Origin: Octopus sinensis
Lineage: Eukaryota
Length of the DNA stretch: 64,000 bases
Direction of reading: 5' to 3'
Assembly (NCBI RefSeq): GCF_006345805.1
Contig: NC_042998.1
Span: 143,716,001 to 143,780,000, forward strand
Shown: piece after piece, positions 1-64,000 of the stretch
How positions within the stretch are numbered: the stretch's first letter is position 1
How the letters are laid out: each line of letters begins with the position of its first letter
Position numbers and translations under genes: made by a program
The notes under the pieces: generated by a model
Told to the model about the DNA's origin: nothing
The model's input: only the letters and a program-made list of their open reading frames with translations
Databases searched by the model: none

Positions 1-270
1 GAGAGAGTCATGATACCCACTGCAAGAATTGACTTGACCGAACGACTATAAATAGTAGCGGTCTCAGTGAAAAGCAGAGAAGGCGTTAATCGTAGTAAGT
101 CATAAGGTGTCGTTTTGGTAGTTTGTCGTAATATCGTTTGTTAGTTCGTGGAGAGTTCGTGGAGAGTTTGTTGGATCGTTACGTTGTCGTTACCCTGCTT
201 CGTTATATATTTTACTGTTACTACACGGTTAGGGTGTAAAAAAGTATCATCATAACAATTGGTGATACAA
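1..270 (+). mobile_element. Probable LTR 3' portion (LTR retrotransposon remnant)
   Basis: TATAAATA at ~47, U5-like GT-rich stretch, ends ...ATAACA followed by ATTGGTG (PBS-like TGG start). Confidence 0.3.
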
Positions 271-720
271 CACATATTATAACCGTCAAAAAATCAAATA
301 GTCTCCCTTGGCATGACAAACAAAATTTGCATCTCAAAGACTAGTGTTCTTCTTCTGAACAAAACAATACTTCCTTCCCGATCATTTGCTGACACTCTAC
401 AAAGATATATTCTATTAACATAGAGTTTTGCAATTACTCCACACCCAAAACCTCTAGGCTAGATCGAGAATAAAAAAAAATGGGGTTGCCTGACTTAAAA
501 ACCCCGAACGACTGGAAACATTTATCGTTGACTGTGAGAAAGAGATTCAGCATATCATTAGAACAATACGCCATGCATACATTGCCTGCAATATTGATAA
601 TAAAGGCAACCACTCCTTCACCTAGATTAGATTCTACATCCCATCCTGCTTTGAAACATTTGTTTTTGCTATCCAGGAATAGGTGATAGCTACTGATCAA
701 TAATAATTGCTGACAAAAAA
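270..720 (+). pseudogene. CR1/L2-like LINE ORF2 C-terminal remnant
   Basis: Frameshifted translation HILLTVKKSNSL..., KQYFLPDHLLTLYK, SLTV..RDSA resembles the post-RT region of CR1-group LINEs. Confidence 0.35.
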
Positions 721-1402
721 CATCGATTCTACCATAGCAGTGTAGAAGATATCGCTTACATCATCGCCAGTTTCTCAACACCTGAAAAGTAGTACCTTCG
801 TTTGAAACATGACCACATAATCTTGTTATTTACAATGTTGCCTCTCAGGAGGGATTGTCCTGAGAGTCATACCAGGAATTATAACAGAATCTAAAGGCAT
901 CTACAGCTTTAAATATTAGAAATACTGGTGGGACATACATTTAAAAACAACAATCTGCCGCAAATACAATATACCTGTAATTGTTCTATAGAACAGAACA
1001 CGAAAGTCATTCACTGTTTTTGTTGCAGAGATTAGTTGATCAACAGGTGTGAATGTCTCCACTAAGGTGGCGGCGAACTAATCTGGAACTTAGAACCATT
1101 TGTACGTGTTATCACAGGCATTCTTGTACCACAGGTACTTTTGTATCACAGGAACCCTTGTATCGCATCTGTACATGTGATTACTGATATACAGGACGGC
1201 TGACTGTTTAAGAAGTTCCCTCCACAATCGTGAGGTACCATGTTTAACACTTTGTGTCTGAGTTTGCTTGGTATCTTGTAGGTTAGATAGAAATGAGTTC
1301 TACCAGTCCTTAACACTTATATGATACTACGTACCGATAGCTGAAGTGGTCTGTGGCACATGTAGCTCAATGTAATCTAAGTTGATCTACGTTTAATATA
1401 TA

Positions 1403-2160
1403 GGGCTGTCAGATAAATACGCTCGTTTCATTCCAGTGTTGTTTGAATTAACGCGAAAAATTTATTTATCGTAGTCTTTTATGGTTATTACAGTTCTATT
1501 CTTCCCATACAACTTTTGTTTATCGTTTCTGAATTTTGAATATTTTTTTCCTTTTCAGATATATGTCGAATAGAGTGCCAAAGAAGAATAAAATGAATAT
1601 TTTCCACAGCTGCTTCTCTACGCTTTCAGTCAAGTTTCCAAAGTTGCCAAAGTCACTCGAGATATTTGTGCTGTGTACAGAAAAGGGGCTATTACTCAAA
1701 ACACTTCACAGAAATGGTTTTCATGCATTAAAGTGAAATTTGATCTCAGACACTGCGTTTCGGCCGACCTGCTCAGTTCAATGACGATCGATTGGACAAC
1801 CTTCTCAACAAAGGTCTTCGCTAATTCACTACTCAATTCGCCCAGCAGATGGGATGCTTTTATAATATCGTCACCTGTTCCCTTCACACGATGGATAAAG
1901 TCCAAAATCTCGGTGCATAAGTATCGCGAGCTCTGAACGAAGGTGACAAACTCCAGCGCTCCCCTACCGCCAAAAGTTTGCTCGCTCGACACCAGGTTTG
2001 TTGTGGAGATAAAGATTTATTTACAGCATTGTCACCGGTGATGAAAAATGGTGTCTTTACGTTAATATAAAATAGAGGAAGGAATGGTTGACTCCCGATA
2101 ATCAAGCATCACACCGAGCCAAGACAGACCTGTATCCATGCAAGACAATGCAGAGCTTTA
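1403..2160 (+). mobile_element. Degenerate mariner transposase 5' half
   Basis: TQNTSQKWF (HTH region), VTGDEKWCLYVNIK*RKEWLTP (first catalytic D), AKTDLYPCKTM; frameshifts and stops. Confidence 0.75.
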
Positions 2161-2299
2161 CGTTCTAAGAGTGCACACGCTCTACCTTTTACTATTTCTC
2201 AGTCTATGTTTCTGTCTCTGTCTGTCTGTTTGTCTGTCTTCTCTCTTTCTCCCTCTCTCTCCCCCTCTTTCTTTCTCTCTCGGTTTCTATCTATCTATT

Positions 2300-2340
<41 letters not shown>

Positions 2341-2570
2341 GTGTATATATACGATCAAAGTAGCTAGTTTTAAAATCTCTAAACGAGATATTAGTAACAA
2401 TACTAGACGGTAACTTTTTCTTGCCACTATACCATGGCTGTTTTGTAAAGAACTATATTACTACATTTTAACCCCAGGAAAACGTCTTTTCCAGCTGGTT
2501 AACGACACACAAACTGTGTCCGGTATATTGTGTGTAAAGGAGCAAATTACTCCCCTCCAGCTTGGCAAGA

Positions 2571-2615
2571 CCAGTAGACCATGGTTTCTGAATTTTTACC
2601 CTTCATCAGTACTGG
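2571..2615 (-). ncRNA. Type I hammerhead ribozyme
   Basis: rc: CCAGTA-CTGATGA-agggtaaaaattca-GAAA-CCATGG-TC-TACTGG; 6-bp stem I, palindromic stem III, GUC site. Confidence 0.85.
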
Positions 2616-3005
2616 ACATTTGCTTGCTAGAGATGGCATTCAATCGTCCCTACTCACAATATATAAACAGAGAGGCACCAGACAGCCGCTAGTCTCGTAA
2701 CGAGCGAAGTAGCTGGTTCTAAAATCTCGATGCCTTACTCAAAATATATCGGGCGCAGGTCGTGTGTCGTTAATCAGCTGGAAAAGACGTTTTCTTGAGG
2801 TTAAAATGTAGTAATATAGTGCTTTACAGAACAGCCATGGTATAGTGACAAAAGAAAAAAGCGTTACCGTCTAGTATTGCTGCAACTCGTTTAGAGATTT
2901 TAGAAGAGCTATTTTGCTCGTTACGAGATCAACGGCTGTTTGCCGCTTTTCTGCTTATATATTGCGAGTAGGGACGATTGAATGCCATCACTAGCAGGCA
3001 GGTGT

Positions 3006-3050
3006 CCTGTGCCGATGAAGGGTAAAGATCCAGAAACCATGGTCTACTGG
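3006..3050 (+). ncRNA. Type I hammerhead ribozyme (U4C variant, paralog of 2571-2615)
   Basis: CCTGTG-CCGATGA-agggtaaagatcca-GAAA-CCATGG-TC-TACTGG. Confidence 0.75.
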
Positions 3051-3351
3051 TTTTGCCAAGTTGGAGGGGAGTGATTCGCTCACTTACAATATATTGGACA
3101 CAGGTAGTGTGTCGTTAACCAGCTGGAAAAGACGTTTTCCTAGGGTTAAAATGTAGTAACATAGTTCTTTACAGAACAGCCATGATATAGTGGCAAGAAA
3201 AAGTTACCGCCTATATATATATATAAAAATATATATATACATATACATATACATATATATACATATATATATATGTATGTATGTATGTATTTATGTACGT
3301 ATGTATGTATGTGTGCGTGCGTACGTGTGTGTGTGTATGCGTATGTGTGTA

Positions 3352-3436
<85 letters not shown>

Positions 3437-3986
3437 ATTTTTGCAAGGAAAAATTTGACAGTGACCTGGAAGTTTCGGCATGCTCACCCCCATTGGACTA
3501 TCTGCTCAAAGAAACCAAACCGAAACTTGGGACTCAGAGTTGATGCTTTACTTGTAGAAACGAAAAATTTTTGAGTGGTACTTCGGCCTATTGTTAAATT
3601 GTTTTTAGTTATAATTTGACTTAAAAACAAACATTAATATTAGCTAGTGGAACAGGGGATAAACAATTTTTTAGAAACCACCTTGGGAGAGAAAAGTCGA
3701 AGGATGTGCGAGACACTTAAACTCCACTCCTTATTTTCTGTAAACATGAGAGACATATTACCATTATACCAAAGCAACCCTTCGAAATTTTTCTATCCTT
3801 TTTTAGAAGTTTACTTCTTAACAGCGACTATAGTATGTTGTTTACAGCATACGAATTTAGATCTCTATGTTTGCATGTATGCATGTATGTATGTATGTAT
3901 GTATGTATCTATCTATGTATGCATGCATGTATGTATGTATATATCTACATATATATATATATATATGCATTTATATAAATATATAA

Positions 3987-4020
<34 letters not shown>

Positions 4021-4335
4021 AATATATTTAGATCATTATATATATATATATATATATACATTTACATACATACATAGCAGTAATTTATAAATAACTTGTT
4101 TTATATATATATGTGTGTGTGTTGACATAAACAGATTGGCAATACGCACGCCTTGCATTGTATTTTGGAGACAACTGGAATTTCAACGAACCTCATGTTT
4201 TCCTGTGTTGCCATTTCTTTGATCACAAGAATCAGAGAAAAGTATCCACTTAAGAACCTAGACTGGATTGAAAAAGAGTTTATATCAAAGTACAGAGGAT
4301 CTCTTGTATTGACTAATATATAGGCATGCATATTT

Positions 4336-4867
<532 letters not shown>

Positions 4868-5327
4868 ATATATCTGTGTGCATGTCTGTATGCGTGTGCG
4901 TTTTAAACTGCTTTAAAAAGGCTTCTCGATCGGTTAAAGACTTACTGTTAGGCTGTTAATATAGCTGTTGGCCGCAAGACCTGTCTTACAGTGTTCTTTA
5001 ATCAATAGATATTCTATTATCTCATGCTTGTGTGGCAAATTGAGTTTACTTGCTTGATTTTCGGAATTCAAAGATACCAGTCAATTGGTAATTAGCTTCA
5101 TTGAAAGACAGCTAAAAGATGGCTGCCTTTCTGAATGGTAAATAGCGAGCGAAGTGAAGAAACAATATGATATGAAGGTATATCAGGAGAATAGGCTGGA
5201 CGGCTGAAAGGGAAATAACTGAGATTCAAGTCAACAGTTTGCCTTTACAAGCATGTGTATATGTGTGTGTATGTACAGACATGCACCTATGTGTATGTAG
5301 ACGTATGTTCATATATACATACATACA

Positions 5328-5362
<35 letters not shown>

Positions 5363-5452
5363 GAACATACATATATATATACATTGCCAACCCAATGTAT
5401 AAAAATAAGAAAATAGATATATATAAATTATTGGAATAATTAAAAAAAATAT

Positions 5453-5535
5453 ACAGTACTGTTTTTACTTCGTGGATTTTCACCTATCGCGGTGGGTTTT
5501 GGAACGTAACACCCGCGATAGTCGAGGGACTAATG
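5453..5535. mobile_element. Tigger/pogo-like terminal remnant
   Basis: CTATCGCGG...CCGCGATAG internal palindrome ending CGAGGGACTAATG, resembling pogo-type TIR ends. Confidence 0.4.
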
Positions 5536-6280
5536 CATTTGATTTTTGCAATTGGAGGTATTGTTGAAAATGTGTTTGAGGAAAGTTGTTAATAAGAGTA
5601 TGAGGATGTAAATAAAAATGCCAAAATAGCAGGAAAATAATAAAATTATATTTACCACTCACCAAATATTTCATACAGGTTTGATTATTGTTACTATGTA
5701 CTGAAAGTCGTAATCAATAAATTACTCGTTATTTTACATCACGGTGTTTTCTACTATAAATGCTCTACATAGTTTCACAATGTTCTACATGTGTATGAAT
5801 TCAAAACTACCTAAATATATGCTTATTTACAGACGGATACATGATCTAACAAACAAGATATGTTCATTTTCTAAATGCTTTGAAGGGACAGCAGGTTTAG
5901 TTTATACAAAAGCTGCGCATTTACAACATATTTGACACATTCTGTGCCAAAGTTAGAAATGTACATAATAAGCATCATTATTCATATTCTCTGCAAAAGT
6001 TCCTGAAGAACAATACTTCCTGTATAGACATAAGAAGGTACCAACATACCTTGGCCTTCTGAATTTTCAATCTATAATTTCAAATTATTTCCGTTTTTGT
6101 TCTGCTAAATCAAGAAATACATGCTTGAAGAGTAAAAGGGCTGACGTTGAATACATGATACCACTCAGTAAGTTGAATATAATAGGTAGTAGTGGAATAT
6201 ACGAAGTAGAATAATTAACAATGCAATAAGTGTAAATATAAATACATATAGCGTCTTAAATATAAACTGATGACAGAGCG

Positions 6281-6353
<73 letters not shown>

Positions 6354-6404
6354 TGAGAAAGAGAGTTATATGCATATGTAAGTATATATATATGTTTATA
6401 TATA

Positions 6405-7663
6405 TTGGGTTGTCCGGTAAGTTCGTGCCGATTTTTAAAGGAAACAAAAAGGCCAATAAATACTTGCCATTACATTTTTAATCAACCAACTATGAACCAT
6501 TTTGTTGCACAGTGTGTTTCCATCTTTCCTTTAACTTGAAAATACCCTCTTCCCAGAACTGAGGTGGTTTCATGGCAAATAATTCATCAAGGTATCTTTT
6601 TACGTCATCCAAGGAATTGAAATTGTTATCATTAAGACTATTCTGCAGAGACCTGAATAAGTGGAAATCCGAAGGAGCAATATCTTGTGAATTTGTAGGG
6701 TAGAGTAACACATCCCAGCCAAGCTGCAGCAATTTTTGTCTGGTTCCCAAAGAAACGTGCGGTCTTGCATTATCATGTTGGAAAACAACACCTTTCCTGT
6801 TGGCCAATTCTGGACGTTTCTCTTGAATTGCTGCTTTTAACTCGTCCAGTTGTGTGCAGTATTTCTCAGAATTAATTGTCTGGTTACTTGGGAGAGGCTC
6901 ATAGTACAGAATTCCTTTCCAATCCCACCAGACACAAAGCAAGACTTTTTTAGGGTGAAGACCCCATTATGGGGTGGCTAAGGGTGGCTCATGTCGCTTA
7001 CTCCCGGATCGCTTTCTGTGAACATTTCCATCTGTGATTTGCTTTAAAAAAGGCGCGTTTTCATTCTGTTTATAAAGCGAATCACAGATGGAAATGCGAT
7101 CAAAAAGGTTCTTCTCACTCAATTCGTGTGGTACCCAAACATCTTAGCGATTTGTGTACCCAAGCTTTACCAGGTGCTCATGAACGACGGATTTTGATAG
7201 GTTGAGGCTTTCTGCCAATTCTCGGGTTGTGCAATGTGGGTTATTCTCAATTAATGACTTGATTTGATCATCATCTGTAGTGGATGGTCTGCGTGATCAT
7301 TCTTTATCAATAAGGCTACAATCACCAGCTCGGAACCTTGCGAACCACTTCCGTACAGTTCTTTCGGACAAAGAAACATTACCGTAAACTGCGCATATTT
7401 CTTTGGTTGCTTGCGAGGCATTTTTTACTTTACTGAAAAAGAAAAGCATCAAGTGCCGAAAATGAACTTCTTATCTTCCATTTTAAAGGGTCACAGAATT
7501 AACACAGGTTATAAGAACATAAACCTTCTTCCATGAAAAGATAGCTTAAACTGTGCTCTATATGGAGGTGTAGTCAAATTCTATTTTATGGACTCAACCA
7601 TGTTCTAAAATAAGTCGAAAGGTAAGGCTACTATAAACTGGCACGAACTTTCCGGCAACCCAA
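6405..7663 (-). mobile_element. Full-length mariner (Tc1/mariner) element, ~1.26 kb
   Basis: Imperfect TIRs TTGGGTTGTCCGGTAAGTTCGTGCC / GGCACGAACTTTCCGGCAACCCAA with TA flanks; inserted in (TA)n. Confidence 0.95.
6490..7481 (-). pseudogene. Mariner D,D34D transposase, inactivated
   Basis: ATG at 7481; WVPHEL, WWDWKGILYYE, HDNARPH, SQDIAPSDFHLF; frameshifts and a deletion near the first catalytic D. Confidence 0.92.
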
Positions 7664-7669
7664 TATATA

Positions 7670-7735
<66 letters not shown>

Positions 7736-7749
7736 TCTTTTATTCTTTA

Positions 7750-7967
7750 TTTGTTCAGTCATTTGACTGCGGCCATGCTGGAGCACTACCTTTAGTCGGG
7801 CAAATCGGCCTCAAGGACTTATTCATTGTAAGCCTAGTACTTATTCTATCGGTCCCATTTGCCGCTAAGTTACGGGGACGTAAACACACCGGCATCGGTT
7901 GTCAAGCGATGTCGGGGGTACAAACATACACACAAACACACATACATACATGTATATATGTGTATAC

Positions 7968-8000
<33 letters not shown>

Positions 8001-8180
8001 ATATTATATATATATATATATACGACGAACTTCTTTCAGTTTCCGTCTATCAAATCCTCTCACAAGGCTTTGGTCGGCCCGAGGCTATAGTAGAAGACAC
8101 ATGTCCAAGGTGCAACGCAGTGGGACTGAACCCGGAACTATGTGATTGGTAAGCAAGCTACTTTACCACACAGCCACTCC
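7750..8180 (-). mobile_element. tRNA-derived SINE family A (internal microsatellite)
   Basis: Minus head GGAGTGGCTGTGTGGT (A box)...GGTTCAGTCCC (B box), central (TA)/(TG) tract, conserved 3' part ...CAGCATGGCCGCAGTCAAATGACTGAA; many copies in window. Confidence 0.9.
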
Positions 8181-8209
8181 TATATATGTAAATATATATG
8201 TATAAATAT

Positions 8210-8940
8210 ATATGTAAATATAAGAGAGTGACCACTATGTGGTCTACTCTAGCAATAAAAATAGATCCGCTGGTTTCAGCCACGAAGAATTGTCTCCGAT
8301 GAAAGTTAGCACAACTATTAGCGTAAACGAACAGGGCAAATAAAGAATAACAAAAATGCAGATTAATTCAGGACAACTGTTTCGCTATTAATAAATTATG
8401 TAATTTTACTCACATAACATATCTGTGACTCCTCGGCTGAATTTGTCTAGAATACAATTTACTCAATCGCATGCCAGATTTTACCATAACGATAAACACA
8501 CATGCGGTTCAGTCGATTGCATTCGCCGTTATAATTCAAGTGCCCCCGCCAAAGCCCGCCAAAATTCACGGAAACAGATACTACATCAAAAATTAGATGC
8601 AGTATAATTACAATCAACTAATAAAGGTGAGAAAATTGGATACTAATTGAATAGTACCATCAATTCAACACCAAGTGGCTTAGTGCATAAAAACCAGGAA
8701 TACAATAAATTTTATATGTAAATATAAGAGAGTGACCACTATGTGGTCTACTCTAGCACTAAAAATAGATCCGCTGGTTTCAGCCACGAAGAATTGTCTC
8801 CGATGAAAGTTAGCACAACTATTAGCGTAAACGAACAGGGCAAATAAAGAATAACAAAAATGCAGATTAATTCAGGACAAGATATGTTATGTGAGTAAAA
8901 TTACATAATTTATTAATAGCGAAACAATTGTCCTGAATTG
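8210..8940. mobile_element. Hammerhead-containing retrozyme/pLTR-like insertion, monomer ~504 nt, with short inverted plus-strand segment
   Basis: TAAGAGAGTGACCACTATG at 8221 and 8725 (~165-nt near-perfect direct repeat); 8881-8939 is the reverse complement of 8365-8423. Confidence 0.8.
8365..8443 (-). ncRNA. Type I hammerhead ribozyme with extended stem II
   Basis: rc: AATTCAG-CCGAGGA-(46 nt, hairpins)-GAAA-CAGTTG-TC-CTGAATT; 7-bp stem I; the inverted partial copy has perfect palindrome CAATTG. Confidence 0.75.
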
Positions 8941-8959
8941 ACCTTTCTAACCTCTTCTA

Positions 8960-10570
8960 GGCCACCGTTTAGCCAATCTTCCGGTCGGAAAAAATGTCGA
9001 GCGGCATATCTTCTGGCTGTTTTTATTCTGAGTTCCAATAATGCCTAGACCAATTTTGACTTTAATCCTTTCAAGGTCGATGAAATAAGTACCAGCTGAG
9101 CACCTGGGTTTCCAGAGATTACTTATTCAAACCCCAAATAATCCTTCACAACACATGGCTAATCAAACAACTGACAAGCAATTCTGTAGCCCATCTTTTA
9201 CACCAACACAAAACAGGCGCATGATAACTCTTTCAATAGGTTAAGGTCAGAAACCAATGGAGCCACTGCCTAGTACTGCATCAAAGCACTTATTATAACT
9301 ATTATCTTTATAAAGCCGGCGATCTGGCAGAATCGTTAGCACGCCGGGCGAAATACTTAGCTACATTTCATCCGTCTTTACGTTCAAATTTCCACCGAGG
9401 TTGATTTGCCTTTTGTACTTTCGGGGTTGATAAAATAAGTACCAGTTGAGTACTGGAGTCGATTTAATCGACTTAGTCCTTTTCTCAAAACTGCTGTCCT
9501 TGCACAAAAATTTAAAGCCGTTGTTATTATTATTATTAGTAGTAATAGTAGTAGTAGTTAAGGCGGTGAGCTGGCAGAAACGTTAGCACGCCGGGCGAAA
9601 TGCGTAGCCGTAAAATTCCGCCGAGGTCGACTTTACCTTTCATCCTTTCGGGGTCGATTAAATAAGTACCAGTTACGCACTTGGGTCGATGTAATCGACT
9701 TAATCCGTGTGTTTGTCCTTGTTTGTCCCCTCTGTGTTTAGCTCCTTGTGGGTAGTAAAGAAATAGGTATTTCGTCTGTCTTTACGTTCTGAGTTCAAAT
9801 TCTGCCGAGGTCGACTTTGCCTTTCATCCTTTCGGGGTCGCTAAATTAAGCACCAATTACGTACTAGGGTCGATGTAATTGACTTGATCCCTTTGTCTGT
9901 CCTTGTTTGTCCCCTCTATGTTTAGTCCCTTGTAGGCAATAAAGAAATAAGAAACGTTAGCACATCGGGCGAAATGCGTAGCCGTATTTCGTTTGTCGTT
10001 AGTTCTGAGTTCAAATTCCGCCGAGGTCGACTTTGCCTTTCATCCTTTCGGGGTCGATAAATTAAGTACCAGTTACACACTGGGGTCGATGTAATCGACT
10101 TAATCCTTTTGTCTGTACTTGTTTGTTCCCTCTATGTTTAGCCTCATGTGGGTAATAAAGAAATAAGAATCGTTAGCAAGCCTGGCGAAATGCTTAGCGG
10201 TATAGTTCAAATTCCACCGAGCTCGACTTTGCCTTTCATCCTTTCGGTGTCGACTAAATAAGTACCAGTTACGCACTGGGGTCGATGTAATCGACTCACC
10301 CCTTCCCTCCAAATTTCAAGCCTTGTGCCTATGGTAAAAAGGTCATTATTATCATTATTAGTTAAAAGGCGACGAGCTGGTAGAAACGTTAGCACGCCGG
10401 ACGAAATGCTTAGGCACATTTCGTCCGTCTTTATGTATCTGAGTTCAAATTACGCCGGGGTCGACTTTACCTTTCATCCTTTCGTGATCGATCAAAAAAG
10501 TACAAGTTGAACACTGAGGTCGATTACATCGACAGGCCCCTTTCCCAAAAATTTCAGGCCATGTGCCTAT
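8960..10570 (+). mobile_element. Cluster/tandem array of SINE family B (~7 copies)
   Basis: Repeated AAGGCGGCGAGCTGGCAGAAACGTTAGCACGCCGGGCGAAAT...GAGTTCAAATTCCGCCGAGGTCGACTTTGCCTTTCATCCTTTCGGGGTCGA...AAGTACCAG. Confidence 0.9.
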
Positions 10571-10923
10571 GATACAGAGAATTATTATTATCATTGCCAT
10601 TTTCTTTTTCTTCCTATAGTTATTTAATATTACGCAACGTAAGGCAGGAACTTCGATTTGACTGTGATAGAGAACGTTTATTTCTCTATAAAGTAGCATT
10701 TATTATATAAATTATGAACATAATAAAAACTAGGTGCTGGTGACGGTAGCAAAGAAGGGGAGAAGCGGAGGAGGAGGAAAAGGAAAAGGGGAAGGAAGAA
10801 ATGGAAGGGGAGGAGAGAAATAAGGAAAGGAAGACTAAACAAAAATTTTGAAAAATCACATGGCAAGCAAATATATCTTCTAAAAGGTGTGTGTTTGTAT
10901 GTATCAGAATATTGCTCAGCATT

Positions 10924-10957
<34 letters not shown>

Positions 10958-11192
10958 CATGTATGTATGTATGTATGTATGTATATATGTATGTATACAT
11001 ATACACACTATTCACACACACACGCATACACACACGCACGCACACTCATACACGTACGCACTCACACATACACAGACACGCACACACACACATATATATG
11101 CAGGTGCATGCACACATAATTGTGCTTGTGTCTCTGTATGAGTTAGTGCTACATGCAGTATATCTGTCTCTGTGAATGTATGTTTGTATGTG

Positions 11193-11233
<41 letters not shown>

Positions 11234-11435
11234 GTGTAGAATGTAGGTTTAACTAAATAATGAAGTAAAATTAAAGGAATATTTCTGGTGGTTTTATATT
11301 TTATTTTAAAATTATTTTTCACTTAGTGTGGCAACACACAAATACACAGTCTTTGTAGCCTTCACTTTTCTCAGCCTCTCTCTTTCTCTTTCTTCTTGTC
11401 CTCACATACATACATACTACGTACTGTATGTCGCA

Positions 11436-11486
<51 letters not shown>

Positions 11487-12099
11487 ACACACTAATACAT
11501 ACAAACACATCGGCTTATATTTTCTCTTCCATCGCACACTCGTCCCTCTGTCTTCCGCGCGCACACATATAGATTCAGTATTGTATGCAGTATAAACACA
11601 CACACACACACACACACATACGTTTACACATACACACTCGTGCATAACATGCACTCACACACGTTCACTATCTTTTACCATCCTTACACCACTCATCTAT
11701 ATATTACACACATATATATAGATACATTCACACATACATACACACACACCACACACACACACACCACACACACACACACATACACACCTTCATGCATATA
11801 TTCACATGTACATTCACACACACATATTAGACTGGTTAATCAAACGATGGACATACATATCTATATAAACACTGTCACAGGCAATCTCTTTGTCTTCCCC
11901 CTCCTTGCTGCTCTATCTTTTTCTCTCCTCCCTTCTCTCTTTTTTCACTCTCTCTGTCACTCTACGCAGACACACACACGCTCCCATGCATACACTATTA
12001 CAATTCCTTTCTTTTATTCCTCTCTGTCTATCGATCGATCTATCTTTCTGTCTGTCTACCAATCTATCTTTCAGTCTATCTACCTATCCACTCATTAGT

Positions 12100-12127
12100 C
12101 TGTCTATCTATCTATCTATCTACCTAC

Positions 12128-12211
<84 letters not shown>
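12100..12211. repeat. (TATC)n microsatellite, within an extended CA/CT low-complexity region 10920-13060
   Basis: Direct inspection. Confidence 0.95.
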
Positions 12212-12395
12212 AACGTACATATATATGCATGTACAAACGCATACTCCCACAATCTCTTTTTTCTTCATACAGTTTCTCTCTCTTTTTCTTCCGCTCTCTC
12301 TAGCACATACATACACAAACACACACACACATACACACACACACACACGCTACAAAATGTTTCCCTTCCTATCGTTTTCTTGACATATATAATCA

Positions 12396-12444
<49 letters not shown>

Positions 12445-13809
12445 TCACACTCTCTTTCTCTCTCTCTCCTTCATCTCTCTCTCTCTCACTCTCTTTCTCT
12501 CTCTCTCCTTCATCTCTCTCTCTCTCATTCCCCCTCTTTCCGTCTCCCCCTCATTTTCTTTCTGTATGATATATATCTATTTATAATATGCTTCTATTTA
12601 TAAGATATAAACTCACTAAACGCCCTTCCACACACAGAAACACTCACAAACGCGCACGCGCACACACTCACACACACACACTCACACACACACACACACA
12701 CGAGCACACATACACTCTCATTTACTCATACACACATACATTGTGACTTGCCCCTCCTCCTTTATCTACTCCCTTTTCTCTTCACTAATTCTCTCGTCCA
12801 CTGTTCACCTTCATTCATATACGTACACATACATAAACTCACACACTCTCCTTAAAATCATGCAAACCACACATTCTTTACCTCTGCCTCCTCCCCACAC
12901 TTACTCTGGCTTCTCCCTCTGCTTCTCTGTCTTCCCCCCACTCTCTCTCTCTTTCTGTTTTGCTTTCTACATTGCCACTTTATTTTTGTCTTCTTTTTCA
13001 TCTTCCTTTTTATTTCTTTTTCTTTTCCTTCTTTTTTCCCCTCCTTCTATCTCTCGGTTACTTTCCTCACACATATCAACACGTGACAATGTCCCAATGA
13101 TATTTACGATCACATTCTCTACATATTCAACTACGTTGATATATGAAGGTGTAACAAAGATGGCAGCCTGAAACATCGTCTGGAAAAAAAGAAAGAAACT
13201 AACAAAAAATAGAAAAACAAAAATCAAAAACAAAACACTGATAAATGCACAAAGAACAAGAAGAAAATGTTCCAAATAGTGCGGCTATTCTTAACTGAAG
13301 GAAAACTAGAGACTAATCACTAATCCAAAGGTCAGTCAGGTACATAAGTCCGCCAGTATAAAGTTACCTCTGTGTATATATGTGTATGTGTATGTATATA
13401 TATGTACGCGCCTGTGTGTTTGCGTTTGTGTGTGTCCGTGCGCGTAGATGTGTTTTTAAGTGTGGAAGAAATGAAATGTGATGTCTTATGTCGTAACGTA
13501 CAATAGAATGTTGACTCACCGCCAGCACTGCTTAAAGGCATGGGGTACTCAGTAGACACTGTGTCAGGGTATCTTACAGATCTAGGGACCTCATTACTAA
13601 TTGCTGTGGTTATGTGTGCAAGAGATCCCGATGCATTGCTATGCTCAGGGGCCGACGAACACTGTTCAATCGGTCCTAGTCACCTCGAAAGGTTTCGTCG
13701 TTAAGTTAATTTCTCAAAGGTAGGTCAGCTAAACGAAATCCATTTTGTAATCCACCCTCGGTCGTCTAGCTACAAAACATGAACAAAACAAAAAACTGTT
13801 TTCTGTTCT

Positions 13810-14335
13810 TAAGGAAGCAAAAAAAAATACAAGAAAGAGGTCATAGTACTTGACAACTTTGAAGAAAAAGAGCAAACAACAAAAGCTAGCAACCGAAATC
13901 TAAGCTTGGAACTACAAAATACCGTGATAAAACGACGGCAAGAAAAACCTTTACATGGCAAATACTGGGATAAGCTAAACAAAAAAGAAAGTAAAATCCC
14001 AACAATAGTTGAGAAGCTCATGACCCAAAGCAGGGAATGAAGGCTCCCCACCAGAAACACATAATGAAGAAAAATACAATAAGTGACTTCAGAATATGTA
14101 GTAAAGAGCAGAAAACAATAAATCATATTGTCTCTGGCTGCCCAGTCCTGGCTAAGAAGAAATATATCCACAGGCATGACAGAGTTGGGACCTACATACA
14201 CTGGAAACTGTGCCAACACTAGGGAATTACAACAGGAAAGAGATGGTATAAGCATAACTCAGAAAAGGTCTCAGAAAATGACAAAGCAACCATACTTTGG
14301 TATATGCCAATTTACTCAGATAGAAAGATCAAGGC
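13810..14335 (+). pseudogene. R4/Dong-like non-LTR retrotransposon C-terminal fragment (zinc knuckle before RLE)
   Basis: LHGKYW...RICSKEQKTINHIVSGCPVLAKKKYIHRHDRVGTYIHWKLC. Confidence 0.85.
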
Positions 14336-14469
14336 TCTAACCCAAGTAACAACTCCCATACTACTCTTCCACCAAAAAACCGAAAAAGTAGATTCTTCAT
14401 TTCACACGACAAATTTACTTATCTGAAATCCTCTTTTTACTGCAATTGTTTGTTTGGTGGGGGGGGGCA

Positions 14470-14900
14470 TTGTCTGGGTGTTAATCATTCTCAAATTCTT
14501 GCTCTGTCTCTTCCTTTTCATGGCTTCTCTCTAAGCTTTTTGAGTGTCTTAATGTACCGATTGCAGTTCACAGGACTGTTACCTTCCAGAATATCAAGGA
14601 GAACGACGCTCTAAGCATCATTAAAATGCCACCATCACTTTCTCAGCGAATCGCTGGCTCTCTAACTTCTTGGGCCTTGGAAAGAAAATGTAACACCATT
14701 CCGTGGTGTAAGCCTTCGTTTCTGGATCAAAAAGATACGACCACATTTCATCATTTGTTAACAAATCAGAAAGAACAAACAAAAATTTAAAAAAACGTAC
14801 CCTCATCAGCTTCAAATGTTTCTAGCAGATCAAAGAAGGCTTCTACCATTCTCTCCTTCGAATTCAATGACGAGGTACCCACGTTGCACACTTTCCGATA
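14470..14900 (-). mobile_element. Degenerate mariner transposase fragment
   Basis: LTNDEMWSYLFDPETK...EW...PRPKK...AEKVMVAF. Confidence 0.75.
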
Positions 14901-15094
14901 CTTAGTGCGGTAAACAATCTTCAGCCTTCAATGGATGCTTGACAGACTGCGCTGTTCCGTTGCCAAGAACTCAACAAAGGTACATTGCTTCTGTTTCGGA
15001 CCCATTATTTGCATGCAGTGGAAGAAGGGCAGAAAGAAGAGTTATTCGGGAAGAAGAGTTACTCAACCAGCATATGCAGTTGCCAAGGCAACTG

Positions 15095-15415
15095 ATCCCA
15101 GGACAAATTATTCCCGGATAACTCATATCAGACAACTCATACTTGGACAATTGATATCTAGAACTACTGATATATAGGACAACTCTTAACAGGTATAAAG
15201 TGGTAAAGATTTAATTTTAAAAAAAAAGGCAAGAATAAAATAACCGCACTCACCACACACGCACAAACACACATACGCATACACACACCACACACGCAAA
15301 TACACATCGCACACACACGCACACACACACATACACACACACCACACACACGCAAAATTCCTTTCAAAATTAAATCTTTATCACTTTATACCTGTCATGA
15401 GTTGTCCTACATACC
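15095..15415. mobile_element. MITE-like inverted repeat around a (CA)-rich core
   Basis: TAGGACAACTCTTAACAGGTATAAAGTGGTAAAGATTTAATTTT (~15175-15220) vs AAAATTAAATCTTTATCACTTTATACCTGTCATGAGTTGTCCTA (~15366-15409); short GGACAA-like repeats to the left. Confidence 0.65.
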
Positions 15416-15429
15416 GTGCAGTTTGAACA

Positions 15430-15601
15430 ACTTTAGACACCAGTACTTATATTTTGAAACCTGGTACTTATTCTATCAGTTTCTACGACCGGACCACTAG
15501 GTTGCAGAGATGTAAACACACCAGCACAAGTTGTCAAGCGGTGGTGTGGGACAAAGGAACAAACATACATACACACACACACACCACACACACACACCAA
15601 C

Positions 15602-15640
<39 letters not shown>

Positions 15641-15833
15641 ATATATATATATCTATAATATATATATATATACACATACATATTCGACAGACTTATTTCA
15701 GTTCCCGTCTACCAAATCCACTCACAAGTCTTTGGTCGGCCCGAGGCCAGAGTAGAAGACACTTGCCAAGGTTGTAGGCAGTGAGACTGAACCTGGAACC
15801 ATATGTTTGAGAACCAAACTTCTTACCACACAG
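15430..15833 (-). mobile_element. SINE family A copy
   Basis: Same head and tail as 7750-8180, diverged. Confidence 0.85.
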
Positions 15834-15847
15834 TCTTATACATATAT

Positions 15848-16644
15848 CAGAGGTGACTCCAGGACATCAGCGTCGGGCTCATCACAGATTTCGTCACTCA
15901 GGCTCTTCATAGATTTCGCATGTGACATATACCTGCTCGAAGAATTTCACATTTACTCGCAAGATTTCTAGCCCCAAATGGCTTTTTTTTTATAAAGCAC
16001 TATGTCTTTCTTCATTTATAAGTTATGGGTAAAAATTAAGCAACCCTGCAAAACACAACTGATCTTTACACCCAAACGCACAGAATAAGAGCAATCAAAT
16101 AACGTCAGCGGAGTGCACAACAAACATCAGCGATCTGACAGTCGCCTGTACTCTTGGCAAGAGATGCCAGTTAGTCTTTTATACCTACAAAGCTCGTTCG
16201 TATTAGCCTGAGATGCTGGTTAATTTTTCCTTTAAGAATATTGTAGAACGGCAACTTTTCATAGATTGGAATTTAAATCTTAATCTCTATTTATTGTTTC
16301 AAGAAAACATTGAATTTGAATTACTTTTAATTTTTACGGTTATAAATAACAACTCGGGATGTAACTTCAGAGCCTGAGTCAGGCGCATGTGAACGATGAC
16401 GAGTGAACGTCTGCTGCGAATGATATATTTTTTGACACCGGGCACCTCAAAGACGACCGCCAGACGCAGAACGAAAATAAATTAACTGCGACCAAGCTCA
16501 ATAAAAGGCGCCCGAGTTATGAGCTGCAATTACACACTTGAGGTCAATGCTGGCAGAAATTAAACAGCTTGCAAATACACGTTCACTTTACTAAATTTGT
16601 ACTCGGGATAAGCCCGAACAGCCCAAGTGCCGGAGTCGCCACTG
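15848..16644. mobile_element. Non-autonomous hAT-like DNA transposon (~800 bp)
   Basis: TIRs CAGAGGTGACTCC / GGAGTCGCCACTG; flanks ACATATAT vs ATATAGAT (6/8, possible decayed 8-bp TSD). Confidence 0.65.
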
Positions 16645-16652
16645 ATATAGAT

Positions 16653-16692
<40 letters not shown>

Positions 16693-16754
16693 CAAAATAC
16701 CAAAATGTTTTAAATATATATATTATATATATACATATAAAATACAAAATGTTT

Positions 16755-16819
<65 letters not shown>

Positions 16820-16925
16820 AGAGTTTACGAAATTTATATAAATAAGGATAAGATCGTTAATTTAATTATCAATCTTATCAAATGACCAGCATGAGAATAA
16901 AAACCTTCAAAGGTAATAATTATTA

Positions 16926-17118
16926 TTAAAATTATAATTGGGGTATCTAAGAGTTACCTCCACGCTGGAAATAGCAGCCAAAACTTGACTCTAAAACCAC
17001 ATTAAATGTTCATACCGTACCTGGTGTGGTATGAACATTTAATGTGGTTTTAGAGACAAGTTTTGGCTGCTATTTCCAGCGTGGAGGTATCTCTTAGATA
17101 CCCTAAATTATAATTTTA
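16926..17118. repeat. Near-perfect ~190-bp palindrome between (TA)n tracts
   Basis: GGGTATCTAAGAGTTACCTCCACGCTGGAAATAGCAGCCAAAAC...GTTCATACC mirrored by GGTATGAAC...GTTTTGGCTGCTATTTCCAGCGTGGAGGTATCTCTTAGATACCC; ~11-nt loop. Confidence 0.9.
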
Positions 17119-17129
17119 TATATATATAT

Positions 17130-17376
17130 ATGGTAAGTCCACATTACTCTATAAAGATCATAGAGTCGGTTTCCCAGTTTCTCTGCGTATATACTCCCCT
17201 CTGCAGGGAACGCTTGTCCGTCACAGGATTACTCATTTTTACCAGCTGAGTGGACTGGAGCAACGTGAAATGAAATGTTTTGTTCAAGAACACAGCGCAT
17301 TGCCCGGTCCAGGAATGGAAACTACAATCTTACGACCGTAAGTCCAACACCCTAACCGCTAAGCCATGCATCTCCA
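17130..17376 (-). mobile_element. tRNA-derived SINE family C
   Basis: Minus head GCATGGCTTAGCGGTTAGG..., core TTTCACGTTGCTCCAGTCCACTCAGCT shared with 21160-21500. Confidence 0.8.
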
Positions 17377-17455
17377 CACACGCGCGCGCACACATACACA
17401 TACATAAATACATATAAACAACATACATACATACATACATACATACATACATACA

Positions 17456-17489
<34 letters not shown>

Positions 17490-17550
17490 CATAATGCATG
17501 CAAGCACACATACATACATACATACATACATACATACATACATACATACA

Positions 17551-17581
<31 letters not shown>

Positions 17582-17699
17582 TCATCATTCCAGCAGACAG
17601 TGATGCTTGAGTACATATTCCGCAAACTAGAGAATACCAACGATATTAACAGGATTAACAGCCTCCCATGAACCTGCGATAAATACATCGCATCTCACC

Positions 17700-18330
17700 T
17701 AAAATGCTATGCTTTTGCTATTTGAGAACAGGAGACATTTTTCCTGATAAATGAAAAAAGAAATTTATAAAGATGACCCTAGACCTCCACACTGCGATAG
17801 AGAGTGTCGTTTGTGCCATAGCAATGCGGAAGATATGATTCATATCATCAACATGTGTGCAAGAGTATTTGTTTCTTTCCAATTGTTGCTAAGACAGTCG
17901 ACAACGCCCAAAAGATTGCTTTGATGGCCATACCAAAGGGATACCAGAACCAGAAAGTCTTCACACCTTTAAAAGTATGTAACACTGCTAGAACATTCTA
18001 ACAACAACCGTAAACCAATGTAAGCATTACAGACCAGATATTGTTGCATAGGACAAGGAACAAAAATCGTACACTGTTGTAGGTATCAGCTATTCGGCCG
18101 ATGTGAACATCTCGTCAAAAATTGAGGTAAATGAGAACATCTATAGAGAACTAATGAGAAACATACAGCTCTTATATCCAGGCTTCAGATGTTCCTATTG
18201 CCATGGGTGCACTGGTTACGTAACAACTGACCTACATAGAAATGGGTTCAAGAAAAAAGAGCAGAACAAGCTGATTCGCTTTTTCCAGATACCATCGATT
18301 TGAAGAACTGTGAAAATTTGTAAAACTTTA
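17700..18330 (+). pseudogene. RLE-type non-LTR retrotransposon 3' remnant
   Basis: CRLCHSNAEDMIHIINMC knuckle and RPDIVA*DKEQKSYTVVGIS (PD-D/ExK endonuclease). Confidence 0.7.
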
Positions 18331-18939
18331 CAGGTATTTTCTTTTTCAGGTTCTTGGATGACTAGCAGCACACAATCACAAATACATATGGAATACATAT
18401 GCACATATGCATAAACAGTTATGGAGTATGCACGCTTGTTTGCTAACGCGACACGCACACCCACTACACGAATGCACTTTTATCCGGAAACACTCATATA
18501 TATGCATACGTCAACCATTTCAGATAACTAAAGATCTCAAAAATTATCTTGGAGTGACAGCGCTTTCCAGGCAGAATTCAGAAAGATAAAACGAAGGAAA
18601 GGGAAATAAAAGGCAAGAGACACATACACACACAGCCATACATACACCACCATCTACACACATAAATACAGCTATACATACACTTCACCCACACACATAC
18701 ACACACACCAAAATTTGAAACACATTAGAAAGAGAAATGAAACTCTCTTAAAATGCTCCATAATTAGAAAACTGAAATAGTAGAATAATGACCGTCAGAG
18801 TAAGAAATAAGTCATTTCTTTCTCTTAAGCAACACAAGACTTAAAGACACCAATATCATTCTCAGCTGCCAATTTAATGGACGTTGCGTATTATAGCAAT
18901 ATTAATTCTGCTGTTTTTTTTTTGGGGGGGGGGGTTAGT

Positions 18940-19255
18940 CCTTGCTGTTCAGTGGAGTCAAGATAGAGACGATCTTCGTCTACTCGGTTCTAAGCAGATG
19001 TACGTGGCGTTCCAGCTGCAATTCTCTTGACTGTTCGGAGCAAGCGATAAGTCAGAGATGGTTTTGGACTCTAGTGCTTACTTCAACGGCCTGTCACGGT
19101 TGTCAGCAGATGACGCAAGGCATTGCGAAGAGCAACTGAAATGAGAATGATAGTGAACGGTTGCACAGGGAACAAATCGCTCGGCTTGGATGGGTCTGCT
19201 CTATGAGTTTTATGGTGTGTGCCAAACTTACTACGCAACCACTTGGCAATAATGT
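18940..19255 (+). pseudogene. L1/Tx1-like RT start remnant
   Basis: GNKSLGLDG..YEFY motif near 19170-19212. Confidence 0.4.
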
Positions 19256-19882
19256 CCATTGCAACAGTCTGTAGAACTGAATCTGAATCGGCTCAGAAGA
19301 AAAGCGAATTTCTTAATTATATGGTCATGCCTGCGCATGCGAACACACACATGCGCGCGCGTACGCACAAGTGGACACACACAAACACGTAGATATAAAT
19401 TTACATACATATACGTATTACATAAGAAAATTGCTTTTCACCTCCGGGTTCAGTTCTCCCACCCACCCAAAACAGCAGACAAAAGCTTTCTAAGTGGATT
19501 TAGTAGACAACAACTGAAAGAAACCTGTCGCGCGCGCGTGCGTGTGTATGTGTGTGCGCGTATGCGTGTGCGTGTGTGTGCATGTGCACAGGGGTGGGAC
19601 AGAACCCAAAATCGTGTGGTTGGGAAGCAAATTTCTTACCAGACAGCTACACCATTTTTTTAAATAAATACACACGTACATACACACATTCATTCATTTA
19701 TTTGTATCAGTCATTAGACTGCGACCATGCTGGAACATAATGGTGATTAATACATTTACGTTACAAATTTTACAAGTAAATAAAATCGAAGTTCTGCATC
19801 TAAGGGTCGGTGGAGATGGAATCAGGAATAATTAAAGCAAGATGTTCTGAAAATTAAACATTTTATAAATATTTATAGAATA

Positions 19883-19908
19883 TAATAATAATAATGATAA
19901 TATTAATG

Positions 19909-19979
<71 letters not shown>

Positions 19980-20047
19980 GGTGATGATGGTAATGATGAT
20001 GATGAGGAGGAGGAGGAAGAGGAGGAGGACAACGACGACGATGATGA
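19883..20047. repeat. Compound trinucleotide microsatellite (AAT)/(GAT)/(GAG)/(GAC)
   Basis: Direct inspection. Confidence 0.95.
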
Positions 20048-20126
20048 CCAGTTAATAGAAACAAGTACCTATAAACGCTATAAAATATAATCAATGAATG
20101 TATTTATATTATCTTTTGTATGTTCA

Positions 20127-20161
<35 letters not shown>

Positions 20162-21081
20162 TTATAATTATGTGTGAGTATACATTCATGTATACATACA
20201 TATATACACACACACATAAATGCACCAATTATTGACAACAATTCGAGAGAAATATGGCGCCTACGAATTACGAATAAATTTCTTTCTTACGAATTCTTAA
20301 TTTTTACAAATATTCACTAAATAACAAACCTAACAAATACGCGCGCGCGCACAACGCACATGCGCACACGCACTTCACTGAACACAAAACAAACATTTAC
20401 CAGGATTGAATATTTATTTTCTTTTTTTTATGGATATCCATCGCTCACTACGATAAGTATTCAATTCTTCAACCAAGTGAATTGCATTATTTTATGGCAG
20501 ATAAAGATGTACTTATTTTTTCCTTAAATTGTGTCTCAAAAAAATGACCACGACTTCCATATGTGAAATCGTGCCTATATTACAGATTTTAATGCGCAAA
20601 ATCTTTTTTTCCTGAATTTGTGCTACTGAAATTGGGGTGCGTCTAACGTACGCATGTATTTTTAATGCCATCAGCTATCATGCATATTACACGTATAATA
20701 TACATACAAATATATTACCGTAATCGTTGGCATATAAAACACTTTTCTCCCATCAAATGTCTCAAAAACAAAAACAAAAAATCTCACACGGGTACTATAG
20801 GCGAAGTTGGGCCTCTCATAAGCTTATTTTGCGCTTCAATGCATTAACTTCTTTTTTTTTTTTTGCAGAATATGCTTAGACTATGCACTGCTGAAATTGG
20901 GGTGCGTCTAATGTGCCGGTACATCTTTTCTGCCATCAAATGCAGTATATAATATATTTCACACACACACATATGTATGTGTATATGTGTGTATCTATCT
21001 ATATATATATATAGTATATTGTGTGTGCGCTTACACACACTGACACACACACACATACCTACACATACCTACACATGCACA

Positions 21082-21147
<66 letters not shown>

Positions 21148-21159
21148 TACATATACAAA

Positions 21160-21500
21160 AGGATCAAAGGTAAAGAGACCCTTCGGTCGTGAATGACCAG
21201 AAGGATTGTACCTAGAAAGTTACTCTCCGAGGCACAAGTCCGGGCAAGGTTGTTTATGGAAGATCTGCAGTCGGTCATGCATACCAGCCTCCCCTCTCCA
21301 CGCCACCGATGCTATCCAAGGGAAAAGCAAAGTCCGATTCAGCTTGGCACTAGTGACGCCGCAACTCATTTCTGTAGCTGAGTGAACTGGAGCAACGTGA
21401 AATAGTGTCTTGCTCAAAACACAATACACAACCCGGTCCGCGAATCGAACTCACTACCTCATGATTGTGAGCCCGGCATACTGAGCCATGCGCCTTCATA
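21160..21500 (-). mobile_element. SINE family C copy
   Basis: Minus head GAAGGCGCATGGCTCAGT...GAGTTCGATTC; shared core; tail TTTACCTTTGATCC. Confidence 0.85.
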
Positions 21501-21855
21501 CATACATATGAATATATTTTATCTTGTACCTTCTCCCCTACTCTGAAACTCTAGGCCCACTCACCACGTAATACTTCCCCCAGGTTAGTCTAGCTTATTG
21601 ATAATTCTAATTTATTTGCCCCATATACTATTTTCCTTCTACACATGGTCTCCTTGACACCATCCCACTTTGCATCCCTCCTACCAACCCATACCAGTAT
21701 TGGCCACTTCTTTCTACATATCTTTCTAAAACTTTTGAACTGTATACATCTACCCCTCATTATGTTTGTTAAATTCTATCTGCTTTTTATGACCTTATAT
21801 TCTCTGCCTCTTTTCCTTTAGGCTCACTTCTGTACATCTACAAGTATATCTTTAT

Positions 21856-21962
21856 TTCCTTCATCCGATGATGGAAGAGATCGCAACCATAATGCTGGCT
21901 GCCGATCGCGAGCTGTGAAATAGACAATCTGCGTATCTATTCTAGAAACAGCTGTAAGAGAC
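21856..21962 (+). ncRNA. Hammerhead-like motif with long stem II, stem I degenerate
   Basis: CCGATGA-TGGAAGAGAT...ATCTATTCTA-GAAA-CAGCTG-TA; 9/10 pairs at the stem II base; palindromic stem III; lies in a pLTR-like block 21510-22345. Confidence 0.55.
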
Positions 21963-22393
21963 TATTTGCATACCTTTTTCTTTCTCCGCATCCAGCTTCG
22001 GATTCTACCTGCGATTACCAGTTTTACTTACTATCTAATTCCAATAATGTGGACTTATCTTATAACTGTTCCGGAAGAATAGTAGCATGTCATAACTATT
22101 ATGATAATTCCTCAACTGATTTTTTTTTATTGACCTCTTGTGATCTAAACTCCAGTAACATAGGATTCCACCCTCATATCAGAAGTAAAAGAATTTGATT
22201 AACACCTGCGTTTAACTCCATTCATTTATTTATCTATATTATACAAAACATTTCACCTTAACCCGGAGTTTCTACCTTTATAAATAGGTTGTTACATCCT
22301 TGTTACTTGTGTAATGTGATTTTTTGCTACCCTGGTAACAGTTTATTTATTTTTTCCGTGTATTTGTAAACACTGAAAAAACACACATACATT

Positions 22394-22478
<85 letters not shown>

Positions 22479-22512
22479 CACACACACACCACACACACAC
22501 ACACACACACAC

Positions 22513-22547
<35 letters not shown>

Positions 22548-22577
22548 TATATATATATATATATTATATATATATAA

Positions 22578-24180
22578 ATGTGGACTGGTTTAACTTTTCC
22601 AGGCGTCCCCGTCATCTAAACATCTCCCAGCGAACTCTCGGCCCTTCGATGTCTCCGACACCGTACTGACATCATTATAAAACCGGCTGACAAGAGTGGA
22701 GCCGTGGTGGTGTAACGCGCGGACCTCTACAAGGCCGAAGCTTTCCGCCAACTTCAAGAAACCCCCATCAACTGCCCTCTGCCCTCTGACCCCACGCACA
22801 GCTACCAACAGACTGTGTCCTCCACTATCTATGACCTCATCTCCTCCTCCCGTTTCCCCTCCCCATCGCCTCCAACCTCATTGTCCGCACCCCTCGCATC
22901 CCACCATTTATTTCCTCCCCAAAACCCACAAGCCTAACAACCCCGGGCCTCCCCATCGTCTCCGCCTGAAACTGCCCCACCGAACTCATCTCCAAGTATC
23001 TTGACCGTGTCCTTGCCTCCCTAGTGACTTCCCTCCCCTCTCACATCCATGACACCAACCACGCGCTTCGTTTGTTCAACTCTTTCTCCTTCCCTCCTGG
23101 CTCCTCTAAACTTTTCTTCACCCTCGGCATCGAGAGCCTCTACACGGTGATCCCTCACCACGAGGGGCTGTATGCACACCAACATTTCCTTGACCTTCGA
23201 CCCAACCTCCAACATGACACATCCACACTCGTTCGTCTGGTTGAACTTGTCCTCTCACTCAACTGCTTCTCGCTCGCGGGTGGCCATGGGAACGAGAATG
23301 GGCCCCAACTATGCGAACCTGTTCGTTGGCTACGTTGAGGCTCAAATATTCTCAAGTTTCACTGGTCCCACTCCCGAACTATACGGCCGTTATATTGACG
23401 ACTGTATCGGTGCGACCTCACTCTCAGGCGAACATCTAGATACCTTCCTCTCTTTTGTCAAATCTTTCCATCCTTCCCTCTACTTCTCCTGTACTAGAAA
23501 GGAGACACCTCTGTCTCCTTTCTTGACATTTCGGTCAGCATTCATCACTCCACTCTCACCACCTCCATCCACTACAAACAAACAAACTCACACTCATACC
23601 TCAACTTCTCTTCCTCCCACCCTAAACACACCAAGCTTTTCATCCCCTATTCCCAATTCCTTCGTCTACGCAGGCTCTGTAGTGACGACCATGACTAAGA
23701 CTCAGTCTCAACTCATGGCTTGCCACTTCATCCTACGTGGATATCCCCTCACCACTATCCACACCGGCCGTGCATCTGCTCTCTCCCCCGAACCCGCACC
23801 GCCGTCTCCCACCTCCTATTTCCCCTCACCTACCAACCCACCACCCTACCTCTCCATCGCACCATTCTCCGAGCCTTCCGGCGACTCCAGTCCGACCCCT
23901 CCACTTCGCACATCTTCCCTAACCGACCACTCCCCTCCTTCAAACGAGCCTACAACCTACGAGACCTCTTGGTCCACAGCTTCTTCCCTAATCCAACCTC
24001 CCAACCCTGCTCATTCCCCTGCTCCCGCCCACGCTGCTGCACTTACCTTTACTTCTTCAACACCACCCTCCCCACCGGCACCCATCATCGACCCTATCAC
24101 ATCACCGACTCCTTCACCTGCACTTCTACCAATATCATCTACTGCATCTCCTGCTCTCTCTGCCCTTCTCTATACTTCGT
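22578..24180 (+). mobile_element. Penelope-like element (Neptune-type) RT plus start of GIY-YIG, frameshifted and truncated
   Basis: DIIIKPADK, IYFLPKTHKPNNPG, IESLYTVIPH, VAMGTRMGPNYANLFVG, RYIDD, IPYSQFLRLRRLCS, CSRPRCCT..HITDSFTCTSTNIIYCISCSLCPSLY. Confidence 0.92.
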
Positions 24181-24189
24181 TAACTTGTA

Positions 24190-25940
24190 GGCCAAGAGAC
24201 TTTTTAAATTTCTGACTAAGCTTCATGACTGAAGCATGCTTGGAATCTTCATGCTTCGGTGCAGCATCGCTTGTTGTATTAAGGTACATTTCAAGATCTA
24301 TTATTGCTGATTTGAAAGATTGTTCGAGCTTCCACCTATTTTTCTTGTGAGATAAATCCTATCTACATCTGATTTTGAATAGTGCGTTCGGTACCTTGTA
24401 AAGATTTTACGGATCTTTCCATCTATATTCTGCATGTCAGTGAGACTCCACTTGATGATACCGAAGATATATGTGATTACTGATATGGCCAAAGAATTGA
24501 TCGCATAAATTCTGTTAGCAGCATTTAATTCTGAGTTTGGGACCATTCTTACTCTTCGGTATAGCATCCCTTGCGGATTTTCTCTTTCATTTTAGAGTGC
24601 TGGTTACCATCACTTTCATTGGTTCCCAGATATTTGTATACTTCGGATTGGTCTAGGTTTCGAATAGCTGTGGTAGTATCAAGTTCTATGTTTTCTGCCT
24701 TTATGAACTTCCCTGCCTTGAAAATAGCCTTTACACACTTATCAAGTCCTAATTCCATACCTATATCAGAGCTAAATTCTTTGACAATATTCAGGAGCTC
24801 TTCTAATTATTTGTCGCTTTTGGCAAACAGTTTTAGATCATCCATATAGAGTAGATGATTAATTTTCTGGTCAAAGATTTTATACCCTCTCTTAGCATTA
24901 TTCAGTTACGTGGATAAAGGGAACAGAGTGAGGCAGAATAGTAATGGTGATAATGAGTCACCTTGAAAGTAACCACAGGCGACATTGATGTCTGGTGAGG
25001 TGGTATATTCTTATATATGGTTTAAAATGAGGGTTGTTCTCCACGAATTCATGATTACTTTTAAAAAGTTCACTATTGTTGGAGCTATCTTGTAAATTTC
25101 CAGGGCCTTGGTGATACATGCATGGTGGGGGTCGGGCATTGTCTAAAGCCTTCTTGTAATCTATCCAAGCAGTGCTAAGGTTTCTGCGTTTAGATTTGCA
25201 ATTTTCAATGTTCATTTTATCAATCAGTAATTGGTCCTTACATCCATATGAACTCATTTTACATCTCTTTTGTTCCACTGGGAATAGCTTCCTATTGTCC
25301 GAGGATTCATATGCTCTATTCACGATCATAGATGTTAATAGTTTATATATGGTAGTGAGGCATGTTATGGGTCGGTATTTTGGTGGGTTAGTAGTGTCTT
25401 CTGTTTTTGGTAAGAGATATGTAATCCCTTCCGTAAGCCATTTTGGGGCTTTCGCAGGGTTTGACATGACTTCATTGAGTGCTACGACTAAGTTGTGGTT
25501 TGTGCTCATTAAAGAGTTTAGCCAAAACTGTGTTATCTTATCTATACCTGGTGATTTCCATTTCTTTGACTTGACGCGCGCTGCTTTCACTTCTTCAGTT
25601 GTCATATCCTGTCATTCTTGATATTTGAGGTGGGCATTGGCCTCTCCTATGTCCCTGACCCAATATGCGTTCTGACTAAACTTCTTTGGATTACTTCAAA
25701 TGTTTTTCCAAAAATCTTCAGTTTGCAGCTGGGGAGGAGGTGTTTTCCCAATAAGGTTATTTTTCCGCAGTTCCCTGTACAATTTTTTTATGCTCTCCTT
25801 GAATAGTATGTTTTTTCTATGGAACGCTGAGCGTTTTTTTTTTGTTTTTTTTCTGTATCTTGCCAGTCGTTTGTTTTTTAATTGTAGTTTTTGTTTGAGG
25901 ATTTCAATCTGTATATCCTTTGTTTTCTTGTAAGGGTCAT
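24190..25940 (-). mobile_element. R4/Dong-like non-LTR retrotransposon RT region, degenerate
   Basis: WKSPGIDKI, WLTEGITYLLPK, YRPITCL, GCKDQLLIDK, AWIDYKKA, HLLYMDDLKLFAK, GMELGLDKC, YKYLG. Confidence 0.92.
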
Positions 25941-26211
25941 GTTTAGCAATTATTCTTACTAGTTTGTTGGATTTATTAGTTTTCCCTTTGCTTGCTTCAA
26001 GTAGAAAAGATATATCTTAGTTGGATTATTTTCCCGTTTATTTTTTCCATCTATGCAGGCTGTTTGTGTACATTGCACAGGAAGCAAAAGAAGCGTCACA
26101 CCCTTGCGGTCAGCAGAGATCAAATGTGTTTACTACAACAAGCGACCAATGAGAGGTCTGACCTTGGTCCTGAAAAGGACCAATTCACCTTGTTCTGTTT
26201 TAATTACAAAT

Positions 26212-26431
26212 TTTTACTTGTTTCAGTCATGTGACTGTGGCCATGCTGGAGCACCGCCTTTAGTCGAGCAAATCGATCCCATGACTTATTCTTTGGCAGC
26301 CTAGTGCTTATTCTATCGGTTTCTTTTGCCGAACCGCTAAGTTACGGGGACCGTAAACAACCAGCATCGGTTATCAAGCCATGTTGGGGGGACAAACACA
26401 GATACACAAACACACACATATATGTATATAT

Positions 26432-26492
<61 letters not shown>

Positions 26493-26640
26493 CATATATA
26501 CGACGGGCTTCTTTCAGTTCCGTCTACCAAATCCACTCACAAGGTTTTGGTCGACCCGAGGCTACAGTAGAGGACACTTGCCCAAGGTGCCACGCAGTGG
26601 GACTGAACCCGGAACCAAGCAACTTACCACACAGCCACTG
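26212..26640 (-). mobile_element. SINE family A copy
   Basis: Full head, microsatellite and tail. Confidence 0.9.
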
Positions 26641-26658
26641 CTAGAAAAAATAACAATA

Positions 26659-26692
<34 letters not shown>

Positions 26693-26849
26693 GATCTTTG
26701 TGGTTTTCGTCACTGTTTATAATCTTGTTCCAATTGTTTTTAAATTTGCTATATGGATCAAGTTTTGTATGCTAAATGAAATTCAGTTTTCCTATAAATC
26801 CATAATTAAAAAGTTATTAGCCTTTAAAATTTGCAAAATTTGGGTATTT

Positions 26850-26935
26850 TAGCCAATCAGAAGCGAGGCTTTTACACATCACCATGGCGAAAAACTCTGT
26901 TTCCATAGTAACCAAAGATGCTGCGCATGCGCACA
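26850..26935. promoter_or_regulatory. Candidate promoter: CCAAT box, RFX X-box, NRF1 palindrome
   Basis: AGCCAATCAG 26851; GTTTCCATAGTAAC 26899-26912; TGCGCATGCGCA 26922-26933. Confidence 0.45.
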
Positions 26936-27496
26936 AGGAGGAGAAGGAGATACGAGAAAGATAATTTACTATAATAATACTCTTGTGTTTTTCTCCGTCA
27001 CAACATATGGATAAGAAAGAAATGAGTGATAGAAGAATAATGAAGGGGTGATGGCAAACTGGTAGCGGGAGCGTTTCTGTGTGAGTATGTGTGTATGTAA
27101 AAGGGAGGTGTGTATGTGTGTCTGTATGTGTGTGTGTGCAATGGTGAGCATTCAACTCCTGTTGGTTTGTTTGTTCGTTGCTTTTAAGTATTTAATTTGC
27201 TTGCAAATGTTTTAATGTTAACTTCATTCGTATATATTTTAAGGTTTTGTCAGTTATTGCAAGCAATGTTTTAACATACCGATGTCCCCGCCCCTGTTTT
27301 CTTATTAGCTGAAAATTCTGAAAATTATCAAACTTTGAACACCTGTAACATTTTTGCAAAATTTTTCTGGAATAAATGAATAACAAATTCTGGTTCAGCG
27401 TCAAAAATTACATCTTTATGATACATTAAGGATATTTTTTAAGATAATTGTAAACAGGGACGAAAACCACAAAGATCCATTATACACATATATAAA

Positions 27497-27544
<48 letters not shown>

Positions 27545-27554
27545 TGTGTGAATG

Positions 27555-27604
<50 letters not shown>

Positions 27605-27610
27605 ATATAT

Positions 27611-28186
27611 AAGGTGAGAAAAATTTTTGGAAAAAAATCTTATTTCTTCATTATATTAGCACATTCATTCGTTCACGAACTTGTCAAATGAAATTTTATA
27701 AATGTACAAAACAGCTTGTTCATTTACATAAAACAGATGGGTTTTTTTTGCGGGGGGTGTTTAGAATAAGAGAACATTGTCTTTGTTTTTAGGGAGTGAG
27801 GTTCCATTGACAATCGAGATGGATAGATAAAAATATAGATAGGCTGATAGATAGATAGATAGATAGATATATATATATATATATAATATATATATATATA
27901 TATAGATATATATATATATATATATATAAGGTGAGAAAAATTTTTGGAAAAAAATCTTATTTCTTCATATTATTAGCACATTCATTCGTTTCACGAACTT
28001 GTCAAATGAAATTTTATAAATGTACAAAACAGCTTGTTCATTTACATAAAACAGATGGGTTTTTTTTGCGGGGGGTGTTTAGAATAAGAGAACATTGTCT
28101 TTGTTTTTAGGGAGTGAGGTTCCATTGACAATCGAGATGGATAGATAAAAATATAGATAGGCTGATAGATAGATAGATAGATAGAT

Positions 28187-28220
<34 letters not shown>
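27611..28220. repeat. Tandem duplication, ~317-bp unit bounded by (TA)n
   Basis: AAGGTGAGAAAAATTTTTGG at 27611 and 27928; units differ mostly by single-base indels. Confidence 0.9.
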
Positions 28221-28222
<2 letters not shown>

Positions 28223-28830
28223 TGAAGTATATTTGCCACTTAAATGTAACTAACCCTTAGGGGTGGATGTTACTGTAGCTTGTAGTACCAGAAAGACACC
28301 TCCTCCAGCTGGCTATTGACACACTTTCTGTGCCCTATCAGTATTTGCAAAGGGAAGCCATCTTTCCCATCTTCAACCTTTATGATACACACGGACTCGA
28401 GTTTCTAGATATTGACCCGTCATCAGCGCGTGACAATCACCGGTTGTCAATGAAATGTAGGCCTCCCTTTGCAAATATATATCCTTTTTCCAGTGACGAA
28501 AAGTCACTGATATGGAAAATATGTAAACAAGCAAAAATAAATCTCTGAGCGAGGTATGAACAGTAGCTGCACGACATCGTGAAGTATATGATGACGGATC
28601 AATACCAAGAAACTCGAGTCCGTGTGTATCATACAGGTTGATGATGGGAAGGATGGCTTCCCTTTGCAAATACTGATAGGGCACAGAAAGTGTGTCAATA
28701 GCCAGCTGGAGGAGGTGTCCTCCTGGGGCTACAAGCTATAGCAACATCCAACATTAAGGGTTAGCCACATTTAAGTGGCAAATATACTTCATGATGTCGT
28801 GCAGCTACTGTTTATACCTCGCTCAGAGAT
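28219..28830. mobile_element. Hammerhead-containing retrozyme/pLTR-like insertion, monomer 357 nt, head-to-head
   Basis: CGTGAAGTATA at 28221 and 28578 delimits one minus-strand unit; 28589-28830 is an inverted plus-strand copy starting inside the HHR core (TGATGA...GAAACTCGAGTC). Confidence 0.82.
28388..28432 (-). ncRNA. Type I hammerhead ribozyme
   Basis: rc: CACGCG-CTGATGA-cgggtcaatatcta-GAAA-CTCGAG-TC-CGTGTG; 6-bp stem I, palindromic stem III, GUC site. Confidence 0.85.
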
Positions 28831-29524
28831 ATAATATATATATTATTTACATCGTTGAATTTTTCGTGCCTTTGTATAGGTTTTGTCGTGGTTTACTTTT
28901 CGTTATTGTGCAGTTTGTATATATTGGCAGTTGTTTATCTCCTAAAGTTTCAAAGTTTTTAAAATGTGTTCGGCCTGAGAAAATTGTGGATATGTAAGAT
29001 TTTCAACTTATTTTGGAGGAAATTTTTGTCATGCGTTTAATAGTGTTGTTGGAATGAAAGGTGCGTTTAATAATGTTGTTGTAATAAAAGGTACGTTTAC
29101 ATATTCAAGTAGTCACGGAGAAAAGAAGAGCAAAAGTTTTACTGAGAATTGTAGTTAAAGATTTTTTTAAAATTTTCAGTTTCCGTCTACTAAATCCACT
29201 CACAAGGTTTTGGTCGGCCCGAGGCTATAGTAGAAGACACTTGCCACTTGTGTGTTCGGCCAGAGGGAACTGTAGTGTTCTTGTGCTAAAAGGAGCGTTT
29301 ACATTTTCGAATACTCAGGAAAGGGCAAGTATTCACAGAAAGTTGTTGGTATTAAAGTTTCAAAAATTTTTAAAGCTGATCGTTTGTGTGTTCGGCCAGA
29401 GAAAATTGTGGATATGCAAGATTTTCAACTTCTTTTCAAGGCAATTTAAAATACTCACAAGGAATTGTAGATATTCTAGTTTTTTGAGCGATTATTATTA
29501 TTATTATTATATTTTATTTTTTCT

Positions 29525-29900
29525 CGCATTACAATCACATGATTCCAAGTCCAATCACACTGCTCGCACCCTGGGTAAATGTATTCTGCTATAGCCCCGA
29601 GCCGACTAATGCCTTGTGAGTGAATTTGGTAAGCGGAGACTGTGTGGAAGCCTATCGTGTATGCGCATACGTTTGTGTATGCGTGTACATGTATACATGT
29701 ATGAGTGTGTGTTTGTGCTTGTGTTTGGACCCATTACACAGAAACACTGCTTGAAATCGGTATTAGCATGTGTACGCCCTCGTAACTTAGTGGTTCGGCA
29801 AAAGACACCGACGGAATAAGTACGGATTTGTTTGACTAAACCTGTCATTGTGGTGACCCAGTATGACCGCAGTCTATTGATTAAAACTAGTGAACGTAAA
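29525..29900 (+). mobile_element. SINE family A copy, diverged (plus minus-strand fragment 29176-29245)
   Basis: GCCTTGTGAGTGAATTTGGTA...CGTAACTTAGTGGTTCGGCAAAAGA. Confidence 0.75.
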
Positions 29901-30086
29901 CGATAACTACAAGGTTGGGGTTGATCTGATAAAATGGTAAAAGATACTTAACTCAAGATGGCTCTCAGTGGATCAACCCTGAAACCACGTGATTGCAAAG
30001 CGAACGTCTGGACCATGCGGTCATATTGCAACCAGATTTTTTAAAATAATTTAATGCTTAAAACACTGCGGTATTTGAATCACTGA

Positions 30087-30147
<61 letters not shown>

Positions 30148-30170
30148 GTCTCTGTCTCTGTCTCTCTCTG

Positions 30171-30202
<32 letters not shown>

Positions 30203-31179
30203 CGGGAACGAAACGCAAAGTGGGCATTAACAGGGTTTGAACTCAGCAAATACGGTGGAGAAGGAACCTAAGAAAAGAGATTACAGATAGATTGAGACGA
30301 CTGGACGTGGCTGTTGGAACATTCAGCCTGTTCTTGCGGCACAACTATTTTGGCTCTGAAAGCAAACACTCACACACGATAAAAAAAAAAAAGATAGAAA
30401 GAGTTAGAGAGAGAAAGAAGACCAAAGGAGACATTACAAAGTACACTGTGTAACAGAATTTATATTTATTAATTTATTTTGTCTCTGGTCACTGTTATTT
30501 CTAAATTTGATTCCATCTAGAACTTAAAGGAAATGACTACTATTCCCTTCAAACTTTGCTTTTGTGACCTAGACATCAACGTTTTGAAACTGGCCTATTT
30601 TCAATTATATTTCAGACAGATTCAGCGCTGAGTTACTGAACCAGAAATATCATTATGGCAAATATTCTGCTCAGTACCACAGATTTGCTTGTCAGTTGTT
30701 CGACCATAACCACTTGAGCATGTTCCTTAGTGGTGGACAGTATGTGCATCTCTGATTGTGAACAGGAGTAGTGGGGGAGCATCATAGCCATGTGTTGAGA
30801 AGGATTCTTTGGGATTTGAATAAATGTAAGAAAAGTGAAATTTGAAGAAACATTGACTATTTCTCATACTTTCTACGGGTAAGCAAATAGGAAATAATAG
30901 TTGCAGCCCAAGTAGAAAATTCGTGTTACATAATGTTCTTAATTGAACACGAATGACATAAACATTTTTCTCTCCTCATACACATAAAGGGAAATATGTT
31001 CACGCACATAAACAGAGAAAGAAGTGGAAGAGAGAACGAGTGAAATATTTAAACGAGAGATACATTGAAACGTCCCGTATCAAATAAGTCAGCGTCAAAT
31101 CAAAAGCGCCAAATAAGCGACGTCAAAACGTCACATGAACGTCTAAAGACAATAGCATTGAACTATAGGGCTTCATTGT

Positions 31180-31463
31180 TCTTTTGCCGAACCGCTAAGT
31201 TACGGGGACGTAAACACACCACCGTCGGTTGTCAAGCGATGCTGGGGGGGACAAACACAGACACACAAACATATACACACACACACACATGCATATATAC
31301 GAAGGGCTTCTTTCAGTTTCCGTCTACTAAATCCACTGACAAGGTTTTGGTCGACCCGAGGCTATAGTAGAAGACACTTGCCCAAGGTGCCACGCAGTGG
31401 GACTGAACCCGGAACCATGTGGTTGGTAGGCAAGCTACTTACCACACAGCCACTCCTGCGCCT
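31180..31463 (-). mobile_element. SINE family A copy (3'-truncated)
   Basis: Head intact: TAGGCGCAGGAGTGGCTGTGTGGT on minus strand. Confidence 0.9.
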
Positions 31464-31834
31464 ATGTTCTGTTTCTCTTCACTTCTAGAGTAAATTTTGA
31501 CTGGCCACCTACTTAGTAGCAAGGTTGTGAAGGAAAGTATCTTGTTTTAACCACTATTCTTTAAATTCTAAGAAGGTCTTGAACATTTTTATAGTCCCAG
31601 ATGTTTTGACCATTTGTAAAGATCTCAAGCTCAGCCATACTTTGCTCCAGACGGGTAAGTATGTATGTATGTATGTATGTATGTATGTATGTATGTATGT
31701 ACGTATGTATGTGTGTATGCATGTCTGTGTGAGTGAGCGTGTGTATGTGTGTGTACGCGTGTGCGTATGTGTGTGTACGCGTGTGCGTATGTGTGTGTAC
31801 GCGTGTGCGTATGTGTGTGTGTGTGTGTGTATTA

Positions 31835-32850
31835 TACGACAGTCCTACTTGCAGGGAATGTGGAAAAGAATATGCATCAGGAGGCAAACTGAAACACCAT
31901 ATGAAGGTTGACCAAAACAACATTATATCACCTACATCATGAGGCATCCATCGTTGTTCCATCTGTAGAAAAGAACGTAAGTCCCTAGCGAGACGAAAAA
32001 GTCACATCAGTGTTGTTCATGCTTAAGAGATCAATGAAGACATTTCAAATTGTTAGAAGGGTTCCACTAAAAATGCCTTCGCCGCATTTTAAACATTAAA
32101 TGGATCTTTTTTTTACTCCAGTCACAGATGTCTTTGCGTCTGAAAGCATCACTTCAATTAAATCAATGGTTATAAAAAATCAAACGAGATGGTCTACCCA
32201 CATTGATCGAATGGCGGATGAACGCACACCCAAACAGCTGTTTTGTGGTGAGCTTGCAGAAGGGAAATGCAATCAGTGTAAACATAGAAAGAGGTTTAAG
32301 GACTCCATAAGGACTAACATGAAGTCACTCCGAGTAGATCCAAAGGCCATAGAAACCCTTACTTCGGATCGAGCTGGATGGCGAACAAAAGTGTGGGGTG
32401 GAATGGAAGCTTTTGAAGAGGTCAGAATGACACATGAAAGACTCAAAAGAAATTTAAAGAAGACTGTTGAGATCAACGAAAAGGTGAATCTCAACGATGT
32501 TTTTGTGTGCAGTTTGTGATTGAGCATGCCTTTCTTTTGTTGGGTTCAAATCTCGTTCACGGATCCATGGAAAACGAACTTCCACCAACTAACCAACTAC
32601 TCTGCCTATATATCTGTGCTCACCTGTCAATGCTGTGTATGCCATAAGGTCTTCAAATCTAACGGAGGCCTCAAAAGACATTTCAAGGTCCACATAACCG
32701 CAACTCTTGGTGGTCCAAATCAGATATTCAATCTATGTGGGTGTTTTTCAAAACATTGCTTGGTTTAAAAAGCCACATCAGACGCCATGATAGATCTAAG
32801 GTATAAGTACAAGAGGCGGTTAAACTCTGCATAAGGAGTAGACAACCACC
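31835..32850 (+). mobile_element. RTE-clade LINE 3' fragment(s) with C2H2 zinc fingers
   Basis: NQTRWSTHIDRMADERTPKQLFCGEL...KRFKDSI...DRAGWR; CCVCHKVFKSNGGLKRHFKVH; upstream CRECGKEYASGGKLKHHMKV; ends in (GTAT)n. Confidence 0.8.
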
Positions 32851-35693
32851 GTGTATGTATGTATGTATGTATGTATGTATGTATGTATGTATGTATGCAT
32901 GCCTGCATGCATGTATGTATGTATGCATGCATTTATATATGTATGTATGTATGTATGTTGTATGTATGTATGTATGTATGTAAGTATACTCATTTATGTA
33001 TGTACTTATGAATTAATTTGTGTATGCATATCTTCTTTTTAGGCAAATGCATACGTTCTTTAATGAGTGCAATTGCTCTGTGTAAAGCGTTTCTTCAGTT
33101 CAAAAGCTTTAGGCGCGAGAATCACTTGATTTTAGGACCTCTTATAAGTGTTGGGTACTATGACTGGCCGTTGCTGAGAATGGTATAACATTCAATAAAA
33201 AATTATATAATGGAATGCACAGGAGCTAATGCGTATGACACATGCCAGTTTTACTGAGGAGAATATTCCAAAGAGTAGTATCTTAAATGAGAAACGGTTG
33301 GGTAAAGTGTTTAATACTGTATCCAATTGAAGAATTGTAAAGGAAGTGACGTGTACATCATATGATATGCAACTGTCTGGTTAAAAATATCAGATGCCAT
33401 TTTCATATAGTTAGAAGAACAGAGAGAAAAGAAATATCAAATCATAGACATCAGCAAGGATAAACATATTTACTCGTTACAACGCACTACAATAACCAAC
33501 CGATAACAAAACACTCTTTGATTGTTTTCTTTCTCTTACTTGAAAAGGAGAATTTTACCCGAAATATTACAGAAGAATTACACAATCTATGAAAGGTAAT
33601 GCAATATCTTTTCTCTTTCTTTTCATTCATTGACATCCCCTTACAGGTTTCGCTTAACTCTTCGCCAGCATTGTTCAAAGGCTTTTGAAAGCATTTCATT
33701 GTTATTTTATAGTATTTAATGTTGTCCGTTTAAGTTGTGATGCCAAATCCTGCCAGAGACGAGATTGTTTTTCATATTTTCCATTGAAATAAGTTCCAGC
33801 AATGTACATGAAAATATACTGAAATGCTACGTAAATCGTGCATTAATTTTTGCATATACGTGTGTTTGTGTGCATCTGTGTGTGTGTGTGCGTGTGTATT
33901 TACGTGAGTTTGCACGTGGAAATCGAAAATACCCAAAATATTCTGTATAATTGATTCACTCGACAATAATAAGAAATATTGTTGAGTTGAACCAACATAA
34001 ATATAAATAGCTAATAAATTGTTTAATATATGCATGTGTATGTGTGCCTTTATGTATGTATACGTGTGTACAGGTATGTGTATGTATAGCAAACTAACAT
34101 AAATATCTAATAAAATTATTTTATATATATGTACGTATATGTACTCATGTGTGTATGTACGTGTATGTGTACGTGGTCAAACCAACATAATTTCCTGATT
34201 TATTATATTACATGTGTTTGTGTGTGTGAGTGTGTTTGTGTGCATACATGTGTGTGTATGTATGTATGTATGTATGTATGTATGTATGTATGTATGTATG
34301 TATGTATGTATGTAGTATGTATGTATGTATGTATGTATGTATGTGTGTGTGTTTTCGTGTATATGTGTATGTGTTTGACGTTGGTGTGTAACTAAATTCA
34401 CGTTAGAGTTTCCAGCTAAGTATTCGATCATCTATACGTAGGAAACAGAAATTATGAATAAGCAACTGGTCATCTGATGAGTGATGTTACATGACCAGTT
34501 GTCATTAATATGTGATTCAGAAGTTTTGTGATTGATTGATTAATAAAAACGTTATCTGTAACAAGTGTGTTAAATCCTATGTGTATATGTTTGTATTTTG
34601 TTTTTCTGTGTATATGTGTGTGTGCGTCTGTGCGCGCGAAAATGCTCACAACTTCTATAGTTTATCTAATTACCATTTCGTGGTATTATGCCCGTAATAT
34701 ATTCATATTACATAATACACCATATCCTATATTTAATACAGGCATAGTAGATTACCTCTTGTAGGGTTTTCGAATTGGCTGCGATATTTGCTAATTGTAA
34801 ATTAACTTAGTTTTGCTGTAAACAAGCCAAAAATTGAAGAAAATACCAAAAATAAACATAAAAATATTATAATAAATCAATGAAAATATATAAAACAATA
34901 TATAAACAGTGTCTAATAATAAAACTCGACGCCAAAATGTTGAATAAACAATCATTTGTATACGATTTACGTAGTTCTTCACTATATTTACAAGCAAATA
35001 AATATTACGCAAATGTCACGCCACGTGATTGCTCTGATCGAATCAAAAGTCAGCTAGAAAAAAGAGAAGAGAATAAAAACAAAATGAAGCGGTCACAATT
35101 AGCAAGGGAATGCTGTGTAAGGTTCAATAAGCGTCTTTGAAGATTTTCTATAGTTTTTGGGCCGATAATAAAATCTAGCTATAAAATCGAAAAGCCGTAG
35201 AGAAATCAAGAGAATTCACATTAATCAAATGTTTTTTGCCCCCCACCCACAACCCCTTAGATTTTCTGTGAAGTCAGGGAGAAGCTGAGAATCAAAATCA
35301 AGACTGTTTGGGGGTGGGGGGGATTTTTTGTGGGGCTTTTTGTTTTGATTTTTGGGAGTTTGGTTTCCCAATACTGAGGGAAAAGAAAGAAAGAAAGAAA
35401 GAAAGGGAGGGAGGGAGGAAGGAAGGAAGGAAGGAAAGCAGGAAGGAAGAAGATGAATGAGTGGAAGAGATTATTTAGAATGAGGGTAACAGAAAGAGAA
35501 GGGTGAAAGAGAGAGAAAGAGAACCGGTGACCACTATTAATGGGGTGGATGAAAGAGAAAGAGAGAAAGAGAGAAAGAGAGAAAGAGAGAGAGATAATTC
35601 TCAATATATGAAGCTTAAGCAAATATATTTTCAATTAGAAATAAAATTCTGCACCTTTGTCTCACACATGCATACATACATACATATATACAC

Positions 35694-35741
<48 letters not shown>

Positions 35742-36079
35742 GGAAATGGATGCGTGGCGTTCGATCATATAATAATATACATAATATATATATGCATATA
35801 TACACACATACATGTACATACCTACATATATATGTATATATACATGCATATATGGGTACAGGACTTAAAAAAAAAAACGTGAACAAAATGAGAAATGAGA
35901 ACATAAAAATCAAAAGCATGGAAAGCGAACTTTTTTTCGAACAACGAAAGAAAGAAATAGAGACACGAGATAAGCAACATAAAGAACGTTCCCTTCATCA
36001 GTTGTCCTCTGTTTTATCTACTCTGCGTTTCAAAGGTAGGGACAAGACGCGACTTCGTGGAAACAGTCCTTCCCGCAAA

Positions 36080-37156
36080 TTGGTATCACTCTTACACAAG
36101 ATTAAATTCAAAGACTACAACTGGATGATTTGCGGCGACTTGAAAATAACTTGCGTGTAGCTTGGACAACAGTCCGGCTACACAAAGTTTCCTTGTTTCT
36201 TGTGTGAATGGGACAGTAGAGCCAGGAACCTCTATTGGTCTAAAAGAAAAAGAATGGCTAAGAAGGGATATGCTTACCCCCAAGAACAAAGAATATCCTT
36301 TGAAAAAGTTTGGGTGATCCAAAAAAAGGGTTTTTTGCTTCCTCTACATATAAATCTTGACCTCATAAAACAATTCGTAAAGTCTTTGTCACAGGATGGA
36401 AATAGCTTCAAGTATTTGCGTAGTAAGTTTCTTGCTCTATCAGTCCCCAAGGTTGAAAAGAGTATTTGTAGGACTAGAAATACGGAAACTTGTCAAGAAA
36501 GAAAATTTTGAAAACTCTCTTAGTGATATTGAAAAGGCTGCATAGATTAGTTTTAAAGATTTGATGAAGAACTCCGTGGGTAATCACAAGGATCCAAACT
36601 ACAAAGATATAGGGGGAAGAATGCTGGAAAAGTTCGAGGCCTTAGGATGTAAAATGAACATTGAAGTCCATTTCCTGTATGCTCATTAGGATTTCTTTCC
36701 AGAAAATCGGGGGTGGGCAAGGGACAAGGGGCAAGATTTCATCATGACATAATAGAGATGGAAAGAAGATATCAGAGAAGATAGACTGTCAAGATGATGG
36801 CCGGCTACTAATGAATGTTTCATGGTGAATACATCAAATGCTCACAAGTGAAAGAGTTCCAAGTGAAAAGATATTTTGAGGTGCTGAACCTAAAATATAA
36901 ATGGAGCCCCTAAAAAATATTTTTTCTTACCTCTCAATTGTATTTGTGCCATTTTTATTTTGCCAAATACATAAAGTACTTTTTATTAGATTCATTTTAT
37001 CCTACCATCTGTGAATTTGCCTAGAAATAATAGTGAGAAAAGTTTAGGTAATAGGAAAGCGCGTTTTGATATTTTGAATTAGCACCACAAAAATATATAG
37101 AGTAACAGACAAATATCAAAATAATTTTTCAAGAAGTTCCATTTCGCAGACCTGTG
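36080..37156 (+). mobile_element. Chapaev3-like (CMC) DNA transposon 3' half, degenerate
   Basis: WMICGDLK..LGQQSGYTKFPCFLCEWDSRAR, LPLHINLDLIKQFVKSL, VHFLYAH, RFHHDIIEMERRYQ; terminus ...AGACCTGTG (CAC/GTG-type end). Superfamily assignment from recall. Confidence 0.7.
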
Positions 37157-38093
37157 TTATTAATTTCAGCATTTCAAATAAATACATGTATTTTACATCG
37201 ATAAGCATATTTAGCATTGTAAAACTACAATCACATATTAAATAAAGATGCACAGTAGAGAAGATTAACTCATCAGATCAAATAAAGCAGAATATCATCA
37301 ATACGTTCAGGATTTAACTCAGAAAAGTTGAACTGGGTGATAGATAGGGTTATTGTTTCCTTCCGTGAAAGATATTATATTTTTACCATTACACTCGTCT
37401 CACGGGGCAGGTGTAATAGTAAAAAATTACCAAAAGGACATTCTTTTACGACTCTGCTGTGAAACTAATGAAATTTAATAAATTTAAACCCACTGCGTTG
37501 CTTTAGTGTCTAATGCTTTATGATGTAGTACACCATCAGCAGCAAAGGATCTAAAATAATTGGAATATATAATATAACCAAGTAGTATTGGAACTACATT
37601 GCATTGCTATGTGGTATTATGTCTACTGCCAAAACGAAGTGCAATGATATCCAACGGAAACATTGCTTTGACAGAAATAACAAAGGTACAACAAGGGAAT
37701 ATATCGATCTAAGTGTTAAGACCAGTATCTAAATATGTATATCGATAAAAGAAGAGATATTGAGATTTCCCAATAAAAAAAAATTAACAACAAATGGTGA
37801 GAGGGACAGAAAGAGAGAGAGAGAGAGCAGGGGAGCTAGAGAAGAAGAAGAAGAAGAAGAAGAAGAAGAAGAAGAAGAAGAAACGACGACGATGACAAGG
37901 AGAAACACTAAGAATTTGGTTCAATATCAAGTTTGATTAAACAATACAACAGGAAGTCTTGAGTAAAAGAGATATGCACCATCAGTGTACCATGTTGAAA
38001 ATAAGTAATTTATATGCAAGACGTGAAGTCATAAATATGCATCGTTGTTGACTCTCTTTTGAAACATTCTCCGCTCTGACTTACAGATTATTG

Positions 38094-38145
<52 letters not shown>

Positions 38146-38361
38146 TATATGCGCGCGCGCGTGTGTGTACAAAGCTGTATAATATAGATACATGCATACA
38201 TACATATATGTATATGTATGTATATGCACATATATTTGTGTACACACACTCACATATATATATATACACATATACGCAAATAACAAATACATATATAGAT
38301 GTACACATATAAATATACGTTTTTGTGTATATGTTTTGTGCCTCTGTCTGTGTACGTTGTG

Positions 38362-38433
<72 letters not shown>

Positions 38434-38456
38434 GTGTGTCTGAGTTAGAGCGAAGG

Positions 38457-38514
<58 letters not shown>

Positions 38515-38923
38515 GGAAAGTATGTTTCATAGTGCTCGCTTGATTATTATCTGTTGCTGTAACAATGTACTCGGCACCTATTGGTGCTTTGATGACAGCG
38601 ACGATGACAAGGAGAAACACTTTTCGAAAACAAAGAATCCGTACTTTAGTTGAAAACGAATGAACGGTACTGAGTTCATCTCTTTTTCTCAGAATCACCA
38701 GAAGCGAACAAATGCTGCAAGGCAAATTTTCCGACGCTCTCATGGTTCTGTTAACTCACCGCAATATCCATTTGTATTAAATGCTGTCATCATTTGACAC
38801 TAAATATATGAGATATTTAGAAATAATAATGTTTATATATCTAGGAGAATGTTTATATATAGGAGAATGTTTATATATCTAGGAGAAAGAGTCCAATTAG
38901 ATCACAGATGCCTGCCCCATCAT

Positions 38924-40111
38924 ATGGGTTCATATGATGGGGCAGGCATCTGTGATCTAATTGGACTCTTTCTCCTAGATACCTTCGGTAAAACATTCCC
39001 TAACGTACATTTCGCCATCTACAAAGATGATGCCCTCGCCTTAACAGCTAATACAAATGGACCAGCACAAGATCGTTTTAGGAAGGATATTATCCAGTTA
39101 ATGAAACACTTCGGACTTAGTATAACTATAGACACTAACCTGACGGTTGTCAATTTCTTAGACGTTTCCTTAGATCTTAATAGTAATATTTATAAGCCTT
39201 ATAGGAAGCCCAATGATAGACTAAGTTATATTAATGTAGGTTCATGCCATCCCCCTATAGTATTCAAAAATTTAGTTAAAAATATTAGTAAGAGGATTTC
39301 TAGCCTCTCATCTAATGAGGACATCTTCAATAGCGTTGCCCCAGTTTATAATAAAGCTTTAAAAGATAGTGGTTTTAGCGAAAAAATAAAATATACACCT
39401 ATCACCAGCCCAACAGTAAGGAAAAGGAATAATAGAAATAGGAAGGTCATCTTGTTTACGCCCCCTTACTCACCCGAGGTGGCCTTCAATATAGGTAAAT
39501 ATTTCCTAGCACTGATAGATAGACATTTTCCAGTTAACCATGCTTATAGGAAACTCTTCAATAGACACAATTTAAAAATTAGTTTTAGTTCAACTACCAA
39601 TTTTAAAAACATAATCAATCATAACATACAAAGAACACAAGAAGAAAACAGCTGTTCATGCAGGAATAAAGAATTGTGCCCGCTAAATGGAGCTTGCATG
39701 TCCAAGACCATCATATATGAAGCTACCGTAAACTCTATAACCACTAAAGACACCGTTTCGACGAAGAAATACGTGGGCCTGACAGAGGGTAATTTCAAGG
39801 CCAGGTTCAATAACCACACTTTGAGCTTTAGGCACTGGAACAAAAGAAAAGCGACACAATTATCCAATCATATTTGGTCTTTAAGAGATAAAGGTGTCGA
39901 TTATAACATACAATGGAAGATTTTGGCCAGATGTAAGCCCTATACTAACGGCAGCGGAAGGTGCGGTTTATGCGACATGGAGAGATGGCTTATCTGGAAA
40001 AGCAGCTTAGACCCTACCACATGTCTAAATAGAAGGACAGAGCTTTTCGGATCATGCCCACATGTGACTAAATTTCTGTTACGTTTTTGGTCCCCTAAAG
40101 AAAACGGATAG
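38924..40111 (+). CDS. PLE reverse transcriptase (motifs B-E, thumb) plus GIY-YIG endonuclease, N-truncated
   Basis: MGSYDGAGICDLIG, YKDD, VNFLDVSLDL, YKPYRKPND, SCHPP, CSCRNKELCPLNGAC, IIYEA..YVGLTEGNFKARFNNH, CGLCDME, LNRRTEL..CPH. Confidence 0.9.
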   Translation: MGSYDGAGICDLIGLFLLDTFGKTFPNVHFAIYKDDALALTANTNGPAQDRFRKDIIQLMKHFGLSITIDTNLTVVNFLDVSLDLNSNIYKPYRKPNDRLSYINVGSCHPPIVFKNLVKNISKRISSLSSNEDIFNSVAPVYNKALKDSGFSEKIKYTPITSPTVRKRNNRNRKVILFTPPYSPEVAFNIGKYFLALIDRHFPVNHAYRKLFNRHNLKISFSSTTNFKNIINHNIQRTQEENSCSCRNKELCPLNGACMSKTIIYEATVNSITTKDTVSTKKYVGLTEGNFKARFNNHTLSFRHWNKRKATQLSNHIWSLRDKGVDYNIQWKILARCKPYTNGSGRCGLCDMERWLIWKSSLDPTTCLNRRTELFGSCPHVTKFLLRFWSPKENG

Positions 40112-40318
40112 AACATGCTTTCTGTGTTATGTCCCAAGAAGATTTTATATATTTTTATATATTTTTATATATTTTTATGTATTTTTATATAATTTTTATG
40201 ACGAAAAATGCGAGCGATGTATAAGTACGCAGGCAAAGCAGAGTTATAACAGAGTAATTTCCCTTCTTTTTTAACGGTATTTTTTCATAATATTTTTTCA
40301 TAACGTTTTCAAATAGCC

Positions 40319-40381
40319 AGATAACCGAAGAGATGGTGTTGTGGATTTCCACTTCGGCATCTGAAACTCAGAGTTTTATCT
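40319..40381 (+). ncRNA. Type I hammerhead ribozyme in PLE 3' UTR/pLTR
   Basis: AGATAA-CCGAAGA-GATG...CATC-T-GAAA-CTCAGAG-TT-TTATCT. Confidence 0.75.
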
Positions 40382-40410
40382 TGACTACCGAGTAATGTAA
40401 CATATTGTAT

Positions 40411-40464
<54 letters not shown>

Positions 40465-40716
40465 CACATACATACATACACACACACACGATGACATACA
40501 TATTCATTCTTATGTTTTAGTAGATTCAGACGTGGATACATATTAACCGCTGGTGTAATTCGTCATTGGATAACAGTTTTTTTCTTTCAGACGAATGTGC
40601 GTTCAAGGCACACTCGAGTCATTAGAATAAAAAACTTTGAGACGCCGGTGTTTCAATTGTGTTGTATGCCTCCTCGCCAAAGCAATCCCGGACAAATGAA
40701 ATTAATGCGTGCTTTT

Positions 40717-40772
<56 letters not shown>

Positions 40773-40805
40773 CGTGCGTTGATAAATATGTATATTTGTG
40801 CATAT

Positions 40806-40975
40806 ACGAGGGGTGCTGAAACGTGCCTGGCTTTGGGTAAAAAAAAATACGGGAGGATCAGTTTATGATTTTGCAGGGATACTTCAGTTTTTCTAAGCCC
40901 TGTAAAATAACTCGGAAGGCTGAGCCTCCAACGAGGTCTTTCGTGATACCCTTAAAGCCAGGAACTTTTCAGCTA
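40806..40975. mobile_element. Mariner-like terminal fragment
   Basis: TA-CGAGGGGTGCTGAAA start typical of mariner TIRs. Confidence 0.4.
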
Positions 40976-41102
40976 CAGAAATTATTACAATTTTTCGATG
41001 TTAGGCAATGACTGAGTATTATGTAAGCATATAAGATACTGATTAAACATTTCTTAAATCAGCGTAGATTTCATAATCGTTCTTTAGCACTACCAACATA
41101 AG

Positions 41103-42650
41103 CAGGGCCGACGCTAGGAAGTGCGGGGTCCATTTAAAGATTTGTAGTGGGGCCCTCTGCTCTACAAAAGCTGAAGGTTTATGTTTTATGCTTCATGCAC
41201 TACGCCAGTCCCAGCCAAAAAGCATTGAAAGCTTGAAGTTCCAACCTTAGCAACAATAATATACTAGAACTAGAAAATGTTAATGTTTTATTACAAGTCA
41301 AGATATTTGCTGACATACTGTTTGTGAATAGGTTTTCTAAAAACAGACTTTTTTGTTTTTTTTTATCTGAGAAGTCTTGCAAAATCATTTCAAAGTCAAT
41401 GGTTTTTGTAATATCACTTTCTATAGATAGCATCGCCAAATTATTTAGTTTCTTTTGTGAATTGTTGACCGTAGGCAAGTTTAACCAGTTTTAGTTTTGA
41501 AAAACTTCTTTCACCTGATGCGACTATTACAGGCATTGTTAAGTAGATCTTCAAAGCAATAAAAACATTAGGAAATTCCGTGAATCGATTGTGTGTTGGC
41601 AGGTATTCCAGCGGATATTGAGGCTTAATGGTAGCGAAAGGAAGAAAAGGTTTCAAAACTTCAAGTTCTTTGGCCAACAGATAACCATGCACGTCTTTAG
41701 TTGTTTCAGTAACTACCCCCTCCGTCAGTGCTGTGTTTTAGTGTGGTTTCAGATAAAGTTACTTCAGGGTCTGCAGTGTGCTTCCTAATTTCTGCCTTTT
41801 GTAAGCGCTAGAACTTATTTTAAAATCCAGATAGTTTTACGTGGCTTTTAAGCGCTGAAATCTAGACTCTAAAGACAGAATAGCTTTGTCTAGCACGAAG
41901 TTGAAGCACTGAACATTTTATACTTCTTTCGGGTCATCTACAGTTTCATGTTTTGTGTCGTATAAAAATTTTCTTTTCCTTCTGCGTAATTGCTTTTAAC
42001 TCCGGTGGTAATTCAACAGCTTCAGTCAATTCATTTGCGCCTAATAAGACATCATCAAAACTACACTCTCTATAGATTCTTAACCATGATAAAATCTTTT
42101 CAAATGACTTCATACCTTCATCAATGTCCTTTGTTTTACCCTGTAGTTCCTTGTTTACAAAGTTAACGTTAAAAAGTACTACATGCCAAAGTATCAGAGA
42201 AACTAAAACTTTGTAGTGTTTTGTTGGTTTCCTAAAGATTCTGCTTCTGCTTTTACCTTGGGCTCATCAGTTACCTCAGATACTTCCACGAGCGCATCAC
42301 AAGCTGGTAATGGATAGCTTTAACGCTATCAATCCGTCATTCCCACTTCGTTTCGCTCAAGGATTTCACCGATAAGTCAGGTACGTGTTTCTTAAAAACT
42401 ACCCACTTCTTAGTTGATGATGAGAACAATACGCAGATCCTTTGCAAAATTTCAAAGACTGTTGAAGCGCCCGAGCAACACTTGGTCACATCTCTAAATA
42501 AAAGATTATATTTGAGATATGCACAGACTACAAAGAAAGCTCTTGAAAAATCCTTCAACAGTCTTTCTCGTACTCCAGAGATGTGACCTAGTATGTTACT
42601 ACCGTTGTCATAGCTCTGGCCTCGAATGTCTTTCTTGTATCGGAGGCGAA
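41103..42650 (-). mobile_element. hAT transposon (ZMYM1/Tip100-like transposase) 3' part, degenerate
   Basis: DIRGQSYDNGSN, KSLSETKWE, FPNVFIALKIYLTMPVIVASGERSFSKLKL, LNNLAMLSIESD; terminus CAGGGCCG at 41103. Confidence 0.88.
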
Positions 42651-44261
42651 ACCAGTCGATCTTTATAATGGTTCGGTCACTGATTACGAATATTTTGTTC
42701 TCATTTTTCAACATTAGATAAAACGTTGAGCTTACAGTTATTCCTCTAGGATGATTCATTCTTTAATAAATTAAAATTGTTTTCTGTACCGAAATTTCAT
42801 TGTCTAAATTCTTATAGATACATGACCGTAAATTATTATAATTTTTCAATAATTAGTAATGTTACTTGAGTATTCCGTAACCAAATTAGGTCATCTTTGA
42901 ACTGCAATGATCTTTTGATGTTTCTTACCTTGTTCTGCCTTCATAAGCTCATCAAACTACGGTCAATTACAAACAAAATTCACTTTTTGCTATCGTAGCC
43001 AATGTCATCGACCTTGAAATGGTTTCAGTCACTGATTACAAAAATTCTCCTAATTTTTTTGATATTAGATGTAGTTATTGTGTTTACAGAGGTATGTCCC
43101 TAGAGTTTGTGCGAATAATTCTTTCATAAAATGAAACTATTTTCTTAACCAAGAGATTATTGTGTCAATTTTTCTAAATATTTTCCCGTTAATTAGGAAA
43201 ATTATAATAATTTTTTAGTTTTAGCTAATATTTTTGATTAGATAATACTTGAATACTTCTCTTTTTAGCTATTTGAATCTTCTGATGGCTCTTTGATAAT
43301 TCTGCGTTTATAATTTAATCCAACTACCATTATTTTCCAACAAAAAGTACTCTTCTTTTTAATAGTGGGTAATACCATTGTCGTTTAAAAGTTTTAGTCG
43401 CTCCTCAAGATTAAGTATAATTGTGTTTATAGATGTTTGTCCCTCGTATTTGTTTATAAAATTTTTTTAATAGAATCTAACTGTTTGCTATACAATTCAA
43501 TGAATTGTTTAAATTTTCGGTTGCTAATTACGAAAATTATTATGATATTCAAAATTAGCTTGTTTTTTTTATTCCATAAGCAAATAAAGTATTACCCATC
43601 TCTTTGAATTGCGTGGATCTTAAGATGGTTCTTAGTTCTGCTTTTATAAGCTAATCAAAGTTTCGTCCATTAACAAAAAAAAAATGGACTTTTTTCTTCT
43701 GTCAGAGGCAAAACACATTGATCTTTATAACGATTGGGTCGCTCATTACGAAAATCCTATATTCGTTTGTTACGATTATATATATTTACAATTTTCTGTA
43801 AATTTACAATTTTCTCTGTAGTGTTTGTGTGATTCCTTAACTGAAACTGTTTTCTTTACTGAAACTTGATTATTTCAGTTCTTATAAATACTTTGCCATT
43901 ACTCACGAAAATTATTATAATTTTTCAATATTTGTTAATATTTGGGCGTATTACAAAAGCAAATAAAGTAATACTTGAATCCCCCTCTTAAAGTTACATT
44001 GATCTTACGGTGGTTTTTATTTAGTTCTGCTTTTATGTATATGCTAGTTAAACTTCACTCAATAGTCAAGAAAGTTTAACGTTTTTCTTGTACCGGAGGT
44101 CAAACAAGTTGACCTTTATAACGTTTTAATCACTGATTACGAAAAATTTTACTCGCTTGTAAAGATTTGATAAAGTTATTGTTTTCACAGTAATATCCGT
44201 AGTGTTTAATTGATTGACATCGTTTGCTATTCTGAGATTTGATTTTTTTAAATCTTTTATC

Positions 44262-44625
44262 CGATTCAGTCATTGCACTGCGCCCATACTGGACACCGCC
44301 TTGAAGAATTTTTAGTCGACTGTATCAGCACCAGTACGTTTTGTAAAGTCTGGTACTTATTCTGTCGGGCTCTTTTGCCGAACCGCTAATTTACGGGGAC
44401 GTAAACACACCAGCACTAATTGCCAAGTGATAGTAGTGGGACAAATACGCATGCGCGTACATACATATTTTTACGACTGGCTTCTTTCAGTTTCCGTCTA
44501 CCAAATCCTCTCACAAGGCTTTGGTAGGCCTGAGGCTATAGTAAAAGACATTTGCCCAGTGTGTCACGCGGTGGAACAGAACTCGGAACCAGGTGGTTCT
44601 CTTATCACACAGCCACGCGTGTGCC
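44262..44625 (-). mobile_element. SINE family A copy
   Basis: Head and tail motifs. Confidence 0.85.
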
Positions 44626-45222
44626 TATCTAAATTCTTATAGATACCCGGTCGCAAATTACAAAAGCTTTTCCATTTTCCAGCAATATTTGCTGAGTATT
44701 ACACAAGCAATTAAGGTGATCATGAAACGTCTCTTAGAGCCGCGTGGATCTTAGAACGTTTCTTAGTTATATCTTAATTAGCTAATCAAACTACCGTCAC
44801 TTACCAACGAAATCCAACTTTTCTTTCTATCAAATGGATACCATTGAGCTGTAAAATATTTTGCTCACTGATTACAAAAATCTACTCATTTCTCAAGATT
44901 AGATGACTCTTAATCTTCAGAGTTATGTCTCAGGGTTTTGTGGAAATAATTTTTTAATAAAATGAAACTTTTTTGCTCTATCGTGAGCTGGTTGTTTCAA
45001 TTCTTATAGTTACTTACTCTTTTTACTCTTTTACTTGTTTCAGTCATTTGACTGCGGCCATGCTGGAGCACCGCCTTTAGTCGAGCAAATCGACCCCGGG
45101 ACTTATTCTTTTTTGTAAGCCCAGTACTTATTCTATCGTTCTCTTTTTGCCGAACCGCTAAGTGACGGGGACGTAAACACAACATCATCGGTTGTCAAGC
45201 AATGCTAGGGGGACAAACACAC

Positions 45223-45272
<50 letters not shown>

Positions 45273-45318
45273 ATATATATATATATTAATATATAATATA
45301 TTTTTATTATATAGAAGG

Positions 45319-45369
45319 AGCTTCTACAGGACTAGTACTGTTTCATTCAGAGAAAATCTTCAGGAAGCT
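45319..45369 (-). ncRNA. Type I hammerhead ribozyme
   Basis: rc: AGCTTC-CTGAAGA-ttttctctgaat-GAAA-CAGTACTAGTCCTG-TA-GAAGCT. Confidence 0.8.
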
Positions 45370-45717
45370 ATTTAACAAGAATTGTATTAGCATTTATACA
45401 TTTAGGCAGGTTTAAAGGAGTGGTGGTGGGGGACTTTTTTGGGGGTAGGCATAGCGCAAGATATCATACTTGGGGGAGTGGTCAAGGAGTCAGTGGTAAG
45501 TAGATGAAAGAATAGATAAATAAAAAAATAAAATAAAAAAATAAAAAAAAAAAATAAAAAAAAAAAATAAAAATAAAAAAATAAAAAGTAAAAAATAAAA
45601 ATAAAAAATAAAATAAAAAAATAAAGTGTGTGCACAAACATACATAAACACATATACATACACACACACATACGTACACATGTGTGCCTATACATACCTA
45701 CACATACACATACATAC

Positions 45718-45766
<49 letters not shown>

Positions 45767-46087
45767 ATCAAATACAGGCCCATTCCCTAATTTTAATTTT
45801 ATTATCTTCATTTATTACTTTTGTTATCTTTGATCGCTAGGGCTAAGGATCCTGGCGATGGCAGCATATCCAATGTCTGTCTACTAGAAGGCGAGTACTC
45901 GTTCCCGCACGCACACTCATTAGCACGTACATACACCCATTCGTACACTCATACACATACACGTACGCACGCGTTATATTCATACATACAAACATCTACA
46001 TACGTTCACGTATATACACACACGTACTCGTACCTACAGATTCATGTCTACACTTTAGGAGGCTAGTCTATATATATACACCAATAA

Positions 46088-46143
<56 letters not shown>

Positions 46144-46616
46144 TATACACATACACACACCCACACACATATATATACTCCTACATACAGATACATACCC
46201 ATATATATATACATATACACACACATACATATATACATATAATTATATATACATACATATATATATATATACATACATATATATATATATAATATATATA
46301 TATATACATACATACACACACAACATATATACACACACATACATACACATTATATACATACACAAACATATACACACATATATATATATACATATATACA
46401 CACATACATACACACACCTACATACATATACACACAAACACATACATACGTAAACATACATACATACATCCATACATCCATACTTACATGCATTTATACG
46501 CATACATACACCCCATCTATATATATATATATATACATATATATACACACTCACACATACATATACAAATATATGTATTTGTATTTGTATATGTATGTGT
46601 GAGTGTGTATATATTG

Positions 46617-46671
<55 letters not shown>

Positions 46672-46893
46672 ATATATATAGATGGGGGTGTATGTATGCG
46701 TATAAATGCATGTAAGTATGGATGTATGGATGTATGTATGTATGTTTACGTATGTATGTGTTTGTGTGTATATGTATGTAGGTGTGTGTATGTATGTGTG
46801 TATATATGTATATATATTATGTGTGTATATATGTTTGTGTATGTATATATATGTGTATGTATGTGTGTGTATATATGTGTGTGTGTGTGTATG

Positions 46894-46928
<35 letters not shown>

Positions 46929-47045
46929 TGTATATATATATATATGTATATAGTATGTGTGTGTATATGTATATATATATGGGTATGTATCTGTATGTAG
47001 GAGTAGTATATATATGTGTGGGGGTGTGTGTATGTGTATATGTGT

Positions 47046-47091
<46 letters not shown>

Positions 47092-47822
47092 TTATTGGTG
47101 TATATATATAGACTAGCCTCCTAAAGTGTAGACATGAATCTGTAGGTACGAGTACGTATGTGTATATACGTGAACGTATGTAGATGTTTGTATGTATGAA
47201 TATAACGCGTGCGTACGTGTATGTGTATGAGTGTACGAATGGGTGTATGTACGTGCTAATGAGTGTGCGTGCGGGAACGAGTACTTGCCTTCTAGTAGAC
47301 AGACAATTGGACATGCTGCCATCGCCTGGATCCTTAGCCCTAGCGATCAAAGATAACAAAAGTAATAAATGAAGATAATAAAATTAAAATTAGGGAATGG
47401 GCCTGTATTTGATTGTGTATATATATATATATATTATATATATTATATATTATATATATTATATATAATATGTATTATATATATATATGTATGTATGTGT
47501 GTATGTGTAGGTATGTATAGGCACACATGTGTACGTATGTGTGTGTGTATGTATATGTGTTATGTATGTATGTGCACACACTTTATTTTTTTATTTTTTT
47601 ATTTTTTATTTTTTATTTTATTTTTTACTTTTTATTTTTTATTTTTTATTTTTTATTTTTTATTTTATTTTTTTATTTATCTATTCTTTCATCTAACTTA
47701 CCACTGACTCCTTGACCACTCCCCAAGTATGATATCTTGCGATATGCCTACCCCCAAAAAAGTCCCCCACCACTCCTTTAAAACTGCCTAAATGTATAAA
47801 TGCTAATACAATTCTTGTAAAT

Positions 47823-47873
47823 AGCTTCCTGAAGATTTCTCTTGAATGAAACAGTACTAGTCCTGTAGAAGCT
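47823..47873 (+). ncRNA. Type I hammerhead ribozyme
   Basis: AGCTTC-CTGAAGA-tTTCtcttGAAt-GAAA-CAG(tACTAGTc)CTG-TA-GAAGCT; 6-bp stem I, GUA site, palindromic loop III. Confidence 0.82.
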
Positions 47874-50658
47874 CCTTCTATATAATAAATTAATTTTACT
47901 CTGCTATGTATTGAGTACCTTACTTACTGTGGTTAACCCGGATCAACCCGGGACCTACATATATATAATATATATATATATATATCATAATATACGACAG
48001 GCTTCTTTCAGTTTCCGTCTACCAAATCCACTCACAAGGCATTGGTCGGCCCGGGGCTATAGCAGAAGACACTTGCCCAAGATGCCACGCAGTGGGACTG
48101 AACCCGGAACCATGTGGTTGGTTAGCAAGCTACTTACCACACAGCCACTCCTGCGCCTGTACTTGGTCGCTTTTTGTATAAATCATAATAATTTTTCAAT
48201 ATTTGAGAATGTTTTGTCCTATTATGTGAGCAAATAAAGCAAACCAAAAGCTTCTCTTTGTCTCACGTCGATCTTATGATGATCTTTACTTTGTTCTCTG
48301 ACTACATTGGCTAATAAACCTTCGATCAATTACCAACTTTTTAAGCATTGGATGCAAAACCAGTTGATCTTTACAAAGTTTCTTTGCTGATTACAAAAAA
48401 CAAACTCATTTTTTAAGCCTGAATAATGTTATTGAGTTTACAGAATTAGATCCCTATGATTTGTGTAAATGATTCCCTAATCAAATGAAAGTTTTTTTTG
48501 TTCCACCAGAAGGTGATAGTATCAAATTTCATTGGTTTCTGGTCGCTAATTATGAAAATTCTTATGTTTGGCTATTACTTTAGCAAATAAGGTTATACTT
48601 AAACCCCTACTGTTATAGCCGCATTATTGTCTCAGTTTAGTTTTACTTTCATAAGCTTAACAAACTACCAACAATTACCAACAAACTTCAATTTTTATCA
48701 TGTATTGTAGATGAAGCCAATCGATCTTTATAAATTTCGGTCGCGAATTGAAAAATCCTTTTCATTTTACAAAATTAGCTAAAATTATTGAATTTATAGT
48801 GTTATGTGCCAAGGGATTTTGTAAATGATTCCTTAACAAAATGAAACTCTTTGCCGTGCCAGATGATTATGTCAACTTTTATAAATACTTGGTCGCTAAT
48901 AAGGTAATAATTGAACTTTCTTAGAAATGCAGGGATCTTATGTTGCTTCTTATTTAGTTGTGTCTTCATGGTGTTATATGCGAGATAAATGTTTGGAGAG
49001 CACAGGATACAAAAATTAATGAAAAAATAAACAAATAAAAGAATTCTGTGGAATCTTGATTTCACATCTATATACTTAGGAACTGATATATGCATTAAAA
49101 GAAGTTGTGGTTTTATCACGGAGCAGCTCTGCTCAGCAGATTTACGATCAAAGATTTTTCCACCTGTGAAAATACTCGAGCATAATTACTTCTATTTATA
49201 AAACTGTATGGGTATGATTCGAGAAAAACTTGTCTACTATTTTCAGCAGATTAAACGACTACATAGAGACTCTTTCGTTGGTTATAGTATTAAATATATT
49301 GGCCCTAGAAATGCTAGCATAAGATTTGAACTCATAGCCCATATGTTAATTTAATATTTCAATCATTCTTGCAATTCGTTTCTTCATAAAGTGGATCTCC
49401 ATCAGTTTCGACGATGAGTATTCATTTGTTCGATCAACTCAACAATCGATTCATTGAGTAAACATGGAAGTGGTTGAGTATTTCACGGACACTGAAAGTG
49501 ATTCTCAGAATTAACGTGACACAGTGTGTGATAAGGCTGGATCCTTGAATTACAAGTACAATCCATCCGACAGCTTCTGCACAGTCTCCGTCCCATTGCA
49601 CTGCAACTTGGACAAATGTTTTCTACAATGGTATTGCAAAGACACCTTCCCACAATGCTACACAACAGGATCGGACCTGTGACCTCATGAGTGACAGGCA
49701 AACTTCTTAAATGACACTGGGGCCTGATTCCACGCAGAGCGATCGAACCAGGTATGTAACGACTGCGAGACGAACTCGTTAACCATTCGACCATGCAGCG
49801 ATATCGTCAGTTGCTGATTAATAAATGTTACATGATTTACTTGGCTTTCAAAGTCTGCTCGAACGATGTTTTAAGAGAGTAACGTGACCGGCTGTAGTGA
49901 TTTTTAACGAGAATTACTAAAATTTCTCTCTCTCTCTCTCTCTATCTATCTCTTGCTCCTCCTCTCTTTATCTATCTATTTATCTATGTATCTCTCCCTC
50001 CCCACCCCTCTCTCTCTCTCAGGATGCGTCTTCAACTGACAAAATTATATTTCTTAATTAAGTTTTAACTAATTAGTCGCTTTATGTCTAACGATTAAAA
50101 AATATGTCAGCTGTGAAAAGGCCAGTAAAAGGCGAATGAATAATGGTTAGTGGGAGTGAGGCTGGAATATTTACATACAAGCCTCAAATTTGACCTAGTT
50201 TCATGGATAAGATTGACAGTGGATATGCAAGTATGCACGTGTATGTGTGTGTGCGTGCATGTGTGTGTGTAGCATGCGTACGCGTATGTATGTTCACATA
50301 TGTACGCATTATATATGTGTGTACGTATAAGAAATTGTGTGTGTATGAATGTATGTATATAAGTATTTTTTAATCTTTTTTTTTCCTGCAAAATTAATTA
50401 GGTGTTTGAGAGAGAGAGAGCGGGTTATAGGTGTGGTTGGGAATGCATGGAAAGGAATTAGTGAAAGAGAAAATATGTGTGAAATGAAAGAGAGAGAGAG
50501 GGGGTGAATGGCTGAGAGTGGATAGGGAAAAAAAACAAAAAAATTATTCGAAATTAAAATCAAATATAATTATCCGTAGCATATATATATATATATATAT
50601 ACATACAAATTTACTGTTAACAAAGTCGAGATACGTGGCATTCAGTTACTCCATAAAG

Positions 50659-50828
50659 GAAAAATACATTGAACACTGCAAAACGTACACGTAGGACAGA
50701 CACAGAAGGACCCTAATACTTCCTCAGTTAACGACCAAAAATACTAATACCCAGTTTCGTGCCTTTAACGTTAAGACTGGGAACTTCCTGTCCTACGTGA
50801 ACGTCTTATAGTATTTAATGCATTTTTC
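50659..50828. mobile_element. Small MITE-like inverted repeat
   Basis: GAAAAATACATTGAACACTGCAAAACGTACACGTAGGACAG vs CTGTCCTACGTGAACGTCTTATAGTATTTAATGCATTTTTC. Confidence 0.65.
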
Positions 50829-50841
50829 ATATGTGTGTAAA

Positions 50842-51190
50842 TCTATTATAAAAAATCCGTTCTGTCTGTCTGTATGTGTGTCTTCTAGGATCTCGGGCAT
50901 CCTCCATCCGATTGCGCTCAAATTTGATATGTAGATACTGTCAGTATCAGGACATGTATAAGTCTTGAAAAAATTTCAAAAATTGATTCCAGGTGAGAAT
51001 GCGATCAATAAAGCCATGGGAACGTGCATTTGTACGCGCAAGTACATCAGCTGTTGCGATCGATACTGCGCGTACGCGAGAAAAATGCACGGTGTCTCAA
51101 ATTTACGTTAAATCGGTGTTTCTCAAAGGGGTGGCCTATGGGACGGTCGGACAAGTTGTTTTGAGAAAATTTGGTTTAAATGTTTGACAA
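50842..51190 (+). mobile_element. Non-autonomous Helitron-like 5' end
   Basis: A|TCTATTATAAAA start, (TCTG)n, then CATCCGATTGCGCTCAAATTTG, a layout typical of invertebrate Helitron 5' ends. Confidence 0.5.
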
Positions 51191-51228
51191 CTCAGTACCG
51201 TCCATTGGACGTGGGACGTTTTGCTCGT

Positions 51229-51688
51229 TGGTACATTATCAAACTTCTCTTAATTTTACAGTTTGCCATAGAGCATAGTTTGCTGGTTAAATTGACTAAC
51301 ACGTGTTTCTGCTGCACATGCAACCGAGCATAAGTTTCTGTGTACCTTTATTCAAGGTTCTTCAACGGTTCGAAGCGAACTGAGTTTATTTATTTGTGGC
51401 TATTTTAAAATACAAAAAAAAGTGACCGGAGGTTAGCTTAAACCTGATATGGTTGTAAAATTTATCCTTATGCTGACCTTGGTATCTTAAACTAGCCACA
51501 AATATATAAACTCAGTTCACTTCGACCCACGCTAGTTGAAGGACTCTAAATGAAAGTGCACAGAAAATTATATTGGATTATGCGACTGCACATACTCTGT
51601 GCAGCAGAAACACGTGTATGTCAATTTAACTAACAAATTATGCTGTATGACAAACCGTAAAATTAAAGAGAAATTTGATGATGCACCA
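51229..51688. mobile_element. Foldback/long-TIR MITE (~460 bp)
   Basis: TGGTACATTATCAAACTTCTCTTAATTTTAC...ACACGTGTTTCTGCTGCACA mirrored at 51598-51688; inner arms 51370-51405 and 51490-51527 also pair. Confidence 0.8.
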
Positions 51689-52036
51689 GTCTCTGTATTC
51701 TTTATAATTATTTTAAATCTACACTCCGTATAATATTCATAATCCAGGGAAGTGAACACAAAGTTACTCATCAGAAGAATTGCAACGGAATTGCTAATAC
51801 GAAGCGATCATCGACGCTCAATACTACCTGATGCGGTTAGCCTTAACCTAGAACATACCTGAGAGCTACCACGGTAACTGTCTGGATAATTTACCCCTTT
51901 AAACTCACCTTTATATATATTTCAAAAATTTAACAAAAACAACAAACGGAAAATTCGTAGCTAATTCCTCATCTGTCGTCCAAAGCTAACGAACGTACAT
52001 AACAATGACGAAAACAAAACAAACACAAAATAAAAC

Positions 52037-52073
<37 letters not shown>

Positions 52074-52905
52074 ACAACGAAAAAGCCCGTGCAACCGCAA
52101 AACGGACAAGTATGGAGTAACGCGAAGGAAAATGAAAATGTCCTGTAGGACGTGTGTGTGTGTGTGTGACTCATAAGGTCTGTTAGCCAGTTTAATTGCC
52201 GCACATAAGTGAGAGGAGGGAAAGTGGAAGAGAGAGAGAGGCGAAGTTGTGTAGAGGCGATAGGGAATAATCGGAGAAAGAAAGAAAAAAACAAAGAGAT
52301 ACTCTAAAAATAGAAACCGCGGCCGTCATATTTGTAATACTATATCAGATGATTACATCCTCCCCTATAACACAGACAACGCATTGTATCTATACGTATG
52401 TAAAAGCGAAATGGTCGAGTTAAGTGCCACCATCTCGTTGGTCCTACATTATAAACTATTGCAGATATCTTACGTTCAACTTCTTTCTAAGCAAGACTGT
52501 TTAATTTTATACGACTCAGCTTCGCTTGCTTAAAGATTGGGACGGACCACAGCAAGAATAAAGGTCAACAGAACTGGCTGATCAGTCTCATTGATAAATA
52601 CAATGTTAGGGATAGATTTGATCACGAAAGGTCAAAGTGATTTCACTATCACACCGGTGTGTATATATCTGTGGTTAAAAGCTTCATTCCGTGTTTCAAA
52701 ACATTCTGTGTGATGTTTTCTTCCACAAAGAGAAAACTACCTTAAATAACAAATAGATAAAATGAGAAAACAAACATAATGATGTATACTTTATACTTAT
52801 TAAAAGAAATGGATGGAAAACCAAATTGAAAATACATGTATACGCATACACACACACATATATGTCTATATGTATTTCTATATATGTATGTACTTACATA
52901 TACGC

Positions 52906-53061
52906 CGGTTCGGCAAAAGAGACCGATAGAATAAGTACTGGGCTTACAAAAGAATAAGTACCGGGGTCGATTTGCTCGACTAAAGGCGGTGCTCCAGCAT
53001 GGCCGCAGTCAAATGACTGAAACAAGTAAAAGAGTAAAAGAGTAAAAAAGAGTAAAAGAGT
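52906..53061 (+). mobile_element. SINE family A 3' fragment with (AAAAGAGT)n tail
   Basis: Near-consensus tail sequence. Confidence 0.9.
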
Positions 53062-53214
53062 ATATATATAAACTTACATATATACGCATATCACTTTATA
53101 CACGCGCGCGTGTGTGTGTGTAGAAATTGTGCGTACAAATACATGTACGACTGCTACTGTAGTTTAGAGCTCCGCGTAGACTTTCATAATCCATTTTGCT
53201 TGCTGTATTATTTA

Positions 53215-53548
53215 TCTGTTAGACTGCGGCCATGCTGGGGTACCACCTTGAAGAATTTAAGCTGAACGATTCGAACCCAGAATTATTTTAAGCCTCTTAC
53301 TTAGTCTATAGGTCTCTTTCGCCGAACCGCTAGGTTACGGGGACGAAATCAAAAGAAAACCGGTTGGCATGTGGTGGGAAGACGCACATTTTACGGGCTT
53401 CTTTCAGTTTTCGGCTACCAAATTCATTCACAAGGCTTTTGTCGGCCCGAGACTACTGAAAACGCTTGCTCAAGCTGCCATGCAGGGGACTGAACCCAGA
53501 ACCAAGTGGTCCAGAAGCAAACTTCTTACCACACAGCAATGCCCGCCT
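53215..53548 (-). mobile_element. SINE family A copy, diverged
   Basis: Head and tail motifs. Confidence 0.8.
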
Positions 53549-53758
53549 GACCCATGCTTATACTTAGTAAGTTAATTATTAGTAAGAACTACAGACCAAA
53601 TGCAGGGGAAAAAATCTTCTCTGTGTGTAGAGTAAATGGGCATTCGTTCGGTTTCAATGATGACTATTCAGTTGTTCAATTGAGTGAATTAATTTGTAAG
53701 AGATGACAGAGTATTCCTACAGACATGTGTACCCCTGATATAATACATAATTCTCTGA

Positions 53759-53981
53759 ATTCTTTGAAGGCGGCGAGCTGGCAGAAACGTTAGCACGCCG
53801 GGCGAAATACATACCTGTATTTCGTCTGCCGTTACGTTCTGAGTTCAAATTCCGCCGAGGTCGACTTTGCCTTTTGGGGTCGATAAATAAAGTACCAGTT
53901 TCGCACTGGGGTCGATGTAATCGACTTAATCCCTTTGTTTGTCCCCTCTATGTTTAGTCCCTTGTGGGCAATAAAGAAACA
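53759..53981 (+). mobile_element. SINE family B monomer with 17-bp TSD
   Basis: AATACATAATTCTCTGA at 53742-53758 and 53982-53998. Confidence 0.92.
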
Positions 53982-54219
53982 AATACATAATTCTCTGACA
54001 AAACCAGCTTACAAGATTGTCACGAGATTTAGCCTTTTGAATTATGGATAACAATCCTTCCGATGAGATGCCACCATTTTTTTCATCCCAATTCTATCCG
54101 CAAGTCGAGTCGACCCAGTTTTAAACTGTAGAGCTGGGAATGTGATAAAAGATACTTGGCCCAAGATACATCGCTGGGATCGAAGTTGGTACTTGATTTG
54201 TTATATGAGAAGATAGAGC

Positions 54220-54682
54220 AAGAAGTCTGCTTCCCAACACATGGTTTCAGGTTCAGTTCCACTGTGTGGCTACATTGGGCATGTGTCTTCTATTATAGCT
54301 CCAAACAGACTTGTGAGTGGATTTGGTAGACGGATACTGAAAGAGAGCCATCGTGTGTGCACAGTATGTAGATAGTCTTATATTCCCAGCTGTGTCCTCT
54401 TGAAGTACGCCTGCTTATTCCAGTACTCTAAAGTCCTATGTAGATGTTGTAATTGTGTGAGGCATGCTTAAAAGAGTTTTTTGCAGAGTAATTACATAGC
54501 AAAATAGGAGATCGAAAAGAAAAATGTTGGTATTATTCACGTGTTTCATTTACTAATAGGAGTTATATGTCCCTCCCACATGTACAATTTTGTAACCCCT
54601 ATTAGCAAATGAAATACGTGCAATGGCGAATACATAATACTAAAGTATTTTCCAATCTTCTGTTTTGATTATATCATACACT

Positions 54683-54725
<43 letters not shown>

Positions 54726-55238
54726 TATATACACACATATATAAATACATATATTATATATTTATATATATATATACACACATATATAAATACATATATT
54801 ATATATATTTATATATATATATACGAAGCAAATAATTCACGAGAAAATATTTGCAAAGATATTGAATATTTTTATCTAGTGTAGCATGCTACACTATATA
54901 TATATATATCTCCACATTGAGGGAGTGGAACAGGTAAAATCCAGGCTACACATGTTTCTCAGCGAGCAGATCTGATGTAATTACTCAAAGAGTTACTCAG
55001 CTAGCTACTCATCAGGCCAAATATATATACATATAGTGCCTTTGTTCGTTCCACCATCACTGCTTGACAATCTGTGTTGGTTTGTTTACATCCCCGTAAC
55101 TTAGCAGCTCGGCCTAAATGATCGATAGAATAAGTATCAGGCCTTTGAAAATAAGTACTGCAATCGACTCCTTCGAATAAAACCCTTCAAGGAGGTGCCC
55201 CAGCATGGCCGCAGTCTAATGACTGAAACGTGTAAAGA
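54220..55238 (+). mobile_element. SINE family A split by insertions: head 54220-54360, tail 55035-55238
   Basis: GGTTCAGTTCCACTG...GGATTTGGTAGACGG head; CCCCGTAACTTAGC...CAGCATGGCCGCAGTC tail. Confidence 0.75.
54944..55018 (-). ncRNA. Type I hammerhead ribozyme with extended stem II
   Basis: rc: GGC-CTGATGA-(50 nt incl. GAGTAACTCTTTGAGTAATTAC hairpin)-GAAA-CATGTG-TA-GCC; 110-nt island between (TA)n tracts. Confidence 0.65.
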
Positions 55239-55244
55239 TGCAAT

Positions 55245-55410
55245 TCCTTTCTACTATAGATACAGAGCCTGAAATGTTGGGAGAAGGAGCTAGTCGATTA
55301 CACTGACCCCAGTGCTCTACTGTTCTTTAGCAGGGGTACACATGTTCTTTAGCAAAGTCAACCTCAGCAGAATTTGAACTCCGAACATAAAGGCCGGAAG
55401 AAACGCTACT
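55245..55410 (-). mobile_element. SINE family B copy, diverged
   Basis: AGTCGATTACACTGACCCCAGTG...GCAAAGTCAACCTCAGCAGAATTTGAACTC. Confidence 0.7.
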
Positions 55411-55754
55411 GAGTAGATTAATTAAGAATGTATCTATCTCGCTGTGTTTGTATAACGTCACTAGTTTCTATACAATTCAGACACACGTGTGTTCTTACAT
55501 ACTCACACATGTCTATATGTGCGTACGAATGTTTTAATAATACAGAACTACGAAATCGAAAAATAATGTGGTTTAGATCGAGAGATTTGTACGCAGCGAA
55601 TATTAAAGAGAGTAACTGAACGAGATAGTGAAATAAATATATACTTGTCTTCCTTTTCTTCCATTGCCTCCCCTTTTACTCTCTTTCTGCCTTACCAAAC
55701 GCGTCTTCTCTCCCACTCTATCTCTGTCAATTCATCTTCACAGACACAGTTCGC

Positions 55755-55800
55755 CGGCTGGTCACGTGATTAGCTACAGCCCAATCGCTGCTGTCAGATT
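55755..55800 (+). promoter_or_regulatory. Candidate promoter: E-box plus CCAAT
   Basis: GGTCACGTGATT followed by GCCCAATCG, ~2 kb upstream of ORF 57853. Confidence 0.3.
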
Positions 55801-56069
55801 GTTTATCAGTAAACAATTTGTTTGTTTGCACCCGTGATAAAACATGTGTAAGCCCCATAGTACTAAATGGACAAGGAAGGGCAGCCATGTTTAAATAACA
55901 GTTTGTAACCAAGTCACTACTGATATTACATAAATAACATTAAAACTATTTCTAAACATACGCACGTGTATATTTATGATTTATATTATTTTAAATTTGG
56001 TTCTTAAATAATACACATGCACCATAACAGAATATGCTCTTCCACAACAATTATATATTATTCTTTTAC

Positions 56070-56357
56070 TTATTTCAGTCATTGGACTGCGGCTATGCCT
56101 TGAAAGGTATAGTCGAAAAAAAAATCGACCCTGGTACTTAAAGCCTGGAAACATTCAATCGATCACATTTTGCAGAGCCGCTAGGTTATGGGAACATAAA
56201 CGAACTTACACCGCTTGTTAAGCGGTGAGAGGACATATCCACTTGTAAGGTTTTTTAGTTGGCCCGGGGCTATCTATAGTAGACGATACTTGTACAAGGT
56301 GCCATACCGTGGGGCTGAACCCGAAACCACGTGGTTACGAACCAAACTTAACCACAA
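56070..56357 (-). mobile_element. SINE family A copy, diverged
   Basis: Head and tail motifs. Confidence 0.75.
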
Positions 56358-57852
56358 TCAATTTTATTTGTAATAATTTAGTGTTAAATGAACATAATTC
56401 ACAAACATAAACAGTAATGAAATGCCGATAAAAATCAGTTAACTAAGCTGAAGTAGGAGCAAGCACATCAAACTAGAATAAACTCTTGACTCCACCCCAC
56501 TTCGAAGGATAGCCCGAGATATATAGATATACATCAAGCCAGACGGATTTCTCTAACCCTCTCCCCTCTCTCTCGATAGATTCAAGTGACTGTCAGACAG
56601 AGGAGTGTTTATAGATATATATTTTTACATGCTCTAGTAAGAGTACATTTCAATATTTCATTATATGTGTTCAAGTTTGGAATTTTTACAATTAAAATCT
56701 ACTCGAAGTGGTGTAAAAAAATAAGAGAAGTAGCAGCAGCTGTGACAGCCCATATTGTGATGGTATCCATTTTATGTAGTAGCAGTTACGTAAAAATCTA
56801 CAGACAGATAACTCCGAATACAATAATACTTGCTTTTTCTACTTCCTCCTACCCCGAGCTATTTACAATCACATATTTTAAGCCAATGTAATTGTAAAGC
56901 GACATATGAACAAATAAGAGGAGTGTAGAGACAGTCAGTTGTACTTCCCGTTTTATAAATGCATCGGTGCCATAAATAACTGTCTGCCTGTCCATCTTTT
57001 ATTTTATCTTTATTTTCATTAGCTTGACCGGTGAGCTTCCTATAGACAACTCTAGTTTACCTGGATTACAGCACCGATCATTAGGACGTTGGAATTTTAG
57101 GTAACACTAATGTCTATACACGAACGTGTGTGTGTGTGTGTGTGTATGTGTGTGTGCGTGTGCGTGCGTGTGTGTGCGCGCGCGCTACCCGTTATATGGA
57201 CGGATAACTTTGAAAGTATGGCATACATTGAATAAATAAAGTTTAACATTTTTTATAAAACTTTTCGGTATTTATACAAAATTATGAAATGAATACAAAT
57301 TTTCAAAAAATATATTTTATTAACTTCAAATAGAATTAAATAAAACAAGTAAAATTTCGAAACAAAAATTATCCATTACGGATCTCCGTGATGATTTTAT
57401 TATAAACAGTCCAAAAACACCATTTCTCTCCTCCTTTTTCTCTCTCGGTCTAATTCTTTCTGAGTGTATATTATTCATGTTACTCATTGCCAGTCATGCA
57501 CTCATCCTGCACCTCCTATGTTAACTCTGTATCTCTCTTTCACTCTCCCCCTCTCTCTATACATTGTAAAGCGTGACTAGAAAATCAACCAACCAACCAA
57601 CATTTATATTGGTTATTATTAGAGATTAAATACATATAAAATGTTACATAAACAATAATTAAAATATATCTGCCACCGAGTGGAGTTTCTGTAATTTACT
57701 AGCAACGAAATGAAAACAGTTCGAATTTGAAATTAATATCGGTTCGATGTTACCATAAATCTAATAATTTCCTTTGCTCTTTTCTATCTTGCTAGAGGTT
57801 TCTTTTCAGTATATAATGCATAATTAAATTATTTCAAAAGTGTTAAATTTTA

Positions 57853-58600
57853 ATGCACATGGAAGATCGCATTGAGAGAAAACGGCGATTGGCACGGGAG
57901 AGGAAGGCGAGGCAAAGAATACGAGAACGAGAAGCACGAAAACTAGCAAGATGTCGTTCAGATTTTTCAAATATACAACAGGTAATTGTAAATCAAAGAC
58001 AAACAGAGGTAAAAGTTATCAGTCGCAGAGAAATTGCCCGACTTCGAACTGCAGAAAGAAGGCGAAGATTATCACAAGAAGAACTCAATGCTCGGCGTGA
58101 ATTGGAGAGGAGGAGGAGTGCGGCGAAACGACAACAAGAAACACAAGAACAAAAACAAGCAAGACTCGAAAAAGAAAGAATAAGATTAAGTAAAAAAAGA
58201 CAAAATGAAACACAACAGCAAAGAAAAGCTAGATTGGAAAAAGAAAGGATAAGAATGATTGTAAAAAGACAAAAGGGGACACAGGAAGAAAGAAAGGCAA
58301 GACTCGAAAAAGAAAGAAAGCGACTCCTTACACTAAGACATCAAAATGAAAGTGTGGAGGACGAAGAACAAAAGTTATTTGTTGGAAATATATATGGGGT
58401 TCTCGCAACTGAAGAAGATGAAGAACATGGGACCAGTGAAAGACAAAGTAATGCAACAGTTCAAAGCAACAGAGTCGACAATACTTTCCATGAAGAAAGT
58501 TTACTGCATCATTCATGTGGGTCTCTGATATCTTATAGTACCAAATATTCTTTATCAGAAAGTCCTTCAGATGATAGATTAAGTAACAGCTGCCACGAAG
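57853..58600 (+). CDS. Putative coding exon: Arg/Glu/Lys-rich 21-aa repeats resembling Helitron RepHel N-terminal region
   Basis: Intact non-microsatellite ORF; repeats ETQEQKQARLEKERIR x3-4; FHEESLLHHSCGSL; upstream pyrimidine tract and AG (57795/57809); donor GAAG|GTAAAA at 58600 (otherwise stop at 58623). Confidence 0.6.
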
Positions 58601-59961
58601 GTAAAACAATTTTGACTGCATAATTTATTCCGTACTCCTAAAAAAACAAAAACTCCCGTTATTGTTGACGGGTAATATTCTTAAATATACTTAGAGCAAA
58701 GTTGTTGAATATGTGCGTAAACAATGATCTCTGGTACAAAACGAATGGAACTGTATACTTACATAATACTTATATATTTACATAAGATTTTACTATTGTT
58801 TGGTATATTTTAAAGGCATACAAAAGCACATCTTAGAATTTTCGTACACATTCGGGGATTCTACACATGTAGTTTGAATAATAAATTTATGGGTCAATGA
58901 GGCAGCCTGCGATTAGTAATACTAATTAATTAAATTGACTAAATTACCGCTTTATAGTAATTTTATAAACAATAAAACACCATACTTCATAATTTTTGCA
59001 GATAATCGGGCAATCCGGCATGTTCTTTCTATGTGGTCCCTTTCGTTTTGTACCGGAGCTTGTTGTGTAGGTATGTATATAAATATACATGTTTAAAATA
59101 AATACGTCTGTTAAGTGTAAATATATAATACGATTATGAGCGTCTGCGAACACTCTCAAAGATGTGTTCTCCTTCGTCGTGTGTTGAAGTTTTGAAGTTC
59201 GCTTCCACTTCCGTTTATAAATTAGCTGGTCGCAGCCTTATCTCCCCTGAAACTAGATTGGATTGCTCCATATACCTCAACACCCCTCTATCGTTACTTT
59301 CGTTGCCAATTTGACTTCATTCTTCTGTCTTTCTCAGTAAACTCTGTGATATTTAGATGGGTTAGCATATGTATGTATGTATATATGCATGTATGTATAT
59401 ATGTATCTGCTGGTGCTTTTATCACTATACATTACACAATCCTGTAATATCCGTCCTTTATTACATACACACACACACACACATATTTATATATAAACTG
59501 CATACACACATGTATATATAGTGTGTCTTCTAAAAGTAAAAGTATATCTTATATCTTTTCATTTAGTCATTGGACTGTGGTCATGCTGGGGCACCACCTT
59601 GAAGCGTTTAGTGAAACAAAACGATCCCAGTACTTTTTTTTTTTTTTGAAACTCTGATACTTATCCTTTTCAGGGTTTTTTGCCGAGCTACAACAAACCA
59701 ACACCGAATGTTAAGTGCGGGGGGATACGCGCGCGCGCCCTTGCATTTATACTCGATAGACTTCCGCGCAATTTCTGTCTACCAAATTCAGTTGTAAGGC
59801 ATACAAAGAAAACATTTGCCCAGAGTGTCTTGTTTATATATATATATATCACCGTGACCGACCAGATTATCAGATGTTGCTACACATCGCTGGTCACAAT
59901 GCGCTTCGTATTGTTTTAAGCCTTCAAATGACGCCACCCCGCTGGCTAAGCGAGCAGGCCA

Positions 59962-60000
<39 letters not shown>

Positions 60001-60074
60001 CCCGTGTGTACATGTGAGTATTTGTATGTGTGTGCGTGTGTGTGTATATATATATACTTTCTTTTAATCTTTTA

Positions 60075-60472
60075 TTCGCTTCAGTCATTTGACTGTGGCC
60101 ATGTTGGAGCACCGCCTTTAGTCGAGCAAATTGACCCCAGGACTTATTCTTTGTAAGCCTAGAACTTATTCTATTGGTCTCTATTGCTGAACCGCTAAGT
60201 TACGGGGGACGTAAACACACCAGCATCGGTTGTCAAGCGATGTTGGGGAGCGGGGGCAAACACAGACACACAAACATATACACACACAGACATATATATA
60301 CATATATACGACGGGCTTCTTTTCAGTTTCCGTCTACCAAATCCACTCACAAGGCTTTGGTCGACTCGAGGTTATAGTAGAAGACATTTGCCCAAGATGC
60401 CACGCAGTGGGACTGAACCCGGAACCATGTGGTTGGTAAGCAAGCTACTTACCACACAGCCACTCCTACACC
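60075..60472 (-). mobile_element. SINE family A full copy
   Basis: Head, microsatellite and tail. Confidence 0.92.
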
Positions 60473-60498
60473 TATATATATGTATACATGTATATATA

Positions 60499-60558
<60 letters not shown>

Positions 60559-61063
60559 ATATATATATACATACATATATATATGTTTGTATATATGCAT
60601 ATATTTATATATTATTATATGATCGAACACTACACATCCTTTTCCAAGTAAGTTTTCTATATATATATATATCTCAAGATTCTTCCCTCTGCTGTAAAGC
60701 TTCATTTCCACACACGCCAGCTGAATTCCATTCATCCCCAGTCGAAAGACACCTGTTGTTATGTCCTGTTATTATCATTATTTTTATTCTATTTTTGTAT
60801 TTATATTCATGTAACATGGTCTGCTTTTCTGTCCTTGTTTTCGTATACATTCCAAGGAATCTAATGCTCTTAGCTTAGTTTTTCCTTGGGGCTGGCCAGA
60901 TTGGAGCAATCTAAAGATTAATCAGCCGAAATTGTGAAAGGCTTCGAATGACCCGTCCTTGTTTTTTTTTGGTATTGTCTATCTGGATGTTTTGTTGTCC
61001 CTTTTTGTATCACCTAGTTGTTTGGATGTTTTACGTTCTTGTCCCATTTTGTATTTTATTTTG

Positions 61064-61134
<71 letters not shown>

Positions 61135-61246
61135 AGTTAATTCAAATAAACAAGCAATTAAAAAACAGGAATAAAGACAAAAATGAATGTGAGGATGCGC
61201 ACCAGAAATATATTAATTAGATGCACGGTGAAAGGAAAGAGTTATT

Positions 61247-61279
61247 GTTAACATTTCGAGCATAGCTCTTCTTCGGAAA
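61247..61279 (-). ncRNA. Minimal hammerhead-like motif (degenerate)
   Basis: rc: TTT-CCGAAGA-aGAGCtatGCTC-GAAA-TG-TT-AAC; same type as 62937. Confidence 0.5.
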
Positions 61280-61471
61280 GAGGGAAATCTAAAGAATAAG
61301 AAGGCAAAATAATGAAAACAATATGTATGTATATATGTATATATGTATGTATGTATGCATGTGTATGTATGTCTGTGTATATATCTACGTATATGTATGT
61401 GTATATGTATATATACATATGTATGTGTATATAAATATGTATGTACATGTGTATTTATGTATGTATATATA

Positions 61472-61518
<47 letters not shown>

Positions 61519-61744
61519 ACATATATATATACATACATATATGTATGTATATATATATGTATACATATATATATATATGAATGTATATATGTATGTATAT
61601 ATACATGTATACATATATATGTATACATATATGTGTATATATATGTATATATATATGTATATATATATATGTGTGTATATATATATATATATATACATAC
61701 ATACACACACATTTGTATGTATATATATACACACATATATACAA

Positions 61745-62842
61745 CTGATGATAGTTGAGTGGTTAGTGAGAGCTGTACAAGCCATGTGCAGGGATGCTGT
61801 CAGTAAGGTGAGGGTTGGGAACGTGTACAGTGAAGGATTCCTGTAGGGGTAGGGGTCCACCAAGGATCAGTCCTCAGCCCATCTTATTCATCATAGTCCT
61901 CCAGGCAATAACAGATGAATTCAAGACAGGATGCCCCTGGGAGCCTCTCTATGCTGATGACCTTACTCTTATAACTGAGTCACTATCAAAACTAGAGGAG
62001 AAGTTTCAGGTGTGGAAGCAGGGTCTAGAAACAAAGGGCCTTAGATTCAGTCTAGCAAACACCAAAGTCTTAATAAGTAGGAAGGCAGACATACCACAAA
62101 TTCCTTCAGGTAGATGGCCCTGCACAATCTGCAGAAAACAGCTTCATCACATTCCAGGGGGGAAAACTACAAGTAGTTGCTAGCTTCAGTTGCAGGAGCG
62201 GATGCTCTGAGAGTGTAGCTGCATGACCTTCGAACATTGGGTCTCACCGAGGCAATGACAAGTGACCAAGACCTTTGGAGATATGCTGTGCTTGAGAAGA
62301 CCTGGCACGCTAAGTGAGACTGTAACCGTGGCCTATGCCAGTGCAGCATAACCAGCACATTTAAGAGTACCCTTCAATCATTGGGCAATAAACTGCACTT
62401 GCAAAGACCTGTTGAAGCAAGTGAAGTCATTATCATAGCCAATGAAAGTACCACCTGTGCTGGTGGCACGTAAAGAAGCACCATTCAAGTGTAGCCGATG
62501 CCAGTGCCGCCTGACTGGTCCTGTGCCGGTAGCATGTAAAAAGCACCATTTCAGCGTGATCGTTACCAGTGTTGCCTGACTGGTTCCCATGCCAGCGGCA
62601 CGTAAAAAGCACCATTCGAGCATGGTCGATGCCAGTCCTGCCTCACTGGCCTGCATGCCAGTAGCACATAAAAAGCACCCACTACCCTCGCAGAGTGGTT
62701 GGCATTAGGAAGGGTATCCAGCTGTAGAAACTTTGCCAGATCGGATTGGAGTCTGGTGTAGCCTTTTGGCTTTCCAGCCCTCAGTCAACCTGTCCAACCC
62801 ATGCCAGCATGGAAAGCGGATGTTAAACGATGATGATGATGA
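61745..62842 (+). mobile_element. RTE-type LINE, truncated and internally deleted, with repetitive 3' UTR and (GAT)n tail
   Basis: [48 protein letters not shown]; repeats GGCACGTAAAAAGCACC; tail GTTAAACGATGATGAT. Confidence 0.9.
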
Positions 62843-62936
62843 TTTGTATGTGTACATGTATATATTTTCAAAATGTATCCACATGTGAATCGTTGGCAAT
62901 TTTCTTCCTCCATCTTCCTTTCTATTGGACTTTCTT

Positions 62937-62971
62937 GTTTCTGAAGAAGAGTGTTGCTCGAAACATTAAAC
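62937..62971 (+). ncRNA. Minimal hammerhead-like motif
   Basis: GTTT-CTGAAGA-aGAGtgttgCTC-GAAA-CA-TT-AAAC; stem III too short for a monomer (ancestral ACGT palindrome inferred). Confidence 0.55.
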
Positions 62972-63008
62972 CATCTTTCTTTCCTTTTTAATTTAATTCT
63001 ATGTCTTT

Positions 63009-63096
63009 ATGCAACTGAGGACAGCTCTGCATTTAAATTGATGGAATGATTGCATTGTTCAATTAAATGGAGTTGCTTGAAATGATCATACTGCAT
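63009..63096 (+). ncRNA. Type I hammerhead ribozyme with long stem II
   Basis: ATGCAA-CTGAGGA-CAGCTC..CATTTAAATTGA...TCAATTAAATG.GAGTTG-ctt-GAAA-TGATCA-TA-CTGCAT; palindromic stem III. Confidence 0.7.
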
Positions 63097-63204
63097 TACC
63101 TCTGGATATCCTTGTTGCTTATTTTGATTTTACTCTCCTTATTTTGAAATTGTATGAACCGTACTAAATTCTGGTACCTAATCATCTGAATCTAAATGTT
63201 TGCA

Positions 63205-63414
63205 TATTTATATATATATAATATATATATATCTATATATATATATATATATATATATCTATATATTATATTATAATATATATATATATATATAATTATA
63301 TATACATATATATATATATATATGTATGTATACATATATTATATATATATATGTATGTATCATATATAAATATATATATATATATGTATGTATATCATAT
63401 ATATATAATGTATG

Positions 63415-63451
<37 letters not shown>

Positions 63452-63596
63452 ATCTATTGTATATGTATGCCGTATATCTATATATATGTATGTATACATG
63501 TATATATATATATATTATATATATAATATATATATAGTATGTAATATTTATATATATATATATATGTAAGATATATATGTCTAGATATATATGTAT

Positions 63597-63656
<60 letters not shown>

Positions 63657-63887
63657 TGTAAGATCTATATGTATGAGTATACATACCATATATATGTATG
63701 CATATATCCATATATATTTATGCATACATATATATATAATGTATTATGTGTATACATATTATATATGTGGTATGTGTATACATATACATATGTGTGTATG
63801 TGTATACATATACATATGTGTGTATGTATACATATGTGTGTGTATGTGAATGCATATATAATGTATGTGGTGTGTGTTGTATGTATG

Positions 63888-63947
<60 letters not shown>

Positions 63948-63975
63948 CACATACAACACTTATAAATATATATAT
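63205..63975. repeat. (TA)/(TATG)-rich compound microsatellite
   Basis: Direct inspection; similar tracts throughout the window. Confidence 0.95.
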
Positions 63976-64000
63976 TGTGGCACTCTGTCAGTTACAACAA

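Follow-up and report, generated by a model that had tools for sequence, protein, structure and literature searches.

The element at positions 2351-3213 of the window, i.e. of the whole 64,000-nt stretch of the Octopus sinensis genome analysed here, is with good probability an old, mutated insertion of a ~350-nt hammerhead ribozyme (HHR) repeat that has no ORF and ends in the manner of Penelope-like elements (PLEs). It was likely copied in trans by the reverse transcriptase (RT)/GIY-YIG protein of an autonomous PLE, and would thus be a non-LTR retrozyme.

The locus consists of two arms arranged head-to-head (Table 1), which are 87% identical over 325 columns and differ by 30 transitions and 7 transversions in 320 aligned positions. 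On the plus arm, 2734-2857 recurs at 3079-3202 with a spacing of 345 (85% over 140 columns), and on the minus arm 2700-2728 recurs at 2351-2379 with a spacing of 349, over ~30 nt only. Both periods reported in the first-pass annotation for a ~347-nt unit were therefore recovered. Of the description of this unit as tandem and inverted, the second term holds in full and the first only to the extent of 1.08 units on the minus arm and 1.39 on the plus arm; the true ends are 2351 and 3213, and not 2358 and 3210 as first drawn. Elsewhere in the family, consecutive HHRs are separated by 344-355 nt, and all these periods lie in the 150-450 bp range of retrozymes. As had been noted, the unit includes no ORF, the longest ATG-started frame at the locus being 39 aa and the longest stop-to-stop frame 92 aa. 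Given that the flanks are TA repeats, a target duplication is unreadable at this locus.

Table 1. Features of the hammerhead repeat locus and its flanks (window coordinates).
Feature	Position	Strand	Remarks
Left flank, (TA)n, likely target site	2288-2351	.	
Inverted arm, 378 nt = 1.08 units	2351-2728	-	5'-truncated at unit position -150; long 3' end, +222 from HHR cut
53-nt 'tail', on minus arm only	2351-2403	-	Plus-arm inverted match stops at 2404
Clan-wide hairpin with internal loop, ~+75 to +110 after cut	2468-2502	-	
Type I HHR	2565-2623	-	Core 2609-2603, U4; perfect 6-bp stem I; stem II with two G-U; palindromic loop III
Predicted cut, minus-arm HHR	between 2577 and 2576	-	
Head-to-head junction, ~4 nt outside both arms	2729-2732	.	
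Direct arm, ~480 nt = 1.39 units	2733-3213	+	Short 3' end, +169 from HHR cut
Clan hairpin, first and more decayed plus-arm copy	2770-2804	+	
Type I HHR	2998-3056	+	Core 3012-3018, C4; stem I with U-U mismatch and G-U; stem II with one G-U
Predicted cut, plus-arm HHR	after 3044	+	
Re-entry of 2734-2873, period 345 = partial tandem/pseudo-LTR	3079-3213	+	
Clan hairpin, second plus-arm copy	3115-3149	+	
Right flank, (TA)n-type repeat, likely target site	3212-3294	.	

A single type I HHR core was found on each arm, at 3012-3044 (+) and 2609-2577 (-), in agreement with the earlier count of one HHR per unit. The HHR pattern occurs three times in the window but in none of 100 shuffled sequences; an Rfam search of the window at the gathering threshold returned no match. 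The HHR fold of the plus arm is not adopted in single-sequence prediction, the single-sequence folds of both HHRs are no better than those of shuffles, and the two monomers fold at z +0.26 and -2.0. For a transcript across the locus, 299 inter-arm pairs are predicted, forming a ~300-bp hairpin that takes up the ribozyme. Two consecutive complete HHRs, the criterion for an 'active' retrozyme in Li, Clavereau & Pollet (2026, bioRxiv 10.64898/2026.07.22.740005), are absent from the locus, and with one HHR per strand the release of a monomer by double cleavage is impossible. The locus is a decayed copy without sign of host function, and it is most likely dead, as judged by its one HHR per strand, poor monomer folds and inter-arm hairpin.

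The decay of the ribozyme was counted in 38 in-register HHRs from 35 loci. The core is intact in 15 of these, and core position 4 is C in 30 (the U4C variant). The position-4 contexts CCG (20), CTG (6) and CCA (6) form a symmetric CpG-loss pattern, and the 'canonical' U4 of the minus arm is likely a mutation from C4 by CpG change. In stem II, 13 pair-breaking G-to-A changes were counted against 12 wobble-making C-to-T changes (114 sites each). Since pair-breaking is as frequent as wobble-making, the G-U pairs of stem II represent neutral decay from GGGT/ACCC, and stem II wobble was rejected as a sign of selection. The view that stem II had kept pairing between the copies was thus overturned: the pairs quoted for it (GGGT/ATTC and GGGT/ATCC) hold only as G-U wobbles, two on the minus arm and one on the plus arm, and derive by C-to-T decay from the commoner form. 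These substitution counts show that copies within the family of the window locus decay neutrally. U4C is reported to lower HHR activity in vitro, yet to support a viroid in vivo (PMC3088659). A young autonomous PLE of this octopus likewise has the C4 core, and recurrence of the variant among repeats of this genome is suggested. At loci L081, L085, L186 and L211, other HHR-like motifs, unrelated to these, also have C at core position 4. Two near-identical HHR-like motifs of another family lie in the window at 45325-45363 (-) and 47829-47867 (+), pointing outward ~2.5 kb apart.

Searching the 2.72-Gb genome with the unit gave 559 candidate places, 40 of which were scored, with long matches of 75-84% identity, and a 117-nt 3' query gave 939, of which 40 were likewise scored. 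After removal of duplicate places (2/37 and 12/30), 53 loci including that of the window were analysed, 35 of them from a set biased to long copies and 18 chosen by their 3' end. An arm longer than one unit is present at 32 of the 53 (26/35 in the length-biased set and 6/18 in the 3'-chosen set). At least two HHRs on one strand were found at 3/35 loci, namely three cut sites at L021, which also has the longest arm (2.3 units), and two each at L005 and L029, with cores that are partly decayed. The family belongs to a larger clan, for which a 27-letter hairpin pattern 3' of the HHR had 2,836 exact matches and its reversed control none; the clan is made up of several sister subfamilies, alike in layout and with periods of ~350. 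A common extension sought in the flanks of the first 30 loci was not found, only scattered pairs being shared. No description of this HHR family was found in the literature covered; Repbase, Dfam, subscription journals, the supplements of both retrozyme papers or the work of Lunse et al. on PLE hammerhead variants may already include it.

The young sister locus L178:1051-1670 (C1 near 95.92 Mb) includes two intact U4 HHRs 353 nt apart and an inverted arm, and its monomer folds well as a circle, at z -4.65. In contigs of runs guessed to be RNA, which carry neither ends nor strand, summed depths for L178 reach hundreds to thousands, and a 134-158-nt contig with 15-16 differences covers about the same place in three studies. 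The expression of L178 is a lead only. For the window copy, contigs of such runs, which hold no ends, strand or circularity, have mostly low depth except at the shared hairpin (80% likeness). A sister-subfamily insertion is also present in the window at 28213-28830, with head-to-head arms, TA flanks and the same hairpin with compensatory changes; its HHRs are an intact U4 form at 28426-28394 (-) and a decayed one near 28590-28630 (+).

The PLE character of the family is seen in the ends of its insertions, here given as positions in the unit counted from the predicted HHR cut, for 77 arms of at least 75 nt at the 53 loci. While the 5' ends are variable, 27 of the 3' ends fall at +150..178 and 24 at +204..228, with 26 elsewhere, so that the two preferred ends are 53 nt apart. 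A simple repeat lies within 40 nt 3' of the end at 29/51 preferred ends versus 6/26 others. The head-to-head arrangement occurs at 20/53 loci; wherever both arms reach preferred ends, one is long and the other short (9/9), and at the remaining 11 at least one arm ends elsewhere. The window locus, with +169 on the plus arm and +222 on the minus arm, has one end of each type. A cluster of 5' ends just after the upstream cut was set aside, as these copies had been selected for full-length matches.

PLEs have been described as having a 5'-truncated inverted copy next to them and, at one end, a tail of 30-40 bp (PMC8557442, PMC3846280). In the anole PLE, two internal RT start sites located 3' of the HHR delimit the tail, and AT-rich targets are cut on both strands (PMC11167929). 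The hallmarks of 5' truncation, partial tandem and adjacent inverted copy are all present in the octopus family. The inverted arm and its unequal ends, whose origin the first-pass annotation had not recognised, are marks of PLE integration. An internal control agrees, in that the young autonomous PLE of the same genome has the same two-end, one-tail pattern: its 3' ends lie at ~+38 or +105, in (TA)n, and one tail is found in 5/5 inverted pairs with both ends readable. The one-sided tail is ~65-69 nt in this PLE and 53 nt in the family, as compared with 30-40 nt published for PLEs (PMC8557442, PMC3846280).

To examine the RNA fold, an alignment was built from the window's sister copy and 27 of the 33 copies with core and hairpin, six truncated, chimeric or near-duplicate rows having been dropped. 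With RNAalifold, stems I and II, the distal extension of stem I and, downstream, five hairpins were recovered. In this 50-pair structure, 90.9% of cells pair versus 33-51% in slid controls, and 30 of the 50 pairs are changed on both sides, figures to be read in view of the few subfamily splits, the choice of copies by core and motif, and the drawing of the structure from the same alignment. Pairs that switch from one subfamily to another number five out of six in stem I and four out of five in its distal extension, and the loop III palindrome does so as well. These paired changes, few as independent events, show within the limits of such an alignment an HHR and hairpin fold that was kept in ORF-less source elements. 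The clan hairpin may be inferred to be a candidate protein-recognition element. Canonical animal type I and minimal PLE forms of the HHR have both been described, and the helix sizes of the family are closer to the canonical form than to the minimal one (PMC4209133).

The RT and GIY-YIG ORF that defines an autonomous EN+ PLE is absent from the family copies examined. Upstream of the HHR, copies enter the previous unit at 344-355 nt, and not an endonuclease domain. Genomic copies always attached to a PLE ORF had been named in the first-pass annotation as evidence against its reading; a tblastn search with three PLE proteins of this genome found no match within ~1.5 kb of any of the 53 family loci, and no PLE protein match was found beside 30 clan-motif loci. 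Given the PLE end signature and no PLE ORF adjoining any copy examined, the family is placed among the non-LTR retrozymes, as a non-autonomous passenger of PLEs. The name retrozyme stands for the family, with its unit, covarying type I HHR, lack of a PLE ORF and multi-HHR loci; the single HHR per strand at the locus itself speaks against an active copy there, and not against its membership of the family.

A shared HHR, hairpin or pseudo-LTR (pLTR) was not found in 20, 25, 25 and 30 sampled PLE or GIY-YIG loci and 7 longer stretches, a sample that misses most PLE families; clan copies do occur at L075, L118 and L208, but seem to have been inserted there separately. The families sampled for a shared pLTR, likewise without result, were the young PLE at window 38804, GIY-YIG loci, and PLEs which we take to belong to Neptune-like and Poseidon-like clades. 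The young PLE is represented in the window by a 5'-truncated copy at 38804-40410, with an HHR at 40325-40375 that has a C4 core and a long stem II. This autonomous element is abundant, with 21,702 candidate places, the best 150 of which are 97-100% identical at the aa level; full-length copies with 717-codon frames are found in L113-L115, the unit being 2,578 bp in L113, and a Pfam search of the 717-aa frame gave no match. A frameshifted PLE RT fragment with a Cys-rich linker, presumably Neptune-like, lies at window 22600-24190 and has 9,693 candidate places. Penelope expansions in octopus are mentioned in general terms in PMC8967140; general background is given in PMC6765202.

A route by which such insertions could arise can be drawn. 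A PLE protein acting in trans would bind the array of hairpins that separates the HHR cut from the 3' ends and would nick both strands of a TA-rich target. Reverse transcription would then begin within the RNA, at +169 for one strand and at +222 for the other, and head-to-head joining of the resulting 5'-truncated cDNAs would follow. The template was longer than one unit, and may be a monomer circle formed via HHR cleavage, for which the weak palindromic stem III implies a dimer mode, and host ligation. The earlier interpretation of the re-entry as cDNA of a circular or multimeric template is retained in part: the re-entry is an ordinary PLE partial tandem, which an uncleaved linear multimer fits equally well and which does not prove a circle. 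Since ligation restores the exact genomic sequence, a read across the junction of GGUC and UACUGG cannot show a circle either.

It is the template step alone that separates this reading from one in which the repeats are SINE-like mini-PLEs copied from uncleaved linear partial-tandem transcripts, with no circle stage and an HHR that acts late or weakly, a serious contender to which somewhat less than an even chance is assigned. In vitro, the anole PLE uses uncleaved RNA and its insertion stays normal when the HHR is mutated, no RNA-seq read began or ended at the cut of that element (PMC11167929), and 8/9 Xenopus retrozyme dimers did not cleave (bioRxiv 10.64898/2026.07.22.740005). The U4C core points in the same direction, as do arms that run through upstream cut sites, up to the 2.3 units of L021, which uncleaved RNA explains. 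Segments within a locus proved more alike than segments of different loci at 5/12 loci, too few to show a single-molecule template; at the window locus the values are 0.078 within and 0.138 between. However, compensatory changes between subfamilies that have no ORF preserve stem I with its distal extension as well as the palindrome of loop III, which indicates that the ribozyme fold was selected without an ORF, and circles are formed in coral, mussel and axolotl by repeats of this size and HHR type (PMC7229834). The conserved ribozyme and these circles fit a circular template, which is favoured over the uncleaved linear multimer with the balance close to level.

Two further explanations were considered. 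The arms might be 5'-truncated pLTR stumps left by an autonomous PLE, with its ORF-bearing copies outside the sample, which would agree with the PLE nature of all insertion features, with the scoring of only 40/559 and 40/939 candidate places, and with the homology of retrozymes to pLTRs in Xenopus (bioRxiv 10.64898/2026.07.22.740005). Re-entry of the copies into the previous unit largely refutes this reading, and the 32 loci exceeding one unit, the three cut sites spanned at L021 and the lack of any PLE protein match in the family and clan-motif loci also stand against it; it is considered improbable. More improbable still, and very hard to sustain, is a DNA-level element, whether a MITE or foldback with TIRs or a satellite that unequal exchange has spread, in which the HHR would be a bystander. 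A long inverted repeat set in TA repeats, such as this locus, is what it would predict, but 33/53 loci have no adjoining inverted arm, the inner junctions differ at every locus while the outer ends are fixed and unequal, the copies are dispersed singly over many contigs, 3' ends are fixed with variable 5' truncation, and covariation is at the RNA level.

The preferred reading, a PLE-mobilised retrozyme, places the family close to the non-LTR retrozymes of Cervera & de la Pena (2020, PMC7229834), which are non-coding units of 150-450 bp (350-390 in mussel and 330/350 in axolotl) and for which PLEs were proposed as mobiliser. Both have a type I HHR in which stem I is of 6 bp, stem II of 4 bp and stem III weak and palindromic. 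Unlike the retrozymes of that paper, as there described, the octopus copies are mostly dispersed, of 0.5-1.5 units and at most 2.3, with an inverted arm and a tail; their HHR combines the U4C core with one additional base on either side of stem II, and they are known from the genome sequence. Animal retrozymes have been described as non-autonomous PLE derivatives with monomers spread across chromosomes by Li, Clavereau & Pollet (2026, bioRxiv 10.64898/2026.07.22.740005), who argue from co-occurrence and pLTR homology in Xenopus, whereas the case made here is one of insertion anatomy, no homologous pLTR having been found. With EN+ PLEs (PMC8557442, PMC3846280, PMC11167929, PMC4209133) the family shares the partial tandem, the inverted 5'-truncated copy, the one-sided tail, AT-rich or microsatellite targets and an HHR upstream of the RT start sites; it differs in having no RT-EN ORF, a unit of 350 nt as compared with 2.5-4 kb, and HHR helices of canonical size rather than the minimal form. 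Non-autonomous elements of Chlamys such as MRC1 are likewise ORF-less PLE passengers with pLTRs and head-to-tail copies, but these share 3' sequence with known autonomous families and, as far as reported in PMC8557442, Chlamys is mostly without canonical HHRs, unlike this family.

The enzyme that spreads animal retrozymes has so far been argued from shared ribozymes, co-occurrence and pLTR homology, and the status of these repeats as non-autonomous PLE derivatives has already been proposed in print (bioRxiv 10.64898/2026.07.22.740005, PMC7229834). The present analysis adds an ORF-less unit whose tails are asymmetric, a candidate recognition element that covaries, and a U4C core that recurs. 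An ORF-less HHR unit with the PLE-specific one-sided tail and inverted arm gives a mechanical tie to PLE integration, and a small covarying RNA of this type is a test object for the choice of template and start site by PLEs and for the need for HHR cleavage and circles. A wider picture, speculative and on present evidence rather unlikely, is that of a clan, thousands strong, of ~350-nt ORF-less RNA circles, in which a covarying hairpin array in the 5' half recruits the PLE RT and fixes the two start sites, young members are highly expressed, and the U4C core is working and selected. If true, PLEs would have in the hairpin array a natural minimal cis-element for target-primed insertion, and the tail asymmetry would be a direct genomic proof that retrozymes ride PLE enzymes.

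Other repeats were observed in the window. A 209-bp tandem duplicate at 4411-4866, 98-100% identical and lying between microsatellites, may be an assembly artefact. A decayed transposase fragment, which we take to be mariner-like, occupies 6400-7660 on the minus strand (ORF 6490-6966), and six or seven SINE-like repeats with ~200 nt spacing are clustered at 9030-10580.

Follow-up and report, generated by a model that had tools for sequence, protein, structure and literature searches.

Positions 8181-8939 of the window, by which we mean the whole 64,000-nt stretch of Octopus sinensis DNA analysed here, probably hold one decayed insertion of a dispersed, non-coding 499-nt hammerhead repeat of the animal non-LTR retrozyme kind. 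The reverse transcriptase/endonuclease of a Penelope-like element (PLE) was the likely agent of the insertion, with RNA as its template and TA-rich DNA as its target. An earlier note made from the letters alone had proposed a retrozyme, and this identification was borne out, the element being non-coding, hammerhead-bearing and dispersed, with a ribozyme core that is conserved in other copies. The window copy is by itself of little weight: its breakpoint beside the GUC triplet looks like no footprint of self-cleavage, and its ribozyme is damaged. The family as a whole would constitute a clean genomic record of a PLE-type enzyme copying a protein-free hammerhead RNA in a mollusc, a record in which two fixed start sites, extension of both target strands, (TA)n targets and read-through of the ribozyme can be recognized.

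Comparison of the window with itself gave a direct repeat (8204-8376 against 8708-8880) with a spacing of 504 nt and 98% identity. We number positions within 8204-8707 as q, and the RNA sense corresponds to the minus strand of the window. The unit proper measures 499 nt, and a variable 5-nt joint between copies brings the spacing to the 504 nt that had been given as the monomer length. The second minus-strand copy, described before as almost identical over about 165 nt, overlaps 8209-8376 exactly over its 168 nt, the single mismatch lying at 8759. It terminates at 8880 (...AATTCAGGACAA), so that at its 5' end it extends 5 nt beyond the equivalent of the cut site (8876|8875), in the upstream direction on the RNA. 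The inverted segment that had been noticed beyond this point was found as well: 60 nt with 1 mismatch to their source, carrying the 3' two-thirds of the hammerhead, namely part of stem II, GAAAC, AAUU, GUC (8930-8932) and CUGAAUU (8933-8939), and forming with 8869-8880 a 12-nt inverted repeat at the junction. Read 5' to 3' on the minus strand, the element consists of a unit running from q173 down to q6 followed by a full unit (about 1.34 units), and the minus-strand complement of the inverted arm stands directly upstream of its 5' end. The coordinates of these parts are collected in the table.

Features of the hammerhead repeat insertion, in positions of the 64,000-nt window
Feature	Positions	Strand	Description or evidence
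3' junction of element	8181..8222	-	terminal 12-nt motif (TATATGTAAATA on + strand), 3.3 repeats in TA-rich DNA; TRF period 12
Full unit (q6-504)	8209..8707	-	499 nt, non-coding, GC 35.7%
Type I hammerhead motif (putative)	8366..8442	-	Rfam RF00163 sub-gathering match, family alignment, folds
5'-truncated second unit in tandem (q6-173)	8713..8880	-	1 mismatch/168 nt vs full unit
Short inverted arm (q221 to q162)	8880..8939	+ (sense)	reverse complement of 8365-8424

The unit contains no open reading frame above 41 aa when ATG starts are counted. Its 504-nt period is invisible to TRF, which was run with an upper period of 500. The two units of the window differ at 1 of 168 nt, yet the copy is merely 95% identical to its nearest relatives, which fits an origin of both units from one template. 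The repetition of the terminal 12-nt motif at the 3' junction was absent from the other copies inspected; it could stem from slippage when reverse transcription began, or from expansion of the microsatellite afterwards. The inverted arm has no canonical 3' end and adjoins single-copy, non-(TA)n DNA, the right flank 8936-9030 occurring once in the genome. We also considered that a later transposon insertion had split the inverted arm; this was rejected because no family sequence beyond the parts listed was found anywhere within the 64-kb window and because the right flank is single-copy.

The ribozyme was examined both in the window copy and across the family. The Rfam model Hammerhead_1 matched the window motif with 32.7 bits against a gathering score of 34 (E-value 1.6e-5 in a search of 3.5 kb, 3e-4 in one of the whole window), and no Rfam family reached its gathering score within the window. 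Written as RNA in the sense orientation, the motif is AAUUCAG-CCGAGGA-(46 nt)-GAAAC-AAUU-GUC^CUGAAUU, with AAUUCAG/CUGAAUU as stem I, 46 nt separating GA from GAAA, and a cut predicted between 8372 and 8371 (q169|168). The CCGAGGA core reported earlier is indeed there. Compared with the consensus core (C3 U4 G5 A6 N7 G8 A9, G12 A13 A14, A15.1-U16.1, H17), it has C at position U4, and every other core position is present.

Conservation of the core in other copies, suggested beforehand as a check, was assessed by aligning 48 distinct hammerhead regions of the family: C3, G5, A6, G8, A9, A13 and A14 were invariant. The core reads CUGA(A/G/U)GA in 37 of the 48 copies and CCGA in the other 11, which comprise six copies closely related to that of the window and every one of the five members of the most divergent subfamily, the latter also having GUU at the cut. 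Other copies thus share the C at U4 with the window copy. In that older subfamily (L067, L073, L079, L082 and L089, approximately 70% identical to the window unit) the CCGAUGA core and the GUU cut triplet are found in five copies out of five, so that C at position 4 may be a variant that was propagated and not a product of decay. When the hammerhead structure was imposed on the 48-row alignment, 96.1% of 1,020 cells could pair, as against 27-45% when the 3' partners were slid by 1-3 columns. Changes on both sides were observed at three pairs of stem I (AU/GC, UA/CG and AU/UA) and two pairs of stem II (CG/UA and AU/GC), the independent covariation events being few since the rows fall into few subfamilies. 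Judged from the alignment, the hammerhead is real at the level of the family, with stems I and II covarying and the core kept, and we infer that it is maintained by selection on source copies.

Folding of family members gave a stem II made of one long, imperfect, unbranched hairpin, with a GCUA...UAGC base and a 6-bp UUAUGU/ACAUAA helix on top. Stem II had been described as branched and 46 nt long; the length holds, and the branching does not, as the family folds show a single hairpin. The window copy folds differently from its relatives, the base of its stem II being broken by GUCA where 41 of 48 copies have GCUA. Changes in the hammerhead core usually reduce activity. Given its C at U4 and the broken base of its stem II, the window copy would probably cut poorly, if at all. 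Helix III comprises 2 bp closed by a palindromic AAUU loop. A 2-bp helix III with a palindromic loop is the form of animal type I and PLE hammerheads, which the available parts of two reports describe as thought to act as dimers (PMC4209133, PMC7229834). Among 20 other family loci, no Rfam hammerhead was obtained at the gathering score. Under permissive filters L014 alone matched, its three units scoring 35.9, 33.1 and 33.1 bits; the long stem II insert costs Rfam score, and Rfam is insensitive to this long-stem variant.

A search of the octopus's own genome (2.72 Gb) gave at least 1,856 candidate places for the unit. Forty of these were scored and proved to be full-length matches with 87-95% identity, located on many contigs. 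A 20-mer taken from q17-36 occurred 195 times in the genome, and the same pattern read backwards did not occur at all. The middle of the unit (q249-353) gave 151 candidates only, a low number that is expected from heavy 5' truncation. Two samples were then used for mapping ends: the 30 best full-length places (L001-L030), a set biased to long copies, and 60 of 64 further places among the first 100 matches of the 20-mer pattern (L031-L090), drawn regardless of copy length. After removal of the duplicates L008, L015, L023 and L042, and of HSPs below 80% identity, 86 loci provided 129 arms, the window being excluded.

The 3' ends of these arms were found to be fixed and the 5' ends variable. The 3' end fell at q15 or below, i.e. 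at the unit end, in 56 of 129 arms (q3-type), at q380-420 in 67 (q400-type) and elsewhere in 6. The two fixed ends lie 105 nt apart: an arm of the q400-type continues past the unit end for the initial 105 nt of a following unit. The 5' ends ranged from q39 to q504. Most family copies are shorter than one unit, with a median arm length of 171 nt in the pattern sample, where none of 86 arms exceeded 610 nt. Long arms such as the direct arm of the window (672 nt, q3-type) or that of L014 (2.8 units) are rare; arms can exceed one unit, which points to a template RNA that is multimeric or circular.

Most arms do not stand alone. A head-to-head partner, in opposite orientation and within 40 nt of the 5' end, was detected for 92 of 129 arms, and the HSPs overlapped by 1-6 nt at the joins. 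In 43 of 47 pairs, the window's included, one arm had a q3-type and the other a q400-type end; no pair had two like ends, and the window's pair belongs to the four irregular ones. Of 166 outer ends, 125 lay in (TA)≥5; of 516 background windows taken from these loci, 50 did. Median identity was 0.96-0.97 within insertions and 0.93-0.94 to other loci, a difference that is merely suggestive of a single template as the copies are old.

One locus stands apart in its layout. L014 (G000:C4:115828892-115832382, at approximately 1501-2902) is an array of 2.8 units whose three hammerheads all lie on the same strand; the first and second units match at 100% over 499 nt. Apart from L004, where the second hammerhead was gained when the whole insertion was duplicated, no other of the 86 loci has more than one full ribozyme per strand. 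L014 is a candidate source of unit-length RNA.

The architecture of the family matches, as far as sequence can tell, the published footprint of PLEs in its truncation, tandems, head-to-head arms, two 3' ends and (TA)n targets. In the available parts of Craig et al. 2021 (PMC8557442), PLE insertions are characterized by high 5' truncation, partial tandems and an inverted 5'-truncated copy beside the 5' end, by a short "tail" often present at one end only, and by a preference of some clades for (TA)n as target. Purified Anolis PLE protein cuts and extends both DNA strands, and reverse transcription starts at two internal sites on the RNA, the interval between them being the tail; in vitro, the start site was alike on both strands (Frangieh et al. 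2024, PMC11167929, in the parts available).

We looked for the PLEs of this genome by their GIY-YIG domain (PF01541). At least 5,029 candidates were obtained, 147 of the 150 scored exceeded the cut-off, and open frames reached 883 aa. (TA)≥8 was found downstream of 27 of 30 GIY-YIG loci and upstream of 13 of 30. Of 26 PLE 3' ends inspected, 8-9 stop at ...TTTTTTACAA and 6 continue for approximately 40 nt. The GIY-YIG loci L091-L120 end in (AT)n in two forms, either ...TTTTTTACAA or, about 40 nt further, ...CTTATTATAA, corresponding to ends without and with a tail. The word CTTATTA is common to the PLE tail end and the retrozyme tail end (...CCCTTATTAGTTGAT). When three subfamily units were compared by BLAST with 30 GIY-YIG loci and 1.5 kb of flank each, only TA-rich matches of up to 24 nt were returned (E ≥ 0.038), and no autonomous partner appeared among these 30 of at least 5,029 candidates, a coverage at which a partner may be missed. 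In 20 GIY-YIG loci no hammerhead reached the Rfam gathering score, the sole Rfam match being a tRNA, and a crude hammerhead regular expression gave a few matches on the GIY-YIG loci. One GIY-YIG match (G000:C1:45651720-45651986) lies approximately 1.3 kb from the retrozyme copy L034, which may be chance at such a density of PLEs.

These features can be accommodated in a model in which a PLE enzyme would copy the RNA of the non-coding element at a break in TA-rich DNA. In the family, one strand would prime at the unit end and the other strand 105 nt downstream; both cDNAs would stop at variable points and be joined head to head through overlaps of 1-6 nt. In the window copy, the cDNA would have begun at the UAUAUA-rich unit end, primed by the TA-rich target DNA, and synthesis would have proceeded over 1.34 units of a multimeric or circular RNA until a short strand switch, of the twin-priming or snap-back type, ended it and the product was joined to the target. 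The endpoint 5 nt past the ribozyme cut site would be incidental. The 60-nt arm, lacking a canonical start and adjoining single-copy DNA, suggests either such a short strand switch at the 5' junction or deletion of the rest of the arm, and the window copy could be atypical through a later deletion or other rearrangement.

The position of the breakpoint had been read otherwise in the earlier note, as the trace of a self-cleaved RNA on which reverse transcriptase ran to the 5'-OH end, or stalled at the folded ribozyme, and then switched template, leaving a breakpoint at the GUC. We consider this very unlikely. The repeat does end at 8880 (q173), 5 nt from the cut, L016, which belongs to another subfamily, has a 5' end at locus position 2173 that falls on the identical nucleotide and is joined there to unrelated DNA, and another five arms stop no more than 5 nt from the site. 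Nearness to the cut is nonetheless not above chance among the 129 arms: 5 of the 44 arms ending in q100-240 have their 5' end in q164-173 against 3.1 expected (binomial P=0.20), and wider intervals gave 6 against 6.2 (q159-178) and 11 against 9.4 (q154-183). No peak was seen at the base of stem II (q176-181), and the sole peak among the 129 arms, 14 arms at the unit boundary (q495-504), is partly an artefact of removing weak HSPs. Furthermore, the direct copy of the window includes UUGUC, five templated nt upstream of the cut on the RNA, which excludes run-off at a cleaved end; the inverted arm spans GUC^CUGAAUU intact, which means that its template had not been cut at this place; and many arms pass straight through the ribozyme, up to 2.8 units. 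Mapping the breakpoints relative to the GUC, a check named in advance, thus went against the reading: the scatter that had been given as its refutation was observed, the 5' ends of the 129 arms being spread from q39 to q504 with no excess at the site. The data allow the q173 endpoint shared by the window copy and L016 to be chance, and in the sequence the repeat end beside the cut site looks like a coincidence and not a footprint of self-cleavage. What survives of the proposal is the switch itself, an inverted piece of this kind being typical of strand or template switching by reverse transcriptase at a 5' junction; its link to a cleaved or arrested ribozyme does not survive. In the available parts of the Anolis study, unprocessed RNA was the dominant substrate in vitro and hammerhead cleavage was unneeded (PMC11167929).

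The 60-nt inverted piece might instead have been made after insertion, by a DNA event unrelated to retrotransposition, such as template switching during replication at the palindrome of stem I, or inversion combined with deletion. An arm without canonical 3' end, a unique right flank without (TA)n, the 12-nt inverted repeat at the junction and the rarity of non-canonical pairs (4 of 47) would all suit such an origin. We regard it as unlikely, since arms joined head to head at their 5' junction predominate in the family (92 of 129 arms), since L019 and L047 have similarly short inverted fragments, and since the arm differs from the full unit at 1 of 60 nt, as expected for a single event. That the whole is a local satellite or minisatellite grown by unequal crossing-over and not a mobile element, as its tandem arrangement and 504-nt period might suggest, is extremely improbable: the window holds only 1.34 units, and the copies, which are spread over many contigs, have (TA)n flanks and a 3' end that is fixed while the 5' end varies. 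Returning to copying of RNA by a PLE enzyme as the preferred reading, the rule of one tailed arm per pair (43 of 47, with no like ends) tentatively points further, to both arms arising in one event from one multimeric or circular RNA, each protomer of a dimeric PLE-type enzyme using a different start site; on this rather speculative extension a few insertions (the window copy and L016, both ending at q173) could mark collision or arrest at a folded ribozyme. If true, the dimeric-enzyme reading would represent a strand asymmetry unseen in the published in vitro system.

That almost every pair has a single tailed arm goes beyond the PLE descriptions consulted here. As described in the available parts of PMC8557442 and PMC11167929, PLE insertions resemble the present family in being truncated at the 5' end and partly in tandem, in having an inverted 5'-truncated copy at the 5' end and a tail at only one end, in targeting (TA)n or AT-rich DNA and in carrying a hammerhead in the repeated part; the family differs from them in having no ORF and a tail of 105 nt, as against 30-40 nt in PLEs. 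The Anolis enzyme used the same start sites on both strands in vitro (PMC11167929, as available), whereas the family shows one site per arm in 43 of 47 pairs.

Animal non-LTR retrozymes, to judge from the available parts of Cervera and de la Pena 2020 (PMC7229834) and of Li, Clavereau and Pollet 2026 (10.64898/2026.07.22.740005), resemble the family in their short, low-GC, non-coding unit, type I hammerhead, 2-bp helix III with a palindromic tetraloop, tandem or partial-tandem copies and proposed dependence on PLEs. According to the same sources they form long arrays of units of approximately 300-350 nt in the described cases, whereas the present family consists mostly of dispersed, 5'-truncated single insertions of a 499-nt unit. 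Its stem II, a 46-nt hairpin, is unusually long compared with theirs, and circRNA is a feature of the known retrozymes whereas the family is known from DNA. The proposal that retrozymes are non-autonomous PLE derivatives rests, in the available part of 10.64898/2026.07.22.740005, on co-occurrence in vertebrates and on pLTR similarity, not on insertion architecture. Unlike the cases put forward there, the octopus family had no sequence link to a PLE pLTR among the 30 GIY-YIG loci compared. The present data would extend the retrozyme-PLE link, so far based mainly on these vertebrate observations, to the architecture of insertions, and the family unit offers a small template for a reconstituted reaction. 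Among the 12 of 79 papers listed that join two of hammerhead ribozyme, octopus and Penelope, no title or abstract opening mentions a cephalopod retrozyme.

Two other systems invite comparison. Inversions at the 5' end of LINE-1 reportedly arise by twin priming (Ostertag and Kazazian are credited with this in 2001). LINE-1 twin priming is alike in that the direct copy is joined at its 5' end, through a short overlap (12 nt in the window), to an inverted segment whose source lies immediately upstream on the RNA, and unlike in that it involves another enzyme class and that the second arm of the present family normally starts at a fixed internal site of the RNA, in (TA)n. Plant LTR retrozymes are likewise non-autonomous and hammerhead-bearing, with circRNA as proposed intermediate; as described in the available parts of PMC4918200, they carry type III hammerheads in true LTRs, have a PBS and a PPT and are mobilised by Ty3/Gypsy elements, none of which applies to the window family.

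Contigs of four runs, whose RNA nature is presumed and not recorded, contained short pieces of the unit with 85-99% likeness, some spanning the uncut site; no ends or back-joins at the cut site were detected in the contigs of these four presumed-RNA runs, which speak neither for nor against expression or circles. Among sequencing runs recorded as RNA, none was listed as containing the stretch. An 85-nt piece, window 8461-8546, was present in the presumed-RNA contigs at a depth in the thousands, in a different context and with 85-90% likeness. This piece is probably common to a related, more abundant element or transcript. A search of the animal's own genome for another source of 8461-8546 returned family copies only.

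The surroundings of the insertion are themselves rich in repeats. Its 3' junction adjoins an unrelated tRNA-like SINE, whose 5' end lies at 8180, and tRNA-like SINE copies at 7740-7930, 8000-8180 and 9027-10500 flank the element, each beside a (TA)n or (CA)n microsatellite. To the right of the element lies an array of SINE-like fragments spaced approximately 200 nt apart, with seven copies of a 63-nt core.

What the first reader, a model, noticed from the sequence alone, without database searches (positions are those of the whole stretch)
45304..47955. 2.6-kb palindrome tipped with hammerheads, inserted in a SINE's (TA)n tract
Two ~1.25-kb arms, largely microsatellite plus unique blocks, end in outward-facing canonical HHRs (CUGAAGA/GAAA/GUA). 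The whole unit splits one SINE at its central microsatellite. It fits a PLE-type 5' inversion and, if transcribed, would give >1 kb dsRNA, a possible ADAR or siRNA substrate. Caveat: arm differences are mostly homopolymer or microsatellite indels, so a long-read fold-back artefact is possible. The asymmetric spacer and intact SINE halves on both sides argue against that.
Basis: partly seen in the sequence, partly recalled or inferred. Interest (0 to 1): 0.7.

Follow-up and report, generated by a model that had tools for sequence, protein, structure and literature searches.

The report
Head-to-head Penelope retroelement ends splitting SINE
The palindrome is two back-to-back copies of the ribozyme-motif end of a very common Penelope-like jumping gene sitting in the AT repeat of a short repeat element; the layout is already described, but the family's strict 'one arm with tail, one without' pattern likely records how these elements are copied.

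Summary
The palindrome is real and ordinary in kind. Arms 45303-46573 (-) and 46582-47889 (+) are the last ~1.3 kb of a Penelope-like element (PLE) with Hydra-clade motifs, joined head to head with an 8-nt spacer. Only the right arm carries a 72-nt tail. The unit sits in the central (TA)n of one SINE. The hammerhead core occurs 2,794 times in the genome; 70 of the first 100 listed lie in head-to-head pairs and none tail-to-tail, so a chance fold-back artefact is unlikely. Reads did not cover this locus's own junctions. In 54 of 54 tail-blind pairs exactly one arm is tailed; the longer arm is either one (13 vs 16); 4 of 4 tested substitutions shared by two arms occur nowhere else. Likely mechanism: both target strands prime reverse transcription of one RNA at two sites 72 nt apart. 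Fold-back copying or arm conversion remain rivals. The layout is published (PMC8557442, PMC3846280), and this scan has reported it on other DNA in this and other genomes. Unusual for the clade: a 3-kb microsatellite 3' UTR. dsRNA, editing and cleavage are untested.

The parts
45036..45225 (-). 3' half of the target SINE (SINE read on the - strand)
   Evidence: matches intact copies in window and loci up to the central microsatellite
45226..45302 (.). left part of the (TA)n target tract
   Evidence: sequence, TRF
45303..46573 (-). inverted, tailless arm: 3' UTR end plus pLTR of the PLE
45319..45369 (-). type I hammerhead motif, rare stem II variant (3 exact copies in the genome); predicted cut between 45325 and 45324
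46574..46581 (.). 8-nt spacer at the head-to-head junction; repeats letters at the start of the right arm
46582..47889 (+). tailed arm: 3' UTR end plus pLTR, non-coding, about 2 kb downstream of the parent ORF's stop
47823..47873 (+). type I hammerhead motif, common family form (2,794 exact core matches); predicted cut between 47867 and 47868
47891..47962 (+). 72-nt one-sided tail; in tandem full-length copies it is the 5' UTR segment ending 44 nt before the ORF's ATG
   Evidence: L058, L067, L069, L073, L074
47963..47992 (.). right part of the (TA)n target tract
47993..48158 (-). 5' half of the target SINE; A/B-box-like head read by eye

Best explanation
The palindrome consists of two 5'-truncated 3' ends of a high-copy Penelope-like retroelement joined head to head inside a SINE's (TA)n tract, likely made in one insertion in which both nicked target strands primed reverse transcription of the same RNA at two fixed sites 72 nt apart. 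Shown: identity of the arms, parent ORF, two fixed 3' ends, one tailed and one tailless arm per pair, (TA)n on both sides. Inferred: the element's GIY-YIG endonuclease nicks both strands of (TA)n; one strand primes just past the hammerhead (tailless arm), the other at the tail's end (tailed arm); both cDNAs stop early, here at nearly the same point, and are joined by end repair. The hammerheads are passengers of the pLTR and would be blocked in any RNA that spans both arms. Confidence is about 0.95 for the identity and about 0.55 for twin priming on one RNA.
For: Right end matches 40 full-length places at 96-100% (1,883 candidates, 40 scored). Arms are collinear with the 3' UTR behind an RT-endonuclease ORF (L031, P0001) and with tandem pLTR-ORF-pLTR copies. 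All listed ends stop at one of two positions and run into (TA)n. 35 head-to-head pairs, 2 tandem, 0 tail-to-tail among the first 100 of 2,794 matches. One tailed plus one tailless arm in 54 of 54 tail-blind pairs and 32 of 32 tail-selected pairs; among the 54, 22 near-symmetric, 29 asymmetric (tailed longer 13, tailless longer 16), 3 unclear. A short tailed arm cannot be copied from a longer tailless cDNA. Arms share locus-private substitutions: 4 of 4 patterns hit only the two arms of their own palindrome, this one included; 24 of 35 doubleton variants lie in one locus; their rate does not rise in the older subfamily (1.4 vs 1.0 per 1,000 sites) while arm-specific ones do (0.8 vs 3.0; Fisher p=0.012). 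In vitro, the PLE PAc nicks and extends both strands and starts at two sites that bracket its tail (PMC11167929, main text parts 1-2).
Against: If shared variants came from a source RNA, a source copy should carry them; none was found in 4 of 4 searches. 4 of 23 shared variants are CpG transitions against 32 CpG positions in 527, which looks like genomic mutation and fits later arm-to-arm conversion. Junction microhomology was not clean: of 54 junctions scored within 25 nt (60 anchored, 63 tried), 19 overlap by 2 nt or more, 7 by 0-1, 28 have inserts, many probably reference mismatch. Young loci were picked as best matches, which biases variant rates. Pfam gave no significant hit for P0001 and no solved structure matched. 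This locus's junctions were not covered by reads.
Confidence: 0.6

Rival explanations
1. Fold-back copying: one tailed cDNA folds back at a self-complementary spot and is copied until the tailless end site; later deletion at the palindrome centre shortens either arm at random.
For: Locus-private variants shared by both arms with no other carrier. 22 of 54 pairs are near-symmetric, this locus included. 12 of 35 pairs join at or beside the self-complementary AGCT in hammerhead stem I. Self-priming was proposed for PLE palindromes in PMC3846280 (Discussion passages).
Against: 16 of 29 asymmetric pairs have the tailless arm longer, some by 2-4 kb, which needs a second process. Tailless 3' ends with no partner in the fetched stretch exist (L058, L063, L070, L078, L082, L096). 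Near-symmetric pairs also occur among older-subfamily loci (L097, L110, L120, L127).
Confidence: 0.27
2. Two independent cDNAs from different RNA molecules, with the arms homogenised afterwards by conversion between arms or by assembly polishing.
For: CpG transitions among shared variants (4 of 23). No source copy for 4 of 4 variants. 13 arm differences fall on positions that vary in 3 or more other arms.
Against: Shared variants are not more frequent in the older subfamily. Two RNAs give no reason for the strict one-tail rule. No clear pair with one young and one old arm was seen.
Confidence: 0.1
3. Long-read fold-back or assembly artefact that doubled a single arm.
For: Most arm differences are indels in runs; 27 of 41 arm-specific private substitutions across loci are transversions, error-like; the left stem II variant is a double homopolymer shift seen 3 times; no reads span this locus.
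Against: A read fold-back would mirror the tail and the right flank; instead the left arm stops at the family's fixed tailless end and enters the other SINE half. Same rule in 54 of 54 pairs. Raw Illumina reads of another sample (X23, 5 reads) and contigs of X1 (2) continue upstream of the hammerhead with its reverse complement, i.e. the head-to-head joint.
Confidence: 0.03

Closest known systems
Insertion units of endonuclease-bearing Penelope-like elements with an inverted 5'-truncated copy and one-sided tail (PMC8557442, passages of sections 6 and 15; PMC3846280, passages of section 6 and Discussion)
   Same: Head-to-head inverted copy, tail at one end only, partial tandems forming pLTRs, hammerhead in the pLTR, AT-rich target.
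   Different: Tail is 72 nt against 30-40 nt; about 70% of sampled hammerhead motifs are in such pairs; arms here reach 1.3 kb into a microsatellite 3' UTR; the one-tail rule was counted (54 of 54).
Hydra clade of PLEs, including Hydra-1_Obim from Octopus bimaculoides (PMC8557442 section 11 read whole; supplement rows seen)
   Same: C-terminal endonuclease, RW(K/R), DKT, CxCx5C linker, CxxC and CxH beside the conserved E and N, (TA)n target, hammerhead present.
   Different: Unit length 4.9-5.8 kb against 'generally <3 kb' (Hydra-1_Obim 2,507 bp), owing to a 3-kb 3' UTR about 62% TA/TG-type repeat. The listed Hydra-1_Obim hammerhead has a 7-bp stem II and a different sequence, and its protein differs by eye, so this is another family. 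No tree with the named references was built.
PAc (Poseidon of Anolis carolinensis) in vitro (PMC11167929, parts 1-2 of 4 read)
   Same: Two RT start sites bracketing the tail, both strands cut and extended, AT-rich target, hammerhead upstream of the tail not needed for insertion.
   Different: Different clade; in PAc the tail lies within the ORF start, here it ends 44 nt before the ATG. In the parts read and a word search ('inverted', 1 unrelated hit) the paper does not link two-strand extension to inverted copies.
Type I hammerheads of metazoan PLEs (PMC4209133, part 1 of 4 read)
   Same: Type I fold with 6-bp stem I, palindromic letters in loop III, unpaired U at the 5' side of stem II; pairs of motifs on opposite strands 100-700 bp apart already noted there.
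   Different: Stem II only 3 bp with U-U closure; stem III 4 bp with an 8-nt loop, longer than the 1-2 bp described.

Membership tests
EN+ Penelope-like element | single ORF with RT and C-terminal GIY-YIG endonuclease | tested here: met
   In parent copies, not in the window's arms: YRDD and VY...YIG motifs; Atlas neighbours at 0.96 carry RVT_1 (48%) and GIY-YIG (47%); 589 homologs at E<=1e-10. Direct Pfam scan gave no significant hit.
EN+ Penelope-like element | pLTRs formed by partial tandems | tested here: met
   Hammerhead block plus tail directly before the ORF in L058, L067, L069, L073, L074.
EN+ Penelope-like element | inverted 5'-truncated copy and tail at one end | tested here: met
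   This locus and 54 of 54 tail-blind pairs.
EN+ Penelope-like element | hammerhead motif in the pLTR | tested here: met
   Core and stems I-III by motif and fold; no Rfam match.
EN+ Penelope-like element | target-site duplication | tested here: inconclusive
   Both ends run into (TA)n; a duplication cannot be told apart.
Hydra clade | RWK and DKT motifs | tested here: met
   RWR and DKT in L058 and L073; most homologs have RWK.
Hydra clade | CxCx5C linker; CxxC and CxH around conserved E and N; no CCHH | tested here: met
   CNC-x5-C, CDLC, CMH in P0001, aligned in homologs; absence of CCHH judged by eye.
Hydra clade | insertion into (TA)n | tested here: met
   Free ends listed and the C1 pairs printed enter TA-rich tracts.
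Hydra clade | phylogenetic placement with named Hydra references | not tested
   Reference sequences were only read in the supplement. Unit length 4.9-5.8 kb departs from the paper's descriptive 'generally <3 kb', so the clade label is likely, not shown by tree.
Active hammerhead ribozyme | self-cleavage at GUA | not testable with these tools
   Hammerhead fold -7.3 (right) and -4.1 (left) kcal/mol, not the lowest-energy fold; RNA runs are contigs only.
Non-LTR retrozyme | tandem repeats with a hammerhead in each unit (bioRxiv 10.64898/2026.07.22.740005, part 1 of 5 read) | tested here: not met
   Two inverted copies, no tandem units; an autonomous parent exists.
Foldback/MITE DNA transposon | fixed element with matching terminal inverted repeats (recalled definition) | tested here: not met
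   The ends differ by the tail and the centre varies from locus to locus, units 0.12-7.6 kb.

The most novel reading that the evidence does not exclude
PLE head-to-head palindromes are the product of twin priming: a dimeric RT-endonuclease loads both cut target strands onto one RNA at the two ends of the tail, so every two-armed insertion has exactly one tail. About a thousand recent copies in this genome, with a hot spot of stops at the hammerhead's 5' edge (possibly the transcript's 5' end reached from the upstream pLTR), make this countable, and the element spreads 3 kb of microsatellite, including new (TA)n targets, with each long copy.
Probability: 0.4. Interest if true: 0.55.

Novelty: new member of a known kind. 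Interest (0 to 1): 0.3.

Why it matters
The locus is ordinary, but how PLEs form their inverted structures is named as an open question (PMC8557442, section 15 passage). This family gives countable constraints: strict one-tail rule, arm length independent of the tail, single-molecule sharing of variants, and a stop hot spot at the hammerhead. It also adds many near-perfect kilobase palindromes to the genome, which would be dsRNA sources where they fall in transcribed introns (untested).

Tried and rejected
Rfam: only sub-threshold microRNA hits from microsatellite hairpins over the arms, no hammerhead match at the left motif. Pfam and PDB sequence searches of P0001 found nothing significant. 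Junction microhomology was too noisy to decide the joining step. Reads: only the right junction was laid; X1, X6 and X23 gave no depth on the unique flank and X11 one 210-nt contig, so presence, polymorphism and transcription of this locus stay open; depth over repeats is family-level and X6 is only guessed to be RNA. The idea that splitting a SINE is special was rejected: 3 of 95 pairs are flanked by both SINE halves (this one, L014, L066) and 3 more by one, with short flanks for many. RNA editing as the source of shared variants is not supported: G>A 5, T>C 5, A>G 4 of 23. Literature searches found no paper on this octopus-type family or on a counted one-tail rule; subscription papers are not in the library, and the one octopus repeat paper searched by word (PMC13282606) has no 'palindrom' or 'hammerhead'. 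Searches were wrong-frame or wrong-strand translations and were not used. One pair (L071) was dropped from the tail count because its end lay at the locus edge.

Full report
Observation. The region was read directly and the arms aligned: 1,222 matches, 11 substitutions within the arms, 143 gap columns almost all in simple repeats. The inverted repeat spans 45303-46573 and 46582-47889 around an 8-nt spacer. The right arm continues for 72 nt (47891-47962) that the left arm lacks. Each arm ends in an outward-facing type I hammerhead motif with intact core, 6-bp stem I, 4-bp stem III and a weak 3-bp stem II; Rfam does not score it. The flanks are the two halves of one SINE in one orientation; 27 intact copies have 21-141 nt at that point. 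That the host is an octopus is my inference from recall of this SINE and from earlier scan notes; no call names the organism.

What the arms are. The right end matches 40 places over its full length at 96-100% (1,883 candidates, 40 scored) and the inner unique block 40 places at 99-100% (1,193 candidates, 40 scored). [quoted passage not shown] Copies L058, L067, L069, L073 and L074 show hammerhead block, tail and ORF start in tandem, i.e. pLTRs. The protein carries the Hydra-clade marks of PMC8557442 section 11: RW(K/R), DKT, CxCx5C, CxxC and CxH. Pfam and PDB searches were blank; Atlas neighbours carry RVT_1 and GIY-YIG on about half their members. The full-length copies translated here have frame breaks. 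The window's arms hold only the last 1.3 kb of the 3' UTR and pLTR. Units measure 4.9-5.8 kb with a 3-kb microsatellite UTR, longer than described Hydra elements; Hydra-1_Obim (2,507 bp) differs by eye in protein and hammerhead.

How common. The 26-nt hammerhead core occurs 2,794 times, the reversed control 0 times. Of the first 100 listed (contig C1), 70 form 35 head-to-head pairs within 8 kb, with 2 tandem pairs and no tail-to-tail pair; 12 of the 35 join within 15 nt of the core. Roughly a thousand palindromes is an extrapolation from that sample. 3 of 95 pairs examined split a SINE as here.

The tail rule. Free 3' ends stop at one of two positions 72 nt apart, each TA-like and followed by (TA)n. 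In three sets chosen without regard to the tail (6 by ORF, 14 by the inner block, 34 of the 35 C1 pairs; the 35th is L056) 54 of 54 pairs have one tailed and one tailless arm; L071 was dropped at the locus edge. In the tail-selected set 32 of 32 partners are tailless. Of the 54, 22 are near-symmetric, 13 have the tailed arm longer, 16 the tailless arm longer, 3 are unclear.

One template. Across 87 block pairs (17,443 sites) 23 substitutions are shared by both arms of one locus and seen in no other sampled arm, and 41 are private to one arm; 24 of 35 doubletons sit in one locus. Four shared variants, including this locus's own, hit only their two arms in the whole genome. Shared variants are mostly transitions (16 of 23, 4 at CpG); arm-specific ones mostly transversions (27 of 41), so partly assembly error. 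This locus's arms differ at 6 of 478 callable unique sites. The shared rate does not rise in the older subfamily while the arm-specific rate does, on small numbers and with selection bias.

Mechanism. PAc protein cuts and extends both strands, starts at two RNA sites that bracket the tail, and is predicted to dimerise (PMC11167929). Putting both strands on one RNA at the two sites explains the one-tail rule, the independence of arm length from the tail, the many symmetric centres (both cDNAs reaching one RNA end) and single ends of either type; this step is my inference. It explains shared variants only if their source copies are missing from the assembly, which 4 of 4 searches require. Fold-back of a tailed cDNA (self-priming is proposed in PMC3846280) explains the shared variants directly but needs later central deletions for 16 of 29 asymmetric pairs. 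Conversion between arms can add to either. Junction letters did not decide it.

Artefact. A read fold-back would mirror tail and right flank; the left arm instead stops at the family's tailless end and enters the other SINE half. Raw Illumina reads of another sample show the head-to-head joint at the hammerhead edge (5 reads in X23). Reads were laid on the right junction only and did not cover the unique flank, so this locus is supported by anatomy, not by spanning reads.

Function. A transcript across both arms would pair each hammerhead with its antisense copy (-84 against about -7 kcal/mol). No evidence for transcription, editing or small RNA was obtained.

Known and new. The inverted copy and one-sided tail are described (PMC8557442 passages; PMC3846280 passages), opposite-strand hammerhead pairs too (PMC4209133 part 1). 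The scan has reported such palindromes in this genome and the two-site priming reading and shared variants in other genomes; those notes are not evidence. I reached the Hydra reading; two notes gave the leads to PMC3846280 and Hydra-1_Obim, which I checked. Five literature searches found no account of this family or of a counted one-tail rule. Verdict: new member of a known kind, interest 0.3.

Noticed in passing
window 38804-40111 (+): Open 435-aa frame of a second Hydra-like PLE family (39% identical to P0001), 5'-truncated, with a hairpin at 38888-38969 at its 5' junction.
   Followed up: partly
window 8366-8442 (-): Rfam Hammerhead_1 match, 32.7 bits against a gathering score of 34; sequence unlike this family's motif.
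   Followed up: no
G000 C1, e.g. L102, L104, L106, L107, L111, L113-L115, L122, L125, L129, L130: 12 of 35 head-to-head pairs are minimal palindromes of about 130 nt plus tail, joined within 15 nt of the hammerhead core's 5' edge.
   Followed up: partly
L058:ORF end to pLTR; L069, L073, L074: 3' UTR of 3,038 nt in L058, about 62% in TA/TG-type runs by a crude count; units 4.9-5.8 kb. Two subfamilies differ in loop III (103 vs 66 motifs).
   Followed up: partly
L024, L047, L094, L132: Two palindromic insertions next to each other in one TA-rich tract; L132 holds a local duplication of a mini-palindrome with its SINE neighbour.
   Followed up: no
G000 C2:44572850, C2:136470416, C2:143761338: All 3 copies of the left arm's stem II variant lie on contig C2, minus strand; may be a recurring consensus error.
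   Followed up: no
window 22970-24187 (+): Fragments that read like another PLE RT by eye.
   Followed up: no
window 57847-58620 (+): 258-codon Arg/Glu/Lys-rich open frame with a 69-nt tandem inside.
   Followed up: no
window 16958-17086: Hairpin scored on both strands by sub-threshold microRNA models.
   Followed up: no
window 27555-28220, 9613-10203, 62454-62679: Tandem arrays of 318, 184/216 and 66 nt.
   Followed up: no
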